The position numbers were made by a program, and so were the translations under genes. A stretch of DNA of 64,000 nucleotides, from positions 32,945 to 96,944 of the forward strand of contig MFOC01000004.1 in the NCBI GenBank assembly GCA_001782235.1, in the 5' to 3' direction. Numbering within the stretch: the stretch's first letter is position 1; every line of letters begins with the position of its first letter. Source of the DNA: Candidatus Levybacteria bacterium RIFCSPHIGHO2_02_FULL_40_18 (GTDB lineage Bacteria > Patescibacteriota > Microgenomatia > Levybacterales > GWA1-39-11). The notes beneath the pieces are model-generated. The model did no database searches. It saw only the letters and a list, made by a program, of their open reading frames with translations, and was not told where the DNA came from. Positions 1 to 64,000 of the stretch are shown piece by piece.

Positions 1-664
1 CGAAGGCTGAGGCTATTTTGTCGAGAATTTCAAATGCCGCTTCTTCGGTTTCCTTTGATACGCTCGCGCCCTCCTGATAAGTATATGCGATTAGCACATA
101 CGTATTTTGATTGATTTTAAACTCCCTAAAAGTAAAAGGAGCAAAGTTTTTTAACTTTTCAGAGCCGTATTCGGCGCTATTAAACTTAAGTATCGAGATT
201 AAAACTGGCTTTTCGCCTTGAACAATTGTTTTTGAAAAAGACGGCGAAACACCGTTTGTTACTGAAGATTCATCGGCAATACTCCAATCGGGAGGATATT
301 TAAGAGAGAATCCTTCGGCAGAATTAATGTACGTTTTCCAAGTTGTGGGGCCGGTGGCCACCGGCCCGGAGGGCCCCTGGCCCGTAGGGCAGGGAGTAAA
401 TTCACAGTTCGGTCCTGTGCGACCAACTGACGAACCATCAGGGCAGATTTTTGCCTCTTGAGTACATGCTTTCTGTTTGCTCGGATTGTTCAAAAATAAA
501 TACACTGCCGATGCGGTTCCGACTATAGCAAGAAGTATAAGCATTGCGGCGACTATTGGCAGTTTAAGTTTCGAGTTAGTTTGTTGAGGAGGGGTTTCTG
601 TTGTTTGTTCGACTGGCGAACTTTGAAATGGATCTTGATTCGGATTTTGCTTATCTTCTTCCAT
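1..664 (-). CDS. Hypothetical membrane-anchored, Cys-rich secreted protein (N-terminal part; ORF runs off the window edge)
   Basis: My manual reverse-strand translation from an ATG at 664 reads through to position 1 with no stop. It has one TM helix, then a Cys-rich region (CTQEAKICPDGSSVGRTGPNCEFTPCP) and a G/P-rich segment encoded by a GC-rich repeat. It is absent from the ORF track because it has no in-window stop. Confidence 0.4.
   Translation of the reverse strand, partial: MEEDKQNPNQDPFQSSPVEQTTETPPQQTNSKLKLPIVAAMLILLAIVGTASAVYLFLNNPSKQKACTQEAKICPDGSSVGRTGPNCEFTPCPTGQGPSGPVATGPTTWKTYINSAEGFSLKYPPDWSIADESSVTNGVSPSFSKTIVQGEKPVLISILKFNSAEYGSEKLKNFAPFTFREFKINQNTYVLIAYTYQEGASVSKETEEAAFEILDKIASAF
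345..395. repeat. GC-rich palindromic short repeat inside the minus-strand ORF 1..664
   Basis: gtggggccggtggccaccggcccggagggcccctggcccgtagggcaggg. It is in frame and encodes PTGQGPSGPVATGP on the minus strand. Confidence 0.5.
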
Positions 665-769
665 TCATCAAGTATTGCATAGGATAATCAGAGTTTCAAT
701 GGCATTCAAATTCAGCTAACATAATGTCTTGGTTCTAGCACAATAAAACCCCGTTTCAAACCTGTCTTA

Positions 770-1195
770 TTGAAATATGAATTTTGTTGTGATAAGAATA
801 AGGATATGTCAGAAGTAAACCCAGAGACTTCAATTCGGCCGGCAAAAATCCCTACAGAATTGCTTCATATCTCCAAGCGTAATCCCAACCGCGCGATATT
901 AATAGCACAACAAAGAACAGGAAGAGATGTTGCTGCCGCAGTCTCTGATGGGATCAGGTCGGCTGTTGATGTGGAACAAGAGCTTTTCAAAAAAGCGCAA
1001 GATTTCCAAACAAACCCGGCAGCAGAAGAGATGGCGGAAGTGCTATTTGCAAATTATGCTGACAAGCTTGCCATAGGTAGCGTACAAAGGGAAGGGTTAA
1101 CCGGTGTCAGCGGGCCTGAGATTAACAGACGAGCAAACAACATATACACCTATCTTCAAAGAGAGTTTCGCAGAAGGCGTTTACAGAAAGTTTAA
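770..1195 (+). CDS. Hypothetical protein
   Basis: 141-aa ORF. I recognise no motif. The start may be further in (MSEVNPE). Confidence 0.3.
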   Translation: MKYEFCCDKNKDMSEVNPETSIRPAKIPTELLHISKRNPNRAILIAQQRTGRDVAAAVSDGIRSAVDVEQELFKKAQDFQTNPAAEEMAEVLFANYADKLAIGSVQREGLTGVSGPEINRRANNIYTYLQREFRRRRLQKV

Positions 1196-1215
1196 ATCCT
1201 GTATTATTAATCTTA

Positions 1216-2310
1216 ATGTCCGAAAACGATTTTTGTCTTGCTTTTTCTCTGGCGCCTGGGGTGGGACCAAAAAGATTTCAGAATCTCCTAGAGATATTTG
1301 GATGGGCTGAAAAAGCATGGAATGGTTCGGAAGACAAATTTAAAGCTGCGGGAATTGGTAAGGTTAATTTTTCAAAATTCCAAGCATTTCGAAAGACATT
1401 CGATCTCGCCGGATACCGAAAGAAGCTCCGCAAAGCAAAAGTTGAGTTTATCCCGTTTGGTGATCGATATTATCCTAAACGACTTGCAAACATCGATAGT
1501 CCGCCAATTGGTCTTTTTATCAAGGGAAATAAAAAATTACTGGGTGAACCAAACGCTATTGCAGTTGTCGGTGCCCGAAAAATCACTTCATATGGCAGAC
1601 AAGTGACGGAAGATTTAGTTAGCGAACTTTGTTCGGCAGGGTTTATGGTAGTTTCGGGGATGGCGCTTGGCGTTGATGGAGATGCGCATAAATCGGCGAT
1701 CGATGCTCGAGGACCGACAATTGCAGTGCTTGGTTGCGGTGTGGACTGCCCATATCCCCGAGAGAACGAAAAACTGTATGAGGAAATTCTGGATTCGGGT
1801 GGCTTAGCAATTTCAGAGTATCCGCTCGGTATGCCGGCGAATGCGGGAACATTTCCGGCACGGAATCGGCTCATCGCCGCTCTTTCGATGGCGGTTTTAA
1901 TAACAGAAGCAGCAGAGGATTCTGGTTCGCTTATCACTGCACAATGCGCTGTCGATCAGGGTAAAAAGGTATTTGCTGTTCCGGGCCCTATTACTTCGCA
2001 AATGTCGAAAGGCACTCTGAAATTATTAAAACAGGGAGCAAATTTGGTAAGCTCGGCGGAAGACATCCTAAAGGAACTGGAAGTCAAAATTCAAAAGGCA
2101 AAAGGCAAAATTGAAAGTCAAAAGTTTAAAAGTTTAAATAAGGAAGAAAGAAAGATATTCGAATGCTTGGAGAATGAGGGGAAGACGGTTGATGAAATTT
2201 CGCGCGAAGCAAAAATCTCTATTGCAAAGCTCTCAACTATTTTATCAGGAATGGAACTAAAAGGAATTATTGCAAATTCGAACGGAAAATTTTCGATGAA
2301 TTTTATATAA
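1216..2310 (+). CDS. dprA: DNA processing protein DprA (Smf)
   Basis: Rossmann-like DprA core (AVVGARKITSYG ... VVSGMALGVDGDAHK ... AVLGCGVD) plus a C-terminal winged-helix tail. The length is typical. Confidence 0.85.
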   Translation: MSENDFCLAFSLAPGVGPKRFQNLLEIFGWAEKAWNGSEDKFKAAGIGKVNFSKFQAFRKTFDLAGYRKKLRKAKVEFIPFGDRYYPKRLANIDSPPIGLFIKGNKKLLGEPNAIAVVGARKITSYGRQVTEDLVSELCSAGFMVVSGMALGVDGDAHKSAIDARGPTIAVLGCGVDCPYPRENEKLYEEILDSGGLAISEYPLGMPANAGTFPARNRLIAALSMAVLITEAAEDSGSLITAQCAVDQGKKVFAVPGPITSQMSKGTLKLLKQGANLVSSAEDILKELEVKIQKAKGKIESQKFKSLNKEERKIFECLENEGKTVDEISREAKISIAKLSTILSGMELKGIIANSNGKFSMNFI

Positions 2311-2318
2311 TAAAACCC

Positions 2319-2717
2319 ATGTCAGGCGCGAATGAGACATTTTTTACGGTTGTAGGATGCATGGATGGGAGAGTCCAGAAAGCAATTTCAGAATTCGGCC
2401 GAACAAAATTCGGAGCAGAGTATCCTGACACAATTACCGAAGCAGGAATAGCCGGTATAATTGCAAATAACCCCGATCCTAAATTCGTTGAAAATTTAAA
2501 AACAAAACTTCTGGTTTCAATTGAAAAACACCACTCGAAAGGAATTGTTGTCGATGGTCACCAGGAATGCGCCGGAAATCCAGTAGATGATGAGCGCCAC
2601 AAAGAAGATATAAGAAGGTCTATTGAATTTATTCGCAATCTTATCGAAAACAAAATCCCAATCATTGGAGTCTTCGTTGTTAGGAATGACGAATCCTGGC
2701 AAGCCGAGGAAGTTTAG
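2319..2717 (+). CDS. Beta-carbonic-anhydrase-like protein
   Basis: CMDGR and GHQECAG motifs resemble the Cys-x-Asp-x-Arg and His-x-x-Cys zinc ligand motifs of beta-class carbonic anhydrases. The protein is only 132 aa, so the assignment is tentative. Confidence 0.4.
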   Translation: MSGANETFFTVVGCMDGRVQKAISEFGRTKFGAEYPDTITEAGIAGIIANNPDPKFVENLKTKLLVSIEKHHSKGIVVDGHQECAGNPVDDERHKEDIRRSIEFIRNLIENKIPIIGVFVVRNDESWQAEEV

Positions 2718-2851
2718 ATATTGATTTGTCCTCAAACTTCTGCTAAACTACGTTTTATCCTAAGACAGCAAGTGGTGAGTGAAATCGAACCATAAATCTT
2801 GCCGAGGGCCAGTCAGTTTATAAAGTTACAGGTTTGTAAAGTTATAAAGTT

Positions 2852-2873
2852 GCGTCCTCGAGGGCGCTTTTTT
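2852..2873 (+). terminator. Rho-independent terminator-like hairpin + T tract downstream of the dprA/CA-like operon
   Basis: GC-rich palindrome gcgtcctcgagggcgc followed by tttttt. Confidence 0.5.
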
Positions 2874-2938
2874 ATTGCTCCAAATCTTCTTAGGAAAAAA
2901 TATTTTATATTTAATATTTAATTTTTTATATTACTACT

Positions 2939-3460
2939 ATGCCTAGTCAGAGAAACATACAATTACTAGAAGAACTAAAACAAAAGGTTGATAAGGCAGC
3001 CGCTCTGTTTTTTGTTGACTATTCGGGATTAACCCACAGACAGCTTGAAGAGGTAAGACGCGAGCTAAAAGATAATGATTCAGAAATCGGAATTATTAAA
3101 AATACTCTTATGAACCTTGCATTACAAGAAAAGAAAATAGATGCAAAAGACCGTCTTCAGGGTCCATTCGCGACCCTATTTTCCTACGAAGATCCTATTA
3201 AAACCGTTAGGGTTTTGGCGGCTTTTATAAAGAAGTATGGCCTTCCAAAAATCAAATTCGGCTGGTTTGAAAATTCGATAATAGACGAAACCATGATAAC
3301 AAAGCTTGCTACATTGCCATCTCGAGAAATTCTTGTCGCAAAACTCTTGGGGACTTTAAATGCGCCAATCTCAGGTCTCGTTTATACACTAAGTGGAAAT
3401 ATCCAGAAGCTGGCAATGGTGCTAAAGGCAGTCGAAAGTAAGAAGCAGCCAGCTTCGTAA
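2939..3460 (+). CDS. rplJ: 50S ribosomal protein L10
   Basis: Typical L10 N-terminus (NIQLLEELKQKV ... ALFFVDYSGLT). It lies immediately upstream of rplL. Confidence 0.9.
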   Translation: MPSQRNIQLLEELKQKVDKAAALFFVDYSGLTHRQLEEVRRELKDNDSEIGIIKNTLMNLALQEKKIDAKDRLQGPFATLFSYEDPIKTVRVLAAFIKKYGLPKIKFGWFENSIIDETMITKLATLPSREILVAKLLGTLNAPISGLVYTLSGNIQKLAMVLKAVESKKQPAS

Positions 3461-3462
3461 CC

Positions 3463-3590
3463 TAGAAAATAGTTCTTGGAAAATGGAAAATAGTAATGGA
3501 AAGTGGAAACTAGAAAATAGATAAATTAAAACTAATTTCCAATCTCTAATTTCCATACCATTTTCTAATTTCTAATAACCAATTTCTATT
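3463..3590 (+). repeat. MITE-like AT-rich hairpin repeat, copy A (rplJ-rplL spacer)
   Basis: The left arm ctagaaaatagttcttggaaaatggaaaatagtaatggaaagtgg pairs with the right arm ...ctaatttccataccattttctaatttctaataaccaatttctatt. It is homologous to copies at 20628, 34531, 35818 and 40661. Confidence 0.6.
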
Positions 3591-3610
3591 GAACGGGGGT
3601 GAATTAATTT

Positions 3611-4009
3611 ATGGCAAAAGCAACAAAAGATGATTTGTTAAAACAAATTGAAGAAATGTCAGTTCTGGAGGTATCCGAATTAGTCAAGGCGCTTGAGGAG
3701 AAATTCGGCGTGACTGCAGCCGCCCCCGTAGGGGCGAGCCCTGCACAGACTGGTGCTGGGGTAGCACCTGAGGCTGGAGAGCCGGCAGAAGAACAAACCG
3801 TATTTAATGTTTGGATTCAGGCAGCAGGAGATAACAAGCTTTCAGTCATTAAGACTCTCAGGGAATTAGTTCCAACTTTGGGCCTTAAAGAAGCAAAAGA
3901 TTTAGTTGACACCGCTCCAAAAGAGGTAATGACCGCCGTCAACAAGAAAACCGCTGATGAAGCCAAGGAAAAGTTAACAGCAGCAGGCGCAACAGTCGAA
4001 CTCAAATAG
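3611..4009 (+). CDS. rplL: 50S ribosomal protein L7/L12
   Basis: Conserved N-terminal dimerisation helix, an Ala/Pro/Glu-rich hinge and a C-terminal domain ([12 protein letters not shown] ... ATVELK). Confidence 0.92.
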
Positions 4010-4103
4010 TTTCCAGTTTCGAGTCTCCAATTTCCAATTAGTCAACGAGTTGATCAATTGGCAACTGGAAATTGAGCTGTAATCTCGCTATAATACCTAA
4101 ACT

Positions 4104-4394
4104 ATGGCTTTTAAATGTGATAATTGCGGAAGAGGAATTAGGTGGGGGCACCGCGTGTCTCATTCAAAGAGAAGAACTGGTCGTGCCTTCAGACCAAATA
4201 TTCAGAAGAAAACAATCATGATTGACGGCAGATTAATTCATGCCAAACTCTGCACAAACTGCCTCAAAACCCTCAGAAAAGTCAAGAAAGCTCGCTTCGC
4301 GTCGACGAACGACGGCGGGTCGAAGCGGGTGAAAGCTTCGAAAGAATCTCCCGTCCTTCAGGATAGCCGTTTACAAAATCCGACAGCTTCATAA
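4104..4394 (+). CDS. rpmB: 50S ribosomal protein L28 (with C-terminal extension)
   Basis: N-terminus CDNCGRGIRWGHRVSHSKRRTGRAFRPNIQKK matches the L28 family. The 3' ~110 nt overlap the convergent fmt gene. Confidence 0.75.
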   Translation: MAFKCDNCGRGIRWGHRVSHSKRRTGRAFRPNIQKKTIMIDGRLIHAKLCTNCLKTLRKVKKARFASTNDGGSKRVKASKESPVLQDSRLQNPTAS

Positions 4395-5160
4395 CGTTTT
4401 TCCCCTCAACCTGAATTTGGTCGTTTGGCAGCAATTTCGCTATCCGTTTGATGCCGTTTAGTTTTGCCTTGAACCAGACCGCGGGCCATGGATAATATGC
4501 CCGGATCATGCGGTCTAGCTGTTGGCTTTTGGCTGTTGGCTTTTGGCTAATGTCGATAAAACCAGATTCGCGAGTTAGCCTTTTGGTAAACGTCGCTTTC
4601 GAATGATCCTGCTCAATAGGTTTTAATTCTCCCGAAATATACCTCGGCAGAACTTCCGAAAGTAAATCGGCGCCTTTTTCAAACAGCCTTCGATACAAAG
4701 TTTCCGAAGTATCATTGGGTTCGATTTTTTCTTCGACCTTTGCCAACATCGGTCCATGGTCAACTTCTTCATCTAACTTTATGATCGAAACGCCGGTTTT
4801 TGATTCGCCAGCCAAAATTGCGGACTGAACAGGCGTCGGGCCTCGGTATTTAGGGAGAAAAGAAGGGTGGATATTAAGAATTCCAAATTCAAATAAGTTT
4901 AAAATTTCTTTCGGAACAATAAGCCCAAAGAACGCAAGAACCCCAATTTTTGCCCCAATTTTCTTTAGGTCGGTGATAATTCTCCGATCAAATTTGTTGA
5001 TCGAAAAACAGGGAGTGTTGCTCTTATTACAGTATAAAATTAAAGGGGAATTTGGGTCTTTTTCAGTGGTAAAAACTATTAAATCAAATCTGTAACGTAA
5101 AACCTCGACAATCCGTGAAAAGTACGGTCCTGCCCCAAAAAAAACAATTTTTTCTTTCAT
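4282..5160 (-). CDS. fmt: Methionyl-tRNA formyltransferase
   Basis: Formyltransferase N-domain (KIVFFGAGPYF ... NIHPSFLPKYRGPTPVQSAILAGESKTGVSIIKL) plus a C-terminal domain. Confidence 0.85.
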   Translation of the reverse strand: MKEKIVFFGAGPYFSRIVEVLRYRFDLIVFTTEKDPNSPLILYCNKSNTPCFSINKFDRRIITDLKKIGAKIGVLAFFGLIVPKEILNLFEFGILNIHPSFLPKYRGPTPVQSAILAGESKTGVSIIKLDEEVDHGPMLAKVEEKIEPNDTSETLYRRLFEKGADLLSEVLPRYISGELKPIEQDHSKATFTKRLTRESGFIDISQKPTAKSQQLDRMIRAYYPWPAVWFKAKLNGIKRIAKLLPNDQIQVEGKNVMKLSDFVNGYPEGREILSKLSPASTRRRSSTRSELS

Positions 5161-5260
5161 AATGATATTATACAGGAGAAATTAAACGCGGGCGGAGTTT
5201 TTCAGCAATACATCCTATAGGGTTTGAAATGATCCGGCGTTTGAGGTAGAATATTGTTGT

Positions 5261-6412
5261 ATGACAAGTCGAGTGGAAGGACAAAGACCAACCGTACGGG
5301 AAGGCCAAATTGTGGCCAAAGCAAAGGACATAAGGGGAGAGATGCGGACTGCCCCCGTTCTAATAATTGCCGAAAATCCCGCCATGCACGAGGCTGTTAA
5401 GCCACATCCGGAGCTGGTCGAGGGTGAGGGAAGACTGAAAGTGGGTCCTTTATACGGGACAGTTTGGGTAACGACGTACCACCAGCCAAGTGAACGCAGA
5501 CTTCAAACAATGACAGGTAAGGACATCATTGGTCGCATAGGGGAAGGAGAGCCCAAAACCGTTAGAGCGCTGAGATGGAACCATTGTCAGGATATAGAAA
5601 CGGCTTTTCGTTTTATGGGTCATGTTGGTGAAGTGTACGACAGAAGAGATGGAAAAGAAGTGCAAAAAACAAAAAGGGCAATTGGCGCGATGAAGCGCAT
5701 TATCCGTGATTTTCGAAGTGAAGAGACCATGACGCAGGAGAGACTTGATAGCTTGCGCGAAGCAACCGTTAGCGATCTTGCCCAAGCGGGCTTTTACAAT
5801 GCAAGAAAAGAGGTAAAGAAACAAATTGCATCTCAAGGTACACTTGCTTCAGGCCGTGACAGCGAAGGCAGGATTAATGACTTAGTTTCAAGATCTAGAG
5901 CGGCCTCAGCATGGCTGAAGGCAATACACGAGCTTATGTTTGCAGGGCAAGTCCGTGAGAAATTTCCATATCTTCGGGACCTGGTTTTGCTTGAACGTGC
6001 CAGAGAGCGTCTTGATCTTGAGTTTGCTGTAAGAATAATAGACAATGTTTTAAGGCTTGGTAACAACAACCGAGACATTTCCAGGACCTTGTCCTCAGTC
6101 GCACATTTTAGCAGAAGAAACCTTACATCAAACAGGCCGAAGGCAAACCCCTATAAAGGGCCTGCAGTTATTGCTCACGTTAGCCTTTTTGGTTCAAGGC
6201 ACGAGGGCACGGTGAGAATACTCGAAGCATATCTGGGAGAGGAGCGCGCACGACAAATGTTGTCAGTGCCATCAATTATTGCCGTTTACCGTGACACAAC
6301 AAGAAGTGCGATGGGCAGGTGGGAGGAAATAAGCGAGAGGTTGAGTGCGGCAAGAAGCGAACTGGCCCTGGCGCTTGAAGTGGGCGATGACGGCCTTGTG
6401 GAGGCTGCCTAA
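5261..6412 (+). CDS. Hypothetical Arg-rich protein encoded by a GC-rich (~53%) ORF
   Basis: 383-aa uninterrupted ORF with composition clearly different from its ~38% GC neighbours. I recognise no conserved motif. It sits between fmt and def on the opposite strand. Confidence 0.4.
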   Translation: MTSRVEGQRPTVREGQIVAKAKDIRGEMRTAPVLIIAENPAMHEAVKPHPELVEGEGRLKVGPLYGTVWVTTYHQPSERRLQTMTGKDIIGRIGEGEPKTVRALRWNHCQDIETAFRFMGHVGEVYDRRDGKEVQKTKRAIGAMKRIIRDFRSEETMTQERLDSLREATVSDLAQAGFYNARKEVKKQIASQGTLASGRDSEGRINDLVSRSRAASAWLKAIHELMFAGQVREKFPYLRDLVLLERARERLDLEFAVRIIDNVLRLGNNNRDISRTLSSVAHFSRRNLTSNRPKANPYKGPAVIAHVSLFGSRHEGTVRILEAYLGEERARQMLSVPSIIAVYRDTTRSAMGRWEEISERLSAARSELALALEVGDDGLVEAA

Positions 6413-6415
6413 ATC

Positions 6416-7030
6416 TTATACTTCGATCTCTTCAAATTCATCTTCTCCTGCGGCGTTTTTGTAGGAGCGGTAGAGTTGCTCTTTTTGTTCAAGAACATGT
6501 TTTGTAAAGAGGATTCCATTGAGGTGGTCAAGCTCATGCTGGATTATTGTTGAATCAAACCCACTAAAGTTTTGGATGTTTTCCTTACCCGCAACATCCT
6601 GATATCGTAACTTGATCTCCTTTTTTCTTGCAACATTTCCCCAAATATTTGGTACAGAAAGGCAGCCTTCAAGAAGCCTTTTTTTTGATTTTGCAGGCTT
6701 TTTAGCCTCAATTTTCTTGGAATTGGTAAATGACGGTACTTTTTTCTCGCCCGATGACGTGATAATTTCAGGATTTATGAAAGTAAGTATTTTGCCGTTC
6801 TCCTGCGGTCTTGCAATAAACATTCGTTTGAAGATCCCAACTTGTGGTGCGGCAAGGCCAACGCCAACTGGATCACGCGTTGCCGAAAGAGTTTTTTTCA
6901 TCTTAGAAATTTCTTTCGCAAGTTTTCTATCGAAGAGAGTCACCGGCGATGATTTTTCAAGAAGCTTTGAGTTTGGAGTAACCAAAATTTTAAACATGGG
7001 TAAATTATAACAGAATACAATTCGGTTCAA
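6416..7030 (-). CDS. def: Peptide deformylase (with Lys-rich insertion)
   Basis: All three Def motifs are present: GVGLAAPQVG, EGCLSVP and HELDHLNG. The start is probably the internal Met (MFKILV). A ~25-aa Lys-rich insert precedes the EGCLS motif. Confidence 0.85.
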   Translation of the reverse strand: MNRIVFCYNLPMFKILVTPNSKLLEKSSPVTLFDRKLAKEISKMKKTLSATRDPVGVGLAAPQVGIFKRMFIARPQENGKILTFINPEIITSSGEKKVPSFTNSKKIEAKKPAKSKKRLLEGCLSVPNIWGNVARKKEIKLRYQDVAGKENIQNFSGFDSTIIQHELDHLNGILFTKHVLEQKEQLYRSYKNAAGEDEFEEIEV

Positions 7031-7141
7031 TAATTTTCATGCAAATTTCATGCGAATCTAAATACTGTTAATGTATGCGAATAATTATTAGTATAAATTC
7101 GTACTAATTAAATTCGAATGTATTCGTATAAGAAGTAATAC

Positions 7142-9520
7142 CTATAGGTTTTTCAGGAGCTCTTTGGAAGGTTCGTGGTTTGGGTCAATATTCTTAAGTA
7201 TATATTCAAGTGATTCACGGGCCTTTTTGTTATATTCAAAAGATCGTGAAGGATCGCTCTTCGCTAAGCTTGAGTAGAAAAGCCCCATAGCATAGTACGC
7301 ATCAAGATAATTAGGTTTAATTTTTAATGCTTCATTAAAATATCGAACGGCGGAATCTATATCTTGCTTTTGGTTATAAAAGAGCGCCAGATTATAAACA
7401 AGCTTTGCATCAGTCGGCGCAAGTTTTCGAGCCTGATTTACGGTATCGATTGCAAGATCCAGGTATTTTGGATCTGCTTGTGCTAACGCGTAAAAAACGC
7501 GCGCCCGGGTCTTAAGAAATATGACGTTCTTGGGATGTCTTCCTGTTATTGCATCGCTTAAACGTTCTGCCTCTTCTCTAAACTCTGCCGCCTGTGTTGA
7601 TTGTTTTTGATCCGAGAGTAGGAGAGAAAGAGTTGCCATATTAATTGAAAGTTCATCCTTGTATAAATCTTCTCCCGGAAGCATTTTTGATGCATCTGTT
7701 AAATAAGTGTATGCCTGTACATACTCGCCTGCTTTGTTCAGGTTATAACCTAATGCATATTTCCTGTCTGCAAGAAAAAAATTTAAGAGATAAAATTCAA
7801 GATATAACGCAACTAAAGCGATAACTACTATGAATGAAGCTCGACTTGGGCTTATCTTTCCAACCTCCTCTTTTGCCAAAGAGATTGTTCGAAGACGCGA
7901 CAGAGTTTTATCTTGAGAAAGATCAAAATAAAGAATCGGAAACGTAAACAAAAACAAATTCAAAATTACAACCGAGAAGCCAAAAAAATTAGAGACGGCT
8001 ATAGCAAGATATGCTCCTATTATTCCTATTAATATTGGATGATAGGAGTTTTTAGATTTTAGTGATTGCCTCAGGGCGTAATAGAGAAAAAGAACGATTA
8101 TTAATAAATAGGAGGCAAGTCCCGCGGCGCCGGTAGTTGCAAGATAATTTAGATATTCGTTGTGCGCCTTATTATAGAGGTAATCCCATTCAGAAGTTAG
8201 GTTATGGGCTAGCGGCTTAACATTGTAATAAGCATACGCATAAGTTTCAACACCTGTTCCAAACAAGGGATTTCTCTTGAACAATTCAATTGCGCCTCTC
8301 CAGACAATAAGGCGAATTTTGCTTGATTCTGTGCCGCCAAGTTGAATGTTATTTGCTCCTTCTAGGCCCTCGCTTGTCGCTTTTCGAATTTCGCTTGTCG
8401 CGGGTGATTTGTTCGTTAAGTTTTGTAAACCAGAAAGTGTTAGGTATTTATTGAGAGATTCGATTGGAGTTCCAATCAGGAAAGTGACGATTGCAAAAAT
8501 TAAGACAGAAACTATTATATATCTTCCTAAATCGTTCCTAAGGATTTTTCGCTTAAGTTCATTTAGGTTTTTGAATAATAAGATACCAAAGAAGAATAGA
8601 AGTCCGATTCCGAGACCTACAAAACTCGATTGGGAAGCTGTCCACAAGAGCCCAACGTAAAAGAGAATAGACAATAGTAAATAGATAATAGGGAATAGGT
8701 TGTTTCGGCCCTCGCGAAGTTTGTAAAACCCGAATCCTAATCCGATTGGGATCAGCGCCGCAAGATAGGTGCCAAGCCAGTTTGGCTGACCAAGAGTTGA
8801 GAAAATTCGAACAGTCGGCTGGAAAGCCTCTGTCCAACAGGAAACATTAAAGCTCCCACGAAAAACAAAGCATGTTGGATCGTAGCCAAAGTGAGAGGGG
8901 AGGCCCCACAACGTAACGACGAGCCCAGACAGTAAGGAAATAGTTAATAGTGAATAGGAGATAGGTTGTCGTTGATCGGTTAGGAAGCCCGTTTCGTTGT
9001 TCGGTGATGCTGAACGTAATTCTTTACCGATACGGGCATTGTTACCGTTTACCGATTGACGACCTGTGAGGTTGGTGGCAAATGCGTAGTACAAAAATAT
9101 GTAAGCGATAATCGAGAGGAGGCCGCCATTGAATCTTGAATAATAACCCCAGAGAGAAACGTGAGAGTCTATGGACAGAATTGTAGAAATAATTTGCGAG
9201 ACTAAAAAGAGAGCGATTGGAATATCAAGGGGAGTTCGCCTAATTTCGACCTTTCCCAAAAGAATGCTTTTTGCCGACCATAAAAAGAAGATAAAAATAG
9301 TAAATCCAAAAACCAACCACATTTTATTAAATTCAAAGAGTTCATATGTGTCGGGCCACATCGCGAGGGGAGTGATAAAGAAGAGAAGGTAAAAGGAATA
9401 TTTAATGGCAGAATTAATTCGATCAATCCAATCCGAAACCATGAATAAATTTGATCCCGATTGAATCGGGATTTCGCTCACCCCGCCAAAGCGAGGTTCG
9501 CTCAAGTTTAGCATAATCAA
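7142..9520 (-). CDS. Polytopic membrane protein with O-antigen-ligase-like (Wzy_C) domain and C-terminal TPR repeats
   Basis: About ten predicted TM helices in the N-terminal two-thirds. The C-terminal third has TPR-like repeats (AYTYLTDASKMLPGE ... AVRYFNEALKIKPNYLDAYYAMG). Confidence 0.65.
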   Translation of the reverse strand: MIMLNLSEPRFGGVSEIPIQSGSNLFMVSDWIDRINSAIKYSFYLLFFITPLAMWPDTYELFEFNKMWLVFGFTIFIFFLWSAKSILLGKVEIRRTPLDIPIALFLVSQIISTILSIDSHVSLWGYYSRFNGGLLSIIAYIFLYYAFATNLTGRQSVNGNNARIGKELRSASPNNETGFLTDQRQPISYSLLTISLLSGLVVTLWGLPSHFGYDPTCFVFRGSFNVSCWTEAFQPTVRIFSTLGQPNWLGTYLAALIPIGLGFGFYKLREGRNNLFPIIYLLLSILFYVGLLWTASQSSFVGLGIGLLFFFGILLFKNLNELKRKILRNDLGRYIIVSVLIFAIVTFLIGTPIESLNKYLTLSGLQNLTNKSPATSEIRKATSEGLEGANNIQLGGTESSKIRLIVWRGAIELFKRNPLFGTGVETYAYAYYNVKPLAHNLTSEWDYLYNKAHNEYLNYLATTGAAGLASYLLIIVLFLYYALRQSLKSKNSYHPILIGIIGAYLAIAVSNFFGFSVVILNLFLFTFPILYFDLSQDKTLSRLRTISLAKEEVGKISPSRASFIVVIALVALYLEFYLLNFFLADRKYALGYNLNKAGEYVQAYTYLTDASKMLPGEDLYKDELSINMATLSLLLSDQKQSTQAAEFREEAERLSDAITGRHPKNVIFLKTRARVFYALAQADPKYLDLAIDTVNQARKLAPTDAKLVYNLALFYNQKQDIDSAVRYFNEALKIKPNYLDAYYAMGLFYSSLAKSDPSRSFEYNKKARESLEYILKNIDPNHEPSKELLKNL

Positions 9521-9599
9521 AAATTTCGAACAAGGGCAAAAATGATCTACTTTGCACTATTGACAGGCAAACAAAAAGGGATGTTATACTAATTCCCCT

Positions 9600-9800
9600 A
9601 TGAAAAATAGACAAGCGCAGGATAGAAAATTTGAGAAAAAGATGAAATACTACGAATTAATTTTCGAACGCTGGGAAAACGAGAACAGATTGTGGCATGA
9701 ATATCCTGACGAAATGTCACAGTCAACATTGAGGTTGTCCGAAAAGATGCTTAAGTACGAGTTAATAAAATGCAAACACGAAAAACCAATCGATAAATAA
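9600..9800 (+). CDS. Small hypothetical protein
   Basis: 66-aa ORF preceded by a TGTTATACT extended -10-like element. Confidence 0.3.
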   Translation: MKNRQAQDRKFEKKMKYYELIFERWENENRLWHEYPDEMSQSTLRLSEKMLKYELIKCKHEKPIDK

Positions 9801-9815
9801 TGTTATACTTAGTAT

Positions 9816-10166
9816 ATGGTTAAATCAATAAAGAAAAATAATCAAGTCGCAACAAAAACCGATGTTCAGACATTAAAAGTAGATATCCAAAGACTGGAGA
9901 AAAGCACAAAAGCCGATATTCAGGAGTTAAAGAAAGACTTGAAAGAAGAAGTGTTGGATTTGCGCGAAGGGATAGTAGACCAGGTTAATGGCAAAATGAA
10001 GCTGTATAAAGATGAGGTATTAACAAAACTGGATGGGATTTCGAAAGAGCTTCAGGATCTGAGGGAGGAAAATGCTGCCAGCACTTTGCATTTTGAAAGA
10101 CTAGACGAAAAAGTCGACAATCATGAAAAAAGAATCGCCCGCCTTGAACCTACACAAACTTCCTGA
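9816..10166 (+). CDS. Hypothetical coiled-coil protein
   Basis: 116 aa with a heptad-like charged pattern. It is preceded by the same TGTTATACT motif. Confidence 0.35.
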   Translation: MVKSIKKNNQVATKTDVQTLKVDIQRLEKSTKADIQELKKDLKEEVLDLREGIVDQVNGKMKLYKDEVLTKLDGISKELQDLREENAASTLHFERLDEKVDNHEKRIARLEPTQTS

Positions 10167-10211
10167 TTTTTCCATTGATTTATTTTGAAGTTTCGGCTAT
10201 AGTTTTAAATT

Positions 10212-11351
10212 ATGTTCGATAGTTTATTTCGTCTCTTTTCTCATGATTTGGGGATCGACTTGGGGACTGCAAATATATTAGTGCATGTAAGAGGAAAGGG
10301 GATTGCAATAAGAGAGCCTTCAATTGTTGCGCGGCACAATAAAACAAAAAAAGTTATTGCCGTGGGTAGTGAAGCAAAGAAAATGCTTGGTAAAACACCG
10401 GGAACAATCGACGCGATTAAGCCACTTGAACATGGAGTTATCTCGGATTTTGATGCGGCAACTTATATGTTTCAGTATTACATTCGCAAAGTCCATGAGG
10501 TAGGAACACCATTCTATCAATTTGCAAGACCTCGGGTGGCGGTGGGAATTCCTTCCGGTGTCACAGAAGTAGAACGGCGCGCGGTTTGGGAGTCGGCCCT
10601 GCAAGCCGGAGCGCGCGAGTGTTACTTGATTGAGGAGCCAATGGCCGCGGCAGTTGGAGCAGGAGTTTCAGTCTTTGAGCCGACAGGAGTTCTGATAGTT
10701 GATATTGGAGGGGGAACAACAGAGATTGCGGTAATCTCGCTTGGCGGAATCGTAGTGAACCGGTCTTTAAAAATTGCAGGAAATGAAATGGATCAGGCAA
10801 TCATTCATTATATAAGGCTTCGTCACGGATTATTAATTGGTGAAAAAACGGCTGAGGAGGTAAAAATAAAAATAGGGAGTGCTTATAAAGGAAAATCCCC
10901 CGCCAAGCGGAGTCAGCCTGTGGCTGAAAAAGTCGAGAAAGAGCTTGCTAAAGAAGGATTAGAAAAGGTAGAAATAGAAAAAGAAGGGCGGGAGAAGATT
11001 GCGATTATTCGGGGCCGCGATATTGAAACCGGATTGCCTAAATCCCTTCGTATTAACGAGACCGAAATTCGGGAAGCAATTGGGCCGGTGGTTTCAGAGA
11101 TTGTTGATGCGATTATGGAGGTTATTGAAGAGACACCGCCAGAATTAACGGCAGATATTCTGGAGCATGGGATAATGTTGACGGGTGGAGGTTCGCTTCT
11201 GCCGGGGGTGGACGAACTAATAATTGAACGGACAAAAATTCCAGTTATTCTTGTCGAGGATCCTTTAACTACGGTTGTCCGCGGCACCGCAAAGCTTCTT
11301 GAAGACACATCCCTCCTAAATCAAGTCAAAGTCACCGGCGGATTAAGATAG
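10212..11351 (+). CDS. mreB: Rod shape-determining protein MreB (with ~35-aa charged insertion)
   Basis: Actin-fold motifs (GIDLGTANILV, EEPMAAAVGAG, LIVDIGGGTTEIAV, GIMLTGGGSLL). There is a K/E-rich insertion after GSAYKG. Confidence 0.9.
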   Translation: MFDSLFRLFSHDLGIDLGTANILVHVRGKGIAIREPSIVARHNKTKKVIAVGSEAKKMLGKTPGTIDAIKPLEHGVISDFDAATYMFQYYIRKVHEVGTPFYQFARPRVAVGIPSGVTEVERRAVWESALQAGARECYLIEEPMAAAVGAGVSVFEPTGVLIVDIGGGTTEIAVISLGGIVVNRSLKIAGNEMDQAIIHYIRLRHGLLIGEKTAEEVKIKIGSAYKGKSPAKRSQPVAEKVEKELAKEGLEKVEIEKEGREKIAIIRGRDIETGLPKSLRINETEIREAIGPVVSEIVDAIMEVIEETPPELTADILEHGIMLTGGGSLLPGVDELIIERTKIPVILVEDPLTTVVRGTAKLLEDTSLLNQVKVTGGLR

Positions 11352-11388
11352 AATTGATTTCAATTTCTAAAAGAGCTACAATAGCTCC

Positions 11389-11811
11389 ATGTTAGAAGCC
11401 GAAAGAGAACGTCATCAACGAGAACAGACAAGAGAAATGGCTAAAGGGTTTGTAAACGATGCGCTGTTACCTTTGGTGTCCGGTAAGGGCGAGGTGACGT
11501 ATAGAGATGTTTCAATCCTTCTTCTAGGATATAGAACAGCAAAAAGATTTAGAATTACTGAAACTGCTATTATCAATGCGATCGGTGATCAAATAAGAAC
11601 TATTGAAAATGCTCCAATCAACGATTCATCCGTTTTAAATTTAGTTAAAAGCGCATTGTTGTTTCATGACTCTATTGAGGATAGAAGAAGAATCAGAGAA
11701 GTTATTAATATGTTAAAGCCGCACCCCGATTTACTCGCAAGCGCTATTCAAATTATGACACATGAACAACTTGAAATGTATCTTTTTGGAAAAGACGAAG
11801 AAGACAATTAA
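11389..11811 (+). CDS. Hypothetical protein
   Basis: 140-aa ORF with no recognisable motif. Confidence 0.3.
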   Translation: MLEAERERHQREQTREMAKGFVNDALLPLVSGKGEVTYRDVSILLLGYRTAKRFRITETAIINAIGDQIRTIENAPINDSSVLNLVKSALLFHDSIEDRRRIREVINMLKPHPDLLASAIQIMTHEQLEMYLFGKDEEDN

Positions 11812-11872
11812 GATCGATTGCTTCGAAGTCAAAAGTCACGGGAGGGTTGAGATAATGTGATATAATCGATTC

Positions 11873-12055
11873 ATGATGGAGAAACAACCAAAACCTACCA
11901 AGCTAATTGTAGAAAGAGCCGATCCGGTTTTATTAAAGAAAGCCATTGAAGAATTTCGAGGAGCAATAAGAAGAGATGCTGAGACCAAACGTTATGCTCC
12001 GCCTCCTGTAATTCCTGTTGAATGGCAAGATGCGTTTCCTCATCTCCCTCGGTAA
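11873..12055 (+). CDS. Small hypothetical protein
   Basis: 60-aa ORF preceded by a TGaTATAAT extended -10-like element. Confidence 0.25.
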   Translation: MMEKQPKPTKLIVERADPVLLKKAIEEFRGAIRRDAETKRYAPPPVIPVEWQDAFPHLPR

Positions 12056-12086
12056 AATCGGCACTTACCCTGAAGAATTTGAAGGG

Positions 12087-12115
12087 TTGACAACAGCCTC
12101 GTGGTGTACTATTAT
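12087..12115 (+). promoter_or_regulatory. Sigma-70-type promoter upstream of 16S rRNA (TTGACA-17 bp-TATTAT)
   Basis: Perfect -35 hexamer and a near-consensus -10 with 17-bp spacing, ~360 nt upstream of the mature 16S 5' end. Confidence 0.5.
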
Positions 12116-12470
12116 ATAGAGACTGATTTGGAAGATCGCGGTACATTTGAGGATGACAGCTAATGACACGTTCATAATTACAATTTCCTTCAAATTTTAG
12201 GGACAAATTTTTTGCCCCGTAGCAATCTCCCGAAATCACTCATTTAAAGTTCGCTCTTTAAAAATTATTGTTCAGAAAACAAGACAATCGCAAAGATTGG
12301 ATTTCTTTGGAGTTTTGTTTTTGTTGGACAAACCATAAAGTTGTTCAGATAGTGGTAGGATCTTTTTCGAACATTTTTGTTCGAGAATTTTCTTTGACAG
12401 AGTACATTTTTTTGCCAGGTACCATTCGGTACCTGACTGCAAAAATTTTGACTCCGTCAAAATTTTTTTG

Positions 12471-14066
<1,596 letters not shown>

Positions 14067-14248
14067 AGTTTTTAAGATGTAAGTAATCTATCTTACATCT
14101 TACATCTTAGTTACTTATTTACTAGTTTTTCCTGGCTCCTGGGACCTTTTAGTACAAAAGGAATGGAGTATCCCGATTTAATCGGGAAAACCTATTCCTA
14201 CCACTATCTGAGCAACCTTCTGGCGAAGCCAGATCCCGCTCCGCGGGA

Positions 14249-14524
14249 TTATTGCTTTCCCCAGCTTTTTGTAATTTGTAATTTCAAGTCTTCTTTCGCT
14301 CTGTGGTTTAATTTTAACCGTTTCTCTCTTTTCGTGGCATCGAATTTATTTCTGTAGGCTTCATAGTAAATTAACAGCCAAGGTGCATATCGCTTGGTGT
14401 AATTACTTAATCCTTTATTATGTTGTTCGACTCGTTTTTTTAAATCGCGAGCAAATCCAATATATAAATCTCCGTTTTTTGAGCTTTTTAAAGCGTAAAC
14501 GTAATACATAATTTTATTATACAA
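14249..14524 (-). CDS. GIY-YIG nuclease family protein (UPF0213/YhbQ-like)
   Basis: YVYALKSSKNGDLYIGFARDLKKRVEQHN matches the GIY-YIG core. It is a ~90-aa single-domain protein. Confidence 0.75.
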   Translation of the reverse strand: MYNKIMYYVYALKSSKNGDLYIGFARDLKKRVEQHNKGLSNYTKRYAPWLLIYYEAYRNKFDATKREKRLKLNHRAKEDLKLQITKSWGKQ

Positions 14525-14639
14525 TCTACGAATAAAAGTGGAATGTCTTTATGTTTCCCCTCAGTGTTTGCCGCAGGGGATTTTTTGTAATGTTAATTAC
14601 ATACTTGTTTTTTCTTTTTGCTATTTTATAATTATTCTC

Positions 14640-15560
14640 ATGAAAGAAGACGAACGAATACTTCTAAGAGAACATAGAGAAAGTGCTTTGGCTTCTGATT
14701 TGCTTGCTCAGGAGGCGCTGGATGTAGCACGAAGACTATTTCCCCAAGATACAGCTCTTTCCCTTATGTCCACAAAATATGATTCAAAAAATCCAAATTC
14801 TTACGCATTTTATAGTACAATAGTTAGTCATATTAGGCAATATCCGAGTGAAGATCAAAATAATTTTTTTTTGGAAGTTTGGGGTCCTAATGGCATAGAC
14901 GTTCCAAATGCTGAATTATTAGCGAGCTATCTTACGAGGTGTAATACTATTCCGTGGTTCTCTCCAAAAGAAGAAGTAGATGTAGCAATTTTACAAGCAC
15001 ATATCAGCGAGCATTTGTCCGCCTTAAATTCGGAAAGTTTACCAATAACGCTTATCAAAAATGATTGGAGCGTAGAAGTTACAACAGAAATGGAACAGGA
15101 GGAGATAGAGGATGGTCCTGGAACCCAATTTTTTGCCGCTTTTGGAAATGTTAAGAGTAGAGAATTGGAGGGTATGGGAAGTCCAATATGGTCATCGATT
15201 TGGGTAACTGCTTCGAATCCTGTTTTTGAAGCAATCAGCAAAGACAGCGAAGATAAGTTCATGGGTAAATTAGAAGGAAGGTTGATGTTTGGAGGTGGAA
15301 TAGAAGATTTTAAAGAAGACGAAAAGAGAAGTACGGGATTATACTTTGCTGGTTGGACAGCTGCAAGTCATGCGTCAACTGGCGCAAAATATTATGTATA
15401 CATGGATGAGATGAAAAAGTTTGGATTTTCTAATAATCCCATGGAATCATTGATTGATATTTATAAACTAGGATATTATCCGATGGGAGTTTTAGAGCAA
15501 GAAGTAGATGGTGAGAAAAAAAGAGTATTTGGAATTTTCCAGCCTCCAATACAATCTTGA
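14640..15560 (+). CDS. Hypothetical protein
   Basis: The ORF track gives 14538..15560. The likely start is the internal Met (MKEDERILL). No motif recognised. Confidence 0.4.
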   Translation: MKEDERILLREHRESALASDLLAQEALDVARRLFPQDTALSLMSTKYDSKNPNSYAFYSTIVSHIRQYPSEDQNNFFLEVWGPNGIDVPNAELLASYLTRCNTIPWFSPKEEVDVAILQAHISEHLSALNSESLPITLIKNDWSVEVTTEMEQEEIEDGPGTQFFAAFGNVKSRELEGMGSPIWSSIWVTASNPVFEAISKDSEDKFMGKLEGRLMFGGGIEDFKEDEKRSTGLYFAGWTAASHASTGAKYYVYMDEMKKFGFSNNPMESLIDIYKLGYYPMGVLEQEVDGEKKRVFGIFQPPIQS

Positions 15561-15589
15561 GCATCTATTATCTATTTTCTATTCCCTAT

Positions 15590-15925
15590 TTACTGCTTCG
15601 GTAAAGTGCAGCAGAAAGATTCGCGGCCTAAAGAGGTGGTACACATTTCATTACCTTCGTACTTAACAATTTCTCCGGGGTTACAAAAAGTTTGAGACCG
15701 GCAAGTATTTGTAGATCCGTCTGGGTTTACGGCAGGACATCCGGGAGATGTAGTAACTTGCGCAGACGGGACTTCAGTTGCTTGAGGTGTCAAGGTTTGG
15801 CGCTGGTTAACAAGGAATATCGTTACTGGAAGAGAGATTGCCACAAAAAGAAAAACCAATCCCCCGAGAACCTTCATCCCATCATTCATTAAATTTAGTA
15901 TCGCGCGAATAGAGCAATTTGTCAA
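15590..15925 (-). CDS. Small secreted/membrane-anchored Cys-rich protein
   Basis: An N-terminal TM/signal segment (KVLGGLVFLFVAISLPVTIFLV) followed by a domain with 8 Cys. The start may be an internal Met. Confidence 0.4.
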   Translation of the reverse strand: MTNCSIRAILNLMNDGMKVLGGLVFLFVAISLPVTIFLVNQRQTLTPQATEVPSAQVTTSPGCPAVNPDGSTNTCRSQTFCNPGEIVKYEGNEMCTTSLGRESFCCTLPKQ

Positions 15926-15983
15926 ATCTTGCCAAGACTTAATAGATTTCGAAGCTAATTTATGTTAAACTGTTAAGTCTTTT

Positions 15984-16055
15984 GATCCGGTGGCGAAGTG
16001 GTAACGCGGGGGTCTGCAAAACCTCTATGCGAGGGTTCGATTCCCTTCCGGATCT
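15984..16055 (+). tRNA. tRNA-Cys (GCA)
   Basis: Cloverleaf folded by hand. Acceptor GATCCGG/CCGGATC, anticodon stem GGGGT/ACCTC with loop CTGCAAA, T-arm GAGGG-TTCGATT-CCCTT, and U73 discriminator. Confidence 0.8.
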
Positions 16056-16080
16056 CAAAATTTGTTAAAATATGTAGTTC

Positions 16081-16124
16081 GGGCAACTAGTTCATCGGTT
16101 AGAACGGTCGCCTAAGGCGACAGG
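16081..16124 (+). pseudogene. Truncated tRNA-like sequence (5' half only: acceptor strand, D-arm, hairpin), abutting the GIY-YIG ORF
   Basis: GGGCAAC-TA-GTTC-ATCGGTTA-GAAC-G-GTCGCCTAAGGCGAC has an Asp/Arg-like D-arm but no T-arm or 3' acceptor strand. The 3' portion is replaced by the GTG start of the GIY-YIG ORF. Confidence 0.4.
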
Positions 16125-16127
16125 CGC

Positions 16128-16373
16128 GTGATTAAATATTTTGTATATGTTTTGAGAAGCGAAGTAAATGGCCGACTCTATACTGGATCAGCCGTTGATC
16201 CGGACTTAAGACTTGAGCAACATAATACGGGTAAAAGTAAATATACAAAATCAACGCGACCATTTAAATTAGTCTACAAGGAGGAATATAATACTAGATC
16301 GGATGCGGTTCGAAGAGAAAGATTTCTGAAGACAGGAAAAGGAAGAGAGTTTTTAAAGAAAAAATTGGGGTGA
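16128..16373 (+). CDS. GIY-YIG nuclease family protein (UPF0213/YhbQ-like), paralog of 14249..14524
   Basis: YFVYVLRSEVNGRLYTGSAVDPDLRLEQHN. It has a GTG start, and its stop overlaps the first bases of tRNA-Ile. Confidence 0.7.
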   Translation: MIKYFVYVLRSEVNGRLYTGSAVDPDLRLEQHNTGKSKYTKSTRPFKLVYKEEYNTRSDAVRRERFLKTGKGREFLKKKLG

Positions 16374-16440
16374 TTGGCTCAGTGGTAGAGCGCGTTCCTG
16401 ATAAGAACGAGGTCGATGGTTCGATCCCATCATCACCCAC
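16368..16440 (+). tRNA. tRNA-Ile (GAT)
   Basis: Acceptor GGGTGAT/ATCACCC, D-arm GCTC-AGTGGTA-GAGC, anticodon stem CGTTC/GAACG with loop CTGATAA, T-arm GATGG-TTCGATC-CCATC, and A73. Confidence 0.8.
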
Positions 16441-16447
16441 ACTCATT

Positions 16448-17089
16448 TTATTGTCCCGCGGGAGTTGCAGTCGGGAATATAGTCACAGGGACAAATGGAG
16501 ATGTTGTTTGCGTTGATAGAACAATATTTAAAGGCATTGTCTCTTTGAGTGCGGATTCATTTTCTCCAAGCACCGTAACGAGCGTTTTTTCAAGGAAGGC
16601 TACAGTTGTAGCGCCTCGAGAATTAAATGCCTTTTGGAAAGAGAATGTTGCAATTTTTCCCACGCCCTTCTTAGGTCTCTGATTAGAAGAGATAGCTATA
16701 GCGTAAGAAATTCTTCCGGATTCTTGGATTACATCATTAAATAATATTATGGAATCCGTTCCAAAGAAGCTTGAGGCGTCTACTGAAGGGAACAGTTTCA
16801 CATTGACGAGCGCATTCGGGTCATATTGGATTTCCGCTTGCACACCGGCGATTTCCGAGTTTCCCGTATCAACAAAAATATCAACAGTGGGAGAACTTGT
16901 AGCGGATCCGGTTGATAAGTCAATATTGGCAGGGCTAAAAAAAACCTTTGCGGTTTTCTCAAGCGGCTTTTTTGTGGGAACAGTGGCTGTGGTAGGTTGT
17001 TTTCCAGTTTCTGATCTTACTGCAAGAAACAAGAGTATGCCCGTGACTACGGACAATATCAGGATCAGTATGGTAGTTTTCTTAGGCAC
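16448..17089 (-). CDS. Hypothetical membrane-anchored extracellular protein
   Basis: N-terminal TM segment. The remainder is Thr/Ser-rich and beta-rich. Confidence 0.45.
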   Translation of the reverse strand: MPKKTTILILILSVVTGILLFLAVRSETGKQPTTATVPTKKPLEKTAKVFFSPANIDLSTGSATSSPTVDIFVDTGNSEIAGVQAEIQYDPNALVNVKLFPSVDASSFFGTDSIILFNDVIQESGRISYAIAISSNQRPKKGVGKIATFSFQKAFNSRGATTVAFLEKTLVTVLGENESALKETMPLNIVLSTQTTSPFVPVTIFPTATPAGQ

Positions 17090-17130
17090 ATATTTATTAT
17101 CAAATGTTAAATGTTAAATGTCAACCCACC

Positions 17131-18762
17131 TTAGTCTCCAAACCTATGCGCAAAACCAAAATATAGGATGTTAAGGTCAATTTCGTCAATTTTATCGTCA
17201 TCGTTAAAGTCAAAAAGCTTTCGATCCATGCTAAAATCTGCTATAGAAGATGTGAAATCGCCCGGGTTAAACTCGGTGTTGCAAGATGGGTTCTGAAGAC
17301 AGCTTATCATAAGAGTATAATCGGTAAGATTTATTTCATTGTCCTGATTCACGTCTCCTGAAACGAGTGCGGCAACCGGTGCTTGATGTGTTGTGCCCGA
17401 CGTAATATTTTGTATTCCGGGTACAAGTTTAAAGAGAGTATTATTCATCCTTGTTTTAACAAGATATGGTCCGGAGGCAAAATTTACCCCTAGGTTAAGC
17501 GTCCCTTTATATATGCCTTCCAATGCGGCAAAGTTTACATCTGCGTCAAAAGAGGCAACGTTTGCATTTTGCGAGTCGGTTAAACTTGCCTGAATGTCTC
17601 TTTGCGCTCGGGCAGGATTGTTATTTATGCCTGCCGATGTTGTTGCTCCAATTCCCGTAAGTGATAAGGAAAGATTAAGAAGGGTGGTGGCGGAGGGCGT
17701 GGCCGTAGGAGTGACGGTTATAATTTCTTTTACTCCAAAATTTTTTTCGGTTTGGGAATCTCCATTGATTATTGTTATGTCATATTTGCCGCCTTGAGGC
17801 CCAGTGATTGTCCATCCCGCTCTCTGTTTTAGGCTGAGGGTATAGTTTCCGTCACAAACCCCCGTAAAACTAAAGCCCCCGGAGCTGTCTGTTGTGAAGA
17901 TTAAAACCTGATTGCTCTCTGTCTTAAGTTCTGTGTCCCAACCTGATTGAGTTTGCTCATCTTGGTCGTAAGTTCCGTTTCCATTCGTATCATTATACAC
18001 GAATCCCGTTATAGATCCTTTGCCTACAATTTGAGAGATCTGATTGTAAATTGACTTTAGATCATCAGCGGAAGGGGCGGCAAAATACTTTCCTCCCGTT
18101 AAGTTAGCAATTTCCTCAAGGAAGTCCGTCTGAATATCTTTACCCAAGCCGATAGTAAAGAAGACAGTATTATTTTGAGAAAATCCATTCTTTATCTCAT
18201 CAAGTGCCGCTTTTGATGCCAAAATAAAATCTTCCCGCACATCACTGTCAATTGTTCTATTTGCCCGGCCATCAGTGAGAATTATAACAACGTTTTTAAC
18301 ATTCACACTTTTATTTGCCGAAATCTCTTCATTCGCCTTTTTTATTCCGCATTGAGTGCAGGTTTCGCCGTCTGCGGGGAGGTTGTCTATTTTTGAATTT
18401 ACATCTTGGAAATTGTTCGTAAGCGGGCTGTTAAGTTGTGTCTTGGATGGCGTTGAAAATGAAACCAGACCTATCCTGTTGTTTGTATCGCCGGATATAA
18501 GGTTTACAAAATTTTTTGCAGCCTCGGAAGCTTTCTTTATCGCGTCATTTTGCCTCATGCTTCCCGACTTGTCAATGACAAGTATTATGTCAGCAGCTAC
18601 ATTTGCGCATACTTGCGCTGCGCGTTGGCGTATATCTCGTTGCTCGCCAAGCAAGGAGAGCGTAACAGGTATGGCAAGAGTTAGTGCCGCTATAAAAAAA
18701 ATTGCAGCTGCCCTTTTATATGAGGAAAAAATAAATTCAAAACCGGCTATCAATTTTTCCAT
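17131..18762 (-). CDS. Secreted von Willebrand factor type A (VWA) domain protein with C-terminal dockerin-like repeats
   Basis: MIDAS motif ILVIDKSGSM ... LVSFS ... LTDG. C-terminus DVNQDNEINLTDYTLM ... DFNDDDKIDEIDLNILYF resembles dockerin Ca-binding repeats. Confidence 0.7.
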   Translation of the reverse strand: MEKLIAGFEFIFSSYKRAAAIFFIAALTLAIPVTLSLLGEQRDIRQRAAQVCANVAADIILVIDKSGSMRQNDAIKKASEAAKNFVNLISGDTNNRIGLVSFSTPSKTQLNSPLTNNFQDVNSKIDNLPADGETCTQCGIKKANEEISANKSVNVKNVVIILTDGRANRTIDSDVREDFILASKAALDEIKNGFSQNNTVFFTIGLGKDIQTDFLEEIANLTGGKYFAAPSADDLKSIYNQISQIVGKGSITGFVYNDTNGNGTYDQDEQTQSGWDTELKTESNQVLIFTTDSSGGFSFTGVCDGNYTLSLKQRAGWTITGPQGGKYDITIINGDSQTEKNFGVKEIITVTPTATPSATTLLNLSLSLTGIGATTSAGINNNPARAQRDIQASLTDSQNANVASFDADVNFAALEGIYKGTLNLGVNFASGPYLVKTRMNNTLFKLVPGIQNITSGTTHQAPVAALVSGDVNQDNEINLTDYTLMISCLQNPSCNTEFNPGDFTSSIADFSMDRKLFDFNDDDKIDEIDLNILYFGFAHRFGD

Positions 18763-18852
18763 AGATACTCAATCTAGGATAAGTAATTTACAAGAATCTG
18801 TCAATCCTGTTAAATAGGCTTTGCATTTAACAGGATCAACAATATATAATGG

Positions 18853-19434
18853 TTGACAATTATGGTTTTGTCTGACCGGGATATCAAAGCAGCATTAAAA
18901 GAAAAAAGAATTGTAGTTGCTCCCGCCCCCGATTTAAAAACACAACTTGGTACCTGTTCGCTAGATCTGCGACTTGGTAACATTTTCCGAGTTTTCGATC
19001 ATAGTAGATACCCTTATATAGATCCTGCGAGACGCGATTATAGTAATGAAATTACAAAAAAAGTTGTTATTAAAAACGGAGAAGATTTTATTATGCAGCC
19101 GGGCGATTTTGTTCTGGCTATGACACTTGAGAGAGTCAGGCTCCCAAATAACATGATGGGAAGACTCGAAGGAAGGTCGTCGCTTGGGAGGATTGGAATA
19201 GTGGTACATTCAACTGCCTCAATTTTTGATGCGGGATGGGATGGACACTGCGTACTTGAACTTGGGAATCTTGGGAAAATGGCTGTAAAACTTACTCCTG
19301 GAATGAGAATATGCGCCATGAGCTTTGAGGAGCTTAAGAGCGAGGTAGAAACGCCTTATGTAAAAAAGAAAAATTCAAAATATAAAATTCAAAAAGAGCC
19401 TACGGAATCAAAATTTCACGAAGATAAAAAATGA
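18853..19434 (+). CDS. dcd: dCTP deaminase
   Basis: dUTPase-superfamily fold with a Dcd-like N-terminus (LSDRDIKAALKEKRIVVAP) and GWDGHCVLELGN. Its stop overlaps the tmk start (ATGA). Confidence 0.8.
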   Translation: MTIMVLSDRDIKAALKEKRIVVAPAPDLKTQLGTCSLDLRLGNIFRVFDHSRYPYIDPARRDYSNEITKKVVIKNGEDFIMQPGDFVLAMTLERVRLPNNMMGRLEGRSSLGRIGIVVHSTASIFDAGWDGHCVLELGNLGKMAVKLTPGMRICAMSFEELKSEVETPYVKKKNSKYKIQKEPTESKFHEDKK

Positions 19435-20090
19435 AGCATAAAGTTTCTTTCGAGTTAGAATTAAAAAAGCATGATTATCCTGGGAAATTCATTGTGCTTG
19501 AGGGAATTGATGCGGCCGGCAAGACAACCCATTCATTTGAGCTTGTTGATAAATTGAAAAGAGAAGGGCATAAAACAGTTTATACAAAAGAACCGACAGA
19601 CGGAGAAATAGGAAGGTTAATAAGACAGGTTTTGGTCGAAAATATTAAGGTTCCGCCGGTTGCCCTTCAATATCTTTTTTGTGCGGATCGCGCAGTGCAT
19701 CAGGAAAAGATTATTTCATATCTTAAAAAAGGACACACTGTCATTTCAGACAGATATTTCTGGTCGGCTGTCGCTTATGGAATTGCTGATCTCTCAGGAG
19801 TTATGGATTATTATCTGACAGTATATTCTGTTCTTTCTTTTTACAACCAGTTTATAAGTCCTGATTTTACATTTTTTCTAGATGTCGAGGTAGATGAAGC
19901 AGTTAGAAGAATCAAGAAGAGCCACGAACACAGGGAAATTTATGATGATCGCGACAAAATTATCAAAATAAAAGATTCTTATGAAAAGCTGATCAACATG
20001 TTTCCCGAAGAATTTATAGTCATCAATGCCAACAAACCTATTGACGCTGTTTCAAAGGAATTATTGGAGCAAATGAGAAGGAAGATATGA
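19431..20090 (+). CDS. tmk: Thymidylate kinase
   Basis: P-loop FIVLEGIDAAGKTT, the DRY motif (SDRYFWS) and a lid region. Confidence 0.85.
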   Translation: MKHKVSFELELKKHDYPGKFIVLEGIDAAGKTTHSFELVDKLKREGHKTVYTKEPTDGEIGRLIRQVLVENIKVPPVALQYLFCADRAVHQEKIISYLKKGHTVISDRYFWSAVAYGIADLSGVMDYYLTVYSVLSFYNQFISPDFTFFLDVEVDEAVRRIKKSHEHREIYDDRDKIIKIKDSYEKLINMFPEEFIVINANKPIDAVSKELLEQMRRKI

Positions 20091-20626
20091 TTCTTGGACC
20101 GCGAAAATTGCTAGAGCTGGTTCGTAAAAAAAAGTTGGTCGAGGGATTGTCAGAGCGCGAGCTAACGAATCCTGAAGGAGCGGGTTTTGATTTGAGGTTG
20201 GGGGAGGTTTATAAAATAAGCGGTTCGGCTTTTCTTGGTGAAACACACCGAAAGACCCCGAGCATAAAACTTGTTCAAAAATACAAAGAAGGCCAGAAGA
20301 GAACAATAAAAATAAAACCCGGAGATTTTTATCTTGCAACTACAATTGAATCGGTTAATACTCCAAAAAATTTGACAATAAATTTTAAACCTCGAACCAC
20401 AACTTTTCGTTCCGGTCTATTTCTTAGAACCGGAAATGTCGCTCCGGGATATCGCGGAAAATTGACATTCGCGATTAAAAATGAGGGACCAATAACCGTT
20501 GAGATTGAAATGGGCGCCCGTATTGTTCATGCGCAGTTTGAGGAGGTAAAAGGCGGCGGCTCGTCCTACCGCGGTCAATGGCAAGGCGGCCGCGTAACAA
20601 CAACCAATCGTGAAAAACAAATATAA
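20087..20626 (+). CDS. dCTP deaminase/dUTPase-family protein (second paralog)
   Basis: GAGFDLRLGEVYK ... IKPGDFYLATTIE is the dUTPase/Dcd beta-jelly-roll signature. It overlaps tmk by 4 nt. Confidence 0.65.
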   Translation: MILGPRKLLELVRKKKLVEGLSERELTNPEGAGFDLRLGEVYKISGSAFLGETHRKTPSIKLVQKYKEGQKRTIKIKPGDFYLATTIESVNTPKNLTINFKPRTTTFRSGLFLRTGNVAPGYRGKLTFAIKNEGPITVEIEMGARIVHAQFEEVKGGGSSYRGQWQGGRVTTTNREKQI

Positions 20627-20627
20627 A

Positions 20628-20763
20628 CTAGAAAATAGTTATTGGAAAATGGAAATTAGTAATGGAAAATAGAGAATAGAAAATAGTTAATAATTAATAT
20701 ATTGCCAATTTATAATATCTAATTTCCATAACCATTATCCAATTACTAATAACCAATTTCTAT
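20628..20763 (+). repeat. MITE-like AT-rich hairpin repeat, copy B (ends at the thyA start codon)
   Basis: ctagaaaatagttattggaaaatggaaattagtaatggaaaatag ... taatttccataaccattatccaattactaataaccaatttctATG. Confidence 0.6.
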
Positions 20764-21718
20764 GAAAAAACATCAAGAATACCAATACCTAGATTTGCTT
20801 CGTGACATTATGAAAAATGGTGTTAAGAAGCCTGTTTTTAATAATCCGGGAGTAACTATTATAAGTGTGTTCGGGCGTCAGATGCGATTCGATTTGTCAA
20901 CCGACTTTCCACTTCTGACAACTAAGAAATTGTTTACGCGAGGAATTATTGAGGAACTTCTGTGGTTTATAAAAGGTGATTCTAACATTAAATATTTAGT
21001 TGACCGCAATGTTCATATTTGGGATGAGTGGGCATATAAACCGTATAAAAATCAAAAACTTAAAACTAAAAACTCAAAACTACTTTCGCAGGAAGAATTC
21101 ATAGAAAAAATAAAAACTCTACCAGCAAGTAATCCTTTTGTTAAAAAATGGGGAGATCTTGGGAATGTTTATGGAGTGCAGTGGAGGAGATGGAAAACTT
21201 CGGACGGAAGAACAATAGATCAGCTCTTATGGGCAATTGACAAACTTAAAAAAACACCAACTCGAAAACACATTATTGTTTCCGCATGGAATCCGGAGTT
21301 TATATATGAAATGGCCTCACCCGGCAAATCAATGGCCTTACCTCCTTGCCACACACTGTTTCAGTTGGATGTTCGTAATAAAAAACTATCCCTCCATTTA
21401 TACATGAGAAGCGCTGATTTTTTCCTAGGTGTCCCTTTTAATATCGCAAGCTATTCACTTCTGACCATGATGCTTGCTCAAGTAACGGGATTAAAAGTGG
21501 GTGAGTTTATTTTGACTTTTGGCGATGTTCATCTTTACAGCAACCACTTCAAACAAGTTCGTGAACAATTAAAAAGGAAGCCAAGACCTTTTCCAAGGAT
21601 GAAAATTAATCTCAAAATTAAAGATATTGATGATTTCAAAATCGAAGATTTCAAACTAGTCGGTTACAATCCCCATGATCCAATAAAGGCTCCCGTAACA
21701 GTAGTCGGAGGATTTTAG
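20762..21718 (+). CDS. thyA: Thymidylate synthase ThyA (with internal insertion)
   Basis: Active-site region MALPPCHTLFQLDV, plus DLLRDIMKNG and SAWNPE motifs. A ~50-aa insertion is comparable to the L. casei-type ThyA. Confidence 0.9.
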   Translation: MKKHQEYQYLDLLRDIMKNGVKKPVFNNPGVTIISVFGRQMRFDLSTDFPLLTTKKLFTRGIIEELLWFIKGDSNIKYLVDRNVHIWDEWAYKPYKNQKLKTKNSKLLSQEEFIEKIKTLPASNPFVKKWGDLGNVYGVQWRRWKTSDGRTIDQLLWAIDKLKKTPTRKHIIVSAWNPEFIYEMASPGKSMALPPCHTLFQLDVRNKKLSLHLYMRSADFFLGVPFNIASYSLLTMMLAQVTGLKVGEFILTFGDVHLYSNHFKQVREQLKRKPRPFPRMKINLKIKDIDDFKIEDFKLVGYNPHDPIKAPVTVVGGF

Positions 21719-21719
21719 C

Positions 21720-22235
21720 ATGAGAATTTCAATGATTGCGGCAATTGGGAAAAATCGCGAACTTGGTAAAAACAATAAATTAATTTGGAAGATCCCTTCG
21801 GATATTGCAAGATTTCGAGATATAACGCGGGGGCACCCTGTTATCATGGGAAGAAAAACATATGAATCAATTGGCAGGTTATTGCCGGATAGAACCAATA
21901 TAATAGTAAGTCGAGATTCGAATTATAAAGTAGAGGGGGCAGTGGTTGTAAATTCTGTCGAACAAGCCCTTCGATGGGTTCGACAGGCTCACCACAAGCA
22001 AGCTCAGGGTAAACAAGTCGAGGGGAATGAAGAAGTTTTTATAATTGGAGGCGCACAAATCTATGCCCTTGGGATGCCGTATGCTGATAAATTGTACTTG
22101 ACAAAAATAGACGCGAAGGAGCCCGCTGCTGATGCATTTTTTCCTGATTATTCAGATTTTAAAAAAATTGTTGGATCTAAAAAAAAAGAAGAAAACGGTA
22201 TCAAATTCGAATACCTCGATCTTGAAAAATCGTAG
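21720..22235 (+). CDS. folA: Dihydrofolate reductase
   Basis: ISMIAAIGKNRELGKNNKLIWKIPSDIARFRDITRGHPVIMGRKTYESIG is the classic DHFR N-terminus. Confidence 0.85.
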   Translation: MRISMIAAIGKNRELGKNNKLIWKIPSDIARFRDITRGHPVIMGRKTYESIGRLLPDRTNIIVSRDSNYKVEGAVVVNSVEQALRWVRQAHHKQAQGKQVEGNEEVFIIGGAQIYALGMPYADKLYLTKIDAKEPAADAFFPDYSDFKKIVGSKKKEENGIKFEYLDLEKS

Positions 22236-22237
22236 TA

Positions 22238-23500
22238 TTACTTTTTGTTTGAGGCAATAACATTTAGCCAGTCAGATCCCAAAGACTTAAAGGGTTTTCT
22301 AAAAAGATAATCCCAGTGGCGCCCGTCAAAAAAACCTCCAAAAATTTCTACTTTTGCGAAACCCTCGTTTTTTAAAACATCGACTATTCTTTTTTCATCT
22401 GTATACGCCATAAGACTGTTTCTAACCCCAAAGGATTTCCAACGTTTCCCGTCCGATGACAGAACTACAAAGGATTTAAGAATGGTTTTATTAATCGGGT
22501 AATCATAATACTCGATAAAGCAAAACTCTTTTATCTTGCTATCTGGACCTTGGACAAAATTGAAGCTCAAAACTCTCCTGTCTCTTTTTAAGACCTTCTC
22601 AAAATTCGTAATCTGGAAGACCATAACACCGTTGTCAGACAAGGAATTTGCAGCGCTTTTTATAAGGTGTCTGTAATTGTCTGGATTGTGGGAGAGAGTG
22701 TTCCCCATAAAAATTATGGCATCATAAGAAACATCGAGATCATAAAGAAGATCTTCTGTATCTTTGTGCCAAAAATGTATTCTTCCATATGCCTTGTTTG
22801 AAAGACCAACTTTGTGGCGATTTGCCTCCGATATCATTGCCGCACTTCTGTCTACCCCAACAACTGTGAACCCGTGCTTTGCCAATTCTATTGCGTGTTC
22901 TCCTGTTCCGCATCCTGCATCCAAGACTGTTTTTACGTTATGCTTTTTGAATAATTTTAATAGGTCGGGCATTTCATACTTAAGCCTGTTTTCCCAGTCA
23001 ACGGTTGTGTAATAAGTTCTGGAGAGAAAATCATTGTAATCTTCATTTTCGGTGAATAATAATTTTTCTCCAATAAGACTTCTGAACACGTCTCCCTTTG
23101 AGATGATGCCGATAATTCTTCCTTGTTCGTCAACAACAGGCAACCTTCCTATGTTTTTTACATTCATAAGAGACTGGGCGCGAAGAAGGGGGGTGTCAGG
23201 CTTTACGGCTGTCGGTTTTTTGCTCATCATTTGGGATACGGGGAGGGACATTATTGTTGCCGCTTTTTCTTCCATGGTCTCAAAGTTTGCCTCGTGCACA
23301 GTGTCCTGTATTAGTTCGTGGATAGTCGGAAAGAATTTGTTTAGAATATCTTGTTCTGTTATAAGTCCTACAAGTTTTTTGCCTTCGCACACTGGTACGC
23401 CATTTATGTCTCTTCCAAAAATAAGCAACACCGCCCGCTCAACCTTATCTGTTGGCCTTACATATTCAACCTGTCTTGACATAACATCCGCTACTTTCAT
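22238..23500 (-). CDS. CBS-domain pair(s) fused to a class I SAM-dependent methyltransferase
   Basis: Four CBS-like segments in the N-terminus (VADVMSRQVEYVRP ..., MMSKKPTAVKPDT ...). The C-terminus carries the VLDAGCGTGEHAIELAKHG SAM-binding motif. Confidence 0.7.
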   Translation of the reverse strand: MKVADVMSRQVEYVRPTDKVERAVLLIFGRDINGVPVCEGKKLVGLITEQDILNKFFPTIHELIQDTVHEANFETMEEKAATIMSLPVSQMMSKKPTAVKPDTPLLRAQSLMNVKNIGRLPVVDEQGRIIGIISKGDVFRSLIGEKLLFTENEDYNDFLSRTYYTTVDWENRLKYEMPDLLKLFKKHNVKTVLDAGCGTGEHAIELAKHGFTVVGVDRSAAMISEANRHKVGLSNKAYGRIHFWHKDTEDLLYDLDVSYDAIIFMGNTLSHNPDNYRHLIKSAANSLSDNGVMVFQITNFEKVLKRDRRVLSFNFVQGPDSKIKEFCFIEYYDYPINKTILKSFVVLSSDGKRWKSFGVRNSLMAYTDEKRIVDVLKNEGFAKVEIFGGFFDGRHWDYLFRKPFKSLGSDWLNVIASNKK

Positions 23501-23677
23501 ATTGCTGGCTTAATTTATCATCAAATCTGAAAAAAAGCAAGAAGAAACCATACAGAACCTGCGTAAGATTTCTTACACATTTAAGGTTATTTTACTTACA
23601 GACCGCCAGTATAGATAATTTGATAAAATTAGCCATAAACCATTATCTAGTCCAAATTAATGTGACTAAGTTTTTAT

Positions 23678-23697
23678 ATGGACAGAATAATGTCCAT
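23678..23697. promoter_or_regulatory. Palindrome ATGGACA-N6-TGTCCAT in a divergent intergenic region (candidate operator)
   Basis: Perfect 7-6-7 inverted repeat between the minus-strand CBS-MTase gene and the plus-strand 23754 gene. Confidence 0.3.
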
Positions 23698-23753
23698 GTG
23701 ATAGAATATGCCTCACTCCCTTAGTAGAGGGAGAGCTTTTTTGTAGGTAAAAT

Positions 23754-25121
23754 ATGATTACCGAAGCATTACAAAGTAATGGACGCAACCACTTAAAAGG
23801 TGCTGAGATAATACCTTCAGCATGGCAAAAACCAGATGCAGATGCGATAATCAGGAATACTAAGCCATATAAGCGACCTGAGGTCTGGTCCAGATCTGTT
23901 GAGGCAGATCGTTTGACAATTCGGGATAAAGTAGAAGAATTGGTTCTAGAGCTGGCATTCGGAGCTACCCCTGCATTTAGGAAATTGACGGACTTAGGAT
24001 ATGGGAGAGAATCGCACGGAGAGGTAGAGGGGAGAGAAGGGGAAGACGAGGAATTAGAGATTGATACTAAGGCAGAAGCTAGGGCAGAGGAAATAGTTGA
24101 ACGAGTCGCCGACAGATTTGGGCTATCTCTATTTGTTTTTTCGGAGCACAATAGTTTTGGAGTAGGAGATAGACGGCCTGATGTTGTTGCTTTCCTTGAT
24201 CCAATAGACAACTCCGGAGAATATGAGGATGGGCATAATACTCCTCCTTATATTGCAATAAGCTTTTTTGATAAAAGGGGGGTTTCCTTAGCAGGACTTG
24301 TGTCAAACCTAATGACAGGTCATATATTCATAAATAAACGTGGGAAAAACTACGAGTATAATCCAAATATACGAAACGTTGAACGGCGATTGAGGATATT
24401 GCCTAAACCCAGAAAAATAGTAAGTATACATGACCGCCGCTTTAGTCTAAGTAGCTATGATGGAAAATACAAATACACGGCCCCATTTAGAACCAATTTC
24501 GACTTATTAGATCGTGATAGAAATCAAAATAATATTTTTCATGGGAAAGCTGGAGCACATAGTGGAGAGGCTATTTCAACGGGATCTATGGGGATGTATA
24601 TTGCCCCTTTCGAACCTTTGGCCGAGTCTCTTACATTAATTCCTTTTGCGAAAGCGGCCGGATACATATGTGCCGAGGTAAGTCTTGAGGATGGAAGCTG
24701 GAAGGAATTTGAATTGAGCGAAGATCTTATCAAAATGTTCCTTAGTTATCCTCATACATATAATAACGCAAGGACACCACTATTAATTGTCGCTAAAAGC
24801 AGAGAGCTAATTTATCAAGCTATAAGATATGGCTTCTCAAAACCACTGCTACTTCATGAGAGTCATAGAGAGAATGAACCCGGGTTTCAAAAAATATCCC
24901 CAAGAAATGTCGGAAAGGATTGGAGCACTTACGAAGCTATATGGGAAAGAGATAAAGAGAGTAATAAAACATCATCTTTGGTGGAAGGAGACAGGAACCG
25001 CTCCAGTTCAAATAGCGAACAAGTACTCCTTCCGGGGCTTGAAGCAACACTACGAGCTGGAGATTTACAAAAGACCCGTCATCCCAAATCCTTTCTTAGG
25101 GTAGTGGAAACAGGGAAGTAA
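23754..25121 (+). CDS. Hypothetical protein with inositol-monophosphatase/FBPase (FIG)-like central region
   Basis: VAFLDPIDNSGEY resembles the FIG-family DPIDGT metal-binding motif. An acidic EE..EEIVE stretch lies upstream. The rest is unassigned. Confidence 0.35.
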   Translation: MITEALQSNGRNHLKGAEIIPSAWQKPDADAIIRNTKPYKRPEVWSRSVEADRLTIRDKVEELVLELAFGATPAFRKLTDLGYGRESHGEVEGREGEDEELEIDTKAEARAEEIVERVADRFGLSLFVFSEHNSFGVGDRRPDVVAFLDPIDNSGEYEDGHNTPPYIAISFFDKRGVSLAGLVSNLMTGHIFINKRGKNYEYNPNIRNVERRLRILPKPRKIVSIHDRRFSLSSYDGKYKYTAPFRTNFDLLDRDRNQNNIFHGKAGAHSGEAISTGSMGMYIAPFEPLAESLTLIPFAKAAGYICAEVSLEDGSWKEFELSEDLIKMFLSYPHTYNNARTPLLIVAKSRELIYQAIRYGFSKPLLLHESHRENEPGFQKISPRNVGKDWSTYEAIWERDKESNKTSSLVEGDRNRSSSNSEQVLLPGLEATLRAGDLQKTRHPKSFLRVVETGK

Positions 25122-26418
25122 AAGACGTGACTTCAAAACTAATCTTTAATAACTTTTTATCTTTGGCGAGTTCTTTTTTTAGATTTGAGAAGTATTTTGA
25201 ACGTTCTTCCCTTTGTTCGGGGAGTTTATAATTCCTAACTTCCTCGATCACTCTATTGATCCAATCTCCTATTTTTCCCATGTCTTTTTCTCGCACGCCG
25301 CGGGTTGTGATTGCCGGGGTTCCTAAGCGAATCCCCGAAGGGTAGAAAGGGGGCATTGTGTCGCGGGGCACTGCATTTTTATTAACAATAATTCCTGCTA
25401 CTTCAAGAGCAAAAGCGGCAACCGCACCGTTCACGCCCTTATTCCGAAGGTCTATTAATATTAAATGATTATCCGTTCCGCCGGAGATGAGTTGAAACCC
25501 ATTTTTGATCAATTCATCCGCTAAGAACTTTGAATTGAGCACAATTTGTTTTGCATATTTTTTGAATTCCGGCTCGCTCGCTTCTTTTAAGGCAACCGCA
25601 ATTGCCGCGGTTTGATTGTCATGGGGTCCTCCTTGTAGTCCTGGGAAAACCGCTTTATCGATTTTATCGGAGAGTTCAGGATCCTTCGCAAGACCCTTAT
25701 CAGTCACCATTAATAATGCTCCCCGAGGTCCCCTCAAAGTTTTGTGAGTTGTTGTCATAATAATATGGGCATGTTTTGAGGGAGATGGGTGAATGCCTCC
25801 CACAACAAGACCCGCGATATGTGAAATGTCGGCCAAAAGATACGCGCCAACCTCGTCTGCAATTTTTCCGAACCGCTCGAAATCTATTATCCGGGGGTAG
25901 GCCGTTGCGCCGCATACAATTATTCTGGGTTTTTCGCGCTTTGCGATTTTTTCGATTTTCAAATAATCAAGTAAACCGTTTTTATCAAGCTCATAGGGGA
26001 CAGCTTTATAATACTTCCCCGATATTGAAACGGGTGATCCGTGGGTCAAATGGCCTCCAAATGAAAGATTGAGGCCCATAATTTTATCCTTGAGTGGTTC
26101 AAGCAAGGCAAAATACACAGCGGTGTTTGCAGGAGACCCTGAATAGCTTTGCATATTTACATGCGAAACTTCGAATAATTTTTTTGCTCTTTCTTGGGCT
26201 AATATCTCAATATTATCTATTATGCTATTTCCCTGATAATAGCGCCTTTTCGCATAACCTTCGGAGTATTTGTTATTCAGTACGCTTCCAAGAGCTTCTA
26301 AGACGGCACTTGAGGCGTAGTTTTCAGAGGGAATCATTTCAAGGACTTCTGTTTGTCGCCTCATCTCGTCCTTAATCAATTCGAAGATTTTAGGATCTGT
26401 TTTTTTAAGATTTTGCAT
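25096..26418 (-). CDS. glyA: Serine hydroxymethyltransferase
   Basis: EMIPSENYASSAVLEALGSVLNNKYSEGY ... PLP-lysine region TTTHKTLRGPRGA. The length is typical. Confidence 0.92.
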   Translation of the reverse strand: MQNLKKTDPKIFELIKDEMRRQTEVLEMIPSENYASSAVLEALGSVLNNKYSEGYAKRRYYQGNSIIDNIEILAQERAKKLFEVSHVNMQSYSGSPANTAVYFALLEPLKDKIMGLNLSFGGHLTHGSPVSISGKYYKAVPYELDKNGLLDYLKIEKIAKREKPRIIVCGATAYPRIIDFERFGKIADEVGAYLLADISHIAGLVVGGIHPSPSKHAHIIMTTTHKTLRGPRGALLMVTDKGLAKDPELSDKIDKAVFPGLQGGPHDNQTAAIAVALKEASEPEFKKYAKQIVLNSKFLADELIKNGFQLISGGTDNHLILIDLRNKGVNGAVAAFALEVAGIIVNKNAVPRDTMPPFYPSGIRLGTPAITTRGVREKDMGKIGDWINRVIEEVRNYKLPEQREERSKYFSNLKKELAKDKKLLKISFEVTSFTSLFPLP

Positions 26419-26481
26419 TATTCAATGGAACCAATATAACCTAAAAGGTTGTGTGCGTCAATAAGATCATTTGAATGAAAA

Positions 26482-27333
26482 CTACTGGCAGATTTTCTGA
26501 GTTATAGAGGAAAGAATGGTTATGGCATCATCCGCACTTCTTGCTTCAAGATAATTCTCTGGTCTTGAAGCGATACTTCTCATCAGGCTGGCAAGATTCG
26601 GGTTATCTGCTTGTCCGGACCCGTCGTATATCGCGAGCGCATAGATTTCAACACCAAGATTCTTTATCTGATCTACTGGATTTGGATTGTAGTCTCTTGG
26701 ATCTTGAGTTCCTCCATGACCGTCACCAGGAACAGGGTGTCCGTCCGATACAAATATGAAATTAAACTTTCTTTCAGGAAATCGCGGCAAAGCTCCTCTC
26801 AACACATCGTAGGAAAAGACTAGCGCATCGTGGGTAGGAGTGTTTCCCTGAGCCACAAGGACATTAATTTTCTGGGGAATTAAGTCTCTAACTTCACTAT
26901 AATAGGAAACGGGAACTTCCTCTTTTATTTCCCTGCTGTTAAAAGATTGTATGCCAATAACTGACGTGTCAGTCAGTTTATCAGCCAATGCAAGTACTGC
27001 CTGTTTTAGTCTATTGATTTTGCTCTCGCCTGTTGGAGTAGAGTTCTGCATGGAACCAGTATGGTCAAGCAGAAGATCCAAAGTCACAGTTTCCGAGCAT
27101 TCTTTAAACTTTAATGTTTCAAGCTGTAGGGATTTTTTTTCTTGAGGTGTTAAAGAGGATGGATCCGGAATCGCTTCAGTAACGGGACTCTTAACTGCTG
27201 GCTCTTTTGAGGCTAACCCGCCGACCAACATGACACTTCCTACAATTACTACAAGAAGTATTATTGAAATTGTGATAGATCCTCTAACGAATTTTAATAT
27301 GGAAAATTTTTTTCGGGCAGTTTTTTTTCTCAT
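26482..27333 (-). CDS. Membrane-anchored VWA-domain protein
   Basis: N-terminal TM segment, then DLLLDHTGSM ... IGIQSF ... FVSDG MIDAS-like motifs. Confidence 0.6.
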   Translation of the reverse strand: MRKKTARKKFSILKFVRGSITISIILLVVIVGSVMLVGGLASKEPAVKSPVTEAIPDPSSLTPQEKKSLQLETLKFKECSETVTLDLLLDHTGSMQNSTPTGESKINRLKQAVLALADKLTDTSVIGIQSFNSREIKEEVPVSYYSEVRDLIPQKINVLVAQGNTPTHDALVFSYDVLRGALPRFPERKFNFIFVSDGHPVPGDGHGGTQDPRDYNPNPVDQIKNLGVEIYALAIYDGSGQADNPNLASLMRSIASRPENYLEARSADDAITILSSITQKICQ

Positions 27334-27364
27334 GAGTAATATTATTGTAGAGCAAGAAAAACCA

Positions 27365-27393
27365 TTGCGTCAAGCCCGCCTTTCTGCTATAAT
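27365..27393 (+). promoter_or_regulatory. Sigma-70-type promoter for rpsB-tsf (TTGCGT-17 bp-TATAAT)
   Basis: Near-consensus -35 and a perfect -10 with 17-bp spacing. The following ~130-nt leader contains the hairpin ctccgatttaatcggag. Confidence 0.5.
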
Positions 27394-27524
27394 TTCTATA
27401 TCTTTACCCTGCATAGAGCTTACTCCGATTTAATCGGAGGGCGCTTATACGGGGCAAGCACACACGCTCTAGTGTTCTAATCCTGGGCAAATTCCCAAAG
27501 GAGCGGAGGTAAAAAGGATTAACT

Positions 27525-28328
27525 ATGCACGAGATTACACTTGAAGAACTTTTAGAAGCCGGTTGTCATTTTGGACATCAGGTAAACCGCAGAAACCCAA
27601 AAGCGGACATCTTTATTTTTGAGGCTCGTTCCAATATCCACATTATTAATCTTGAAAAAACTCGCGAAGGATTGGTTGCCGCAGGAAAATATCTTTTAGA
27701 TTTATCTTCAAAAGGCGGATACATCGTCTTTGTAGGCACAAAGCGTCAGGCAAAGGAAATCGTCAAGGAAGAGGTTGGTAGGGCGAAAAGCCTGAGCGCA
27801 AAAGGAATTTTCTATGTTACCTCACGATGGGTTGGAGGAACATTAACTAATTTTTCCGAGGTCGCAAAAAATTTTAAACGCCTTTCCCAGTTGAATGAAT
27901 TTATACAAAATCCACAACAAGAATATACAAAACGCGAGATAGTTCTATTCACTCGCGAGAGGGATAAATTAAAAAATCTTTATGAGGGGATTTCTGAAAT
28001 GGATAGAATTCCAGACGCCCTGGTAATAATTGGTACACAGCATGAAACTACAGCAGTTAGGGAAGCAATTAAAAATGACATGACAACTGTTGGAATCGTT
28101 GATACGAATGCGGACCCGACGGTAATAGAGTATCCGATTCCTGCAAACGACGATGCGGTCGGCTCAATCAAATTGATAACGTCATATTTAGTTGATGCCT
28201 GGATCGAGGGGGCGGACCGAGCCTCGGCTCCGGCGAAAGGCGAGGGAGCCCGGCCGCGAGGGGAGCGAGACAGCGGTGGAAAGGAATCTAAAGATACCAC
28301 AGGTACAAAGAGTACTAAGGGGGAATAA
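27525..28328 (+). CDS. rpsB: 30S ribosomal protein S2 (with GC-rich charged C-terminal tail)
   Basis: LLEAGCHFGHQVNRRNPK ... FVGTKRQA ... WVGGTLTNF. Confidence 0.92.
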   Translation: MHEITLEELLEAGCHFGHQVNRRNPKADIFIFEARSNIHIINLEKTREGLVAAGKYLLDLSSKGGYIVFVGTKRQAKEIVKEEVGRAKSLSAKGIFYVTSRWVGGTLTNFSEVAKNFKRLSQLNEFIQNPQQEYTKREIVLFTRERDKLKNLYEGISEMDRIPDALVIIGTQHETTAVREAIKNDMTTVGIVDTNADPTVIEYPIPANDDAVGSIKLITSYLVDAWIEGADRASAPAKGEGARPRGERDSGGKESKDTTGTKSTKGE

Positions 28329-28333
28329 AGTAT

Positions 28334-28789
28334 ATGACTATAGATATTAAACTAATTAAGCAATTACGCGAACAAACCTCTGCTGGAGTAGCGGATGTTC
28401 GTGAGGCTCTTGAAGAAGCTTCCGGAGACTTAAAAAAAGCAGAAGAGCTTCTTCGTCAAAAAGGATTTGAAAGGGCGGCCAAAAAGGGAGGCCGCGCAAC
28501 AGGCGCGGGGCTAATCGATGCGTATATTCATCAAGGGAGAGCGGGAGCCATTGTCGAAGTTCTGTGCGAGACAGACTTTGTCGCAAGAACTTCGGAGTTC
28601 AAAACATTGACACACGAACTTGCAATGCAGGTTGCATCCATGAATCCAAAAGACAATCCTGACCTTCTAAAACAAGAATATATTCGTGACCCCTCAAAAA
28701 CCATTAGCGATTTAATAAAAGAAACAATCGCAAAACTAGGCGAGAATATAACCGTTGGCAGATTTTCAAGATTTGAATTAGGAAAATAA
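28334..28789 (+). CDS. tsf: Elongation factor Ts (short form)
   Basis: IKQLREQTSAGVADVREALEEASGDLKKAEELLRQKG is the EF-Ts N-terminal UBA-like domain. At 151 aa it is a reduced form. Confidence 0.85.
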   Translation: MTIDIKLIKQLREQTSAGVADVREALEEASGDLKKAEELLRQKGFERAAKKGGRATGAGLIDAYIHQGRAGAIVEVLCETDFVARTSEFKTLTHELAMQVASMNPKDNPDLLKQEYIRDPSKTISDLIKETIAKLGENITVGRFSRFELGK

Positions 28790-29090
28790 AGAGGTATAAT
28801 CGACATTCTCATAAATCATTTTGGGGCAGGACATAAAATGAGCTTAAAAGAACTGTTAGTAAAATATCCTCCTCCACTTGCAAGAATCGAACGCGGATGG
28901 AGTGCCAAAGATATAACAGGATACCGTAAAGCTAAACAAGAGTTAGGAGAGTGGATGCTAACGAGGAGAAATCCATATAGGCCCATTCCCAGACGTAAAA
29001 TAGCGTAGTTTTACTTTTACTCATAGTAATTATCCTGTATAATCATCTAATATTCGGATTCATTCGAATAAGCAATTCGTATATATTTGT

Positions 29091-30206
29091 ATGATACTTA
29101 CTGTTGTTGCCTTTGTTGTAATACTCTCAATCCTTGTTCTTATCCACGAGCTTGGACATTTTCTATTCGCAAAGAGATTTGGAATTAGGGTTGAGGAGTT
29201 TGGTTTTGGATTTCCTCCTCGAGTTTTTGGCAAAAAGATCGGCGAAACGTTATATTCAATAAACCTTCTTCCGGTAGGTGGTTTCGTAAAGCTCTATGGC
29301 GAAGACCCAGCCGGCGGCGGCAATATCAGACAAACAGGCCACGAGCCACCTGCCACGAGCCAACAGCTAAAACGCGCCTTCTACGCACGTCCCGCTTGGC
29401 AGCGAGCAACAATAGTTTTGGCGGGCGTAATTATGAACTTTATCCTTGCTGTTGTCCTTATCTCTTATCTTTTCTCGGCTCACGGCGTTGCTGTCCCAAC
29501 AGAGAATATCAAGATAGTAGAAATCGTTAAGAACTCGCCGGCTGCGGCCGCCGATATTCAGAAAGGAGACGAGGTAATAACGATTGATGGAGAAAGGATT
29601 AATGAGACAGAGGATTTTGCAAAAATTGCGAAAGATGCAGCAGGGCAACCGATCTGGCTCGTACTTGAGAGGGATGGAAAAGAATTTAAAGTTACAGTTA
29701 CTCCTCGAACAAAAGTTCCCCAGGGCCAAGGTCCGATTGGTGTTGCCATTTCAAATATTGAAGTGAAGAAATATCCGTGGTATTCAGCGCCTTTTTTTGG
29801 AACGATCGAGGCATTTAAGTTTTCATTTATGATTTTGCAAGGGCTTTCCGAGATGGTTATTAATCTTGTAATTTATGGAAAGACTCCCGTTGGCGTTGCA
29901 GGACCTGTTGGCGTTGCGCAGTTGACAGGTCAAGCAGTATCATATGGTTTGGTTGCGACATTATGGTTTGTCTCGCTTCTTTCTTTAAACCTTGCCGTAG
30001 TTAATGTTTTGCCTATTCCGGCGCTTGATGGTGGCCGTCTGTTTTTCATTATGATAGAGCTTACAACCGGCAAAAAAATATCTGCCCGCTATGAGGCAAT
30101 GGCCCATGCAATCGGTCTTGCAATGTTGCTCGCACTGATATTATTTATCACGTTTTTCGACATTGTGCGCGTTCTGTCAGGACAATCCATTATTCCCCGT
30201 ATGTAG
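29091..30206 (+). CDS. rseP: Site-2 protease RseP (M50 zinc metalloprotease with PDZ domain)
   Basis: HELGHF zinc motif in TM1, a central PDZ segment (IVEIVKNSPAAAADIQKGDEVITIDGERI) and the C-terminal LNLAVVNVLPIPALDGG motif. Confidence 0.85.
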   Translation: MILTVVAFVVILSILVLIHELGHFLFAKRFGIRVEEFGFGFPPRVFGKKIGETLYSINLLPVGGFVKLYGEDPAGGGNIRQTGHEPPATSQQLKRAFYARPAWQRATIVLAGVIMNFILAVVLISYLFSAHGVAVPTENIKIVEIVKNSPAAAADIQKGDEVITIDGERINETEDFAKIAKDAAGQPIWLVLERDGKEFKVTVTPRTKVPQGQGPIGVAISNIEVKKYPWYSAPFFGTIEAFKFSFMILQGLSEMVINLVIYGKTPVGVAGPVGVAQLTGQAVSYGLVATLWFVSLLSLNLAVVNVLPIPALDGGRLFFIMIELTTGKKISARYEAMAHAIGLAMLLALILFITFFDIVRVLSGQSIIPRM

Positions 30207-30219
30207 TATAATTTACTTT

Positions 30220-30780
30220 ATGGACAATATAGTTTCGGCCGTTCGGCAGAATATGCAGAAGGCTTTTTCGGTTTTGAGGGAGGATTTTGCGACGGTTAGA
30301 ACAGGAAAAGCCTCGCCTTCGCTCGTCGAAAATATTATTATAAATGCCTATGGCGGGACTCAGCCCCTCAGGGTTTTGGAACTTGCAACTATTCATATCG
30401 AAAGCAATACTACAATAGTAATTAACCCCTTTGACAAATCTATTATTTCGGAAATTGAGAGGGGTATCGCGAACTCAAACGTTGGTCTTAATCCAATCCT
30501 AGACCGCGAGGTTTTGAGAATTAATATCCCTCCGTTAACTGAAGAGCGTAGGGAAGAGTTAGTAAAATTAATTAAGCAAAAAGCAGAGCAGGGGAAAGTA
30601 ATGCTCCGTCAGGCAAGACATGAGGGAATGGAAGATGTTAAAAAGCAAGCTGAAGGGCAAGGCCATTCGGAAGATGAAGTTATACGAATAGAGAAAGAAA
30701 TTCAAAAACTAACAGATGAATTTTCAGAAAAAGTAGATTTATTGGCAAGCGAAAAAGAAAAAGAACTAATGACGCTGTAG
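30220..30780 (+). CDS. frr: Ribosome recycling factor
   Basis: The ORF track gives 30163. The start is probably MDNIVSAVRQNMQKAF. Conserved TVRTGKASPSLVENI ... LNPILDREVLRINIPPLTEERR. Confidence 0.88.
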   Translation: MDNIVSAVRQNMQKAFSVLREDFATVRTGKASPSLVENIIINAYGGTQPLRVLELATIHIESNTTIVINPFDKSIISEIERGIANSNVGLNPILDREVLRINIPPLTEERREELVKLIKQKAEQGKVMLRQARHEGMEDVKKQAEGQGHSEDEVIRIEKEIQKLTDEFSEKVDLLASEKEKELMTL

Positions 30781-30971
30781 TATAAAAAATCAAATATTAA
30801 AAATAAAAAATACATATTAAAAATATAATATAGTTATGGTTAAAGGGTTGGGGTTTAGGTATTTAACCAAAGACCACAACTATACCCATACTGGCAGCCC
30901 TAACTCAAACCAAACCTAAACCTATTTGATATTTTATATGTATATTTGCTATTTACTATTTAATATTTAAT

Positions 30972-31646
30972 ATGAGGCTTCCTAAGGCATTACAGCGGGT
31001 GATTGAGAATTTTGAGAAATTGCCGGGTATTGGTCCCAAGACCGCCCAGCGTCTTGCATTTTATTTACTTCATGTTCCGCAATCTGATCTTGATGAATTC
31101 TCAGAGAGCCTATCGAACCTAAAGAATCAAACGGTTCTCTGTTCAACTTGTTTTAACATTGGCGAATCCGACCCTTGTTTTATTTGTTCGGATCCGGCGC
31201 GGGATAATTCGATGATTTGCATTGTCGAGGACGCACTTGATTTATTAGCAATTGAGAAAAGCGGGAAATATAAAGGTGTTTATCATGTCCTGCATGGGGT
31301 AATCGATCCTCTCAACAGTATCGGTCCCGACGACATATATCTACCCCAACTGATGAATAGAATCAAGAAGTCCTTCGATTCCGCTCAGGACAAGCATGAA
31401 TCCCCTCGACAAGGCTCGGGGCAAGCGAGAATCAAGGAGATAATATTGGCGACGAATCCAACTATGGAAGGGGAAGCAACATCGCTATATATAGTTCGCG
31501 AAATCAAAAATAGCTTAAATGGTCAGAATGGTTTAAATAGTTTAAAGATCACGAGAATTGGTCGAGGCCTACCAATTGGTTCGGATATTGAATATGCTGA
31601 TGAAGTAACCATCGAACGCGCTCTCGAAGGCCGCCGCGAATACTAA
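30972..31646 (+). CDS. recR: Recombination protein RecR (with ~25-aa insertion)
   Basis: HhH (LPGIGPKTAQRLAFYLL), the C4 zinc finger (CSTCFNIGESDPCFIC) and Toprim (ICIVEDALD) are all present. Confidence 0.88.
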   Translation: MRLPKALQRVIENFEKLPGIGPKTAQRLAFYLLHVPQSDLDEFSESLSNLKNQTVLCSTCFNIGESDPCFICSDPARDNSMICIVEDALDLLAIEKSGKYKGVYHVLHGVIDPLNSIGPDDIYLPQLMNRIKKSFDSAQDKHESPRQGSGQARIKEIILATNPTMEGEATSLYIVREIKNSLNGQNGLNSLKITRIGRGLPIGSDIEYADEVTIERALEGRREY

Positions 31647-31688
31647 GTTGACTTAAAATCCTCAAATTGATATAAATACAAAATTATT

Positions 31689-32660
31689 ATGACGACATCA
31701 AGAGAAGCGGGTGGAGCACCTGACGGCGCCCAAAACTTTAGAGCAAGATCAATTTATCCTGTAGAATTTGCTCACGTTGGTGAATGGGGAGTTACTTATC
31801 CCCCATATGATCTTCTGGAAGACATAGGCTTTTCCCTTGAGAGAGTTGCCGAGGAGAGAGAAAACAGAGAGTTAGCAGGAGAGGTAATTGTTGTTGCAGG
31901 AGTAAGCGAAAAAGGGATTGGAGAAGCAACTGCCATAGAAATAGCAAGACAAGGCGGAATACCCGTCTGTGTTTCAAGAAAATCTGGGAATGACCCAGAA
32001 GTTTTAAGAATTCTTGACAGAATTAAAAAAGCAGGTGCGCCTTCCGTTGCTTGGATGCAAGCAGATTTAACGATTAATGAGCAGAGAAGAAGAATTATCC
32101 CAGGTACAATAAGTGCCTTTGGGAAAGTTGATGGGCTTGCTCTTGTTGCAGCAAAAATTGATGATAAAGCATTCACAGACTATACGGACGAAGAGATCGA
32201 TAATATGATTTCGTTAAACGCTTCTTCGCATACAAAACTAGCAAGAGACTTTTGCGAAGTTTTAAATACTAGCAAAAAAGGTAGAGTAGTAGAATTTTCA
32301 AGTCTTGCCGAGGCCGGTTCTGTTGGACAGGGTGTATATCCCGGAACAAAAGCGTATTTAAATAGCATGGCAAGAAGCCTTGGAGCAGAATACGCTCTAA
32401 GATTTATAAGGGATAGAGATGCAAATGTCGCATTTTCCTCAATAGTTATAGATTATGTTCCCGAGACACATATGACAGCCTATCTAAGAGACGCTAAAAA
32501 TAGAAGAAAAGAAGAAAGAATTCGTAATTTAACAAAAAGCGAAAGAGAACTTAGGCCTGGAGAGGTAGGCGCAGTAGCAGCTCATCTCTTAAATCCACGA
32601 ACTGACGCAAACAGTAAGGTTGTTTCAATTAGCGGTAGGGGCCGAATAATTGGAGAATAG
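31689..32660 (+). CDS. Short-chain dehydrogenase/reductase (SDR) family oxidoreductase
   Basis: Gly-rich NAD(P)-binding segment VVAGVSEKGIGEATA and the catalytic YPGTKAYL (YxxxK). Confidence 0.65.
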   Translation: MTTSREAGGAPDGAQNFRARSIYPVEFAHVGEWGVTYPPYDLLEDIGFSLERVAEERENRELAGEVIVVAGVSEKGIGEATAIEIARQGGIPVCVSRKSGNDPEVLRILDRIKKAGAPSVAWMQADLTINEQRRRIIPGTISAFGKVDGLALVAAKIDDKAFTDYTDEEIDNMISLNASSHTKLARDFCEVLNTSKKGRVVEFSSLAEAGSVGQGVYPGTKAYLNSMARSLGAEYALRFIRDRDANVAFSSIVIDYVPETHMTAYLRDAKNRRKEERIRNLTKSERELRPGEVGAVAAHLLNPRTDANSKVVSISGRGRIIGE

Positions 32661-33549
32661 TATTATGGGAACAGAACAAAGACCAGAACAACCAGGAGAA
32701 GAGAGGATGGCCGATCGTCCGAGAGTGATTCGGCGTCCCAATGTTCAGTTTGAGCATCATTCTTATGAGGAGTTTTCCAATAGGCCTTTCTATGTGGCAA
32801 TTGATAGATATACAGTAAGTTTTGCTCCGGTCGCTCGTAGGGTAATTGATAACGCCGCAGGAACTGGCGCTATGATTGAAAGGCTTAGCGAAGAAGAAAA
32901 GCTAGCTCCCAATTTCGAAGTCATTGCGGCAGACATTGATAGAGGAGCACTCCTTTCGATTAAAAGGAATCTTGAGCCTGTTGGGGGAAGAATTAATGTG
33001 GTGCAAGCGGATGCCTCAAGATTGCCTGTTCCCGATGGGTGGGCAGAGCTTATGATCCTTGGTAATTCAGTTCATTTATTTGAAAATCCACAAGACACGT
33101 TTGCAGAAACATATCGCACCTTGGGATCAGATGGAGTGTTGATTATAAACACAGCATACGAGAGGCTTAGAGGGTATGGAGATCAACAATCCAAAAGAAT
33201 CTTGGGCGCAATGATTTTACAGGCAAGAGGTTCTATTATTAAGAAAGGATATCCAGAAGAAATCCCTGCGCCTTTGGATTTGATGAAGCATACAGCCGGA
33301 GATTTGGTGAATATGGCAGTACAGGCAGGGTTTAGAGATGTTAGCTTTAAGACTCGACCCGTAAGAATGGACAGAGATGACATTAGAGCAATTTTTTCTT
33401 ATAGAGACTTTGCAGCTGGTGCTCTCCCTAACGTTCCATTTGAATTGGCAAAAGGCGAATTATTACCAACTGTAGATCCAAATCTTCAGAGAAGAAATAT
33501 AGATGCGCTTAATCGAAATTGGGGCATTTTAATAGCAACAAAAGTCTAG
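32650..33549 (+). CDS. Class I SAM-dependent methyltransferase
   Basis: VIDNAAGTGAMIERL (motif I) ... ADID ... VVQADASRLPVPDGWAELMI. Confidence 0.65.
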   Translation: MENSIMGTEQRPEQPGEERMADRPRVIRRPNVQFEHHSYEEFSNRPFYVAIDRYTVSFAPVARRVIDNAAGTGAMIERLSEEEKLAPNFEVIAADIDRGALLSIKRNLEPVGGRINVVQADASRLPVPDGWAELMILGNSVHLFENPQDTFAETYRTLGSDGVLIINTAYERLRGYGDQQSKRILGAMILQARGSIIKKGYPEEIPAPLDLMKHTAGDLVNMAVQAGFRDVSFKTRPVRMDRDDIRAIFSYRDFAAGALPNVPFELAKGELLPTVDPNLQRRNIDALNRNWGILIATKV

Positions 33550-33561
33550 ACTCGATGTCAT

Positions 33562-34485
33562 TTATTTGATCTCGAAATAATTGAAGACGTTGCGGGCGAG
33601 TTGGGCTATGCGTTCGGCGGCACCCTGAGGCGAATTTGATTCGGATAGAACTACAAATAGTATTGGATCTTTTCCAAAAATAATTCCCGCGTCATGTTTA
33701 AATCCGCCTATTTCTCCGGTTTTATGAGCAACTTCAACTTCAGCCGGTAAATATTTAGGAATCCTGTCATTTAACTTTTGCTGGACTAATAGATCGAGCA
33801 TTTTTTTGGAATATTCGCTGTCAATCATTATTCCCTGATATAACTTTTCAAAAAAGAGAGCAATGTCTTCCGCTGTAGTTTTTGGCGGCTGGCCAAGTCG
33901 TGAATTCCTAAATCCTTGATCGCTCATAAAACTTGAAACATTCGAATTTCTGATCTCTGAGACTAAGAGAAGAGCGGCGTAATTATGGGAGATAGTAATC
34001 ATTTGATAGATTGCATCACTAACTTTCATTGTGACCATTCCTTCTGTGAGCTCCGCCGAATCTGTCCCAATTTTAAACAGCTCATCTAATTCTTTTACAT
34101 CACGGCTTAAGGTTTTATCTTGCGGGAGTCTTCCTTCCTTAATAAATTTATAAGAAGTTCCCAAAACCCAAAGTTTATAAAGACTTGCGGGTTCATATAT
34201 CCTTTTTTCGTTTTGGGAAAAGGATTCGCCTGTCCGAAGATTTTTGATTACAATTGCATAAGCACCTCGCGTTCCCGAAAGGGAAGATGTAATCACATCC
34301 GCAAGAGACTTGCCCGCAATGCTTTCTAATAAAGTCTTTGTTTCGGAGAGACCTTGGGCCAAGGGGGAAATAATCTCTTGAAATTTTTGCTGTCGAGAAA
34401 AAGGGGATGGGAAAAAGTGAGACAGAACAAAAGAGAAAATTATTCCACCAATTATTATAAAAAGAAAATCGCGACCGCGCAGCAT
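33562..34485 (-). CDS. Serine hydrolase of the class A beta-lactamase / PBP-like family
   Basis: SLYKL (SxxK), SHN (SDN-like) and HKTGEIGG (KTG) motifs appear in the expected order. It has an N-terminal signal/TM segment. Confidence 0.6.
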   Translation of the reverse strand: MLRGRDFLFIIIGGIIFSFVLSHFFPSPFSRQQKFQEIISPLAQGLSETKTLLESIAGKSLADVITSSLSGTRGAYAIVIKNLRTGESFSQNEKRIYEPASLYKLWVLGTSYKFIKEGRLPQDKTLSRDVKELDELFKIGTDSAELTEGMVTMKVSDAIYQMITISHNYAALLLVSEIRNSNVSSFMSDQGFRNSRLGQPPKTTAEDIALFFEKLYQGIMIDSEYSKKMLDLLVQQKLNDRIPKYLPAEVEVAHKTGEIGGFKHDAGIIFGKDPILFVVLSESNSPQGAAERIAQLARNVFNYFEIK

Positions 34486-34530
34486 TACATCGAATTATAC
34501 CATCCCCTTCGGTTAAAATTCTAAGCACGA

Positions 34531-34672
34531 AATCCTAAATTCTAAACAATATTAACTAATAGACAATGGTTGTTAGAAAATAGAAAATGGTAATGGAAAA
34601 TAGAGAATGGAAAATGGAATAGTATTGTTTCCAATTACCAATTTCTATTACTGGTATTTGTTTAGGATTTCG
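34531..34672 (+). repeat. MITE-like AT-rich hairpin repeat, copy C (with terminal inverted repeats AAATCCTAAA...TTTAGGATTT)
   Basis: aatcctaaattctaaacaatattaactaatagacaatggttgttagaaaatagaaaatggtaatggaaaatagagaatggaaaatggaatagtattgtttccaattaccaatttctattactggtatttgtttaggattt. Its exact reverse complement is at 40661..40802. Confidence 0.65.
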
Positions 34673-34690
34673 ATATTCGAATTTCGGATT

Positions 34691-35809
34691 TTAGAGTCTG
34701 GCGGGGTTTATTCGTAGGATTTTGTCGTTGCCTTGGCGCACGGTTCCCCTGCCGTCGCGGTTGCTTGTTGTCACATAGAGCATACCGTCTGGTCCCAAAA
34801 CTACTTCCCGCAGCCTTCCATACTCGTTTTTAAAATGTTCGACCAATTTTTGTTCGCTTATTTTATATTCATAAAGCGCAGATCCCCTAAGCCCTGCAAA
34901 GAATATCGAGCCATTAAAATATGCCGTTCCGGCCGGTGCCCAAGTATCGCCTGATCCAGAATTAATAATTGGTGTTATTAAGCCTGATCGCGTTTCGACT
35001 CCCTGAATTTCAGGCCATCCGTAGTTTTTTCCAGCCTGGATCAGGTTAAGTTCGTCGAGTCCGCCCGGTGATCTTCCATGTTCTGTTGACCACAATTGAC
35101 CATTGTCATCCCAAGTAATTCCTTGAGGATTACGGTGTCCGTATGAGTAAATTATAGTATCAAATGGGTTACTTGGTCCTCTATTTCCATCTCTTGTAAC
35201 ACGCAGGATTTTTCCCGCAAAAGAATTCCTATCCTGCGCTAGAGATGGTTGCTGAGCATCTCCTGTAGTTATATATAGAAGCCCATCAGGGCCGAATTTT
35301 ATCCGGCCCCCATCGTGATTTGGCGCTCCCGGAATTTGGCCGACGATTATTTTTTCTTCCAAAAGTTTCTCTCCCTCAAACTTATATCGAACAACACGGT
35401 TTAGAGTGTTGCTGCCCGAGGATCGGTAGGTATAATAGAGGTAGATATTTTTATTAGTTTCAAAATTGGGATCAACGGCCACCCCGTGAAGTCCGCTTTC
35501 TGAGACTTGATGAACGGGAATTGTTGCGATTGGGTCGGATACGTTCCCGTTTGTATCAACCAGGCGAACACGTCCCGGCCGTTCGGTGACAAGCATTCGG
35601 CCATCAGGAAGAAAAGCCATTGCCCACGGCACTTCAAGATTCTCCGAAAGGATAGAAACAGTTTGGGCTTCACGCTCCGAAGGAGTGATAGTATCCGAAG
35701 GCTGCAAAATTCGGGACTCGGGGGGCCTGATTAGAACGATTGCTACCAGAAGCAAAACAAAGATACCAAGCCCGACTATTATTTTTGTCATAGTTTTGAT
35801 ATTATACAT
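34691..35809 (-). CDS. Soluble PQQ-dependent sugar (glucose/sorbosone) dehydrogenase-family beta-propeller protein
   Basis: LEVPWAMAFLPDGRMLVTERPGRVRLV ... HDGGRIKFGPDGLLYITTGD ... EHGRSPGGLDELN are typical sGDH/Ylil-family blades. It has an N-terminal TM anchor. Confidence 0.8.
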   Translation of the reverse strand: MYNIKTMTKIIVGLGIFVLLLVAIVLIRPPESRILQPSDTITPSEREAQTVSILSENLEVPWAMAFLPDGRMLVTERPGRVRLVDTNGNVSDPIATIPVHQVSESGLHGVAVDPNFETNKNIYLYYTYRSSGSNTLNRVVRYKFEGEKLLEEKIIVGQIPGAPNHDGGRIKFGPDGLLYITTGDAQQPSLAQDRNSFAGKILRVTRDGNRGPSNPFDTIIYSYGHRNPQGITWDDNGQLWSTEHGRSPGGLDELNLIQAGKNYGWPEIQGVETRSGLITPIINSGSGDTWAPAGTAYFNGSIFFAGLRGSALYEYKISEQKLVEHFKNEYGRLREVVLGPDGMLYVTTSNRDGRGTVRQGNDKILRINPARL

Positions 35810-35817
35810 TAGAAAAT

Positions 35818-35940
35818 AGTTATTGGAAAATGGAAATTAGTAATGGAATGTGGAAAATAGAAAATGGATATTAAAATACTAATTTCTAATATCTAATTTC
35901 CGAACCATTTTCTAATTTCGAATAACTAATTTCTTATTTC
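35818..35940 (+). repeat. MITE-like AT-rich hairpin repeat, copy D (immediately upstream of the cupredoxin RBS)
   Basis: ttagaaaatagttattggaaaatggaaattagtaatggaatgtggaaaatagaaaatgg ... ctaatttccgaaccattttctaatttcgaataactaatttc. Confidence 0.6.
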
Positions 35941-35956
35941 AAGGGGGTGAGAAATA

Positions 35957-36397
35957 TTGAATAGAAATTTAATAATAATTGCGGTTGTTGTGATAGCTAT
36001 AATAGCGGGTGCGGTTTTGTTTTTAGGAGGACAGAGCTTAGGTCCTTCAGTATCTCCAACACCAACTGGGACTGTTCAAGAACAGCTGTCTCCAACCGAC
36101 GCAGTGATGAAAGAAGAAGGGCAGGCTACGGATGAAGCAATGATGGAAAAGGAAGTGTCTATCGATATCGCCAATTTTGCTTTTTTACCTAAAACCATGA
36201 CACTTAAAAAAGGGGCAACTGTTACCTGGATCAATCAGGATACGGTCGCACATACTGCAACAGCTGACGATGCAAGTTTTGACACGGGACTTTTAGCAAA
36301 GGGAGAATCCGGATCAGTAACCTTTGACAAGCCCGGAACTTACTCTTATCATTGCACGCCGCATCCAAACATGAAGGCAACAATAGTAGTTGAGTAG
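35957..36397 (+). CDS. Membrane-anchored cupredoxin (plastocyanin/pseudoazurin-like blue copper protein)
   Basis: Type-1 Cu ligands in the canonical spacing: H (VAHTAT) ... C-x2-H-x4-M (YHCTPHPNMKATIVV). It has an N-terminal TM helix. Confidence 0.8.
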   Translation: MNRNLIIIAVVVIAIIAGAVLFLGGQSLGPSVSPTPTGTVQEQLSPTDAVMKEEGQATDEAMMEKEVSIDIANFAFLPKTMTLKKGATVTWINQDTVAHTATADDASFDTGLLAKGESGSVTFDKPGTYSYHCTPHPNMKATIVVE

Positions 36398-36405
36398 CTC
36401 AGCTG

Positions 36406-37758
36406 TTATTCTTCAGGAAGGTCGTATTCATAATGGTCATCTTGATCAACAAAACGGGAGGATTTCTGTTCATGAGAGAGCAGGGGATTTACATAAAATC
36501 CCTTTAAATCGCGCCTCCCTATGATTATAGGAAATTGAAGGTGGGAGCGGTCGGCAACTGATGCAATTGTTGATATTTTTTTTCCGCCAAGGTTAAACTC
36601 AAGTTTTATCGCGGGTCTTACCCCTCCGCCGGATGCTGAAGATACATGAATATTATCAGGAAGAAGGTGAAATCCAAATTCTTCAACAATCGATTTGTCG
36701 ATAGAGCTCCTGTATGCCCCGGTGTCAATTTTTGCCTTGTATTCACCGGATTTGCCGTTAAAAAAAATTGTTACAGGTTCTATTACAGATAGAATTTTTC
36801 TTTCCTCCTTAACTTTATGGGAAAATTTCTCCGCAAAAATAGACCTTGCTATTTCAACGCCTCGTTCGGCATTGGGGACATTTAATGCCTCGACCCGCTC
36901 GAGTCTTTCACGAAGAGACGCAAGATTTGCATTTTGTATCGAGAGGCCGGGCCTTGCATTAATCTCAAGAACAATCGGACCCCTTTTTTTTTCCACAACT
37001 ATATCTACGCCCGCAAATCCGAGTCCCGATACAATTTGAGCGCGCGTGGCCAATAGCATAATTTCTTCCCAATTAGGTATTTTAATTCCGGAAGTTTTAA
37101 TCTTAGTACCAGGGATAAACTTAAGATATTTGTTTCTTAGGATTGCATATTTAGTGATACCGGTTCGCAGTCCTATTCCAACACCTATTGCCCCTTGGTG
37201 TAAATTAGCCCTTCCATGAGATTCTTCAGTGGGAATTCTCAGCATAGCCATTATTGGAATTTTGTTAAAAACAATTATTCTAATATCAGGCAGTCCCATT
37301 GATCCAAACTTTTTAAAAAACCGATGAGGGACAATTCGTCCTTCAATGTACGCCTTATCTGGAATCGATTGGAGAGAGTAAATCCCATCAAAAATATCAA
37401 GGATATGAGATTTAATTTGTTTTAATGTATAAGCCCTACTGCTAATTGTTGTCCCGGAAAGCCCATCCCAATTCTTAAAGACCAATATCCCTTCCCCCCC
37501 ATAGCCTCTTGCCGGTTTTATGGCAAAACCTTCTTTTGGTAAGTCCCAGGAGTAGTTTTTAAGCCCCTTTCTTGTCGCAAAAGCCTGAATGATCGTGGCC
37601 GTGGGGATATTGTTCTTGATAAATAGCTTCTTTGTCGTGAGTTTATCATCCGCTGCAAATTTTGCCCTTCCCTTGTTGTAGCGATTCAAATAGAGAAAAT
37701 TACGGGCATTCATGCCCAATACTTGATTACTGACTGACATAGCGTCGAAGCTCGGCAA
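36406..37758 (-). CDS. RimK-like ATP-grasp ligase fused to a C-terminal retropepsin-like (DUF785-type) domain
   Basis: N-terminal ~330 aa have an ATP-grasp layout (Gly-rich loop ARGYGGEGI, the EINARPG-like VLEINARPGLS). The C-terminal ~110 aa carry a D-T/S-G aspartyl-protease motif (KIDTGAYRSSI) as in RimK-associated DUF785. Confidence 0.65.
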   Translation of the reverse strand: MPSFDAMSVSNQVLGMNARNFLYLNRYNKGRAKFAADDKLTTKKLFIKNNIPTATIIQAFATRKGLKNYSWDLPKEGFAIKPARGYGGEGILVFKNWDGLSGTTISSRAYTLKQIKSHILDIFDGIYSLQSIPDKAYIEGRIVPHRFFKKFGSMGLPDIRIIVFNKIPIMAMLRIPTEESHGRANLHQGAIGVGIGLRTGITKYAILRNKYLKFIPGTKIKTSGIKIPNWEEIMLLATRAQIVSGLGFAGVDIVVEKKRGPIVLEINARPGLSIQNANLASLRERLERVEALNVPNAERGVEIARSIFAEKFSHKVKEERKILSVIEPVTIFFNGKSGEYKAKIDTGAYRSSIDKSIVEEFGFHLLPDNIHVSSASGGGVRPAIKLEFNLGGKKISTIASVADRSHLQFPIIIGRRDLKGFYVNPLLSHEQKSSRFVDQDDHYEYDLPEE

Positions 37759-38644
37759 ATCTCTTATATTCCGTAAGTCTCAAGCCAAAGTAGCGTCCTA
37801 AAACTATATTCAGCGGCAGCAGGACAAGAATTATTTCAGGATAAAGCAATATATAGCCTCTTATAAATTCAATAGATAAAATCGCATACCCAATACTTCC
37901 CAAAAGAAGCGTAAAAAAAGTTACAACTATTGCCGGCTTTGTGCCTCTTGAGAGCTGGAGGCCCACGATTTTATCACTTAGAAGAATAAGAAGCAGCACC
38001 GGAAAGAAGGAAAGCTGGGTAATAGAGATAAGACCAAATGAAGCGCTTGTTACCAGACTGACAAACACGAAGACTGAAACTATAAGCATAGATATAGCCA
38101 TTTTTGGAAGCTGCATTATCCTGATTCGTTTAAGAATATATCTTGCAATGATCGAGGCTAAAAGTATGGTTGATAGAAGTATAGCACCGGCCTCCGGGCC
38201 TGTTGCTACCAGGGTAATTGCCAAAGCTATAGGGACGAGCATTTCAAGAGTTGGAAATCCAAGAATATTTCTCACAAATACAACCATGGTAGCAAGAAAA
38301 GGTAGAAGGAGAATTAATATAATTGTATTGGCAGGGATGCCGTTTCTCACCGCATATTGAACAAAAAAGCCCATAAAGTCGGTTAGCCCCGGGTCATTAA
38401 TTTGTCTTTTTGAGAAAAGAGCCAAGAATTCTTTCTTTGCCTTCTCCTCCTCAGGCTTTGTCAAATCTTCTTCCTTTCTTTTTTCAAGTTCCTTTTGTTG
38501 TTCTGCAGATGGGGTGGCAAGTTCTCCTGATTCGGTCGAAATTAAAGGCGTAGGCAAAACATTTATGGGTATTTGAGCAAACGACTGCCCGCTAAAGACT
38601 ACAGAGAAAGTTGCCAAGAATAATGCAAAAATCTTCCGCTTCAC
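37727..38644 (-). CDS. Polytopic membrane protein (7-8 TM) co-encoded with the ATP-grasp/protease gene
   Basis: Signal peptide, an extracytoplasmic charged segment, then ~7 hydrophobic helices. Its 3' end overlaps the ATP-grasp start. Confidence 0.5.
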   Translation of the reverse strand: MKRKIFALFLATFSVVFSGQSFAQIPINVLPTPLISTESGELATPSAEQQKELEKRKEEDLTKPEEEKAKKEFLALFSKRQINDPGLTDFMGFFVQYAVRNGIPANTIILILLLPFLATMVVFVRNILGFPTLEMLVPIALAITLVATGPEAGAILLSTILLASIIARYILKRIRIMQLPKMAISMLIVSVFVFVSLVTSASFGLISITQLSFFPVLLLILLSDKIVGLQLSRGTKPAIVVTFFTLLLGSIGYAILSIEFIRGYILLYPEIILVLLPLNIVLGRYFGLRLTEYKRFAELRRYVSQ

Positions 38645-38689
38645 GTGCTTATATTATCAAAAATCGATAAAATAAGCTATATAGTCCGC

Positions 38690-38945
38690 ATAGCACTCCG
38701 CGACGCCATCCAAGACCTCTGATGGTAGTCGCTGCGCGGCAGAAAATTATCTTCGTTTCAAACCGGGAGAGGGCCTCGATTGTCGCTGGTTGTAGCCCAT
38801 TGCGCTTAATCTTCTGCGAATTTCATTTGGATTGCTTCTTGGATGATTGCCCCAGTATGCTTCCAAACCTCGCAGTCCACTCGCAATATATACAGTCGTA
38901 TCTCTTCCTCTAGGTTCGCCTTCGGCCTGAACCATAATGGTCCTG
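38690..38945 (-). ncRNA. GC-rich (~50%) structured non-coding region: candidate small RNA or riboswitch-like leader of the 7TM/ATP-grasp operon
   Basis: No credible ORF on either strand. GC content is well above surroundings. There are multiple long-range inverted repeats (GCGACTACCATC/GATGGCGTCGC; ggttcaggccgaaggcgaacc). A consensus promoter lies immediately upstream on the minus strand. Confidence 0.35.
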
Positions 38946-38950
38946 TCTAA

Positions 38951-38980
38951 TATATAATTATATTCACACTTTTCACGGCC
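38951..38980 (-). promoter_or_regulatory. Sigma-70-type promoter (minus strand) TTGACA-18 bp-TATAAT
   Basis: Reverse complement reads cttgacaggccgtgaaaagtgtgaatataat. Confidence 0.45.
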
Positions 38981-39000
38981 TGTCAAGCACGAGTTGACTA

Positions 39001-40167
39001 CTAAATAAGTTTCTTCTGTTTAAGTTCTGTATAGTAGATTTTCTTCAGCGCAAGCAGGGCTCCAACCCCCGAAAGCGTAATTAAAATGTCTGTTATGAAA
39101 TTAACAATAGGGATAATGGTTAATATAAGGTAGACCACGATGCCGACAATATAGGCCCAAGCTTTTGCATTTTTATTCCCAGCCTTTGCGAGGACAAAGC
39201 GCCCAAGCGTATAGATCGCAAAAATTCGTCCAAACCAGAACATAAGAAGAAAAACTATGAAGAGAGTAATTGCTGCGGGGATTCCAAAAAGGGTTATGAA
39301 TAGAATTATTCCTAAAATTGGGGTCACTATTAAGGCCATAAAGCCTATTAGAAGAGCCAACCCGAATTTTGTTCTTATGTAGTCTGATGCACGAGTAGTA
39401 TAGTTTGGGAAAAAGAACATTAATGCCAATCCTACAATGATTAACCACAGAATATCGACAAGTTTTACCATGAGCGCAAATCCCGCAATAGCGGTAGCAA
39501 TTCCTTTGTCAAAATCTTTACCTTTGGTGGCCGCGCGAGGAGGTGTTTCATGCTTAATTTTACCCGAAACAGACGCGCCCTCTTGGATATTTACTTCGTT
39601 CTCGCTCCAATAAGTGAGATTTCCGTCAACATTGGCCTCAGGAGATAAAGAAAGCTCGCCGACTCCTGCCAGGATATCCCCGCCAACAGAATTTCCGATC
39701 AAAACACTTCCTCCGCCAATTGTTACTCCCCGTCCTATTGGAGCAAAAATCTGTACGCTTCCGCCGCCGGCGACAAGGCTCCCCTGAATAACGGTTAATC
39801 TATCAATCGTGATATTTCCACCGCCAACAGTAACATTTCCGCCAATATCAGCGCCGTTTAAAATAACGTTACCGCCGGCGGCTCTAATATCTCCCTGAAT
39901 ATTGCCTGAGACCGTTACGTTTCCGCCACCAGTCAGAAGGTCACCATTTATTTTCCCTTCAACTATAATTGTTCCACCGGCAACATACGCATCGCCATTA
40001 ACAGTTCCCAATATCTTTACAGTATCTCCTGCTGCAAAATAGTCGTGGTCCACCATTTCTGTTGCAGGCAGAAGCACATTCTTATTTTTCTCAACGGCGA
40101 AAACTGGGATTGCAACTATTAGAGTTAAGACGAAAAGAACAAGAATCGAACTAATTATTCTCTTCAT
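39001..40167 (-). CDS. Membrane protein with bactofilin-like Gly-rich beta-helical repeats and C-terminal TM helices
   Basis: Signal peptide, then ~10 repeats of the G-D/N-x-x-V/I-x-G-G type (GDAYVAGGTIIVEGKINGDLLTGGGNVTVSGNIQGDIRAAGGNVILNG ...), then 4 hydrophobic helices. Confidence 0.5.
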   Translation of the reverse strand: MKRIISSILVLFVLTLIVAIPVFAVEKNKNVLLPATEMVDHDYFAAGDTVKILGTVNGDAYVAGGTIIVEGKINGDLLTGGGNVTVSGNIQGDIRAAGGNVILNGADIGGNVTVGGGNITIDRLTVIQGSLVAGGGSVQIFAPIGRGVTIGGGSVLIGNSVGGDILAGVGELSLSPEANVDGNLTYWSENEVNIQEGASVSGKIKHETPPRAATKGKDFDKGIATAIAGFALMVKLVDILWLIIVGLALMFFFPNYTTRASDYIRTKFGLALLIGFMALIVTPILGIILFITLFGIPAAITLFIVFLLMFWFGRIFAIYTLGRFVLAKAGNKNAKAWAYIVGIVVYLILTIIPIVNFITDILITLSGVGALLALKKIYYTELKQKKLI

Positions 40168-40283
40168 AGTTCGAATATATCACCAGTGAACTGTTGTTTC
40201 AAGAGGTTAAATTCTCTATTGACCCCGCCCTTCGCGAAGGGCGGGGTTGACAAATAGTTTTCATTCGAATACTATTTAACCAA

Positions 40284-40610
40284 ATGGTTAAGAGTTCCAT
40301 GTTTCTTAGTGAGGTTTTTCATTCTCTGTCTGATCCAACAAGAAGGAAAATTCTTGAAGGATTAAGTAAGCGTCCTCTGACCGTTTCTGAGATTAAGGCT
40401 CCTTTTAGAATATCGCTTGTTGCCATTTCAAAACATTTAAAAGTTTTGGAGCGTGCAAAACTTATTCGCCGCCAGAAAATGGGGAGAGAGCATATGATTC
40501 GTCTTCATCCCCAGCCGCTTCGCGATGCTCATCGCTATATAGAAAGTTTTAAAAAAGACTGGAGCCGCCAACTAGACGCCCTTGAGAAATTCCTCGAACG
40601 CAATACTTAA
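40284..40610 (+). CDS. ArsR/SmtB-family transcriptional regulator
   Basis: LSDPTRRKILEGL ... LTVSEIKAPFRISLVAISKHLKVLERAKLI is a winged HTH of the ArsR type. Confidence 0.8.
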   Translation: MVKSSMFLSEVFHSLSDPTRRKILEGLSKRPLTVSEIKAPFRISLVAISKHLKVLERAKLIRRQKMGREHMIRLHPQPLRDAHRYIESFKKDWSRQLDALEKFLERNT

Positions 40611-40637
40611 AACACGAAAAACAAAATCCTAAACCCT

Positions 40638-40656
40638 AATATCCCTCCGGGCCGGA
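40638..40656. repeat. GC-rich palindromic short repeat (CCTCCGGGCCGGAGG) adjacent to MITE copy E
   Basis: ccctccgggccggagg shares the GGCCCGGAGGG / CCCTCCGGGCC core with repeats at 345-395, 45262-45335 and 47353-47398. Confidence 0.5.
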
Positions 40657-40660
40657 GGCT

Positions 40661-40802
40661 AAATCCTAAACAAATACCAGTAATAGAAATTGGTAATTGG
40701 AAACAATACTATTCCATTTTCCATTCTCTATTTTCCATTACCATTTTCTATTTTCTAACAACCATTGTCTATTAGTTAATATTGTTTAGAATTTAGGATT
40801 TC
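40661..40802 (-). repeat. MITE-like AT-rich hairpin repeat, copy E (exact inverted copy of copy C)
   Basis: The reverse complement of 40661..40802 matches 34531..34672 base for base in my comparison. Confidence 0.65.
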
Positions 40803-42026
40803 GTGCTTCGAATTTGGGAGTGGGTGTATAATGGATTTATTATGAAAAAGGGGGTTGCCACATTTACGCTGGATCACGGAAGGTGCCCGCCATGGCTGTT
40901 TAATCGAATGGTGAATTTAGGGCGGGAGATGACTCGGGTTTTGATCGAGGAATATGGTCCTGATGAATTTGTTGAACGAATCTCAGATCCGGTTTGGTTT
41001 CAATCATTAGGTACCGTTCTCGCCTTTGATTGGAACGCATCCGGACTTACAACAATCTTGACCGCCGCGTTAAAAGAGGCGATTCGTGGGCAAGAAAGGC
41101 AATTCGGAATCTTTATTTGTGGAGGAAAGGGCGGAACTTCAAGAAAAACTCCGGATCAAATTCAATTTTGGGGAGAAAGAATCAGTCTACCGGAGAAATC
41201 AACTGAACAGTTAATTACAAACTCCAAAATGTCAGCAAAAGTTGATTCGGCCCTCGTTCAAGATGGATACACACTTTATCACCACGCGTTTTTCTTTTCA
41301 AAAAATGGCGCATGGGCGGTAGTACAGCAGGGAATGAATACTAATGCGAAGTCTGCAAGGAGATATCATTGGTTCGACAGGTTAACAACTGACAATGGAC
41401 AACTGACAACTGACAATGAAACAATCGATTTCGTAAATGAGCCGCATAAAGCGATTTCTGCACAGACTCGGCATGCAAATGTTCTAAATTTAGTCGCCGG
41501 CAAGAGTTCTAAAACTCGCGAAACTTCGGTTGATCTAATTCGCGAAGGTTATAAAAGGGTGAAAAGCGATCTTGAGCTGCTTCGTAAACATTCAAATGAA
41601 ATGTCAAAAGTGGTCGCTTTTAGTCAGGATGGGGAGGAGTATATTGCCATGGAGCTTTCTCGAAATGATTTCTTTCATCATCCGGTTGAATTAGAAAATT
41701 TTGCTAACTCTAAATATCTGGATCGAATTTTGCAGAAACTTTCGGATAGAAAGCCCGAGGACTACAAATCGCTAGTTTCATTCCAGGGGGTAGGTCCAAA
41801 GACGGTTCGTGCGCTCTCTTTAGTCTCGGAAATAATTTACGGTGCAATGCCTTCCTATATAGATCCGGCACGATATTCATTTGCCCACGGCGGAAAAGAC
41901 GCAATACCGTATCCTGTGGATCGAGAAACCTATGACAAAACAATCGAAATTATGCGAAAAGCAGTAAATCGTTCGCGCATCCCATTCACTGACAAGCAAA
42001 AAGCCCTACGCCGCCTCGCGGCGTAA
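40803..42026 (+). CDS. Hypothetical protein, DUF763-like
   Basis: 407 aa. The N-terminal GVATFTLDHGRCPPWLFNRMVNLGREMTRVLIEEYGPDEF resembles DUF763 family members as I recall them. The start may be the internal MKKG. It contains a small in-frame tandem repeat (LTTDNGQLTTDNE). Confidence 0.35.
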   Translation: MLRIWEWVYNGFIMKKGVATFTLDHGRCPPWLFNRMVNLGREMTRVLIEEYGPDEFVERISDPVWFQSLGTVLAFDWNASGLTTILTAALKEAIRGQERQFGIFICGGKGGTSRKTPDQIQFWGERISLPEKSTEQLITNSKMSAKVDSALVQDGYTLYHHAFFFSKNGAWAVVQQGMNTNAKSARRYHWFDRLTTDNGQLTTDNETIDFVNEPHKAISAQTRHANVLNLVAGKSSKTRETSVDLIREGYKRVKSDLELLRKHSNEMSKVVAFSQDGEEYIAMELSRNDFFHHPVELENFANSKYLDRILQKLSDRKPEDYKSLVSFQGVGPKTVRALSLVSEIIYGAMPSYIDPARYSFAHGGKDAIPYPVDRETYDKTIEIMRKAVNRSRIPFTDKQKALRRLAA

Positions 42027-42068
42027 TACTACAAATGCCACAAATACTACCAATACTACAAATATTTC
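42024..42068. repeat. Left arm of the inverted repeat flanking the four-helix-bundle gene
   Basis: aatactacaaatgccacaaatactaccaatactacaaat. Its reverse complement (gtagtattggtagtatt) recurs at 42431..42478. Confidence 0.5.
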
Positions 42069-42069
42069 A

Positions 42070-42423
42070 ATGAAAACCTACGACATTCATGAAAGGATTT
42101 ATAAATTTACTGTTCGAGTAATAGTTCTAGTTAATAAACTTCCTAAAACTCCATCAAATCTTGTAATTATTACCCAAATCTTAAGGTCTGTTACATCTAT
42201 GGGAGCAAATGATCAAGAAGCAGATGGGACTTTAACAAAGAAAGACTTTATCAATAAATTTGGAATCGTCAGAAAAGAGAATAAAGAAACTAACTTTTGG
42301 TTAAGATTAATTGCTGATACTAATTCGAAGGAAATTGAAAAAGAAGCTATAGAAATCTTAGCTGAAGGAAAAGAGCTGGTTGCCATAATAAGTTCTATAT
42401 TAAACAAAACTCGAAAGAAATGA
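42070..42423 (+). CDS. Four-helix-bundle protein of the '23S rRNA intervening-sequence protein' family
   Basis: ERIYKFTVRVIVLVNKLPKT ... ITQILRSVTSMGANDQEA ... KKDFINKFGIVRKENKETNFWLRLI matches the family pattern (ExxYxF ... LPK ... QxxRS ... SIGANIAEA ... ETxYWL). Confidence 0.7.
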   Translation: MKTYDIHERIYKFTVRVIVLVNKLPKTPSNLVIITQILRSVTSMGANDQEADGTLTKKDFINKFGIVRKENKETNFWLRLIADTNSKEIEKEAIEILAEGKELVAIISSILNKTRKK

Positions 42424-42430
42424 TTGAACT

Positions 42431-42478
42431 ATTGGTGCGCATTGGTAGTATTGGTACTGTATTGGTAGTATTAATTGG
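42431..42478. repeat. Right arm of the inverted repeat flanking the four-helix-bundle gene
   Basis: attggtgcgcattggtagtattggtactgtattggtagtattaattgg. Confidence 0.5.
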
Positions 42479-42500
42479 TCTTGACAAGCAATAATGGTTT

Positions 42501-42713
42501 GTGTCTATACTTGAGTATATGGCAAAAAGGGCCAGAGGGAGCGCAAAAAGGAGAAGGGCAACAATTCACAGAAAACCTGATAGCTATCTTGTAATATATA
42601 AAGTTTCCATATTCGCGGCACTTGTCATCGTATTGGTAGCATTTTTAATGGCGCTTTTTACACCGCTTGTTTCAAATACAGTTAGCGTCCTTGGGATTTT
42701 CACCAGCAGATAG
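42501..42713 (+). CDS. Small hypothetical membrane protein
   Basis: 70 aa with a basic N-terminus and one TM helix. Confidence 0.3.
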   Translation: MSILEYMAKRARGSAKRRRATIHRKPDSYLVIYKVSIFAALVIVLVAFLMALFTPLVSNTVSVLGIFTSR

Positions 42714-42808
42714 TTTGACATTCGAATAAGCCACAATGAGATAGCACTTCGTGCATCTCAGAAGGTCCGTTGGATGTGAAACTGTCCAACGGGGGAGGTG
42801 AGAAGTTT

Positions 42809-42934
42809 ATGATGTGGGGATATGGAATGAGAGGAGACTATATTGGAGTTTTGGGGACTTTCTTTTGGATAGTTATTTTAATTGATCTTATTCTTTTGGG
42901 CCTCTGGCTTTGGAAACAACTCCAGAAAAAATAG
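42809..42934 (+). CDS. Small hydrophobic protein (41 aa) with strong RBS
   Basis: ggggaggtga sits 8 nt upstream of the ATG. The ORF encodes MMWGYGMRGDYIGVLGTFFWIVILIDLILLGLWLWKQLQKK. An 8-bp-stem hairpin (CCGTTGGA ... TCCAACGG) lies just upstream. It is below the ORF-track length cutoff. Confidence 0.35.
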   Translation: MMWGYGMRGDYIGVLGTFFWIVILIDLILLGLWLWKQLQKK

Positions 42935-42950
42935 TAGTATAATACGCTAA

Positions 42951-43595
42951 GTGGAACCAAGGCTTTTAGAAAAGCTTGATAACTTTTTCTCTCAATTCAA
43001 AACTCAAAGGTATAGAAAAGGAGAAATTTTAGTTAGGGCGGGAGATTCGCCTTCGGGTATTTTTTACCTTAAGAAGGGGAGAGTTCGAGAGTACGCAATT
43101 TCAACAAAAGGAGAAGAGATTGTAGTTAATATATTTAAGCCTTCAGCGTTTTTCCCAATGTCCTGGGCAATAAACAACGCCCCAAACATATACTTCTTTG
43201 AAGCAATGGAAGATCTTGAGCTTGTTCGTGCGCCTCGTGAAGAAGTTATTGAATTTATAAAGAGAGAGCCCGAGGTTTTATACAATCTTCTTTCCCGTGT
43301 CTATATTGGTACGGACGGCCTTTTATCCCGGATGACATATCTTATGTCCGGCAGTGCTTACGAGAGGTTAGTTGCAGAGCTAATAATTGTTGCAAAACGT
43401 TTTGGAGAGAGAAATAGTAAGCAAATTACCATTGAGACGACCGAAAGAGACCTTGCGTCTCAAATAGGAATGACAAGAGAAACCGTAAGCCGTGAGATTA
43501 GAAAGCTTCGTGCCGTAGGGCTTATATCATTCGGTAAGAAAAGCCTTGTTGTAAAAGACATAAAAAGACTTGAAGAAGAGCTTCTGGCGAGTTAG
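42951..43595 (+). CDS. Crp/Fnr-family transcriptional regulator
   Basis: cNMP-binding beta-barrel (YRKGEILVRAGDSPSGIFYLKKGRVREY) and a C-terminal HTH (ERDLASQIGMTRETVSREIRKLRAVGLI). GTG start. Confidence 0.8.
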   Translation: MEPRLLEKLDNFFSQFKTQRYRKGEILVRAGDSPSGIFYLKKGRVREYAISTKGEEIVVNIFKPSAFFPMSWAINNAPNIYFFEAMEDLELVRAPREEVIEFIKREPEVLYNLLSRVYIGTDGLLSRMTYLMSGSAYERLVAELIIVAKRFGERNSKQITIETTERDLASQIGMTRETVSREIRKLRAVGLISFGKKSLVVKDIKRLEEELLAS

Positions 43596-43996
43596 ATTAC
43601 AGATTTTGTGATAGCTTCATTCGTTGAAACGATTCTATTCCTCTTTTTTAAGCTGCGAGGTAAACCCGTTGGTAAAAGATATCCCTGCCATTGTCCATCT
43701 CCTACAAATAACTCAAGATGGACAAGGTCCGTAAATTCGGGCTCTCCTTTGACTTCATACAATCTATAGTTCCCCATAGACACGATATTGCTGGTGTTAA
43801 ATTTTCGACGAGTCGAAACTAATATGTCACCAATAGAATCAGCCTTAATCCAGGCATATCTTGCTTTATCATCAAGCGTTAATATCTTTGTATGGTCAAA
43901 AGTTTCGATCACAGAATACTTACCAGTTTTTAACAATTTTATCATAGCAAGAAGATAATATCGTATTAAATCAATTAAAACATTGATTTGGATCAC
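43592..43996 (-). CDS. Hypothetical protein
   Basis: 134 aa. No motif assigned. Confidence 0.3.
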   Translation of the reverse strand: MIQINVLIDLIRYYLLAMIKLLKTGKYSVIETFDHTKILTLDDKARYAWIKADSIGDILVSTRRKFNTSNIVSMGNYRLYEVKGEPEFTDLVHLELFVGDGQWQGYLLPTGLPRSLKKRNRIVSTNEAITKSVI

Positions 43997-44140
43997 GGAA
44001 AATCCGTGACTTGGATTACTGAAAAACTACTTTTCATACACAATAATTAGATTGACAATGAAAGGGGGCGGCAGGATAAGTGCTTTTCCTCACCAAGATT
44101 TGGTGAGGGATGGAACAGATTCTACATAAGCTGAAATAGA

Positions 44141-44542
44141 ATGGGAGCAATAACCGTAAAAACAACGAAAAAAAGAGAAATAATTGACATTACGGATCGA
44201 ATCAATGACGTTCTGTCAAAGGGTGCGTTAACAATTGGCGTGTGTCACTTATTTCTTAGGCATTCAACAGCCGGCTTGACCACCGTGTACATGGATCCCG
44301 AGGCAGAGTTTGATGTATTGGATGCATTAGATACGGCGGTCGTGCACGTGATACCTCGTGAAAAATATGCCCACAGCCATTTTAAAACAAGACTTCCAAA
44401 TCACGTTATTGCTTCTTTCCTTGGATCGTCTCTCTCGATCCCATTTGAGGACAAAAAGCTTTTACTTGGTGATTTGCAAAGCGTTGCGCTTGTGGAGCTG
44501 AATGGTCCCCGCAATCGCGAAATTTTAATCTATTCAGAATGA
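44141..44542 (+). CDS. yjbQ: YjbQ/UPF0047-family protein (secondary thiamine-phosphate synthase-like)
   Basis: EIIDITDRINDVL ... HSTAGLTTVYMDPEAEFDVLDALDTAV ... HSHFKTRLPNHVIASFLGSSLSIP. Typical length and motifs. Confidence 0.8.
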   Translation: MGAITVKTTKKREIIDITDRINDVLSKGALTIGVCHLFLRHSTAGLTTVYMDPEAEFDVLDALDTAVVHVIPREKYAHSHFKTRLPNHVIASFLGSSLSIPFEDKKLLLGDLQSVALVELNGPRNREILIYSE

Positions 44543-45003
44543 AATATACAATTTCAACAAAACTATTTCGTCTCTCGGATAAAGACTATAAATATATACA
44601 AAAGCTTGCAGAAAAGCTCTTGCAATTTATTCCTTTCAAGGATTCCGATTATCCGCTACTTGAAATTGTTCTTCGAAAAAACAAGAAGAAAAGTCTTAAG
44701 GTCCAGCCGCTTCACGGACATGAAGCAGCTGATAATCCCGTGTATTATGATGGCAAATTAGACCTAATCCTTCCCAAAAAGCGCCTTGTCTCAAAGATGC
44801 TTGGTAAAACAGTGGACGAGGCCATAAAAGACGGGTTCGATGAATTATTTAGGGAACTTGAAACCTATAAAGGTTTGCATTTTGGTTCAGACAGTGAATA
44901 TTACGATCATGGAACGGTTCGCGGCCGGGCAGAGGAGTATTTTGAGACTTCAGGCCCGTTCTCCGACTCGGAGAGGGGTCTCAAGGAGTCAGAGGAGAAT
45001 TAA
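44539..45003 (+). CDS. Possible ribosome hibernation factor (HPF/RaiA-like) with acidic C-terminal tail
   Basis: N-terminal pattern MKYTISTKLFRLSDKDYKYIQKLAEKLLQFIP ... LLEIVLRK resembles the beta-alpha-beta-beta-beta-alpha HPF fold consensus. The similarity is weak. Confidence 0.35.
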   Translation: MKYTISTKLFRLSDKDYKYIQKLAEKLLQFIPFKDSDYPLLEIVLRKNKKKSLKVQPLHGHEAADNPVYYDGKLDLILPKKRLVSKMLGKTVDEAIKDGFDELFRELETYKGLHFGSDSEYYDHGTVRGRAEEYFETSGPFSDSERGLKESEEN

Positions 45004-45879
45004 ATGAGCATTAGCGAGAGGATAAATATTCTTAAAAAGTTCAAAAACCTTACTTATCCTATTTTGACTATTTACTTAAGTTTTTTGGGATCAAAAACCC
45101 CTAGCACGAGCGAGTTAAAAAGGCAATTTCATTCCCTTATGACTCAAAATTTAACAGCGCGAGAGAAGAAGCACTTCGGAAATACCATCCAAAGCATTGA
45201 TGATTATTTTGATGAAACTTACGATAGCCGGGGGAAGAGAAGCGTTGCTTTTTTTGGCAACGGACAACGGCCCGGCCTCCGCCCAGAGGGCTCTGGCCCG
45301 GCGGGAGGGGCGTCTGGCCCGGAGGGCGGGCTATTTGAGATTTTAGAATTTGAATTTCCAATCGCGCCTTTGTGTCGTATCTCAAATTCTGTTTTTCTTG
45401 ATCCGATAACCTCAGCGCTCTTAGAACATAAAAGATATTTAGTACTTCTCATCGATAGGGAAAAAACAAGGCTATTCACTGTTCATTTAGGAGAAATCAA
45501 AGAGCATGAGGATGTATTTATAAATATTGTTCCTCAAAAAGTTAGAGCAGATGAAGAGCATTTTTATGGGAGGAGCGACAAAATTTTCCGGCATACTGAA
45601 GATCATTTAAATCGGCACCTTAGGCTTGTTGCTGAAAAGGCACGGGAATTTATGAAAGGCAAAAGAATTAATTTTATTATTCTCGGTGGACATGAAGAAT
45701 TGTTCGAGAAGATGAAGAGACATTTACGCAAGGACATAAGAGATAAAATCGCGGGCGAATTTGTCACGGAACTCAATGTTCCAATAAACAGCGTGTATCT
45801 TGCAAGTAAAAAAATAGCAAAGCACATAGAACAAGATAAGGTCTATGCGGAGATGGAGTCGTCATTGGCAGGGGTATGA
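45004..45879 (+). CDS. Hypothetical protein, possibly eRF1/Pelota-like (bacterial 'host-attachment/baeRF' type). Contains an in-frame GC-rich repeat insert
   Basis: VLLIDREKTRLFTVHLGEIKE ... FIILGGHEELFEKMKRHL is reminiscent of baeRF-family proteins. The assignment is from memory only. Residues GQRPGLRPEGSGPAGGASGPEGG are encoded by the GC-rich repeat at 45262..45335. Confidence 0.3.
   Translation: MSISERINILKKFKNLTYPILTIYLSFLGSKTPSTSELKRQFHSLMTQNLTAREKKHFGNTIQSIDDYFDETYDSRGKRSVAFFGNGQRPGLRPEGSGPAGGASGPEGGLFEILEFEFPIAPLCRISNSVFLDPITSALLEHKRYLVLLIDREKTRLFTVHLGEIKEHEDVFINIVPQKVRADEEHFYGRSDKIFRHTEDHLNRHLRLVAEKAREFMKGKRINFIILGGHEELFEKMKRHLRKDIRDKIAGEFVTELNVPINSVYLASKKIAKHIEQDKVYAEMESSLAGV
45262..45335. 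repeat. GC-rich palindromic short repeat (two tandem units) inside the ORF 45004..45879
   Basis: ggcccggcctccgcccagagggctctggcccggcgggaggggcgtctggcccggagggcggg. Confidence 0.5.
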
Positions 45880-46118
45880 AAATGATGCGCGATATAACAT
45901 TAATTGAACAAATGGAACTGAGATTAGCGGGCATTGCGCGGCCCTATGAATTGGATGCGAAGCTATCCAAAAGGGAGGTGGAGTATTTTGAGAGGCATTG
46001 AAACATTAGATTACGAAATCCAAGGGTTCATGGAATTTGGAGACAATCTTTCTGAATATGGCATATGGAAAGAACAGGTCCAGATGGATGCAATTCGACT
46101 ACCTAAAAGAATAGGCAA

Positions 46119-46709
46119 ATGGGAATCGGGTCAATTAACAGAATTAACAAGACCATGACAGATCAGGAAAAAGCAATATATCTATCATACCTTAATATCA
46201 GGCAAAGTATATCTATACTCCTTCTCAAGCTTGTCTCCGTAGATGTCTTAAGTGCATTTTTTATTATTATTTCTTATTTTGCGCTTATCCAAGGACGCGA
46301 ACTGTTGGGCTTTGATCTTACTAATATTCCTTCCTTCGTGATTATTTTTGGGATCCTGGGAACGTTAAAAATCCTTACAACAAGCTATATAGTTTTGCTT
46401 TGGTTAAATGAATATTATGAGATCACGCCCGAGGCAATAATTCACAAAAGCGGAATTATTTTTAAGAAAGAGGAGAAATATAGCCTTAATAATGTTCGAG
46501 CTATGAACATTTCAGAGAATTTTATTGGAGAGATATTGAATTGCGGGACAATAACGATTTATGATATGTATATGCGAGAGTACCTTTCCCTCTATCTTAT
46601 CCATAACCCTGTAAGATATATACGTGTACTTGAAACTTTAAAACCTAATATCGAAATCAAAAAACAAGAAACAATTGTGCCATTAGTTAAGCCAACGGAG
46701 GTAAGGTAA
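46119..46709 (+). CDS. Membrane protein with bacterial PH-like (DUF304/bPH_2) domain
   Basis: Two TM helices, then YYEITPEAIIHKSGIIFKKEEKYSLNNVRAMNISENFIGEILNCGTITIY, typical of YdbS/YdbT-type bPH domains. Confidence 0.55.
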   Translation: MGIGSINRINKTMTDQEKAIYLSYLNIRQSISILLLKLVSVDVLSAFFIIISYFALIQGRELLGFDLTNIPSFVIIFGILGTLKILTTSYIVLLWLNEYYEITPEAIIHKSGIIFKKEEKYSLNNVRAMNISENFIGEILNCGTITIYDMYMREYLSLYLIHNPVRYIRVLETLKPNIEIKKQETIVPLVKPTEVR

Positions 46710-46716
46710 ACAATTA

Positions 46717-47403
46717 ATGAAAAATGAGGCTATGAATAACCGTGAAACACGCGAACAGGAACCAATAAGGACGAATTGGGTTGTTATAACAGGCCCACCT
46801 AGTTCGGGGAAAACAACGACACTCAAGGATTTAATGGAGAAACTGCAAGCTCAGAATTACTCTCAGGTTGAAGAGCAGGCAAGAAAGCTTATAGAGGAGG
46901 ATAAAAAAAGAGGAGTGCAAAGATTTGGAGATAGGACTTATGAAATCAATCTTAATAATAGAGTTTTGTCGGAAAGAGAAAGAATTGAAGCTTCTTTGCC
47001 GAAGGATTCCAGCATACTAATGGACAGGGGAACGCCCGATGTAGTTTCCTACATGAGATATTACGACCAGAATGAACAAGCTGCTATCGAAGCGTCCAAA
47101 AAATTCAGATACGCCAAGGTTTTTTATCTTGAGCCGCTTGTTTCGTACGAGCAGGACGTAACAAGAGTAGAGAATCCCGAGTTTGCAAAATGGATGCACG
47201 AGAATTTACCAAAAGTATATGAGGAGTTGGGGTATGAGATTGTTCGGGTACCTGTTTTTCCATATAGTGAGAGAACTTACGAATCAGAAGAAGAGAAGAG
47301 AAAAGACTCGCTAGGCCAGCGGTCAAAATTTATTATGGAGAAAATAAGTGAAGGCCTCCGGCCCTTGAGGGCCTCTGGCCCGGAGGGAGGTGGGAGAGAA
47401 TGA
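46717..47403 (+). CDS. P-loop NTPase (AAA_28-like predicted ATPase/kinase) with a GC-repeat-encoded C-terminal tail
   Basis: Walker A VVITGPPSSGKTT and Walker B-like ILMDRG. The last ~17 aa (EGLRPLRASGPEGGGRE) are encoded by the GC-rich repeat. Confidence 0.55.
   Translation: MKNEAMNNRETREQEPIRTNWVVITGPPSSGKTTTLKDLMEKLQAQNYSQVEEQARKLIEEDKKRGVQRFGDRTYEINLNNRVLSERERIEASLPKDSSILMDRGTPDVVSYMRYYDQNEQAAIEASKKFRYAKVFYLEPLVSYEQDVTRVENPEFAKWMHENLPKVYEELGYEIVRVPVFPYSERTYESEEEKRKDSLGQRSKFIMEKISEGLRPLRASGPEGGGRE
47353..47398. repeat. GC-rich palindromic short repeat at the 3' end of the ORF 46717..47403
   Basis: gaaggcctccggcccttgagggcctctggcccggagggaggtggg. Confidence 0.5.
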
Positions 47404-47669
47404 TTAAAACTATACCTTTTGCAAACGCAGCCGCAATGGTTGCGGTTGGATTCTCTATAGTTTGCTGGGTATTGACATTGGTTGTGCCCGATTTTGCTTT
47501 TGGGATCGCCGCTTCCTGGTTCCATATGATTAATTTGGATGCTGTTAGAATGGAGAGTACCTCGACTTTTGGAGAAGCACTTACGGGGTTTGTATCTTTG
47601 GGAATAGTGGTTTGGGTTTCTACATACGTATTTATGGAATGCTACAATTATTTTGCCAAAGGCAAATGA
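47400..47669 (+). CDS. Small membrane protein (paralog of 57381..57647)
   Basis: 89 aa with 2-3 TM helices. It shares the pattern MIK.IP.A.A ... PD..F..A.S.FH.I.L ... W...Y.F with 57381..57647. Confidence 0.4.
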   Translation: MIKTIPFANAAAMVAVGFSIVCWVLTLVVPDFAFGIAASWFHMINLDAVRMESTSTFGEALTGFVSLGIVVWVSTYVFMECYNYFAKGK

Positions 47670-47720
47670 GAACTTGACAACGCATCCTAAAATGGGGTAT
47701 TATATCCCCCATAGGGGGAT

Positions 47721-48224
47721 ATGGAGAAGAAGTTTTTATTAATAATCGCGCTTGTTACGGCCGTAGTTTTATCCGGCGGAGTTTTTTTGTTTTCAAATTC
47801 GGGAGGTAGTGCTGCCAGAATCGAAAAGACATTAGGGGCTCAAATTCAGATTCCTCACAAAAACTTTGATTTTAAAGATATTAAATATAATGGTGGAAAC
47901 GTAACGCACGCGTTTCCTATAAAAAATAACGGCTCCAAAGAATTGGTTCTAGCAAATCTTTCTACGTCTTGTATGTGTACCCAGGTTTATCTAAAAAAAG
48001 GAGATGAAAAAAGCCCCAGTTTCGGAATGAAGGGGCACTCGGCCGCTTCCGATTGGAAGGGTGTTTTAATGCCCAAAGAAGAAGCAGAAGTAATTGTTGT
48101 TTTTGACCCAACCGCCCACGGGCCACAAGGGATAGGTCCGGTTGAACGATTTGTTAGTGCCGAAACAAATGATCCAGATAATCCCTATGTAGAATTTGCT
48201 TTTAACGGGGTGGTTGTTAAATGA
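47721..48224 (+). CDS. DUF1573-domain protein (membrane-anchored, CxC motif)
   Basis: HKNFDFKDIKYNGGNVTHAFPIKNNGSKELVLANLSTSCMCT is the canonical DUF1573 signature. Confidence 0.7.
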   Translation: MEKKFLLIIALVTAVVLSGGVFLFSNSGGSAARIEKTLGAQIQIPHKNFDFKDIKYNGGNVTHAFPIKNNGSKELVLANLSTSCMCTQVYLKKGDEKSPSFGMKGHSAASDWKGVLMPKEEAEVIVVFDPTAHGPQGIGPVERFVSAETNDPDNPYVEFAFNGVVVK

Positions 48225-49162
48225 AATCAGGCTCACTGAAGAAGTTATTTAGGTTCACTAAATCCATTAAGAAAAAGAAATTTTCTGCTCTCCTATTAGT
48301 AATTTCGATTCTTACGTCTTACATTTTTGGCGTTCTCTCTTTTTTTATTTTAGAGAAGACGATTATTCAAGAAGATGTAGTGTATGAGCAAGGTGTTAAT
48401 CTTTCAGAGATCCAGGCAAAAGTGCTTCCTCAAAAAGGATATAAAGTAAAAATAAAATGGTCTGATCTTGGGAAAAAAATGATTGAAGACGGAGTGATCG
48501 ATGAGCAAAAATTGGCAAAAGCCGTTTTTGGGAAAGATGAAATCCCTCAAGCTTTTAAAAAATACCTTGATGGATCAAAACAAAAAGAGATAATTGTAGA
48601 CCAAACAACGGCCCAGTTTTGGGTAGATCTATTTTGGGGTTTGGGTCTTGCAAATAAAAACCCGATTCTTGAAAGTGGGCCTATGGCAGAAGGCGGAAAC
48701 ACCGCAAATTATGCTTCAACCGGCGGCTGGACTTTGGGGAAGCAAGACGTAATGAATTATTATAGCAAATTTTCCTACGTTCAGCTTTCTGCCGAGCAAC
48801 AAAAAATAGTTCAAGAGATTGCAGATAATGTTTACCGACCATGTTGCGGAAACCCAACGTCATTTCCAGACTGCAATCACGGCATGGCGGCCCTTGCGGT
48901 AATAGAGCTTTTAGTGTCGCAAGGAAAATCAAAAAAAGATATATACAAAGACCTTCTTACGCTTAATTCCTATTGGTTTCCGCAAACTTATCTTGATATC
49001 GCATATCATTTTGAAAAAGCGGGTAGAGATTATGCAAAAGTACCGGCAGAACAGATCCTGTCCAAAACCTTTTCAAGCGCTATGGGCTACTCGGCTATAA
49101 AGCGAGAAATAGGACAAATTGCATGGCCGGCTTTAGGAGGTGCCGGTAGCTGTGGTGCCTAG
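48221..49162 (+). CDS. Hypothetical membrane-anchored protein with C-terminal Cys cluster
   Basis: N-terminal TM helix. The C-terminal region has CCGNPTSFPDCNHG. Function unknown. Confidence 0.4.
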   Translation: MKSGSLKKLFRFTKSIKKKKFSALLLVISILTSYIFGVLSFFILEKTIIQEDVVYEQGVNLSEIQAKVLPQKGYKVKIKWSDLGKKMIEDGVIDEQKLAKAVFGKDEIPQAFKKYLDGSKQKEIIVDQTTAQFWVDLFWGLGLANKNPILESGPMAEGGNTANYASTGGWTLGKQDVMNYYSKFSYVQLSAEQQKIVQEIADNVYRPCCGNPTSFPDCNHGMAALAVIELLVSQGKSKKDIYKDLLTLNSYWFPQTYLDIAYHFEKAGRDYAKVPAEQILSKTFSSAMGYSAIKREIGQIAWPALGGAGSCGA

Positions 49163-49175
49163 CTAATAAATTTTT

Positions 49176-50027
49176 ATGGAACTTATTTTCCAGACCTCGC
49201 TTATTGCCTCCTTTGTAGCCGGGATGGTTGCGCTTTTTGCGCCTTGTTGTATCACTTTTTTACTCCCTGCATATCTAGGTAGCGTTTTTAAAGAAAAAGA
49301 AAAAATCCTCTTGATGACTTTGATTTTCGGCCTTGGAATTGCCGTAACTTTGCTCCCTGCGGTATTAGGCGTTGCAATTATTTCAAAACTTTTATTCCGA
49401 TATCATAATATCATCTATATAATCGGCGGATTAGTTCTTGTCGCAGTTTCACTTATTACTTTTCTTGGAATAAAATCTCCGTTTATGGTAAGTCTTGGGG
49501 GAAGAACACAGGGAAGAACAGACCCCTTATCAATTTTTATTCTGGGAATATTTTCAGGAATTACAAGCGCGTGCTGCGCCCCGGTTCTTGTCGGAATTTT
49601 GGCATTTGCTCTAATCTCGCCAAGTTTCTGGGGATCAATCGTTGTTGGCGCAATGTATGTTTTGGGCATGGTTACTCCTCTTCTTATCATCTCTCTTTTC
49701 CTTTCAAATAAGGTCGATAAATTAATGCTTTTAAAAAAGCCGGTTATCGGCTTTAGTTTGTTTCGAAAGCGGTACGATGTTATTCTAAGCAACTTTATTG
49801 CAGCGGCCATATTTTTGGTAACCGGTATTGCAACGCTTATTTTGACAGTAACCGGCAATCTTTCCATGCAAAAGACACAAGATTTTAGCACGATGATCAT
49901 GAATACTGGTGGTTTTGTAAACAAATATGTTGGCGCAAATATATTTCTAAACTTATTATTTCTCATAGTAATCGCGTTTTTAATTTTTAAAATTGTAAGG
50001 AGGGCAGAAAATGGAAGAAAAGACTAG
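49176..50027 (+). CDS. DsbD_2/CcdA-like thiol-disulfide transmembrane electron-transfer protein
   Basis: N-terminal FAPCCITFLLPAYL Cys pair in TM1, a second Cys pair (TSACCAPVL) in a later TM, and 6+ TM helices. Paralog of 54489..55361. Confidence 0.65.
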   Translation: MELIFQTSLIASFVAGMVALFAPCCITFLLPAYLGSVFKEKEKILLMTLIFGLGIAVTLLPAVLGVAIISKLLFRYHNIIYIIGGLVLVAVSLITFLGIKSPFMVSLGGRTQGRTDPLSIFILGIFSGITSACCAPVLVGILAFALISPSFWGSIVVGAMYVLGMVTPLLIISLFLSNKVDKLMLLKKPVIGFSLFRKRYDVILSNFIAAAIFLVTGIATLILTVTGNLSMQKTQDFSTMIMNTGGFVNKYVGANIFLNLLFLIVIAFLIFKIVRRAENGRKD

Positions 50028-50445
50028 GGCGGTGATCATAGGGCTTTTAGGAGCGTTAATTCTCCTTGCTGTTTATTTTTCAATTATTACTTTAATCTCG
50101 GGGTGGGCGTTTGCATGGAGTCAATTTACATCCTTTTGGTACTTTATTTTAGCTCTGTCTCTAGGTTTTGGTATCCAAGTCGGGCTTTATGTTTTCCTTC
50201 AGGCAAAAATTAAGAATAATGCCGGTTCGAAAAAAATAGTTGCTGCGACGGGTGGAACATCGGGAGCCGCCATGATATCCTGCTGTTCTCATTATCTTGT
50301 AAATATCCTTCCGATCATCGGAATAAGCGGGGTCGCAAGCTTAATAGGGCAGTATCAAAAAGAGCTTTTTTGGGTGGCGATTGGCTTAAATATTATGGGA
50401 ATTTTGTTTATCGGAAACAGGGTTAGAAAGGTAGTTGCTGTATGA
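50011..50445 (+). CDS. Small polytopic membrane protein with intramembrane Cys pair (ISCCSHY)
   Basis: 4 TM helices. Organisation is similar to 56873..57379 (GSGCVVVCS). It is translationally coupled to the preceding DsbD-like gene. Confidence 0.4.
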   Translation: MEEKTRAVIIGLLGALILLAVYFSIITLISGWAFAWSQFTSFWYFILALSLGFGIQVGLYVFLQAKIKNNAGSKKIVAATGGTSGAAMISCCSHYLVNILPIIGISGVASLIGQYQKELFWVAIGLNIMGILFIGNRVRKVVAV

Positions 50446-50870
50446 AAAATCTATTTTTTTTATTCGGATTTTTGGTTTTATTAGTGGTTCTTTCGCTCGT
50501 TTCTTCGGCCTCATCCACCCCCGTTCCGACAAAACAGGTTTCTCAAAACACTCTTGCGACAAAGACTGATTCTCGCGGAGAAGTAACTGTTGAGGCAACC
50601 CCAAAAAACATTCAGGAAGATGTGTTTGAATTTGAGATTGTTATGGATACTCATTCTGTAGCGCTTGATCAGGATATGGCTGCCGTTTCAAAATTAATCG
50701 ACGATAGGGGTAGCGAGTACAAACCTACCTTATGGAAGGGAGACGGGCCAGGAGGCCATCACAGGAGCGGGATATTGCGGTTTGAGAGAATTGCCCAAAA
50801 GCCAAAGTCAATAAAACTTATAATAGGCAGCATTGGAGGGGCTGAAAGGAATTTTTCCTGGGATTTATGA
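50442..50870 (+). CDS. Secreted hypothetical protein
   Basis: Signal peptide. No motif. Confidence 0.35.
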   Translation: MKNLFFLFGFLVLLVVLSLVSSASSTPVPTKQVSQNTLATKTDSRGEVTVEATPKNIQEDVFEFEIVMDTHSVALDQDMAAVSKLIDDRGSEYKPTLWKGDGPGGHHRSGILRFERIAQKPKSIKLIIGSIGGAERNFSWDL

Positions 50871-51142
50871 ATATACATAGAGCAAGCGACCCACAAAAAA
50901 GAATTCTTCACCGCCTAAAAATTTCTCGCGGACATCTTGAAAAAGTTATTAGAATGATTGAGGATGATACTTACTGCATTGATGTTCTTCATCAGCTTCA
51001 GGCTGTTGAAAGCGGGCTCAGAGAAACAGGGCATGTGGTTTTAGAAAACCATCTTAAAAGTTGCGTAGCTGATGCCATAGGAAAAGGAAAAAAAGACGAA
51101 GCAATCTCAGAAATAATGCAAGTTTTTAAGAGAGGGGGGTGA
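50867..51142 (+). CDS. csoR: CsoR/RcnR-family metal-sensing transcriptional repressor
   Basis: RLKISRGHLEKVIRMIEDDTYCIDVLHQLQAVESGLRETGHVVLENHLKSCV has the family's C-H-C metal ligand positions (x-Y-C-I-D, H, C). Confidence 0.8.
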   Translation: MNIHRASDPQKRILHRLKISRGHLEKVIRMIEDDTYCIDVLHQLQAVESGLRETGHVVLENHLKSCVADAIGKGKKDEAISEIMQVFKRGG

Positions 51143-51148
51143 TTACTA

Positions 51149-51574
51149 GTGAATCAAAAAGAAATGTTATACGGAATAATTGGTTTAGTTTCAGGAATTT
51201 TACTTACTATTTTATTCACGACAAGTGTTGTCAATTCGAACAACACAGGGATGATGCGCGTGATGGGAATGAGAACTGACAGAATGATGGATGATGATAA
51301 GATGATGTCACGTGAAGACATGATGGGAGACCACGATGAGGATATGAGCATGGATGATATGGTAAATTCACTTAAAGGTAAAACAGGAGACGATTTTGAC
51401 AAAGCCTTTATAACAGGAATGATCGAGCATCATCAGGGAGCAATCGATATGGCAAATTTAGCACGGCAATACGCAGGGCGCGAAGAGATCAAAAATCTTG
51501 CTAACGATATAGTTTCAGCACAAACCAGCGAAATTGAGATGATGCTTGAATGGCAAAAAGCGTGGGGATATTAA
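51149..51574 (+). CDS. DUF305-domain protein with Met/Asp-rich N-terminal region
   Basis: FDKAFITGMIEHHQGAIDMA ... SAQTSEIEMMLEWQKAWGY (DUF305), preceded by MMRVMGMRTDRMMDDDKMMSREDMMGDHDEDMSMDDM. Confidence 0.75.
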   Translation: MNQKEMLYGIIGLVSGILLTILFTTSVVNSNNTGMMRVMGMRTDRMMDDDKMMSREDMMGDHDEDMSMDDMVNSLKGKTGDDFDKAFITGMIEHHQGAIDMANLARQYAGREEIKNLANDIVSAQTSEIEMMLEWQKAWGY

Positions 51575-51736
51575 TTAAATGCTTAGACTAATTCTCTCAA
51601 GAAAAATTATTTTTCCTGCAACAGTTGTTGCCACGGTTTTCTTATTGATTATTTCCTATTCAATATACGTTGTCTCAACTGGCAGAAGTTTGGAATTTGT
51701 CTGACGGTTGTGGCGGAGAAGGAGATCATGTAAATC

Positions 51737-52237
51737 ATGGCTAGTCTTAGTTCAGAAACAAAAATTATTGGAGGGATTGGAATTTTAACGTTCGTAGTTC
51801 TTGTTGGTGGAATTTTCTTTCTTTCTCTGGGTCAATCACAAACTCAAACCCAAGAATCAAATGTCCCGGAGGATCAGATTATTTCAAGAACAAGTCTTCA
51901 TTGGCACCCAAGGCTTGATATTTATATAAAAGGCGAGAAACAAGAAATTCCTACAAATATTGGAATCGGGGCTGTTCATCAGGAAATTCATACTCATGAT
52001 GAGGACGCAAAAGATGGAGTATTACACATGGAAATGGCAGGACTCGTGACGCGCGACGAAACAGAACTCGGAAGATTTTTTAAGATTTGGGGTAAGGAAT
52101 TTTCAAAAGACCAAATTTTCGAATATAAAACAGGGTCTGAAGGCAAAGTGAAAATGTTTGTGAATGGTAAAGAAAATAACGACTTTGAAAAATATCAAAT
52201 GAAAGATGGCGACAAAATAGAAATAAAATATGAATAA
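51737..52237 (+). CDS. Membrane-anchored hypothetical protein with His-rich motifs
   Basis: HWHPRLDIYIKG ... HQEIHTHDEDAKDGVLHME. Confidence 0.35.
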   Translation: MASLSSETKIIGGIGILTFVVLVGGIFFLSLGQSQTQTQESNVPEDQIISRTSLHWHPRLDIYIKGEKQEIPTNIGIGAVHQEIHTHDEDAKDGVLHMEMAGLVTRDETELGRFFKIWGKEFSKDQIFEYKTGSEGKVKMFVNGKENNDFEKYQMKDGDKIEIKYE

Positions 52238-54443
52238 AGACTACACATGTCCAATGCATCCGGAGGTTGTTTCGGATAAACCCGGAAGGTGCCCCAAATG
52301 CGGAATGGCGCTTGTCGAACGCGCGGAGCATGGTTCGATGGAACATGATGAGCACATGAGACATGACATGAAACCGGTCGATAAAATGTCGTTTTGGGAA
52401 AAGTTTAAGATGAGCATGACGATGACGATGGGAATGGAGCACGGAGGTATGGCGGGACGCGAGATGGCGCGCCTCATGGAGCTTGATATTAAGAATAAGT
52501 TCTTTTTCTCGCTAATTATTTCAATCCCTATAATTGCTTATTCCCCGTTTGTAATTGAATTTCTAAAACTGCGATTACCGTCTCCGATCCCTGTCGCTTG
52601 GCTTTTATTCTTCTTAACGACTCCCGTCTTTTTTTACTCAGGCTGGATATTTCTGTATTCAAGCTATAAAGCGCTGCAAAAAAGGAGTTTAAATATGGCA
52701 GTTTTGATAGCTGTCGGCATAACGGCCGCATATGTATTTAGTGTAGTTTTGACAATTCTTGGATCAAGCGATTCATATTATGAAGCGGCGGCGCTTCTTA
52801 TCACGTTTGTTTTATTTGGGCATTGGATGGAAATGAAATCAAGAAGAGGCACGACAGATGCGCTACAAGCATTGTTTGCTCTTGTTCCACCACAAGCAAG
52901 AGTAATTCGAAATGGAAAAGAGGAGCTTATACCAACATCAGAGGTAAAGGTTGGAGACACCGTGGTCTTAAAACCCGGAGACAAGGTAGCGGTTGACGGA
53001 GAAATAAGCGATGGGGAAACCGCTATTGATGAGTCTTTAGTGACCGGAGAATCAATTCCGGTTGCAAAGAAAAAAGGCGATGCCGTAATTGGCGGCTCGA
53101 TCAATACATCTGGTTCGGTCAAGTTTCGCGCTACAAAAATAGGGGAGGATACGGCTTTAGCGCAAATCGTAAAGTTAGTTGAAATTGCCCAGAGCTCAAA
53201 AGCTCCTGGACAAAAAATTGCCGATCGATTTGCTCAGTACCTTGTTGTTGTCGCGGTTGGCGGAGGATTACTTACGTTTGGAGTTTGGTTTTTTATTATT
53301 GGTCAGCCGTTATTATTTGCTTTAACCTTTGCAATTTCAACAGTAGTTATTGCTTGTCCCGATGCCTTAGGACTTGCAACCCCGACAGCCGTTGCTGTAG
53401 GCACGGGTTTAGGAGCAAAGCATAATATTTTAATAAAAGACGCACCCACACTTGAACAGGTCTCAAAAATTCAGGCGGTAGTTCTGGATAAAACCGGAAC
53501 ATTAACCGAAGGCAAACCTAAAATTACAGATGTTGTTGCCGCCGCGGGTTTCGATGATGATGAGATTATCAAACTGGACGCCGCGGCCGAAGCAAAATCT
53601 TCCCACCCCCTAAGCCAGGCGGTAATGGATGAAGCAAAGAAAAGAAAAATCAGGGTCCCGACAAAAGTCGAAAAATTTAAAAATCTTGCAGGGTACGGTG
53701 TTGAGGCAGTGGTCGATAATAAGCATGTTTTGGTTGGTACTTTAAAACTTATGAGAAATAGAAAAGTAGATATAAGTTCGATACAAAAGCAAATAGATCA
53801 ACTGTTAAGCGATGGAAAAACCATTATGGTTTTGGCAGTTGATGGAAAAGTTGCGGGAGTTGCAGGAGCTCAGGATCCCATTAAGGAGAATGCAAGAAAG
53901 GCAATTGATGCTATGCGAACGTTAGGTTTAGAGGTTGCAATGATTACGGGAGACAACCAAAAAACCGCTGATTCAATTGCAAAGAAGATTGGCATAGAAC
54001 GCGTGTTCGCTGAGGTTCTTCCGGAAGATAAGGCAAAATATGTTAAGAAGCTTCAAGATGAAGGCAAGTTCGTCGCGATGGTTGGAGACGGCGTTAATGA
54101 CGCTCCGGCTCTGGCACAGGCGGATATCGGAATTGCAATAGGCGCTGGTACTGATGTCGCGATTGAAACCGCGAAAGTGGTTTTGATGAAGTCGGACCCG
54201 GCAGACGTTTTGCGAGCTATAAAACTTTCAAAAGCAACCGTTACAAAGATGAAGCAAAATCTTTTCTGGGCTTCGATCTACAATCTTTTAGCGATTCCTG
54301 TAGCCGCTGGAGTTTTATATCCGAGTTTTCAAATCTCCCTTCGTCCTGAGATTTCAGCTTTGCTTATGAGTATCTCATCGATTATTGTCGCAACAAATGC
54401 AGTACTTTTAAATCGCGCCGAAAAGGATCTAATTTCTGTTTGA
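52230..54443 (+). CDS. copA: Copper-translocating P1B-type ATPase (CopA-like) with unusual CPD transmembrane motif
   Basis: N-terminal CPMHPE ... CPKCGM metal-binding module. Met/His-rich linker. TGE, DKTGTLT, MVGDGVNDAPAL and YN ... MSISS are present. The TM6 motif reads IACPDALGLATP instead of CPC. Confidence 0.88.
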   Translation: MNKDYTCPMHPEVVSDKPGRCPKCGMALVERAEHGSMEHDEHMRHDMKPVDKMSFWEKFKMSMTMTMGMEHGGMAGREMARLMELDIKNKFFFSLIISIPIIAYSPFVIEFLKLRLPSPIPVAWLLFFLTTPVFFYSGWIFLYSSYKALQKRSLNMAVLIAVGITAAYVFSVVLTILGSSDSYYEAAALLITFVLFGHWMEMKSRRGTTDALQALFALVPPQARVIRNGKEELIPTSEVKVGDTVVLKPGDKVAVDGEISDGETAIDESLVTGESIPVAKKKGDAVIGGSINTSGSVKFRATKIGEDTALAQIVKLVEIAQSSKAPGQKIADRFAQYLVVVAVGGGLLTFGVWFFIIGQPLLFALTFAISTVVIACPDALGLATPTAVAVGTGLGAKHNILIKDAPTLEQVSKIQAVVLDKTGTLTEGKPKITDVVAAAGFDDDEIIKLDAAAEAKSSHPLSQAVMDEAKKRKIRVPTKVEKFKNLAGYGVEAVVDNKHVLVGTLKLMRNRKVDISSIQKQIDQLLSDGKTIMVLAVDGKVAGVAGAQDPIKENARKAIDAMRTLGLEVAMITGDNQKTADSIAKKIGIERVFAEVLPEDKAKYVKKLQDEGKFVAMVGDGVNDAPALAQADIGIAIGAGTDVAIETAKVVLMKSDPADVLRAIKLSKATVTKMKQNLFWASIYNLLAIPVAAGVLYPSFQISLRPEISALLMSISSIIVATNAVLLNRAEKDLISV

Positions 54444-54488
54444 TCTGGATCATGCAAATTTTGTGACTTTAATTATTGAAAATAGGAT

Positions 54489-55361
54489 ATGGACCCACTT
54501 ATAGGAGCATCTTTTACGGCATCTTTTTTTGCGGGCGTTGCGGCGCTTTTTGCTCCCTGTTGCATCACTGTTCTTTTGCCGGCCTATTTTGCATCAATTT
54601 TCAAGCAAAAAATTAAAATCTTTTTTATGACATTTGTTTTTTTCCTGGGTCTTCTAACAGTTTTTCTTCCTATAGGGATGGGTGCGTCTTTTATTTCTCA
54701 ATTAGTTAGTCAATATCACAACTTTATTTTTATTCTAGGCGCAGTTTTTTTAATTTTTTTGGGAATACTTCTCTTAACAAGAAGGGCATTTTCTCTTCCC
54801 ATTATGGTACATCCCAAGCTTGAAAACTACGACGTTGCGTCCATATTTGTTCTTGGAATCTTTTCAGGTCTTGCGACGCTCTGCTGCGCGCCGGTTTTGG
54901 CAGGCGTTGTCGCACTATCAATTTTGCCCGGGTCCGTTATTTTTGGAGCAGTTTATACATTAGCTTATGTTTTGGGCATGGTTTTGCCTCTTTTTATTAT
55001 TGCGTACTTCCTTGATAAAACAAATATTATGGAAAAAATATCTATATTTAAGAAAGGCATAAAGTATCGAGCCTTTGGTCAAAACTTTTCAACTTCCCTG
55101 TCAAATATTTTTTCAGGAGCAATGTTCTTAATTTTAGGCTTTGTGATTCTATATTTGGCAAGGACTAATCAATTAACTCAACATTCAAGCTATCAAATAA
55201 CAATAAATGCGACACTTGCAAACTTCACAAAATCGGTTTCGGTCTGGACCGGATTGATCCCCGGATATATTTGGATAGGAGTTTTTGCATTTGTATTTTT
55301 AATAATAATTAAATTAGCAAGAGACGAGTTTGTAAATAAAAAGAAGGGAGGTGGCAAATAA
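54489..55361 (+). CDS. DsbD_2/CcdA-like thiol-disulfide transmembrane protein (second paralog)
   Basis: FAPCCITVLLPAYF plus a second pair, LCCAPVL. Colinear with 49176..50027. Confidence 0.65.
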   Translation: MDPLIGASFTASFFAGVAALFAPCCITVLLPAYFASIFKQKIKIFFMTFVFFLGLLTVFLPIGMGASFISQLVSQYHNFIFILGAVFLIFLGILLLTRRAFSLPIMVHPKLENYDVASIFVLGIFSGLATLCCAPVLAGVVALSILPGSVIFGAVYTLAYVLGMVLPLFIIAYFLDKTNIMEKISIFKKGIKYRAFGQNFSTSLSNIFSGAMFLILGFVILYLARTNQLTQHSSYQITINATLANFTKSVSVWTGLIPGYIWIGVFAFVFLIIIKLARDEFVNKKKGGGK

Positions 55362-55997
55362 ATGAGATTTAAAGAAATTCTAATAGCCGTATTGGTTACG
55401 GCATTTGTCGTATCTCTGTTTTTTAAGATTACTGATGATAAAGTTCAAAAAGCCCCGGCGGCAAAAGGTGGCACATTGAGTCAATCGGCCGACCATCATA
55501 GTGGATCTCCTCAAATTTCAACAGAGGTTTTTGGGAAGCTTCTTGATAAAGAGGCGCCCGATTTTACACTGGAAAACTATGAAGGAAAGAAAGTTAATTT
55601 AAAAAGCCTTAGGGGGAAAAGCGTAATTTTGTTCTTTAGCGAAGGCCTTATGTGTTATCCGGCTTGTTGGGATCAAATTGCAGCTTTTGGAAAAGACCAA
55701 AAACTTAATAACGAGAATACGGTAACACTCACAATAGTTAATGACAGAAGAGCAGACTGGAAGAGTGCTCTTAAAAAAATGCCCGAGCTTGCAACTGCGC
55801 AAGTTTTATTTGATACGGACAGGTCTGCGTCGGTTGCATACGGCGTTTTGAGCCTGCCATCCTCAATGCATAGAGGACAATTAGCGGGTCATACGTACGT
55901 AGTTATTGACAAAGAAGGGATTGTCCGTTTTGTTAAGGATGACCCCCAGATGGCCATAAGAAACCAAGAGTTGTTAGGCGAAGTAAGCAAGTTTTAA
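55362..55997 (+). CDS. Thioredoxin-fold protein (redoxin / SCO1-SenC-like, CxxxC)
   Basis: Membrane anchor, then GKSVILFFSEGLMCYPACW (CxxxC after a beta-strand, as in Sco/TlpA-like proteins). Confidence 0.5.
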   Translation: MRFKEILIAVLVTAFVVSLFFKITDDKVQKAPAAKGGTLSQSADHHSGSPQISTEVFGKLLDKEAPDFTLENYEGKKVNLKSLRGKSVILFFSEGLMCYPACWDQIAAFGKDQKLNNENTVTLTIVNDRRADWKSALKKMPELATAQVLFDTDRSASVAYGVLSLPSSMHRGQLAGHTYVVIDKEGIVRFVKDDPQMAIRNQELLGEVSKF

Positions 55998-56012
55998 GAA
56001 AGGAGTGGATGA

Positions 56013-56195
56013 ATGATTTTTTTTGGATTCAAAAAAAATTCAAAGAAACAAAATAAAGCTAGGGATCCAATCTGCGGTATGAGCGTTGTTTTGGACAACG
56101 CAAAATACTCAACGGTATGGCGCGGAAAAAAATATGCCTTTTGTTCACCGGGATGCAAAGAGGAGTTTGATAAAAACCCTGCCCAGTATGCGTAA
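56013..56195 (+). CDS. YHS-domain metal-binding protein
   Basis: DPICGMSVV ... YAFCSPGCKEEFDKNP is the YHS/TRASH signature. Confidence 0.7.
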   Translation: MIFFGFKKNSKKQNKARDPICGMSVVLDNAKYSTVWRGKKYAFCSPGCKEEFDKNPAQYA

Positions 56196-56889
56196 GATCT
56201 TTATAATATTGCTAATTTTCCTGCCCGTTTTATTGTTGTTTTCTTTTTTGGCAGTTAAAATTTTCAATCCTCAAAAATCTACCCGTTCGTATTTTCCGGA
56301 GCAGGCGATTTCAGTTGACGATGATCCTGTCATGGGTGATAAAAATGCCCCCCTTACATTGATCGAGTTTTCGGACTTTGAATGTGGCAACTGCAGGCTT
56401 TTTTTTCTACAAACCCTCCCGCTTTTAAAAAAGAAATATATTAACACTGGAAAATTAAGGCTTGTTTATCGTGATTTTCCTGTCAAGTCCCATGATCCTT
56501 TGGCAACGCAAGAGGCAATGGCCGCAAACTGCGCAAGAGAGCAAAAAGGAGACGAGGGATATTTTGATTATCATGATGAAATCTTTAATACGACTACTTC
56601 CGGCGGAAGAGGACTTGAGGTGGCTCAACTGTTCTTAATAGCAAGTAATTTAAAGCTTGATCAAATACATTTTAAAGGATGTTTTGAATCGGAGAGATTC
56701 AAAGAGGAAGTTAAAAAGGATTTTTTTGACGGCATGAATAACGGGGTAACAGGTACGCCAACATTTTTTCTTGGATTAACTACACAAGGAGATGCTATAA
56801 AAGGAATTAAAATTTCAGGTGCAATGCCTTTTGCGGCTTTCAAAATAATTATTGAGGAGCTTTTGCAATCCGATGAAACAAATAATTAG
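56189..56889 (+). CDS. DsbA-like thioredoxin-domain protein
   Basis: TM anchor, then EFSDFECGNCRLFF (CxxC) ... C-terminal GTPTFF. The ORF track gives 56086. The probable start is MRKIFII, which overlaps the YHS gene's stop. Confidence 0.7.
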
Positions 56890-57379
56890 TAGAAATATTA
56901 TTCTTGCGACAATAGTAATTTCGTTTTTTTATTATATTTCAATTATGGCCTTGATAAACAAGGAGCTTGTTTTAAGCATCATTTTTTCCCAATTTTCTCT
57001 AGTCAATAAATTAGAATTGTTTTCCATTATTCTTTTTGGCTTTGTAGGCGTTAATAATATAAACTTCTTACTTCTTGTTTCTGTCGCGATCCTTACGGGA
57101 GCAAATCTTACTCTTTTATTCCAGAGATTTAAATACTTGATCAGACATAAAATCGGTCTATTTTCCGGAGGAAGTTTCCTTACCGGGGTGATCGGAAGCG
57201 GATGCGTTGTAGTTTGCAGCACCATTCCTTTTATTATAGCTTCAAGCTTTACGGGAGCCTCCATCTTTCTTCCTCTTTTTGAGAACCTCAAATATATTTC
57301 AGTTGTACTGCTGTCTTTGTCGCTTTATTTCCTGCTTAAAAATTATAAAGAAGCGTGCATGATAGAGGAGAGGAGGTGA
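56873..57379 (+). CDS. Small polytopic membrane protein with intramembrane CxxxC (GSGCVVVCS)
   Basis: 4-5 TM helices. The ORF track gives 56852. Confidence 0.4.
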   Translation: MKQIISRNIILATIVISFFYYISIMALINKELVLSIIFSQFSLVNKLELFSIILFGFVGVNNINFLLLVSVAILTGANLTLLFQRFKYLIRHKIGLFSGGSFLTGVIGSGCVVVCSTIPFIIASSFTGASIFLPLFENLKYISVVLLSLSLYFLLKNYKEACMIEERR

Positions 57380-57380
57380 G

Positions 57381-57647
57381 ATGTTTATGATTAAAAAATA
57401 TTCGATTCCAAATGCTTTGGCTGCCACAACAGCTATTGTTTATGTAATATGCCGAGCATTAGTGGGTCTATTCCCCGATGCATCATTTGCAGTTGCTCAA
57501 TCGTTGTTCCATGGAATAGAGCTGAGTCAATTGGGCGCATGGAACCTGACAGCGCAGTCCTTTGTCTTGGGCATAATTTCATCAACTGTAACAGCTTGGG
57601 TTATCGGCTATATTTTCGTAGCAGTACATAAAGCGTTTTCAAAATAG
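57381..57647 (+). CDS. Small membrane protein (paralog of 47400..47669)
   Basis: 88 aa with conserved positions shared with the 47400 ORF. Confidence 0.4.
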   Translation: MFMIKKYSIPNALAATTAIVYVICRALVGLFPDASFAVAQSLFHGIELSQLGAWNLTAQSFVLGIISSTVTAWVIGYIFVAVHKAFSK

Positions 57648-57789
57648 GCTTGACAAGCAATTTAAAATGTGCCTAAACTAGTACATATCTAAAGTTCTAT
57701 ATATTCTCGAATTGCTCGAATCTGTTCCGAATAATTCGAATTAATTCGATGGGCATTCGAGGAATTAGGGAAGGAGGTGACTTTATTAA

Positions 57790-57984
57790 ATGAATCAATA
57801 TAAACCGGTTTTAGTTTGGGTACTAATTGTTGCCGGACTCCTTGTTGGATACGAAGGTTTTGCCGGAGTTGAACTGCACGAGCAGATCCTCGGATCCCAG
57901 GTTGGTCAAATCCTTGAACTTATTGTTGGAGTAGCAGCAGTTGTTGTAGCTTATCTTAAACTCACAACAAAGGGAAGAAAATAA
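57790..57984 (+). CDS. Small membrane protein
   Basis: 64 aa with two hydrophobic helices and a strong RBS ggaaggaggtga. Confidence 0.35.
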   Translation: MNQYKPVLVWVLIVAGLLVGYEGFAGVELHEQILGSQVGQILELIVGVAAVVVAYLKLTTKGRK

Positions 57985-57987
57985 GTT

Positions 57988-58293
57988 TTATTCTTCCTGT
58001 CCTGTTCGATTTTGATTTTGGAAGCCACGGTTTTCATTTCTTGGTTCTCTTGGTCGTGCTTCACTGACAGAAATTGCTCTTTCGTCTAAAGTTTGTCCGT
58101 TAAGTTCGGCAATCGCTTTATCCGCCTCTTCATCAGTTGACATCTCAACAAAACCAAAACCACGAGATTTACCAGTGTATCTATCTTTTACTACGTTTGC
58201 TGAAGCGACATTACCAACTTTTGAAAAAAATGATGATAAAGAGTCGTCAGTGGTAGCCCAAGCAAGGCCTCCTACAAATAGTTTTTTAGCCAT
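57988..58293 (-). CDS. RRM-domain RNA-binding protein
   Basis: RNP2 (LFVGGL) and RNP1 (RGFGFVEM) motifs. Confidence 0.85.
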   Translation of the reverse strand: MAKKLFVGGLAWATTDDSLSSFFSKVGNVASANVVKDRYTGKSRGFGFVEMSTDEEADKAIAELNGQTLDERAISVSEARPREPRNENRGFQNQNRTGQEE

Positions 58294-58420
58294 TCATAAC
58301 ACCTCCTATCTTTTGTTCTTTCAGAAAATGTCAAATGGCTAATCAACTTATTATCGTCGAGAGCACTGCTTATTTTCTGAAGCAAGGATATTGTAACATA
58401 TTTTATGTTAAAATCTCAAT

Positions 58421-59164
58421 ATGCAAGTTCGCACAATAAAAACTGAAAAAATAATACCAAGGTCGATAGGACTGTTCGAATTGCTCGATAAGTATATTAA
58501 CGAGTTTTCTGAGGAATCCATTCTTGCTATTGCTTCAAAAGTTGTCTCGATTTGTGAGGGACGAGTAGCCCCGGTTGAGGGTTCGGACAAAGATGAATTG
58601 GTTAAAAAAGAGGCCGATTTTTATTTACCTAAAGAAGAAAATGACTACAATATTTATCTCACAATAAAAAATAATATACTTGTCCCTACAGCCGGGATTG
58701 ATGAATCAAATGGGGGAGGTTATTACATTTTATGGCCAAAAAACCCTCAAAAAACCGTGAATCAAATTCGAGAATACTTAACAAAGAGGTTTAATGTCAA
58801 ATGGGTCGGAGTAATTATTACTGACAGCAAAACTACTCCATTGCGATGGGGTACATCCGGCGTTTCAATCGCTCATTCAGGATTTTTGGCCTTGAAAAAT
58901 TATATTGGCAAACCTGACATCTTTGGCAAAAGCATGAGAATAACAAAAGGAGCTGTTGCCGATTCATTGGCCGCATCTGCGGTTCTTGTGATGGGAGAGG
59001 GGAATGAACAAACTCCCATGGCTATCATTTCGGATGTTCCTTTTGTTGAATTTCAAGACGGGAATCCTACAAAAAAAGAACTTGATGAATTAAAAATTGC
59101 AATCAAGAATGATGTTTATGGGTCAATTTTGAAAAGGGCGCCTTGGCATAGACACAAAAAGTAA
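58421..59164 (+). CDS. Putative gamma-glutamyl ligase (CofE/FbiB N-domain-like)
   Basis: ILAIASKVVSICEGR ... general CofE-like layout. The assignment is from memory and is moderate at best. Confidence 0.45.
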   Translation: MQVRTIKTEKIIPRSIGLFELLDKYINEFSEESILAIASKVVSICEGRVAPVEGSDKDELVKKEADFYLPKEENDYNIYLTIKNNILVPTAGIDESNGGGYYILWPKNPQKTVNQIREYLTKRFNVKWVGVIITDSKTTPLRWGTSGVSIAHSGFLALKNYIGKPDIFGKSMRITKGAVADSLAASAVLVMGEGNEQTPMAIISDVPFVEFQDGNPTKKELDELKIAIKNDVYGSILKRAPWHRHKK

Positions 59165-59183
59165 TTTGTTATAATAATACTTC

Positions 59184-60284
59184 ATGCGGAAAGTTCTTTT
59201 GTTAATTCTTCTTGTGTTTTTGACGGCAGGATATTTGGTTTTCTCTCGTTTTAACGCAGATTCTAACAATTTTCTAACTAATGAGCCTCAAGAAGAGCTA
59301 GACTCTCCTCTAGGCGGAGAGATGCCAGAAGACGGCCCACACCCATTGTCGATTGAAGCATTGCGGAGAGGTGATTATCCAGGTTCGGATATTACTATAG
59401 AGCAGACATTATCCCCAGGTTCAAATTACCAAAGATATATAGCATCATATAGGTCGGAAGGACTAAAAATTTATGGACTTCTGACTGTTCCAAACGGAGA
59501 CGCACCTCCCGGCGGGTGGCCGGCAATAATCTTCAATCACGGCTACATTCCGCCTGCCCAATACAGAACTACCGAAAGATATATTGCGTATACCGACGGT
59601 TTTTCAAGAAACGGATATGTTTTATTTCGTCCCGATTATCGCGGCCACGGAAATTCGGAAGGGCAGGCAACTGGTGCCTATGGATCCAATGGATATACCA
59701 TAGACGTTTTAAATGCGCTTGCATCCGTTAAAAAACTAAGAGATCCCTCAGTTGTCAGTAGTCAGCCTGCCCTGAGCGGAGTCGAAGGGTTGTCAATTGT
59801 CGACGGAAGTCACATAGGCATGTGGGGGCATTCACTTGGTGGATTTATAACTCTTCGTAGCATGGTTGTTTCGCGCGATATAGAAGCCGGAGTTATTTGG
59901 GCAGGAGTTGTTGGTTCCTATGAAGATTTGTTCGAACGTTGGCGAAGGCGCAATGTCCCAAGCGGTATTCCTTCGACTCGTGGCGGAAGCTGGAGACAAC
60001 AACTTTCGTCCAAATACGGAGAGCCGGATGAAAATCCTGAATTTTGGAACTCGCTTTCAGCCAATTCATATTTAGCCGATATTTCGGGACCGCTTCAATT
60101 ACATCACGGAACCGTTGACTCCTCAGTCCCTGTTGAATTCTCGGAAAAACTTTCAGATCAGATGAAAGCGGCAAGCAAAGTTGTCGAGTTGTATACGTAT
60201 CCCGGGGACGATCATGATATTACTTCTTATTTCGGTACTGCCATGCAAAGATCCATCGACTTCTTCAACAAACACCTCAAATAA
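59184..60284 (+). CDS. Alpha/beta hydrolase (S9/dienelactone-hydrolase-like), secreted
   Basis: Nucleophile elbow GHSLGG, a catalytic Asp/His toward the C-terminus (GDDHD) and a signal peptide. Confidence 0.7.
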   Translation: MRKVLLLILLVFLTAGYLVFSRFNADSNNFLTNEPQEELDSPLGGEMPEDGPHPLSIEALRRGDYPGSDITIEQTLSPGSNYQRYIASYRSEGLKIYGLLTVPNGDAPPGGWPAIIFNHGYIPPAQYRTTERYIAYTDGFSRNGYVLFRPDYRGHGNSEGQATGAYGSNGYTIDVLNALASVKKLRDPSVVSSQPALSGVEGLSIVDGSHIGMWGHSLGGFITLRSMVVSRDIEAGVIWAGVVGSYEDLFERWRRRNVPSGIPSTRGGSWRQQLSSKYGEPDENPEFWNSLSANSYLADISGPLQLHHGTVDSSVPVEFSEKLSDQMKAASKVVELYTYPGDDHDITSYFGTAMQRSIDFFNKHLK

Positions 60285-60329
60285 TCTAGCTAGATTTTTT
60301 ATTTCTCATCTTGTATAATAAATTTCACT

Positions 60330-60572
60330 ATGGCCAAGAAAAAAATCGCAGAAGTTTTACAATATACGGCAGTTTTTGAACCAGAGAAAACCGGAGGATA
60401 TTCTGTATCTATCCCTGTTCTTCCAGGATGTCTCTCTCAAGGCGAGACATTTGAAGAAGCTTTAGTAAATATAAAAGAAGCAGCCGAACTTTATTTGGAG
60501 GATCTTAAAAATTCTGAAATTCCCCAGGAAACAAGACCTATTGTCGTATCTCCAATAAATATTCGATTATGA
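60330..60572 (+). CDS. hicB: HicB-family antitoxin (UPF0150)
   Basis: YTAVFEPEKTGGYSVSIPVLPGCLSQGETFEEALVNIKEAAELYLE. Confidence 0.8.
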   Translation: MAKKKIAEVLQYTAVFEPEKTGGYSVSIPVLPGCLSQGETFEEALVNIKEAAELYLEDLKNSEIPQETRPIVVSPINIRL

Positions 60573-60766
60573 AATCTGTCAAGCCAAGGCAGATAATTAA
60601 AGTCTTGGAAGGCAAAGGATTTAAATTCATCAGACAAAAAGGCAGCCATAGATTATACCGCAAAGGCCAATTGCGAGTCACTATTCCGTATCACACAAAG
60701 GATTTAAAACCGGGAACACTTCGAAATATCCTCAAACAAGGAGAACTTACGGAGAAGGATCTATAG
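60569..60766 (+). CDS. hicA: HicA-family mRNA interferase toxin
   Basis: KPRQIIKVLEGKGFKFIRQKGSHRLYRK (YcfA/HicA dsRBD-like). It overlaps hicB by 4 nt. Confidence 0.8.
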   Translation: MKSVKPRQIIKVLEGKGFKFIRQKGSHRLYRKGQLRVTIPYHTKDLKPGTLRNILKQGELTEKDL

Positions 60767-60818
60767 TATTTCACACCGCTAGTTGGCGGGCAGCCTTCTA
60801 AAATGCTAAAATAATTAT

Positions 60819-61241
60819 ATGAATCCGGTAATTTTTGCCATTCTTGCCGCTGCTTCATTTGGCTTATGGACTGTTTTTCATAAACTTGCATCACCATATA
60901 TCAATCAAATCTTTGGAGCAATACTGGTTTCGCTAACTGCTGTAATTTTTGGCGGTATCATTTTTCTCTTTAATATGAAAGGCGTCCAGCTTTTTAGTGA
61001 TATTAGAGGTATTATTTTTGTCGTTCTTGCAGGTATAGCTGCATTTTTTATAGATTATTTGGCACTTCAAGCCTATTCGAAGGGCTTATCGCTGACAATA
61101 GGCGGACCGATTATTATTGGCGGAAGCATGGCCGTAGCGGTTTTAATTGGTTTATTATTGGGGGAGCCTTTAACTGCCATAAAAATTTTAGGAATAATTC
61201 TAATTGTTATTGGTGGAATTGTCCTTGCGTCAATAGGATAG
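60819..61241 (+). CDS. EamA-like (DMT superfamily) small membrane transporter subunit
   Basis: 4 TM helices and a single EamA-like domain. Confidence 0.55.
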   Translation: MNPVIFAILAAASFGLWTVFHKLASPYINQIFGAILVSLTAVIFGGIIFLFNMKGVQLFSDIRGIIFVVLAGIAAFFIDYLALQAYSKGLSLTIGGPIIIGGSMAVAVLIGLLLGEPLTAIKILGIILIVIGGIVLASIG

Positions 61242-61243
61242 AT

Positions 61244-62380
61244 TTATATAGAGGCTAGAGCATCTTTTGCTGCTTTAAGATTCGAATTGTAGAATATGCC
61301 CTTTTGGTATTCGGCGCGGGCGGCTTCGATATTCCCCTGGTTTTTGTAAATATTACCTCGAATAATATAGAGTTCTGAGAAGGCGCGGTTATAATTGTTT
61401 AAAACTCGATCAGTAATTTCGAATACTCGAGCGTAATTTCCAAGTTCGTAATATGCTTGAATCGGCTCTACCTGATACCAAAGAACCCGAAACGAGAGTT
61501 GCTGTTCGACTTGCTCGAATTCGGCAGCCGACCGTTCGTATTCTCCAACATTATATAGCGCGACAGACAAATTAAATCTTGCGGTTATGTCGTTCGGATT
61601 ATTCGAAAGTTCCGTTTCCGCATTTCGCACAGCCTTGCGCCATGCAACTTTTTCGTCTACATCCTCACCAAGTATGGCTTGCGCGACCTCGACTTTATCC
61701 TGCGGCACTAAGACTAAATATTCATAATTAAACTTTTTCCAAATAACATTAAAATCCTCATATGAAAATCTCAAGTTTTTGTTTTGAAGAGAATCGTCCT
61801 GAATTATCTCGCGCGTTGTTTCGTCGTACCCCTTTATAATGCGATAGTGCCCTATATCTTCATTTGGTTTTGTCCATGTCCGCGCGATTATTGGCATGTC
61901 ATAAGTTATGAAATACTTGATGAGTTCGGGATTTCCCATCGGCCGATGAAAGGGGACAAATCCGTATTCTTTTGATTTTTCAGCCAGTTCCTCAAGCGTC
62001 ACTGACTTATCATCATTATCACCGGACGCGATCTGATAGGGGCGAAGGTCATTCCCCAATTTTTCCTGCGTTTCATTTATTCCGTAATATGATAGCGTCA
62101 TTGATAAAGACGCAGGGCCGCAGTTATTAAAAGTTTGAAATACATGGGTTCCTCCGGTTAATATTTTCGAGTTTGGGGGTACCTCAAGGGGGACGGGAGT
62201 GGGCGAAGGAGCCTCGACAAATTTTTGAACAATGTTTTTCTGCGATGTGGTATTATTAGTATCTGTTTTTTGCGATTGATTATTTATGAAGAGAAAGCCG
62301 CTAAAAGCCAAAACACCAAAAGCAAAAGTCAAAAGAGTGGAGAAGAGGAGCTTTTTGAATTTGAGAAGATTATTAAACAT
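61244..62380 (-). CDS. Peptidase C39-like domain protein with C-terminal TPR repeats
   Basis: NCGPASLSMTLSYYG is the catalytic Cys context of C39-like peptidases. TPR-like repeats follow in the C-terminal half. Confidence 0.6.
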   Translation of the reverse strand: MFNNLLKFKKLLFSTLLTFAFGVLAFSGFLFINNQSQKTDTNNTTSQKNIVQKFVEAPSPTPVPLEVPPNSKILTGGTHVFQTFNNCGPASLSMTLSYYGINETQEKLGNDLRPYQIASGDNDDKSVTLEELAEKSKEYGFVPFHRPMGNPELIKYFITYDMPIIARTWTKPNEDIGHYRIIKGYDETTREIIQDDSLQNKNLRFSYEDFNVIWKKFNYEYLVLVPQDKVEVAQAILGEDVDEKVAWRKAVRNAETELSNNPNDITARFNLSVALYNVGEYERSAAEFEQVEQQLSFRVLWYQVEPIQAYYELGNYARVFEITDRVLNNYNRAFSELYIIRGNIYKNQGNIEAARAEYQKGIFYNSNLKAAKDALASI

Positions 62381-63008
62381 GAGCGTTAATTATACCATTA
62401 AATTAACAGCTCTTCATCTTATAGTAATGTCGATCGCTTTCTTGTTGTTGGGGTTTGTGGCTGCTTCTTTACTCCTGAATTCTAATTCCAATAATTTCGC
62501 AAGCTCGGCTCTTTCGGCCAGAGCAGAGAACGAATCATATTGGCTTTTACTTCACAGAAAATCTAATATTGAGTATTTATATAAAGGAGTTCCCGGTGAC
62601 GAATCGCAAAGCGAACTAATTAAGACCTTTAATGTTAAAACGGGAATTCCCGGAGAAAGACCAACTCCGCTGCCACATCTATTAGGACGAGAATATTTCA
62701 TTTTAATCGGTAAAATGAAAACTCCTGACAATCCTGAAACCGCCCCATATTTTTTGACCCTTGATGTTCCTGTCACGGATCAACCTCCATACGGGCCCGC
62801 GGATTATCCTGAATGTCCTGACGGCTGCAATTGGGAGCTTCCGGGATATTTTGGTTTGCACGGAGTGGGCGGGGACAATTCGAAATTATCAAAGGAAGAC
62901 CCGGGGAGCTCTGGGTGTATCAGACATTCAGATGAAGACATTACGTATTTATATAATAATCTTGATCCGAGTCTTGAAGAGATAAGGTACTATATCATTG
63001 ACAATTAA
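62379..63008 (+). CDS. L,D-transpeptidase (YkuD) domain protein
   Basis: HGVGGDNSKLSKEDPGSSGCIRH is the His/Cys catalytic motif. The ORF track gives 62286. The likely start is MSVNYT. Confidence 0.7.
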   Translation: MSVNYTIKLTALHLIVMSIAFLLLGFVAASLLLNSNSNNFASSALSARAENESYWLLLHRKSNIEYLYKGVPGDESQSELIKTFNVKTGIPGERPTPLPHLLGREYFILIGKMKTPDNPETAPYFLTLDVPVTDQPPYGPADYPECPDGCNWELPGYFGLHGVGGDNSKLSKEDPGSSGCIRHSDEDITYLYNNLDPSLEEIRYYIIDN

Positions 63009-63028
63009 CAAATTGACTAATTAACAAA

Positions 63029-64000
63029 ATGACAAGGATGAGAAATATATTTATTGGGCTAGTTAGTGTTTTGGTTTTGGTAGGGATTTTTATTTTTATT
63101 AAGGGGAAATCGAATAGTTCTAGTTTAATTATCGGTTTGATTCCTAATTCTATGACTACTGCCTCACCAACACCCTTTCCATTCCAGGAAATGACAATTC
63201 CATATTTAAGATCAAGAAGTTACGAAAGTAAACTTGGAGAGCTTCGCCAAGTTTCACAAAATTCCGATTACGCCTCTTATTTAACAAATTATAGTTCTGA
63301 CGGACTTCGCATTAACGGATTACTCACTATCCCAACCGGCACACGGCCCTCCGGCGGTTGGCCTGCCGTGGTGTTTATCCACGGCTATATTCCCCCTCAA
63401 AACTATCAAATTCTCGTAAATTATTCCTCTTACGTAGATTATTTGGCAAGAAACGGTTTTGTGGTTTTTAAAATTGATCTTCGCGGCCACGGCGATTCTG
63501 AAGGAGAGGCGGGAGGAGGGTATTACTCGGGCGATTACATTATCGATACCTTGAGCGCGCGTGCGGCGCTTCAAAATTCCGACTTTGTAAATCCTGACAG
63601 GATTGGTCTTTGGGGACATTCAATGGCGGGAAACGTTGTCGCACGCGCGCTTGCGGCTACCCCAAATATTCCTGCGATCGTTATATGGGCGGGAGCGGTT
63701 TACACATATGCAGACTTTTCCCAATATTCGATTGATGATAATTCTTACCAGCCGCCGTCGGAAGATTCTCCTCAAAGAAGAAAAAGGAACGAGCTGTTCG
63801 AAAAGTACGGAAGATTCGACTCAAATAGTGAATTTTGGCAACAGGTTCCCATGACTAATTATTTAGACGATATAAAAGGCGCAATTCAAATTAATCATGC
63901 TACTGATGATCCTGTTGTAAGTATAGACTACAGCCGGAATTTTAATTCGATACTTGATAAAACTCCGATTGTTCACGAGTTAAACGAATACTCGTCTGGC
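63029..64000 (+). CDS. Alpha/beta hydrolase, paralog of 59184..60284 (C-terminus beyond the window)
   Basis: Manually translated. No stop occurs before the window end. GWPAVVFIHGYIPPQNYQ and GLWGHSMAG parallel the paralog. Confidence 0.65.
   Translation, partial: MTRMRNIFIGLVSVLVLVGIFIFIKGKSNSSSLIIGLIPNSMTTASPTPFPFQEMTIPYLRSRSYESKLGELRQVSQNSDYASYLTNYSSDGLRINGLLTIPTGTRPSGGWPAVVFIHGYIPPQNYQILVNYSSYVDYLARNGFVVFKIDLRGHGDSEGEAGGGYYSGDYIIDTLSARAALQNSDFVNPDRIGLWGHSMAGNVVARALAATPNIPAIVIWAGAVYTYADFSQYSIDDNSYQPPSEDSPQRRKRNELFEKYGRFDSNSEFWQQVPMTNYLDDIKGAIQINHATDDPVVSIDYSRNFNSILDKTPIVHELNEYSSG

Follow-up and report, generated by a model that had tools for sequence, protein, structure and literature searches.

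Inverted copies of a lineage-specific intergenic palindromic repeat on both sides of a 6-kb gene block in a Candidatus Levybacteria genome

Two nearly identical sequences lying in opposite orientation at the ends of a gene block raise the question of whether they carried the block to its place, whether they flip it, or whether the block simply lies between two members of a dispersed repeat family. This question is posed by copies C and E of a repeat in a 64,000-nucleotide stretch of DNA, here called the window, from a Candidatus Levybacteria (CPR) population known from groundwater metagenomes. CPR genomes are usually considered poor in mobile DNA. The evidence described below makes it probable that C and E belong to a lineage-specific intergenic repeat, non-coding and hairpin-forming, of which at least four near-identical copies exist, that they are not movers of the block, and that the orientation found in the window is the ancestral one.

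The inverted pair itself is real. A repeat search returned two arms, 34516-34670 and 40661-40815, which match as reverse complements at 99% of 155 nt and are separated by 5990 nt. By script comparison, the only mismatch falls at 34522 (t in C, g in E), and the exact reverse-complement run is 148 nt long (34523-34670 and 40661-40808). The coordinates in the original prediction, 34531-34672 and 40661-40802, were slightly off, as identity begins 15 nt further out and ends at 34670 instead of 34672. The repeat did not arise by misassembly: at least five samples, drawn from JGI and from ANAN16 scaffolds in ENA, gave contigs that run through both copies and are 99.97-100% identical to the window. 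The gene content first listed for the bracketed segment agrees with the Pfam assignments: GSDH, cupredoxin, ATPgrasp_ST/RimB-like, 7TM_transglut, DUF8173 with a faint bactofilin match, and an ArsR-type HTH. The proposed GC-rich structured region (38655-38950, minus strand) did not hold up: its predicted fold is not more stable than that of shuffled sequence (z = 0.15), and Rfam gave no match. The features of the locus are collected in Table 1.

Table 1. Repeat copies and genes in and around the bracketed segment (window coordinates).
Feature	Position	Strand	Description	Evidence
Element A	3462..3588	+	Short subfamily, between rplJ and rplL	Repeat search, profile search
Element B	20628..20762	+	Short subfamily, abutting the thyA start codon	Repeat search, profile search
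Left flank gene	33562..34485	-	Beta-lactamase2	
Copy C	34516..34691	+	Short form, 176 nt	Alignment of four copies; hairpin fold
135-nt core	34536..34670	+	100% identical in C, E, R4 and R3	Four-copy alignment
Bracketed segment	34692..40623		GSDH(-), element D, cupredoxin(+), ATP-grasp/RimB-like(-), 7TM_transglut(-), 356-nt spacer, DUF8173(-), ArsR(+)	
GSDH	34691..35809	-	PQQ-type glucose/sorbosone dehydrogenase (PF07995)	71% identical to L106 ortholog
Element D	35810..35934	+	125-nt palindrome, shorter/older subfamily, between GSDH and cupredoxin	
ArsR	40284..40610	+	ArsR-family HTH regulator; stop codon 13 nt before the inner end of E	
Copy E	40624..40815	-	Long form, 192 nt	Alignment of four copies; RNA fold z = -3.1
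Right flank gene	40842..42026	+	DUF763, start MKKGVATF	

As had been proposed, the pair is part of a dispersed repeat family whose members are small, palindromic and non-coding; five of them lie in the window, and two further full copies just outside it. The long subfamily comprises C, E, R4 (between rpmE and prfA) and R3 (after cysS), that is, at least four copies within about 54 kb of the genome; the two beyond the window, R3 and R4, are located on a 124-kb JGI contig that also contains the window, and their positions in its coordinates are about 78.6 and 88.3 kb. The elements A, B and D are shorter, older relatives, and one partial copy exists besides the four long and three short ones. The element of the long subfamily measures 155-192 nt, has the inverted ends AAATYCTAAACAA and is non-coding, with no open reading frame needed to explain it. 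Its core is bounded by the inverted ends AAATTCTAAACAA and TTGTTTAGGATTT, to which some copies add extra outer layers (AAATTCTAAGCACG.. and ..AGTGCTTAGGATTT). The arms are made of degenerate 7-nt units with a 7-nt periodicity, and one copy contains a perfect array of 12 heptamers. Members of the family fold into hairpins with z from -2.8 to -4.3, the lower value being that of the long imperfect hairpin of copy C at the DNA level. Each of the four long copies occupies a spacer with a stop codon on one side and the start of the next gene on the other. Rfam has no match to the elements at the gathering threshold, nor any within 34400-41000 at E <= 1.

The four copies agree perfectly over the core and differ sharply at their ends. 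Copy C has a diverged tail of 21 nt (34671-34691, CGATATTCGAATTTCGGATTT) that terminates on the GSDH stop codon, while the 37-nt tail of E (40624-40660) carries a 16-nt GC hairpin, CCTCCGGGCCGGAGG, common to E and R4. R4 aligns with E over 193 nt with a single mismatch, and has 155 nt in common with C and 185 nt with E. The original prediction took perfect identity as a sign of very recent duplication. Identity stands, over the core and in all four copies; recency does not follow, as a simple model of recent copies of one element does not predict an identical core with differing termini, and gene conversion or nested insertion accounts for this pattern equally well. The core may owe its uniformity either to recent copying or to gene conversion among the four. 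In other respects the repeat resembles a MITE: a short non-coding element with terminal inverted repeats, several dispersed copies and empty sites in relatives. The target-site duplication that each copy of a MITE should show was found at none: the flanks of C, E, R4 and R3 have no common direct repeat at any boundary tried. As no partner transposase was found in about 110 kb either, transposition of the repeat is a presumption rather than a demonstrated event.

The history of the block can be read from related Levybacteria. Five relatives (L106-L110) were found via RecR homologs (75-81% identical) followed by contig look-ups, and protein identities across the syntenic loci are 58-87%. Two of them (L106 and L107) have the order RecR, GSDH(-), ATPgrasp(-), 7TM(-), ArsR(+), DUF763(+), and the other three Blac2(-), a hypothetical gene, GSDH(-), ATPgrasp(-), 7TM(-). 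Hence the backbone RecR or beta-lactamase, GSDH-ATPgrasp-7TM, ArsR and DUF763 keeps its order and orientation, and the right flank (DUF763, bPH_2, P-type ATPase, RRM_1, F420 ligase) is likewise conserved. The orthologous spacers of these relatives are short and devoid of the element; since they belong to different species, insertion boundaries cannot be read off from them. An nhmmer search of the relatives' loci, including L106 and L108, found no family member. The GSDH-ATPgrasp-7TM-ArsR backbone is thus an ancestral set of genes that has kept its place, and cupredoxin and DUF8173 are additions specific to the lineage of the window. A DUF763-based scan of GTDB representative genomes gave a best identity of 63% and no shared neighbours, and was of no help for judging synteny. 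In exact-pattern scans the repeat was absent from genome contigs (47-nt pattern) and from metagenome contigs (44-nt pattern), and since the pattern itself proved correct, these collections evidently lack the population of the window. In the orthologous ArsR-DUF763 spacer, a related species has a different heptamer-periodic palindrome, built of GTTAAAR units, a hint that such palindromes may arise anew in each lineage while occupying the same promoter-proximal positions.

This synteny bears on the proposal that C and E are the ends of a composite element that mobilised the block. The geometry, with identical inverted copies at both ends of a group of genes, is what such a compound transposon would produce. 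However, relatives without the repeat have the block's backbone and both flanks in the same order and orientation, the segment has an unremarkable composition with no compositional break, and the same repeat occurs in two more, unrelated spacers (R3 and R4). The check for a target-site duplication outside the pair was negative as well: ...cggtta stands to the left of C and gggagtggg... to the right of E (more fully, ...ccccttcggtta before C vs gggagtgggtg... after E). No transposase was found, whether by Pfam matches to transposases in about 100-110 kb (the window plus the X and Y loci, the part of the genome covered) or by matches to transposases and recombinases on called genes from 0 to 70 kb and in the X and Y loci. 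Arrival of the block as a composite transposon is therefore contradicted and highly improbable. Nearly negligible is the chance of a programmed, phase-variable switch in which a site-specific recombinase acts on the inverted repeats. The bracketed genes do include a regulator (ArsR), but the genes called between 24.7 and 50.6 kb, which include the segment and its surroundings, show no invertase or integrase domain, the repeats exceed the usual length of invertase sites ten-fold, and they recur at unrelated loci. Nor would a flip switch a promoter, since both flank genes come with a -10 box of their own: one TATAAT box (34499-34494, minus strand) is located 16 nt outside copy C (read from the sequence), and another, at 40827-40832, 11 nt outside copy E. 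That these boxes are part of the repeat was considered and rejected, given that L106 has the same TATAAT-N11-ATG layout without the element, which assigns the box to the flank.

A further alternative is flipping in the population by homologous recombination, for which an exact inverted repeat of 148 nt is, as predicted, a plausible substrate. Recombination between C and E would give two isomers, and exchange among all four copies would give larger inversions. In favor of it, two MEGAHIT contigs (L004, and L005 with three sample records; samples ERZ27254752 and ERZ27254756) contain the junction DUF763, repeat, GSDH end; a JGI contig (L019, from 3300025314) joins cysS, repeat and the beta-lactamase flank, as expected from an inversion between C and R3; and the mosaic identity among the copies suggests recombination between them. 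On the other hand, all the contigs that span C and E (L001, L002, L011, L017, L018, L022 and L023) have the orientation of the window, so that no spanning contig supports inversion of the segment. The inverted DUF763 to GSDH junction is confined to MEGAHIT k141 contigs, and the exact repeat of 148 nt exceeds k = 141, which leaves a k-mer assembler unable to link the flanks. The sequence that R4 shares with C and E explains the contig breaks at 34656 and 40624/40764 and turns the assembly graph into a three- to four-way tangle. None of the contigs read (23 for each of beta-lactamase, ArsR and Y, 14 for GSDH) showed a reciprocal junction, be it beta-lactamase, repeat, ArsR or Y, repeat, GSDH, and in four NCBI assemblies the accession of cysS directly adjoins that of the Y protein. 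The MEGAHIT joins were accordingly rejected as evidence of inversion: k is smaller than the exact repeat, the contig ends coincide with the limits of R4 identity, and the reciprocal junction is missing. The joins in L004, L005 and L019 may nevertheless be real recombinants rather than mis-joins. On balance, real flipping is unlikely. A broader version of the same idea, in which heptamer-built palindromes form a CPR-specific intergenic class that spreads and is homogenised without a transposase and inverts segments of 6 kb and 53 kb in the natural Levybacteria population, appears rather unlikely too; transposase-free spread or homogenisation would proceed along routes such as gene conversion or nested insertion into older palindromes.

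The preferred reading is a dispersed lineage-specific repeat on both sides of an ancestral block. Copies would have spread via some trans-acting function or via recombination. C and E happen to occupy the two spacers that bound the block, whose outermost genes are transcribed outwards, and this accounts for the mutual inversion of C and E. The pair could occasionally recombine and flip the 6-kb block; with a separate -10 box for each flank gene, such an event would be nearly neutral.

The repeat is an undescribed family of the MITE/REP-like intergenic kind in a CPR genome, and a literature search found no CPR paper on such small palindromic repeats. The repeat pair reveals no new mobile cassette or switch. 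Its main value is practical: identical repeats of 150-190 bp are points at which public assemblies of this Levybacteria population break or are mis-joined. For instance, one NCBI assembly has the 6-kb block as an orphan contig, and alternative joins at the repeats occur in one JGI contig and several MEGAHIT contigs. In addition, the identical core with divergent ends lends itself, on a small scale, to testing concerted evolution among dispersed repeats.

The repeat can finally be placed among known systems (MITEs, REP/BIME, ERIC and Tn10/Tn5), which were compared by description. In the composite transposons Tn10 and Tn5, too, a block of genes is enclosed by identical inverted copies; unlike theirs, the end elements in the window have neither a transposase nor a flanking duplication, and the block is ancestral at its site in relatives. 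Among bacterial MITEs are the Correia elements of Neisseria, RUP of Streptococcus pneumoniae and Nezha of cyanobacteria. The repeat shares with them its small size (about 125-190 bp), the lack of coding capacity, inverted ends, a hairpin formed by the whole element, dispersed intergenic copies near gene starts and stops, and near-identical copies that break short-read assemblies. It differs from Correia and Nezha, which produce a TA duplication, in having no target-site duplication at any of its four copies, and from all three in its tandem-heptamer arms, in its identical core with diverging termini, and in that no matching IS or transposase was found in about 110 kb. REPs are only 20-40 nt long and have a linked RAYT (Y1 transposase) gene, whereas the elements described here have 125-192 nt, and no Y1_Tnp match was seen in the region examined. 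The heptamer periodicity, in turn, belongs to this repeat and not to ERIC, and a likeness in sequence to these palindromes is not to be expected. Like REP/BIME and ERIC, it consists of imperfect palindromes found only in spacers, with no target duplication and with a species- or lineage-specific distribution, and palindromes of these types are known substrates for recombination and gene conversion.

The inverted pair of the original prediction is borne out. Its arms, recovered by a repeat search at 34516-34670 and 40661-40815 (155 nt, 99% complementary, spacing 5990 nt), belong to copies C and E, and a scripted comparison found that they differ at a single position, 34522, with 148 nt matching exactly in one stretch; the predicted coordinates were near but clipped 15 nt of the outer end. 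An assembly artefact, the danger raised with the prediction, is ruled out, because contigs obtained independently from five or more samples (ANAN16 scaffolds in ENA, JGI assemblies) cover C as well as E, at 99.97-100% identity to the window. A 124-kb JGI contig, Ga0209542_10000301, contains the window sequence without any difference and carries two more full copies, R4 and R3. NCBI lists the homologs of RecR and CysS under Candidatus Levybacteria (RIFCSP... _FULL_40_xx), so that the genome falls in the CPR/Microgenomates.

Repeat copies and block genes (window coordinates; R4 and R3 lie beyond the window, on the 124-kb JGI contig; genes from precomputed Pfam hits)
Feature	Position	Strand	Context
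A, shorter relative	3462-3588		between rplJ and rplL
B, shorter relative	20628-20762		abuts thyA start codon
C, full copy	34516-34691	+	brackets block
D, shorter relative	35810-35934		upstream of cupredoxin gene
E, full copy	40624-40815	-	brackets block
R4, full copy	~78.6 kb		between rpmE and prfA
R3, full copy	~88.3 kb		after cysS
Beta-lactamase2		-	left flank
GSDH		-	block
Cupredoxin	35957-36397	+	block
ATPgrasp_ST with RimB-like tail		-	block
7TM_transglut		-	block
DUF8173 (bactofilin-like membrane protein)	39001-40167	-	block
ArsR-type HTH		+	block
DUF763		+	right flank

All copies are imperfect palindromes, more stably folded than shuffled sequence (z -2.8 to -4.3), with arms made of degenerate tandem heptamers (TRF period 7) and no match in Rfam. 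In the four-copy alignment C, E, R4 and R3 agree at every position of a 135-nt core (34536-34670); E and R4 are of a long form of 192 nt whose tail contains a 16-nt GC hairpin, with 1 mismatch between the two over 193 nt by scripted comparison, and the tail of C is a diverged 21 nt terminating on the GSDH stop codon. The outer end of R3 (9760-9841 of contig L111) is replaced by 11.7 perfect tandem TTAGATA heptamers that keep the 7-nt phase of the arm; one arm unit seems to have expanded by slippage, and the locus could vary in length. About 4 kb past R3, at L111 14025-14103, repeated TATCAA(A/G)AG units stand before another, partial copy of the short-subfamily type. The end of element B (20755-20770) stands directly on the start codon of thyA (..CCAATTTCTATGAAAAAAC..), with no space for a Shine-Dalgarno sequence outside the element.

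The four full copies occupy stop-to-start spacers, and three of them face the same way with respect to local transcription, their inner ends lying beside the upstream stop codon; R4 is opposite. TATAAT boxes are found 11-16 nt outside the outer ends of E and C and belong to the flank genes, because the TATAAT-N11-ATG arrangement before DUF763 is also present in a related Levybacteria contig (L106) that lacks the element. On the minus strand at 34483-34493, upstream of the beta-lactamase start, a start-stop mini-ORF, ATGTAATG, lies 3 nt past the TATAAT box and overlaps the annotated ATG; this may be chance. The elements would have spread through some function, and either very recent copying or gene conversion among them would keep their core identical. 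Perfect identity had been read as very recent duplication, and recent copying may still account for it; the core, with 0 differences in 135 nt among four copies, contrasts sharply with the tails of C (21 nt) and E (37 nt), which show 5 differences and a 16-nt indel, and this speaks for conversion or nested insertion rather than for fresh copies that simply aged.

The proposal that a composite element mobilised the block is contradicted by synteny. Related Levybacteria contigs were reached via RecR homologs. Two of them (L106 and L107; RecR 81%) read S2-EFTs-M50-RRF-RecR(+), GSDH(-) ATPgrasp(-) 7TM(-), ArsR(+), DUF763(+), followed by ... bPH_2 ... P-type ATPase ... RRM_1(-) F420 ligase; three others (L108-L110; RecR 75%) read RecR ... 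MTase(+) Blac2(-) hyp GSDH(-) ATPgrasp(-) 7TM(-). Orthologs are 58-87% identical to those of the window, and gene order and orientation agree on both sides, as does the downstream order. The relatives' spacers are too short for the repeat, and an nhmmer search of them found no member of the family. Since relatives without the repeat keep order and orientation, the backbone of the block is ancestral and has stayed in place, and its orientation in the window is ancestral too. The repeats came later, into the two spacers bounding the block. The cupredoxin and DUF8173 genes, missing from the otherwise syntenic L106 and L108 blocks, are lineage-specific additions inside a conserved GSDH-ATPgrasp-7TM-ArsR neighbourhood; element D adjoins the cupredoxin insertion, and no compositional break was found across the 6-kb segment. 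The orthologous ArsR-DUF763 spacer of L106 (14352-14430) holds a different palindrome, with arms of tandem GTTAAAR units, then TATAAT-N11-ATG. That another heptamer-periodic hairpin stands at this promoter-proximal position suggests that lineages have their own versions of one element kind.

Inversion of the block between the repeats had also been envisaged. It would be nearly neutral, since transcription of the outermost block genes runs outwards on both sides and the two flank genes retain -10 boxes of their own. All contigs covering both C and E (L001, L002, L011, L017, L018, L022 and L023) have the window orientation. DUF763 is joined to the GSDH end in two MEGAHIT k141 contigs, L004 and L005 (L005 recurring in three sample records), which is weak evidence of inversion, because the 148-nt exact repeat exceeds k and because the reciprocal beta-lactamase/ArsR junction is absent from the contigs read for beta-lactamase and for ArsR. 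In addition, C has 155 nt in common with R4, and E has 185 nt, and the boundaries of this identity coincide with contig ends at 34656 and 40624/40764; the result is therefore a multi-way graph tangle, in which joins of this kind carry no read support. A public 76.5-kb JGI contig (L019, also L112; 3300025314 Ga0209323_10000034) joins cysS to the beta-lactamase flank at 7770-7975 through a hybrid R3/C copy (R3 tail, C outer end). The reciprocal join, of GSDH with Y, the neighbour of cysS across R3, is absent among 23 contigs with the Y protein, and cysS and Y have consecutive accession numbers in four NCBI assemblies; the cysS/beta-lactamase join is probably a chimera. The block also occurs as an orphan 6067-bp contig cut within both repeat copies (NCBI GCA_001782635.1 MFPG01000005.1, window 34650-40716), and four metagenome contigs (L008-L010, L015) consist of just the block. 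An appreciable inverted subpopulation is judged quite unlikely; the main consequence of the repeat is that assemblies of this Levybacteria population are broken and scrambled.

The gene content originally listed for the block is matched by the Pfam hits, and the 'GC-rich structured region' also described there shows no folding advantage over shuffled versions (z = 0.15) and matches nothing in Rfam. A perfect TTGACA-18-TATAAT match lies on the minus strand at 38986-38957, ~310 nt ahead of the 7TM/ATP-grasp operon, and some gene callers place a 62-aa ORF on the same strand within 38645-39000. Elsewhere in the window, at 12464-16440, no 23S gene comes after the 16S rRNA gene; its place is taken by a 340-aa ORF that has no Pfam hit, small GIY-YIG ORFs, tRNA-Cys and tRNA-Ile.

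In anatomy, the repeat is MITE/REP-like. Target-site duplications, suggested as a check outside C and E, were absent around any of C, E, R3 and R4, and no transposase or recombinase domain was found on the called genes within ~110 kb, the part of the genome covered. MITE-like intergenic palindromic repeat is therefore the label that fits, rather than proven MITE. Full-text literature searches found no papers describing such elements in CPR bacteria. Small intergenic palindromic repeats, such as Correia, RUP, ERIC and REP, occur in many bacteria. The Levybacteria repeat works like these and differs from them in its heptamer-built arms, with no target duplication and no visible partner gene.

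Follow-up and report, generated by a model that had tools for sequence, protein, structure and literature searches.

Ribosomal intervening sequences (IVSs) and heptamer repeats of the STRR type have both been known since 1990, and the IVS protein family has been known since 1993. To our knowledge, none of the three has an explained function or origin. The IVS of Coxiella burnetii consists of a stem with tandem GACAGAT heptamers directly before the ATG of the S23p gene, and RNase III cuts in the stem; the authors of that work concluded that S23p is probably not translated (PMC4990558). Proteins of the family share the conserved motif RxxxSxxxNxxE (PMC3936711). STRR elements and the paired sites of Geobacter metallireducens are inverted arrays of 7-nt units that form hairpins in operon spacers (hupS/hupL; proB/proA) (PMC2670836, PMC2700814). 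Such arrays also lie inside the RNase P RNA gene (Vioque 1997, as cited in PMC7593598). REPINs and their RAYT genes have been described as a concept (PMC3337134, PMC3116915). Recently, it was reported for Avd, the accessory protein of diversity-generating retroelements (DGRs), that all five protomers of its pentamer touch an RNA stem-loop, with flipped-out bases in the crevices between protomers (bioRxiv 10.1101/2023.10.23.563531).

In this study, we describe a locus that links three long-unexplained things, the IVS protein family, rRNA intervening sequences and intergenic tandem-repeat hairpins. It lies in a 64-kb stretch of DNA, hereafter the window, and was compared with roughly 170 related loci. 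The original prediction held that a gene for a 117-aa four-helix-bundle (4HB) protein is bracketed here by inverted repeats, outside any rRNA gene, and that it may be a free-standing IVS-like cassette or a mobile remnant. We find that gene and repeats form one unit with sharp boundaries, which has been gained and lost between sister genomes, and that repeat units of the cassette type also build true IVSs in 23S rRNA. We found no literature linking 4HB genes to flanking tandem-unit arrays or describing the cassette architecture.

Results

Anatomy of the cassette

The 117-aa product matches PF05635 (E=6e-14, 52.6 bits, cut-off 33.8) and TIGR02436 (71.4 bits, cut-off 24) as profile HMMs, and the profile of PDB entry 2RLD, whose sequence file holds five chains, aligns with it at E=4.7e-19. 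An AlphaFold (AF2) model of the monomer (pLDDT 96.2) has helices at residues 6-22, 28-52, 57-84 and 87-116. They form an up-down four-helix bundle with a Foldseek TM of 0.79 to 2RLD and 2GSC; Foldseek also matches the model to Avd (4DWL/8UB7), at a sequence identity of only about 15%. The 4-helix bundle was all that could be recognised in the model and by Foldseek, with no nuclease or recombinase fold or motif. The family motif is present at residues 39-50 (RSVTSMGANDQE); S43, N47 and E50 are invariant in 36 of the 36 homologues aligned, R39 is replaced by K in three, and many charged positions of the alignment are invariant. Searching IMG/VR with the alignment of the family gave no viral relatives, and the protein had no match in PHROGs or PADLOC.

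Table 1. Features of the cassette locus (positions in the window)
Feature	Position	Strand	Description
Segment missing in sister genome	42018..42479	+	462 bp in place of a single A
GC hairpin at left junction (GCCGC-CTC-GCGGC)	42010..42022	+	5' half is host DUF763; 3' half (42018-42022) is inserted DNA
5' arm	42024..42069	+	Five tandem AAT-anchored units of about 9 nt, reaching the start codon (AAT/G); left edge of the conserved cassette
4HB protein gene	42070..42423	+	117 aa, pI 9.6, motif R39-S43-N47-E50; PF05635, TIGR02436
3' arm	42424..42473	+	Five inverted units directly after the stop (TGA/TT); right edge of the conserved cassette; pairs with the 5' arm
Six extra inserted bases	42474..42479	+	Between the conserved 3' arm and the host; not common to L001 or L005

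The inverted repeats that had been noted on either side of the gene are arrays of five units each (Table 1). The units read, in order, AATACTACA AATGCCACA AATACTACC AATACTACA AATATTTCA in the 5' arm and, as the reverse complement, AATACTACC AATACAGTACC AATACTACC AATGCGCACC AATAGTTCA in the 3' arm, and the order in the two arms is not a strict mirror. Concerning the 17-mers quoted originally, the upstream one is found exactly (42043-42059); the downstream one is not contiguous, yet ATTGGTAGTATT occurs there twice (42441-42452, 42461-42472). The general unit of the arms is AATACTAC[C/A], with a length of 9-11 nt (about 9) in this cassette, 7-8 nt in related CPR cassettes and 7-11 nt across the family. 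The 5' array is in frame with the ORF, and many gene calls begin inside it (MSNTTN...). We rejected it as primarily coding sequence, since the unit length varies across the family as stated and, in the window as in L001, the ATG upstream does not share the frame of the ORF. A 14-mer motif of the arms has 8 matches in the 64-kb window, where 0.4 are expected, six of them in or beside the cassette locus; the direct repeats near the cassette are short array units only.

RNA structure prediction confirmed the proposed stem with the ORF in its loop. The arms form 44 pairs (3 G-U) from 42018:42479 to 42071:42423, with a dG of -36.6 kcal/mol and a z of -5.4 versus shuffled sequences, and they are paired in the MFE and centroid structures of the whole cassette alike. 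The predicted helix extends as far as the AUG and the stop codon of the 4HB ORF. Mismatches between the arms are often A/C transversions (CAAAT vs CCAAT), not wobble pairs. At the left junction, the first 13 nt are paired in the fold as the GC hairpin, which is terminator-like on the minus strand and is missing from the empty site of L087.

Insertion at the DUF763 locus

To judge from comparison with the closest sister genome, the cassette at the 3' end of DUF763 is an insertion. The sister genome matches the locus in its DUF763 (88% aa identity), in the same ArsR gene upstream and in the same small ORF downstream. In the alignment with L087/L086, the window has GCCGCCTC, the inserted segment and CTTGACAAG, where the sister has GCCGCCTC, a single A and CTTGACAAG; the empty junction reads GCCGCCTCACTTGACAAG. 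The inserted segment gives DUF763 its last two codons and a TAA stop, so that the end of the protein changes from ALRRLT to ALRRLAA. The sister contig with the empty site carries a cassette of 86-87% identity elsewhere, directly before the ATG of folA, a position at which the window reads thyA-TAG-C-ATG-folA without a cassette. Presence and absence of the cassette are thus reciprocal between the sister genomes (DUF763 site vs folA site). A clean empty site here and a related cassette elsewhere support the suggestion that the element is free-standing and mobile.

The 4HB ORF is 82-84% identical to those of L001 and L005, with a dN/dS of 0.04-0.07 and a pS of 0.52-0.60 among the three copies, values which indicate that it is under strong purifying selection. 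For that reason "remnant" was the wrong word. The 5' arm is identical at 46/46 and 46/47 positions versus L001 and L005, the 3' arms are 92-96% identical among the three, and the sequence outside the arms is unrelated, at random level. Arms of 92-100% identity in three diverged copies, while more than 50% of the synonymous sites have diverged, show constraint at the nucleotide level. No recent transposition was caught, since these three closest cassettes are old (pS>0.5). We found no target-site duplication at the filled/empty pair and no consistent flanking repeat across the junctions of other loci. No transposase was found in the cassette, among the window ORFs at 36.4-47.4 kb (Pfam) or in the few loci with precomputed Pfam rows, and no reverse transcriptase among the Pfam-examined ORFs of the same interval.

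The neighbourhood is as first described. DUF763 adjoins the cassette directly upstream, and the Crp-family gene starts 470 nt downstream, past two small ORFs. The cassette is not within an rRNA helix, IVSs being inserted in helix 9, 25 or 45 of 23S rRNA; the window has one rRNA gene, a 16S gene at 12464-14045. A consensus scan gave no promoter-like site in the 5' arm, and neighbours are usually co-oriented with the 4HB gene (62/78 upstream, 58/78 downstream); transcription by read-through is therefore most likely.

Arrays around 4HB genes in other genomes

The mean energy of the arm duplex at 82 CPR 4HB loci is -33.2 kcal/mol, compared with -18.7 for shuffles and -9.7 for a direct-orientation control. 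A duplex z below -3 is reached at about 72% of these loci versus 6% of 167 neighbouring control genes (p=4e-27). In the CPR loci, the commonest number of AAT anchors per arm is 5-6. Inverted heptamer arrays also abut the ORF in 11 of 12 distant homologues, which are borne on plasmids of cyanobacteria, Bacteroidota and Chloroflexota. In cyanobacteria the arrays on either side of 4HB genes consist of true heptamers, among them AATTCGT in Nostoc and AATCCCC, the STRR1 unit, around a Planktothrix 4HB gene. Across phyla, these sequence comparisons show that 4HB genes are specifically associated with inverted arrays of tandem units. Arms hold 4 to 12 units in the cyanobacterial homologues and about 4 to 12 across the family, which weakens a model of one unit per protomer and leaves "five units for five protomers" as speculation. 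Genomes carry several cassettes each, and the "flavours" of their units are mosaics common to the cassettes of one genome; the idea of one repeat flavour per cassette is unsupported, the units being shared in this way. As a separate observation, many arrays begin at a TAA stop codon, the flanks being otherwise variable.

In cassettes, the arms pair more stably on the sense strand than on the antisense strand (Wilcoxon p=0.007), by only 1.6 kcal/mol, and for ORF-less hairpins the difference is not significant (p=0.10). We dropped this asymmetry as proof of selection at the RNA level; since it is small and confined to cassettes, the arms are equally well described as inverted repeats at the DNA level.

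A survey of contexts, as the original prediction had proposed, gave varied neighbours together with recurrent junctions, 70 of the 156 neighbouring proteins being singletons. A promoter, the cassette and mreB follow one another in 10 loci, and in an eleventh, L049, the mreB homologue is upstream. Cassettes recur at the junctions of dcd, tmk, thyA and folA in distant lineages; dnaX is downstream of the cassette in three loci, and the end of a ybeY-like gene was read upstream in two (L009, L062). Contexts in other phyla include cas2/cas1 (with the 4HB gene on the opposite strand), hsdS/hsdR and DUF1156/Swt1.

ORF-less hairpins and rRNA genes

At least 120 ORF-less hairpins of the AATACTACC-type unit were found among the matches listed from metagenomes, where they occupy intergenic spacers of operons. 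For the rRNA comparison, the 16S gene of the window and metagenomic 23S genes were used. Hairpins of AATACTAC[C/A] stand at the apex of helix 25 and of helix 45 in the CPR 23S rRNA gene L143, and also within five other 23S genes or fragments. These helices are the two classical IVS sites. At the sequence level the cassette units are shown to be identical to bona fide helix-25/helix-45 IVS hairpins, a match which, with the like layout of the Coxiella IVS, upholds the IVS-like architecture first proposed. GC stems beside ORF-less AATACTACC hairpins are mostly host rRNA helices (L111, L141, L143, L178); the stem at L160 lies just 3' of a 23S gene, and L169 also has such a stem. The 16S gene of the window contains, in helix 6, a 111-nt hairpin of AAT-units that resembles the cassette arms. 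An ORF-less hairpin of the cassette's own unit was not found within the 64-kb window. No other cargo was seen between arrays in 80 hairpin loci, a weak test as these loci were chosen for short hairpins.

Discussion

We propose that the locus is a discrete cassette of about 450 bp, of the class that produces IVSs, placed outside rRNA; to this joint reading, including read-through, RNase III and repeat binding, we give a probability of about 0.6. The cassette consists of five AAT-N6 units, the 4HB ORF and five inverted units, the arrays abutting the start and stop codons, and was inserted at the extreme 3' end of DUF763, to which it gave a new stop codon. It would most likely be transcribed by read-through from its neighbours. 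In the transcript, pairing of the arrays would give a helix of about 44 bp that surrounds the whole ORF and sequesters the AUG. If it behaves like the stem of an rRNA IVS, this helix would be cut by RNase III, and the ORF RNA would be released from its host message in the way an IVS is released from 23S rRNA; but the ORF message would then lose its 5' end or have it damaged. The basic protein, of a pentamer-forming family, may bind the repeat arrays or the hairpin and would thereby control its own expression, the upkeep and spread of the cassette and its ORF-less relatives, or both. Co-transcription, RNase III cleavage, protein-repeat binding and the mechanism of insertion are steps that we infer.

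Some of this ground is shared by a REPIN-RAYT-like partnership, in which the main function would lie at the DNA level and in trans: the 4HB protein would recognise the units and propagate or maintain dispersed ORF-less hairpins (rRNA IVSs, spacers), and the arms would be its cognate flanks, as REPs are around RAYT genes. The repeat whose inverted copies enclose the gene is indeed dispersed in metagenomes, too, in the form of abundant ORF-less palindromes, the arms are better conserved than the coding sequence, as a recognition sequence should be, genomes hold several cassettes, and the protein combines strong purifying selection with many invariant charged residues. However, neither a fold nor a motif of a nuclease or recombinase can be recognised in it, the window holds no ORF-less hairpin of the cassette's own unit, and unit flavours are mosaic across the cassettes of one genome instead of one per gene, and we consider this partnership possible but doubtful. 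Unlikely, in our view, is a regulatory device of the host in place of a selfish element: the hairpin between the cistrons would serve processing or stability, and the 4HB protein would be an autoregulated RNA-binding regulator kept for the benefit of the host. Recurrence of the same junctions in distant lineages (mreB; dcd, tmk, thyA, folA; dnaX), a dN/dS of about 0.05 and the proposal (PMC2670836) that STRR hairpins make the transcripts of cyanobacterial operons more stable or couple their translation would fit it; the otherwise very varied contexts, those of other phyla included, the insertion of the same kind of element into rRNA helices and the reciprocal presence and absence between sister genomes do not.

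An ordinary DNA transposon or MITE, with the arrays as TIRs bound by a transposase encoded elsewhere and the 4HB gene as passenger cargo, would account for terminal inverted repeats with sharp boundaries, for the insertion polymorphism and for abundant ORF-less derivatives. We hold it improbable, as neither the one filled/empty pair nor the other junctions have a target-site duplication and no transposase is associated at any locus examined. Moreover, at least 4 phyla have the supposed cargo together with such arrays although their unit sequences are completely different, which points to a functional tie between protein and repeat and not to hitch-hiking. The region is AT-rich (GC 0.36) and Avd is a structural relative, so chance low-complexity sequence or a decayed avd gene of a diversity-generating retroelement had also to be weighed. 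Low complexity without a stem is excluded by the motif enrichment, the duplex z-scores, the energies at the 82 loci, the 72% versus 6% of loci and genes with arrays and the conservation across more than 90 loci, and a decayed avd is opposed by the lack of a reverse transcriptase among the Pfam-examined ORFs; together we regard these two as hardly credible.

A wider and tentative conjecture may be added, which we advance as a possibility rather than an expectation: TIGR02436/PF05635 proteins would be the missing partner of widespread tandem-unit palindromes, namely IVSs, STRRs, the Geobacter paired heptamer sites and CPR operon hairpins. Gene-bearing copies would be autonomous and hairpins non-autonomous, and the pentamer would recognise the units and drive their spread or maintenance without a known transposase fold. 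The vague association of protein and IVS hereby becomes testable, by binding of the pentamer to arrays, by action of RNase III on the free-standing stem and by comparing hairpin copy number with cognate 4HB genes. The findings also advise caution: 4HB genes inside cas, restriction-modification or housekeeping operons should not be taken as working members of these operons.

Comparison with known systems

The closest described systems are the ORF-bearing IVSs of 23S rRNA (Coxiella burnetii helix 45, Leptospira), whose S23p/IVP ORF belongs to the same protein family. They resemble the cassette in having a stem of terminal inverted repeats whose loop holds the ORF, and in their sporadic distribution, and the Coxiella IVS likewise has short tandem repeats immediately before the start codon. 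They sit in an rRNA helix, whereas the cassette of the window lies between protein-coding genes. Strong purifying selection acts on the cassette ORF, while that of Coxiella was reported as decaying and probably untranslated (PMC4990558). RNase III excision has been demonstrated for the Coxiella IVS; for the cassette we infer it.

STRR and Geobacter elements resemble the cassette arms as inverted tandem-unit arrays that form hairpins. They were described without an associated gene and read as regulator sites or stabilisers, and their units are of 7 nt, whereas the cassette family has units of 7-11 nt and an ORF of one family in the loop. As with REPINs and RAYTs, a small conserved gene has inverted repeat copies on both sides, and further copies of that repeat are scattered between genes in many non-autonomous palindromic hairpins. 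However, RAYTs are homologues of HUH/Y1 transposases with a known catalytic fold, while no catalytic motif is known in the 4HB protein, and REPs are GC-rich single palindromes, while the cassette arms are AT-rich tandem-unit arrays. We know of no REPINs that occupy rRNA helices. Avd differs in its setting, as no reverse transcriptase was found among the Pfam-examined ORFs at 36.4-47.4 kb and the cassette has no template and variable repeats nearby. Like the 4HB protein, it is basic and of the same fold and superfamily; it forms pentamers, as the family of the 4HB protein does, and it binds an RNA stem-loop encoded beside its own gene (bioRxiv 10.1101/2023.10.23.563531).

Arms and gene of the cassette

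An inverted-repeat stem around the four-helix-bundle (4HB) gene, outside of any rRNA gene, had been predicted from the sequence alone. The repeats are arrays of five AAT-anchored units on either side of the ORF (see table), and the AAT after the fifth unit of the 5' arm overlaps the start codon. Between the arms of this cassette 44 base pairs can form, from 42018:42479 to 42071:42423 (-36.6 kcal/mol, z -5.4), which leaves the ORF in the loop, and the arms are also paired when the whole cassette is folded. Mirroring of the unit order is imperfect and many arm mismatches are A/C transversions. Relative to shuffles, the cassette motif is 20-fold overrepresented in the window. Because of the unit arrays, the arm pairing and this enrichment the prediction is confirmed; a chance origin of the arrays was excluded.

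Coordinates of the cassette and of related elements in the window
Feature	Position	Strand	Description
16S rRNA gene	12464-14045		no 23S gene adjoining in the window (unlinked rRNA genes)
Helix-6 insertion of the 16S gene	12542-12653		111 nt in place of 3 nt in the Rfam model
Two tRNA genes	15984-16439		~2 kb downstream of the 16S gene
First palindrome family	20629-20762 and 35795-35935		~134 nt, copies ~85% identical
Second palindrome family	40610-40815 and 34516-34684		one copy in the ArsR/DUF763 spacer, next to the cassette locus
5' arm	42024-42069		five tandem ~9-nt units (AATACTACA, AATGCCACA, AATACTACC, AATACTACA, AATATTTCA), directly 5' of the ORF
4HB ORF	42070-42423	+	117 aa; matches PF05635 and TIGR02436 'four helix bundle protein'
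3' arm	42424-42473		five like units in inverted orientation, directly 3' of the stop codon

The protein matches the solved BT_0352 structure 2RLD with a profile E of 4.7e-19. Its AlphaFold model has four helices (pLDDT 96), the nearest folds being 2RLD, Xcc0516 (2GSC) and the DGR protein Avd. With a pI of 9.6 it is basic, and the family motif RxxxSxxxNxxE is conserved. The protein is 100% identical to one from a RIFCSPHIGHO2_02_FULL Levybacteria MAG, which places the window in a Candidatus Levybacteria (CPR/Patescibacteria) genome.

The 5' arm also holds an out-of-frame upstream ATG opening a uORF of 12 codons (42036-42073); its TGA and the main ATG share bases (ATGA). The same uORF is found in one of the two closest cassette copies (L001); in the other (L005) a 1-nt indel places this ATG in frame, so that predicted proteins are longer (MHTNTTNTTNISM...). 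Since an upstream ATG in the array can be in frame, many 4HB database entries have spurious or optional N/T-rich N-terminal extensions.

Insertion and divergence of close copies

The flanking DUF763 gene has its closest relative, at 88% aa identity, on a JGI contig of 55 kb, which has the upstream ArsR gene and the downstream small ORF in common with the window. On this sister contig the DUF763 stop codon continues directly into CTTGACAAG, with no cassette, and in the alignment 42018-42479 of the window (462 bp) stand in place of a single A. The insert changes the DUF763 end from ALRRLT* to ALRRLAA* and supplies the TAA stop. By this alignment the cassette at the DUF763 3' end is an insertion. 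The same JGI contig carries a cassette at another site, 86-87% identical to that of the window. It stops 3 nt short of the folA ATG, a junction that reads thyA-TAG-C-ATG-folA in the window. A third close copy (91% aa) has a TPR gene on one side and an unrelated gene on the other. No target-site duplication was visible at the filled/empty pair or across the junctions.

Among the three close copies the 5' arm is identical at 46/46 and 46/47 positions and the 3' arm at 92-96%, the ORF at 82-84% (pS 0.52-0.60, dN/dS 0.04-0.07), and sequence beyond the arms has random-level similarity, which sets the cassette limits at about 42024-42473. At sequence level, the comparison shows a functional 117-aa protein and arms under tighter constraint than the coding sequence. 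Between the two genomes, synonymous divergence of host genes (pS 0.68-0.83) exceeds that of the cassette ORF (0.56), which is compatible with later exchange. The proposed mobility is supported by reciprocal presence and absence, from which we infer movement, and not by a recent event, because the divergence of the three closest cassettes is ancient.

Two further observations concern the surroundings. About 160 nt 3' of the cassette, on the minus strand (42630-42643), a one-mismatch copy of a cassette unit pair (AATGCTACCAATAC), unlikely by chance (~0.02 expected per window by a back-of-envelope estimate), falls within a conserved small membrane-protein ORF (42501-42713), where the sister genome has GTGATCGGAGCGTT. 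A gene of bacterial archaeo-eukaryotic release factor family 10 (baeRF; 45004-45879) adjoins a UPF0047 gene; the block from Crp to baeRF, to which it belongs, has no counterpart in the stretch of the sister contig that joins the small ORF to a bPH_2 gene.

Arrays across the 4HB gene family

One genome per species was scanned for the CPR subfamily, giving 79 loci of 46-76% identity; all compared loci come from MAGs or metagenome contigs. Almost all of the 79 have AAT-anchored arrays of 7-11-nt units before the ORF and inverted arrays after it. Although the units vary by lineage (AATACTACC, AATTTCA, AATAAACA/AATAACCC, AATAAGC, AATCAACT, AATCCGACC), both arms of one cassette have the unit sequence in common. 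Mean arm duplex energy was -33.2 kcal/mol, as compared to -18.7 for shuffles and -9.7 for the direct-orientation control, and z<-3 was reached by 72% of 4HB genes versus 6% of 167 other genes from the same loci (p=4e-27). Across these loci, flanking inverted arrays are a hallmark of the 4HB gene family. Exclusive unit flavours for the several cassettes of one genome were not supported, the arrays being mosaics with some units in common (AATACTACC, AATAAACA).

Genes beside the CPR cassettes are mostly co-oriented. Recurrent cassette sites are the interval from a promoter-like site to mreB, junctions of dcd/tmk/thyA/folA and the position 5' of dnaX (downstream in three loci, two of them with a ybeY-like upstream end), yet 70 of the 156 proteins encoded beside cassettes are singletons. 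The cassette lies directly 5' of an mreB homologue in ten CPR loci of different classes (L007, L014, L015, L017, L025, L032, L036, L040, L046, L055); L049, grouped with these, has the mreB homologue upstream. A TTGGCA...TAGAAT promoter-like site precedes the cassette in the mreB loci read (L007, L014, L032, L036). Several CPR genomes hold at least two cassettes (JACOYD01, CAZWMJ01, CAYZZG01, JACQKO01, JAMCXO01), and one locus (L042) has two 4HB genes within 3 kb (motif at 313 and 3130).

Homologues of 37-45% identity show like arrays of heptamers on plasmids of Nostoc, Planktothrix, Euhalothece, Aulosira, Gloeocapsa, Anabaena, Bernardetia (Bacteroidota) and Chlorohelix (Chloroflexota), for example AATTCGT four times on each side, abutting ATG and stop. 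Other heptamers are AATCCCC/AATCGTA, CAGTGAC (x12), AATTCAA and TGATTAG, and unit number across the family ranges from 4 to 12. On Anabaena and Nostoc plasmids (L090 and L095) the 4HB gene separates cas2 from cas1 and is read from the other strand; elsewhere it separates DUF1156 from Swt1-HEPN, in two phyla (L092, L100), and a methyltransferase from recF. Outside the array comparison, an unannotated homologous stretch lies between hsdS and hsdR (L101). IVP genes, as the family is also called, have been noted within cas loci (PMC3936711); 4HB genes wedged in defence operons may explain such reports. On the Chlorohelix plasmid (L092, NZ_CP128402.1; 4HB gene 1201-1569) a ~72-nt direct repeat, made up of the upstream spacer plus the 5' array, flanks the cassette, so that the same leader precedes the downstream Swt1-HEPN gene; it looks like the footprint of single-crossover (Campbell-type) integration, or a duplication.

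ORF-less hairpins and rRNA genes

A metagenome scan for a short hairpin of the window's unit (AATACTACMAAT, up to 61 nt, then ATTKGTAGTATT) returned at least 120 stretches. Many of the matches listed are cassettes minus the ORF; one of them (L150) has 5' units AATACTACC, AATACTACA, AATGCCACA, AATACTACA, AATATTTCA, then ATG-AAT-CAT-TGA, then inverted units. Of 82 hairpins among the matches listed, 78 fall between genes, mostly co-directional pairs, at a distance of 17-30 nt from them. Among the matches, 23S rRNA genes contain at least six, and a 23S-5S spacer one. In L143 one hairpin is placed exactly at the apex of helix 25 (model positions 572-595) and another at that of helix 45 (1206-1226), the classical sites of rRNA intervening sequences (IVS). 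The suggested likeness to an IVS is thereby upheld by the window's own unit. The 23S gene of L143 (2448-7037) is 4.6 kb long, with tandem-unit hairpins in both helices. In L161, large insertions break up 16S rRNA fragments, and there is also sequence matching a group II intron domain.

The helix-6 insertion of the window's 16S gene consists of 8-nt AAT units (AATTCAAC, AGTTAACC, AATTAACA, AATTTACC, AATTAACT ...) and folds at -45.3 kcal/mol (z -7.8) as one long hairpin; judged by these units, it follows the grammar of the cassette arms and is an IVS-like element lacking an ORF. Intergenic spacers of the window are also filled by four palindromes without an ORF, which consist of ~7-nt units and fall into two families. 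One takes up the entire dcd/thyA spacer, from after the dcd stop (20626) to the thyA ATG (z -4.0), a junction occupied by a 4HB cassette in other CPR genomes (L012, L016, L043, L050). At the ArsR/DUF763 junction the sister genome (L087, 3398-3500) has a shorter palindrome of different units (GTTAAA/TTTAAC), so spacer palindromes turn over quickly.

Discussion

The best-supported reading is that the cassette, standing between DUF763 and the small ORF with arms that can pair around its gene, is an IVS-type element living in transcribed DNA, a free-standing one as the original prediction had it. No promoter-like site was found in the 5' arm and co-orientation is the rule, hence transcription is probably by read-through from DUF763. 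In the transcript the arms would fold into a long helix closing on AUG and stop codon, by analogy an expected RNase III substrate; on the sense strand the arm duplex has a small but significant stability advantage over its antisense counterpart (p=0.007). The extreme arm conservation suggests a sequence-specific partner, for which the basic, pentamer-forming 4HB protein is the obvious candidate. Such a partnership might serve autoregulation, RNA protection or propagation at the DNA level, in a REPIN-RAYT-like role.

A host regulatory device is a rival explanation to which the recurrence of sites and strong purifying selection would be congenial. A conventional MITE carrying the 4HB gene as passenger cargo is a further rival, but no target-site duplication was visible, no transposase was found in the cassette, among the ORFs examined (36.4-47.4 kb of the window) or in the few loci with Pfam annotation, and the same cargo family occurs in four phyla. 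Against a DGR remnant speaks that no RT was found among the ORFs examined (36.4-47.4 kb of the window).

Our literature search found no paper tying a 4HB gene to flanking tandem-unit arrays and none on free-standing 4HB cassettes with insertion polymorphism. Related arrangements are on record. In cyanobacteria, STRR heptamer hairpins lie between operon genes (PMC2670836) and also within the gene for RNase P RNA (Vioque 1997, as cited in PMC7593598). Geobacter metallireducens has paired inverted sites of five tandem heptamers, ~100 nt apart, between operon genes, attributed to unknown global regulators (PMC2700814), and Beggiatoaceae have TAACTGA heptamers 5' of start codons (PMC4679880). In the Avd pentamer all five protomers contact an RNA stem-loop (bioRxiv 10.1101/2023.10.23.563531). 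In CPR bacteria, 23S_rRNA_IVP ORFs lie in insertions of 16S and 23S genes alike and known IVS sites hold short non-intron insertions (bioRxiv 10.1101/2024.02.27.582315). The 428-nt IVS in helix 45 of Coxiella has a 28-bp stem, cut within by RNase III, and tandem GACAGAT heptamers before the ATG of S23p, as 4HB is also named (PMC4990558).

Follow-up and report, generated by a model that had tools for sequence, protein, structure and literature searches.

Two adjacent genes on the + strand of the window (the whole stretch of DNA that was analysed, 64 kb in length) would form a translationally coupled ribosome-hibernation pair, a reading that we hold with moderate confidence. The first, ORF2 (44539..45003; 154 aa), was assigned through its family profile to the HPF/RaiA ribosome hibernation factors as a divergent, short form. 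The second, ORF3 (45004..45879; 291 aa), is a two-domain (N plus middle domain) member of baeRF-1 family 10 (PF18854) that resembles the hibernation factor Balon. The two genes lie next to each other in related ultra-small bacteria as well as in the window. Two "hypothetical proteins" of a Levybacteria genome from the candidate phyla radiation (CPR) may thereby become a recognisable ribosome-hibernation pair.

Gene layout and the HPF/RaiA-like protein ORF2

Three tightly spaced or overlapping genes had been described on the + strand in the preliminary description, and the ORF listing and the sequence itself reproduced this arrangement with exact coordinates. The first gene, ORF1 (44141..44542; 133 aa), overlaps ORF2 by 4 nt (ATGA), and inspection of the sequence showed no gap between ORF2 and ORF3, the TAA stop of the former being followed at once by the ATG of the latter, with a GGAG located 8 nt 5′ of that ATG. 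ORF1 is clearly assigned to the YjbQ (UPF0047) proteins, as had been claimed, by PF01894 (E 7.5e-24, 84.6 bits, cut-off 27) and TIGR00149 (E 1.3e-24, 86.4 bits, cut-off 67.75). Because ORF1 scored above the Pfam and NCBIfam cut-offs and both ORF2 and ORF3 have homologues, all three are judged to be genuine genes and not chance ORFs. A second HPF or Balon-like gene was not found within the 64-kb window.

When ORF2 was compared alone with PF02482 (Ribosomal_S30AE), it scored 12.9 bits (E 0.19), below the gathering cut-off of 23.7, with the sub-threshold match covering profile positions 2-84 of 88. Homologues comprised 18 close and about 105 more distant sequences whose N-termini align with ORF2. 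A narrow profile built from 18 sequences (A1) gave nothing meaningful against the PDB and a weak match in hhalign (E 0.009, probability 4%), so that a wider family alignment was needed. The resulting family profile (A5; 98 sequences, ORF2 included) matched 24 solved HPF/RaiA/pY chains in a PDB search at E 1.2e-9 to 1.5e-3, the best being 4hei_A (E 1.2e-9), with P. urativorans RaiA (8rd8_D) at E 2.3e-6. All 24 matches span residues 1 to about 91. Alignment of the ORF2 family with E. coli HPF and RaiA using hhalign gave a probability of 96.6% (E 6.4e-10), and PF02482 itself was matched by 46 of the 98 relatives (best 2.2e-12). Three relatives above the PF02482 cut-off, P0120, P0133 and P0195, were in turn matched by the profile of the ORF2 family (7.8e-23, 1.5e-16 and 1.7e-4, respectively). 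The HPF/RaiA assignment in the preliminary description thus holds up, with the homology visible only at the level of the family profile, where ORF2 is classed as a divergent short HPF/RaiA.

Likeness to HPF/RaiA (YfiA, pY) extends to the whole-domain alignment with HPF residues 1-91, the short form and the basic core (aa 1-113, pI 9.4). ORF2 differs from these proteins in its sub-threshold PF02482 score, in a basic stretch, about 15-25 aa long, that is inserted between strands beta2 and beta3, and in an acidic C-terminal tail of about 40 aa that is poorly conserved and predicted to be disordered. Some of its relatives depart further, the domain being fused to a protein-L-isoaspartate O-methyltransferase (PCMT). 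The dimerisation domain of long HPF, which forms 100S particles, is absent from ORF2, as Pfam showed no second domain. AF2 modelled ORF2 poorly (pLDDT 63), with a helix in place of the fourth strand expected for the beta-alpha-beta-beta-beta-alpha fold. Of the 14 best Foldseek matches to this model, 13 were HPF, YfiA or pY, all non-significant (E ≥ 4e-3, TM 0.2-0.37), and structure was therefore not relied on for the identity of ORF2.

ORF3 and its relation to Balon and aRF1/eRF1

ORF3 matched PF18854 (baeRF_family10) in Pfam at E 2.6e-19 (70.4 bits, cut-off 27.1), and the other baeRF families reached at most 27 bits, each below its own cut-off. Judged from sequence, ORF3 is a member of baeRF-1 family 10 in the bacterial aeRF1 superfamily. 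It had earlier been likened to bacterial eRF1-like "host-attachment" proteins. PF18854 and the Balon structures uphold the eRF1-like part of that comparison, and the host-attachment part was abandoned, with PF10116 (Host_attach) giving no match to ORF3 at E up to 1. The Pfam models eRF1_1, eRF1_2 and eRF1_3 did not match ORF3. A total of 74 homologues were collected, those from CPR being 218-291 aa long, and family 10 was found in this analysis only in CPR lineages.

Balon is known from P. urativorans, from M. smegmatis (Msmeg1130) and from M. tuberculosis (Rv2629). Searched against the PDB, the ORF3-family profile matched Balon MSMEG_1130 (3.1e-8), aRF1 (3e-5) and P. urativorans Balon (1.2e-3). 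The AF2 model of ORF3 was confident (pLDDT 86.5), and its best five Foldseek matches were all ribosome-bound Balon (E 3e-13 to 1e-10, TM 0.56-0.63). The same search returned eRF1/aRF1 at a TM of about 0.4 (4af1, E 3.8e-10) and Pelota at a TM of about 0.3 (E about 1e-3). By this model, Balon is the closest predicted structural relative of ORF3, ahead of eRF1 and Pelota. Scores against the NCBIfam hibernation equivalogs MSMEG_1130, AOC03_06830 and Rv2629 were 20.1-20.7 bits, far below the cut-offs of 320-480, so that ORF3 falls outside these equivalogs.

Like Balon, ORF3 combines an aeRF1-like N domain and middle domain without NIKS and GGQ. The fold of these two domains is also common to aRF1/eRF1 and Pelota/Dom34, from which ORF3 differs by the absence of GGQ, NIKS and a C domain that would serve a translational GTPase; it is moreover a bacterial protein and no substitute for RF1/RF2. 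Neither motif was found in any ORF3 homologue (0/71), and the NIKS position aligns with "QNLT" in ORF3. At the position that aligns with the putative HP motif of Balon the family may also part from Balon: "...THREHPAND..." of P. urativorans Balon aligns with "GSKTPSTS" in ORF3, and relatives carry TP, SP or AP at this candidate position, with HP only once.

In the AF2 model ORF3 ends after the last middle-domain helix and the C-terminal domain is missing. ORF3 is about 100 residues shorter than Balon, and family matches to Balon were limited to chain residues 21-236 of 375. In Balon, which binds the A site of both idle and translating ribosomes, the C-terminal domain contacts EF-Tu(GDP), and the HP motif of the N domain contacts A1492 and A1913. 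Since the C-terminal domain is missing from ORF3, Balon's EF-Tu(GDP) contact would not be usable. Two small ORFs downstream, of 41 aa (45876-46001) and 74 aa (45934-46158), were considered as suppliers of a C domain and rejected, as they are not conserved among 31 loci. Burroughs and Aravind 2019 (PMC6514570) mention "one distinctive family", left unnamed in the text available, in which the C domain was lost and the N domain retained.

The motif VPQ(K/R/N)V, whose VPQ is a further difference from Balon, is invariant among CPR homologues (71/71; Q178 in the window protein) and sits in the loop region that holds GGQ in eRF1. It is followed by a conserved basic R-H helix, with the spacing from Q to RH confined to 16-19 residues, and sequence conservation is much higher in the middle domain than in the N domain. 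These features favour a reading in which ORF3 is a catalytic release or rescue factor, the VPQ glutamine hydrolysing peptidyl-tRNA on stalled ribosomes independently of a GTPase and the RaiA-like partner then parking the emptied ribosome. Family 10 is singled out by Burroughs and Aravind (PMC6514570) for its conserved glutamine, which is retained and possibly catalytic. ORF3 has this loop glutamine, as well as the HPF neighbour described for several baeRF-1 families. Against catalysis, Gly-Gly precedes the glutamine in no homologue (0/71), stop-codon recognition of the NIKS type is missing, and what is conserved beside ORF3 is a hibernation factor rather than a component of ribosome rescue. 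In the HMM alignment, moreover, the glutamine falls on "VPG" of aRF1, which precedes the true GGQ by seven residues, and the PQ aligns with "APQ" of Msmeg1130; this mycobacterial Balon was identified by cryo-EM as a hibernation factor that lacks GGQ and has an inert catalytic centre (PMC10901736). We regard the catalytic account, with its two parts taken together, as unlikely. A combination of both roles, in which family 10 would be a minimal GTPase-independent A-site factor whose VPQ glutamine frees the nascent chain on stalled ribosomes and which then stays bound with the divergent RaiA to hibernate them, seems quite improbable. If it were true, the RaiA-PCMT fusions of some Microgenomates would place a protein-repair enzyme at the stored ribosome, and reduced-genome bacteria would possess a combined system for rescue, storage and repair.

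For the hibernation pair that we prefer, the mode of action would follow from homology. HPF/RaiA factors attach to the 30S decoding region and block translation; ORF2 would likewise sit on the 30S subunit and cover the mRNA channel together with the A and P tRNA sites. ORF3 would fill the A site of the ribosome, its N domain lying close to the decoding centre. The middle-domain loop of ORF3 (VPQ plus the basic R-H helix) would then reach toward 23S rRNA at the peptidyl-transferase centre in what we infer to be a non-catalytic mode, with binding achieved without an EF-Tu(GDP) contact. Together the two proteins would keep ribosomes inactive and protected when cells starve or are stressed, a joint action like that of RaiA and Balon on Psychrobacter ribosomes. 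Several findings weigh against this reading: the low scores of ORF3 in the NCBIfam Balon-type models, its missing C domain, the T/S/A-P at the position aligned with HP, the retained family 10 glutamine with its tight spacing to RH, and the poor model of ORF2. A Balon relative without a C domain would offer a natural test of whether A-site hibernation factors need the EF-Tu contact, and ORF3 could equally reveal if the glutamine conserved in family 10 takes part in catalysis.

Recurrence of the pair in related loci

In 18 of 20 loci of Microgenomates type, the Balon-like gene is closely preceded by a RaiA-like gene. The two are directly adjacent in 17 of those 18, mostly with a 4-nt overlap, and in the eighteenth (L023) a PCMT gene stands between them. 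The ORF2-ORF3 adjacency is thus conserved across related ultra-small bacteria. PCMT occurs near the pair as a separate gene or, in some genomes, fused to the RaiA-like gene; the fusions suggest that the storage of ribosomes may be linked to isoaspartyl repair. Hsp20 is found near the pair in four loci. ORF3 and its relatives resemble Balon in both respects, the Balon gene adjoining a RaiA/HPF gene and having Hsp20-type stress neighbours, an association published in 2024 (PMC10901736). Several baeRF-1 families were already placed next to HPF in 2019 by Burroughs and Aravind (PMC6514570). This type of adjacency is therefore known, and the known picture is unchanged. For the Saccharibacteria-type family 10 genes, a RaiA-like neighbour was not found, which counts against the hibernation-pair reading.

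A translation-stress or ribosome-rescue module had been called unusual for a reduced genome. This was not borne out, because the pair recurs in 18 Microgenomates-type genomes and a cultured Saccharibacterium is reported to need RaiA in order to grow (PMC11665869). The Microgenomates, across which the pair is conserved, have atypical ribosomes that are pared down, and they live as episymbionts, a way of life in which dormancy is likely to matter.

It could also be argued that the adjacency is meaningless, or that the proteins work elsewhere than on the ribosome, perhaps in defence or in the manner of a toxin-antitoxin pair; biological conflicts are argued to have driven baeRF-1 diversification (PMC6514570). 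The overlapping stop/start pair is nevertheless kept in at least 17 species-level genomes (40-66% identity), homologues of both proteins have been solved on ribosomes, and genes of mobile elements do not flank the pair. An anti-phage defence role was rejected because PADLOC returned no match for ORF1, ORF2 or ORF3. We consider an accidental or off-ribosome pairing extremely improbable.

The position of yjbQ is less regular. It is probably co-transcribed with ORF2 in this genome because of the ATGA overlap, and this overlap also favours a single functional unit in which the YjbQ enzyme would directly aid the ribosome-stress function of ORF2 and ORF3. So do a YjbQ gene immediately 3′ of the Balon-like gene in L004, YjbQ genes ≤ 4 kb away in L006, L013 and L025, and the co-transcription of Pseudomonas yjbQ with the nutrient-limitation regulator SutA (10.64898/2026.06.26.734693). 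However, only these four of 30 related loci carry YjbQ within 4 kb of the pair, with varying position and orientation, and the other 26 neighbourhoods are without it. Neither a fusion nor a fixed gene order ties YjbQ to the pair in the related loci, and the literature describes its biochemical role as having "no clear function". A three-gene functional unit is therefore very unlikely, and yjbQ is a passenger that is loosely linked to ORF2-ORF3, not a conserved module member. Of the translation-stress module proposed earlier, the HPF/RaiA and Balon-like components agree with the published HPF-baeRF-1 (PMC6514570) and RaiA-Balon (PMC10901736) associations, and YjbQ drops out of it.

Flanking features and a GC-rich insertion in ORF3

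A Crp/Fnr-family regulator is encoded upstream (42951..43595, +; PF00027 + PF13545), with weak matches to NtcA, Fnr and CRP models. In 11 of 30 loci a Crp/Fnr homologue is found no more than about 2.5 kb from the Balon-like gene, and this neighbour is a candidate controller of the pair. Its end is overlapped by a convergent gene for a 134-aa protein (43592..43996, −) that has no Pfam, NCBIfam or PADLOC match. Homologues of this protein occur together with Crp at the same position upstream of the pair in L010, L014, L023 and L028.

A perfect 9-bp inverted repeat (CCTCACCAA-GAT-TTGGTGAGG) is located at 44088..44108, 33 nt upstream of yjbQ. Its predicted fold (dG −9.0 kcal/mol, z −3.9) is not followed by a T-run, and it could be an operator or a 5′-UTR hairpin. 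Comparison of the loci gave no operator palindrome shared by the regions upstream of the pair; L007 and L027 carry CRP/FNR-like palindromes, from which the hairpin in the window differs. Downstream of ORF3 follows a bPH_2 membrane protein (46119..46709, +; PF03703, E 1.3e-8), and a bPH_2 gene directly follows the baeRF_family10 gene in one other locus (L031).

ORF3 differs from other members of baeRF-1 family 10 in an insertion of its own, and nothing contradicts its membership. An in-frame, GC-rich segment of 63 nt (45268..45330, +) encodes 21 Gly/Pro-rich residues (RPGLRPEGSGPAGGASGPEGG, aa 89-109) in a loop of the N domain. The insertion is absent from all 33 aligned ORF3 homologues (33/33) and is also carried by P0019, which is 99% identical to ORF3. 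It is predicted to be disordered (pLDDT 50-58), and its nucleotide sequence has a predicted hairpin (dG −25.4 kcal/mol, z −2.6). The segment is a copy of a short repeat family (D4) that also occurs at 355-392, 47369-47390 and 38187-38200 of the window.

Gene layout and the RaiA-like protein

Three genes were placed on the forward strand by the ORF listing of the window, at the same positions as in the preliminary description: ORF1 (44141-44542, +, 133 aa), ORF2 (44539-45003, +, 154 aa) and ORF3 (45004-45879, +, 291 aa). In the window sequence, an ATGA overlap joins the end of ORF1 to the start of ORF2, and the ORF3 ATG directly follows the ORF2 TAA stop, with a GGAG 8 nt 5' of that ATG. ORF1 had been called YjbQ, and its scores against PF01894 (84.6 bits) and TIGR00149 (86.4 bits), each above its own cut-off, identify it by sequence as a plain YjbQ/UPF0047 protein. 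PADLOC returned no match for ORF1, ORF2 or ORF3, and no second HPF-like or Balon-like gene was found in the 64-kb window.

ORF2 (100% identical to NCBI protein A3C30_01665) had been proposed to be HPF-like. Searched alone, it was sub-threshold against PF02482 (Ribosomal_S30AE; 12.9 bits, cut-off 23.7, profile positions 2-84 of 88) and matched no NCBIfam model. Its 18 close homologues are all CPR-derived, one carrying the JGI name RaiA; the profile of these 18 was by itself too weak to show HPF/RaiA homology, and its use against 1.84 billion representative proteins yielded 105 relatives. The shorter relatives lack the beta2-beta3 insertion, and several clear the PF02482 cut-off (P0120, 25.1 bits; P0133, 27.8; P0195, 29.2). 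Within a 98-sequence family profile that has the window protein as its first row, 46 members matched PF02482 at E <= 0.01 (best 2.2e-12).

The HPF-like call held at this family level. Against solved structures, the 98-sequence profile matched 24 distinct HPF/RaiA/YfiA/pY chains with whole-domain coverage, led by V. cholerae HPF (4hei_A, 1.2e-9) and including E. coli HPF (3.1e-8) and 8rd8_D, the P. urativorans RaiA bound to the same ribosome as Balon (2.3e-6). Alignment of the family to E. coli HPF and RaiA gave 96.6% probability and E 6.4e-10 (hhalign; alignment A4). The AF2 model of ORF2 was poor (pLDDT 63), and its Foldseek matches were nearly all HPF or YfiA, none significant. The ORF2 core is basic (pI 9.4) and bears the beta2-beta3 insertion; the tail is acidic and unconserved. 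Judged by sequence homology, ORF2 is a divergent short HPF/RaiA.

ORF3 as a two-domain relative of Balon

ORF3 scored 70.4 bits against PF18854 (baeRF_family10; cut-off 27.1), and about 20 bits, far under the cut-offs, against three NCBIfam "ribosome hibernation factor" (Balon-type) models. Of its 74 homologues, 71 are CPR-type and 218-291 aa long. The family profile matched Msmeg1130 Balon (3.1e-8), archaeal aRF1 (3e-5) and P. urativorans Balon (1.2e-3), with all matches to Balon and aRF1 confined to the N and middle domains. The AF2 model was confident (pLDDT 86.5, pTM 0.70), its chain stopping at the last middle-domain helix. Ribosome-bound Balon occupied Foldseek ranks 1-5 against the PDB (E 3.3e-13 to 1e-10, TM 0.56-0.63), followed by aRF1/eRF1 (TM ~0.4) and then Pelota, so that the initial eRF1-like assignment is upheld. 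A search of downstream ORFs for a detached C domain found no conserved candidate.

Balon, a baeRF-1 member, occupies the A site alongside RaiA and contacts EF-Tu(GDP) via its C domain (Helena-Bueno et al., PMC10901736). Balon possesses that domain, whereas ORF3 consists of N and middle domains only. Both Balon (PMC10901736) and the ORF3 family lack NIKS and GGQ, neither of which occurs in any of the 71 homologues. All 71 carry VPQ(K/R/N)V in the loop that bears GGQ in eRF1, with a conserved R-H-rich helix 16-19 residues later. ORF3 is Balon-like and not a Balon equivalog, because it has no C domain and no clear HP motif and falls under the NCBIfam cut-offs.

The main alternative to a non-catalytic role is peptidyl-tRNA hydrolysis: through its invariant glutamine, ORF3 would clear stalled ribosomes before storage. 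Burroughs and Aravind, who defined the baeRF-1 clade, single out family 10 as retaining a conserved, possibly catalytic glutamine (PMC6514570). In the HMM alignments, the PQ of the family VPQ falls over "APQ" of Msmeg1130 Balon and over "VPG" of aRF1, seven residues N-terminal of the true GGQ. We regard hydrolase activity as unlikely. Joint non-catalytic occupation, with ORF2 at the decoding centre and ORF3 in the A site, is the most likely mechanism and, from the comparisons made here, a reasonably probable one. Under stress, this would keep ribosomes silent and protected with no need of EF-Tu, and translational coupling would hold the output of the two proteins at a fixed ratio.

Conservation of the gene pair

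One genome per species was retained for the neighbourhood scan, giving 30 loci. In 17 of these a RaiA-like gene immediately precedes the family 10 gene and most often overlaps it by 4 nt. L023 also has the RaiA-like gene upstream, with a protein-L-isoaspartate O-methyltransferase (PCMT) gene intervening. Together these are 18 of the 20 Microgenomates-type loci with sufficient upstream sequence; no RaiA-like gene was present upstream in Saccharibacteria-type loci or two non-CPR outgroups. The earlier suggestion that such a module would be unusual for a reduced genome finds no support: Microgenomates commonly carry the pair, and a cultured Saccharibacterium reportedly needs RaiA to grow (PMC11665869).

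Adjacency to a raiA-type gene, also the most frequent arrangement of the Balon gene (PMC10901736), is shared by Balon and ORF3. Several baeRF-1 families have a conserved HPF neighbourhood, and one retains the N domain and has lost the C domain (PMC6514570). Given these published associations, the locus belongs to a known kind: it is the CPR version of a known gene pairing, a very divergent RaiA with a two-domain Balon relative, whose proteins are assigned by profile matches to the HPF/RaiA superfamily and PF18854.

Near the family 10 gene, a Crp/Fnr regulator recurs in 11 loci, Hsp20 in 4, AAA_28 in 2 and, beside Crp, a 134-aa protein matching no family in 4. YjbQ is near in four loci, with varying position and strand, and appears to be a passenger. 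In the window, a Crp/Fnr regulator (42951-43595, +) and a convergent 134-aa protein (43592-43996, -), which had no family match, neighbour the pair. Both lie together upstream of the pair in L010, L014, L023 and L028; seven further loci have the Crp-like gene without this partner.

Some Microgenomates have the RaiA-like domain fused to PCMT, as seen in four representative proteins (P0093, P0103, P0142 and P0147). In locus L031 the fusion gene (4001-5161, P0093) and the baeRF_family10 gene share a 4-nt overlap, and a bPH_2 gene follows, as in the window. The order at L023:2845-4732 is Hsp20, RaiA-like, separate PCMT, baeRF10. Together, the fusions and this order suggest a link between isoaspartyl repair and ribosome hibernation; a 2025 preprint about HPF fusions does not mention the PCMT fusion (10.1101/2025.11.04.686544).

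Nine loci (L005, L006, L007, L012, L013, L016, L024, L025 and L028) come from MAGs titled "uncultured Gammaproteobacteria bacterium". They bear the CPR-type pair, 40-58% identical to the Levybacteria protein, and the titles therefore look like mislabels.

Repeats and other features of the window

Among the homologues aligned, only the window copy of ORF3 has a 21-aa Gly/Pro-rich insert (nt 45268-45330, in-frame 63 nt), which forms a disordered loop in the AF2 prediction. The insert recurs in a protein of 99% identity from other assemblies, and an assembly artefact is therefore ruled out. Its DNA belongs to a GC-rich repeat family with further copies at 355-392, at 38187-38200 (-) and, within 47353-47390, at 47369-47390. 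This hairpin-capable repeat of ~21 nt (GGGC.TCTGGCCCGGAGGG.GG) is dispersed in the 40%-GC window, with 6 matches observed and 0.16 expected by chance; one copy codes the C-terminal tail (…SGPEGGGRE) of an AAA_28 ORF (46717-47403).

Upstream of yjbQ are a perfect 9-bp inverted repeat (CCTCACCAAGATTTGGTGAGG) at 44088-44108 (z -3.9) and a second (TCACGGA-AAA-TCCGTGA) at 43995-44011; related loci had no equivalent palindrome in common. A 41-aa ORF (45876-46001), its start codon sharing an ATGA with the end of ORF3, showed no conservation across 31 related loci; it is probably a chance ORF.

The window also holds an L10 leader (2741-2882), a complete 16S rRNA (12464-14045), tRNA-Cys (15984-16056), tRNA-Ile (16368-16440) and a PF05635 "23S rRNA intervening sequence protein" gene (42070-42423), which is free-standing, outside any rRNA gene. 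A 155-nt inverted repeat pair (34516-34670 and 40661-40815, 99% complementary) encloses ~6 kb with genes for a glucose/sorbosone dehydrogenase, a cupredoxin, an ATP-grasp protein, a 7TM_transglut protein and a weak bactofilin-like protein. Its arms hold an A/T-rich motif of 14-nt periodicity (TAGAAAATGGAAAAT-like), which also occurs between genes at about 3463, 20615 and 35796.
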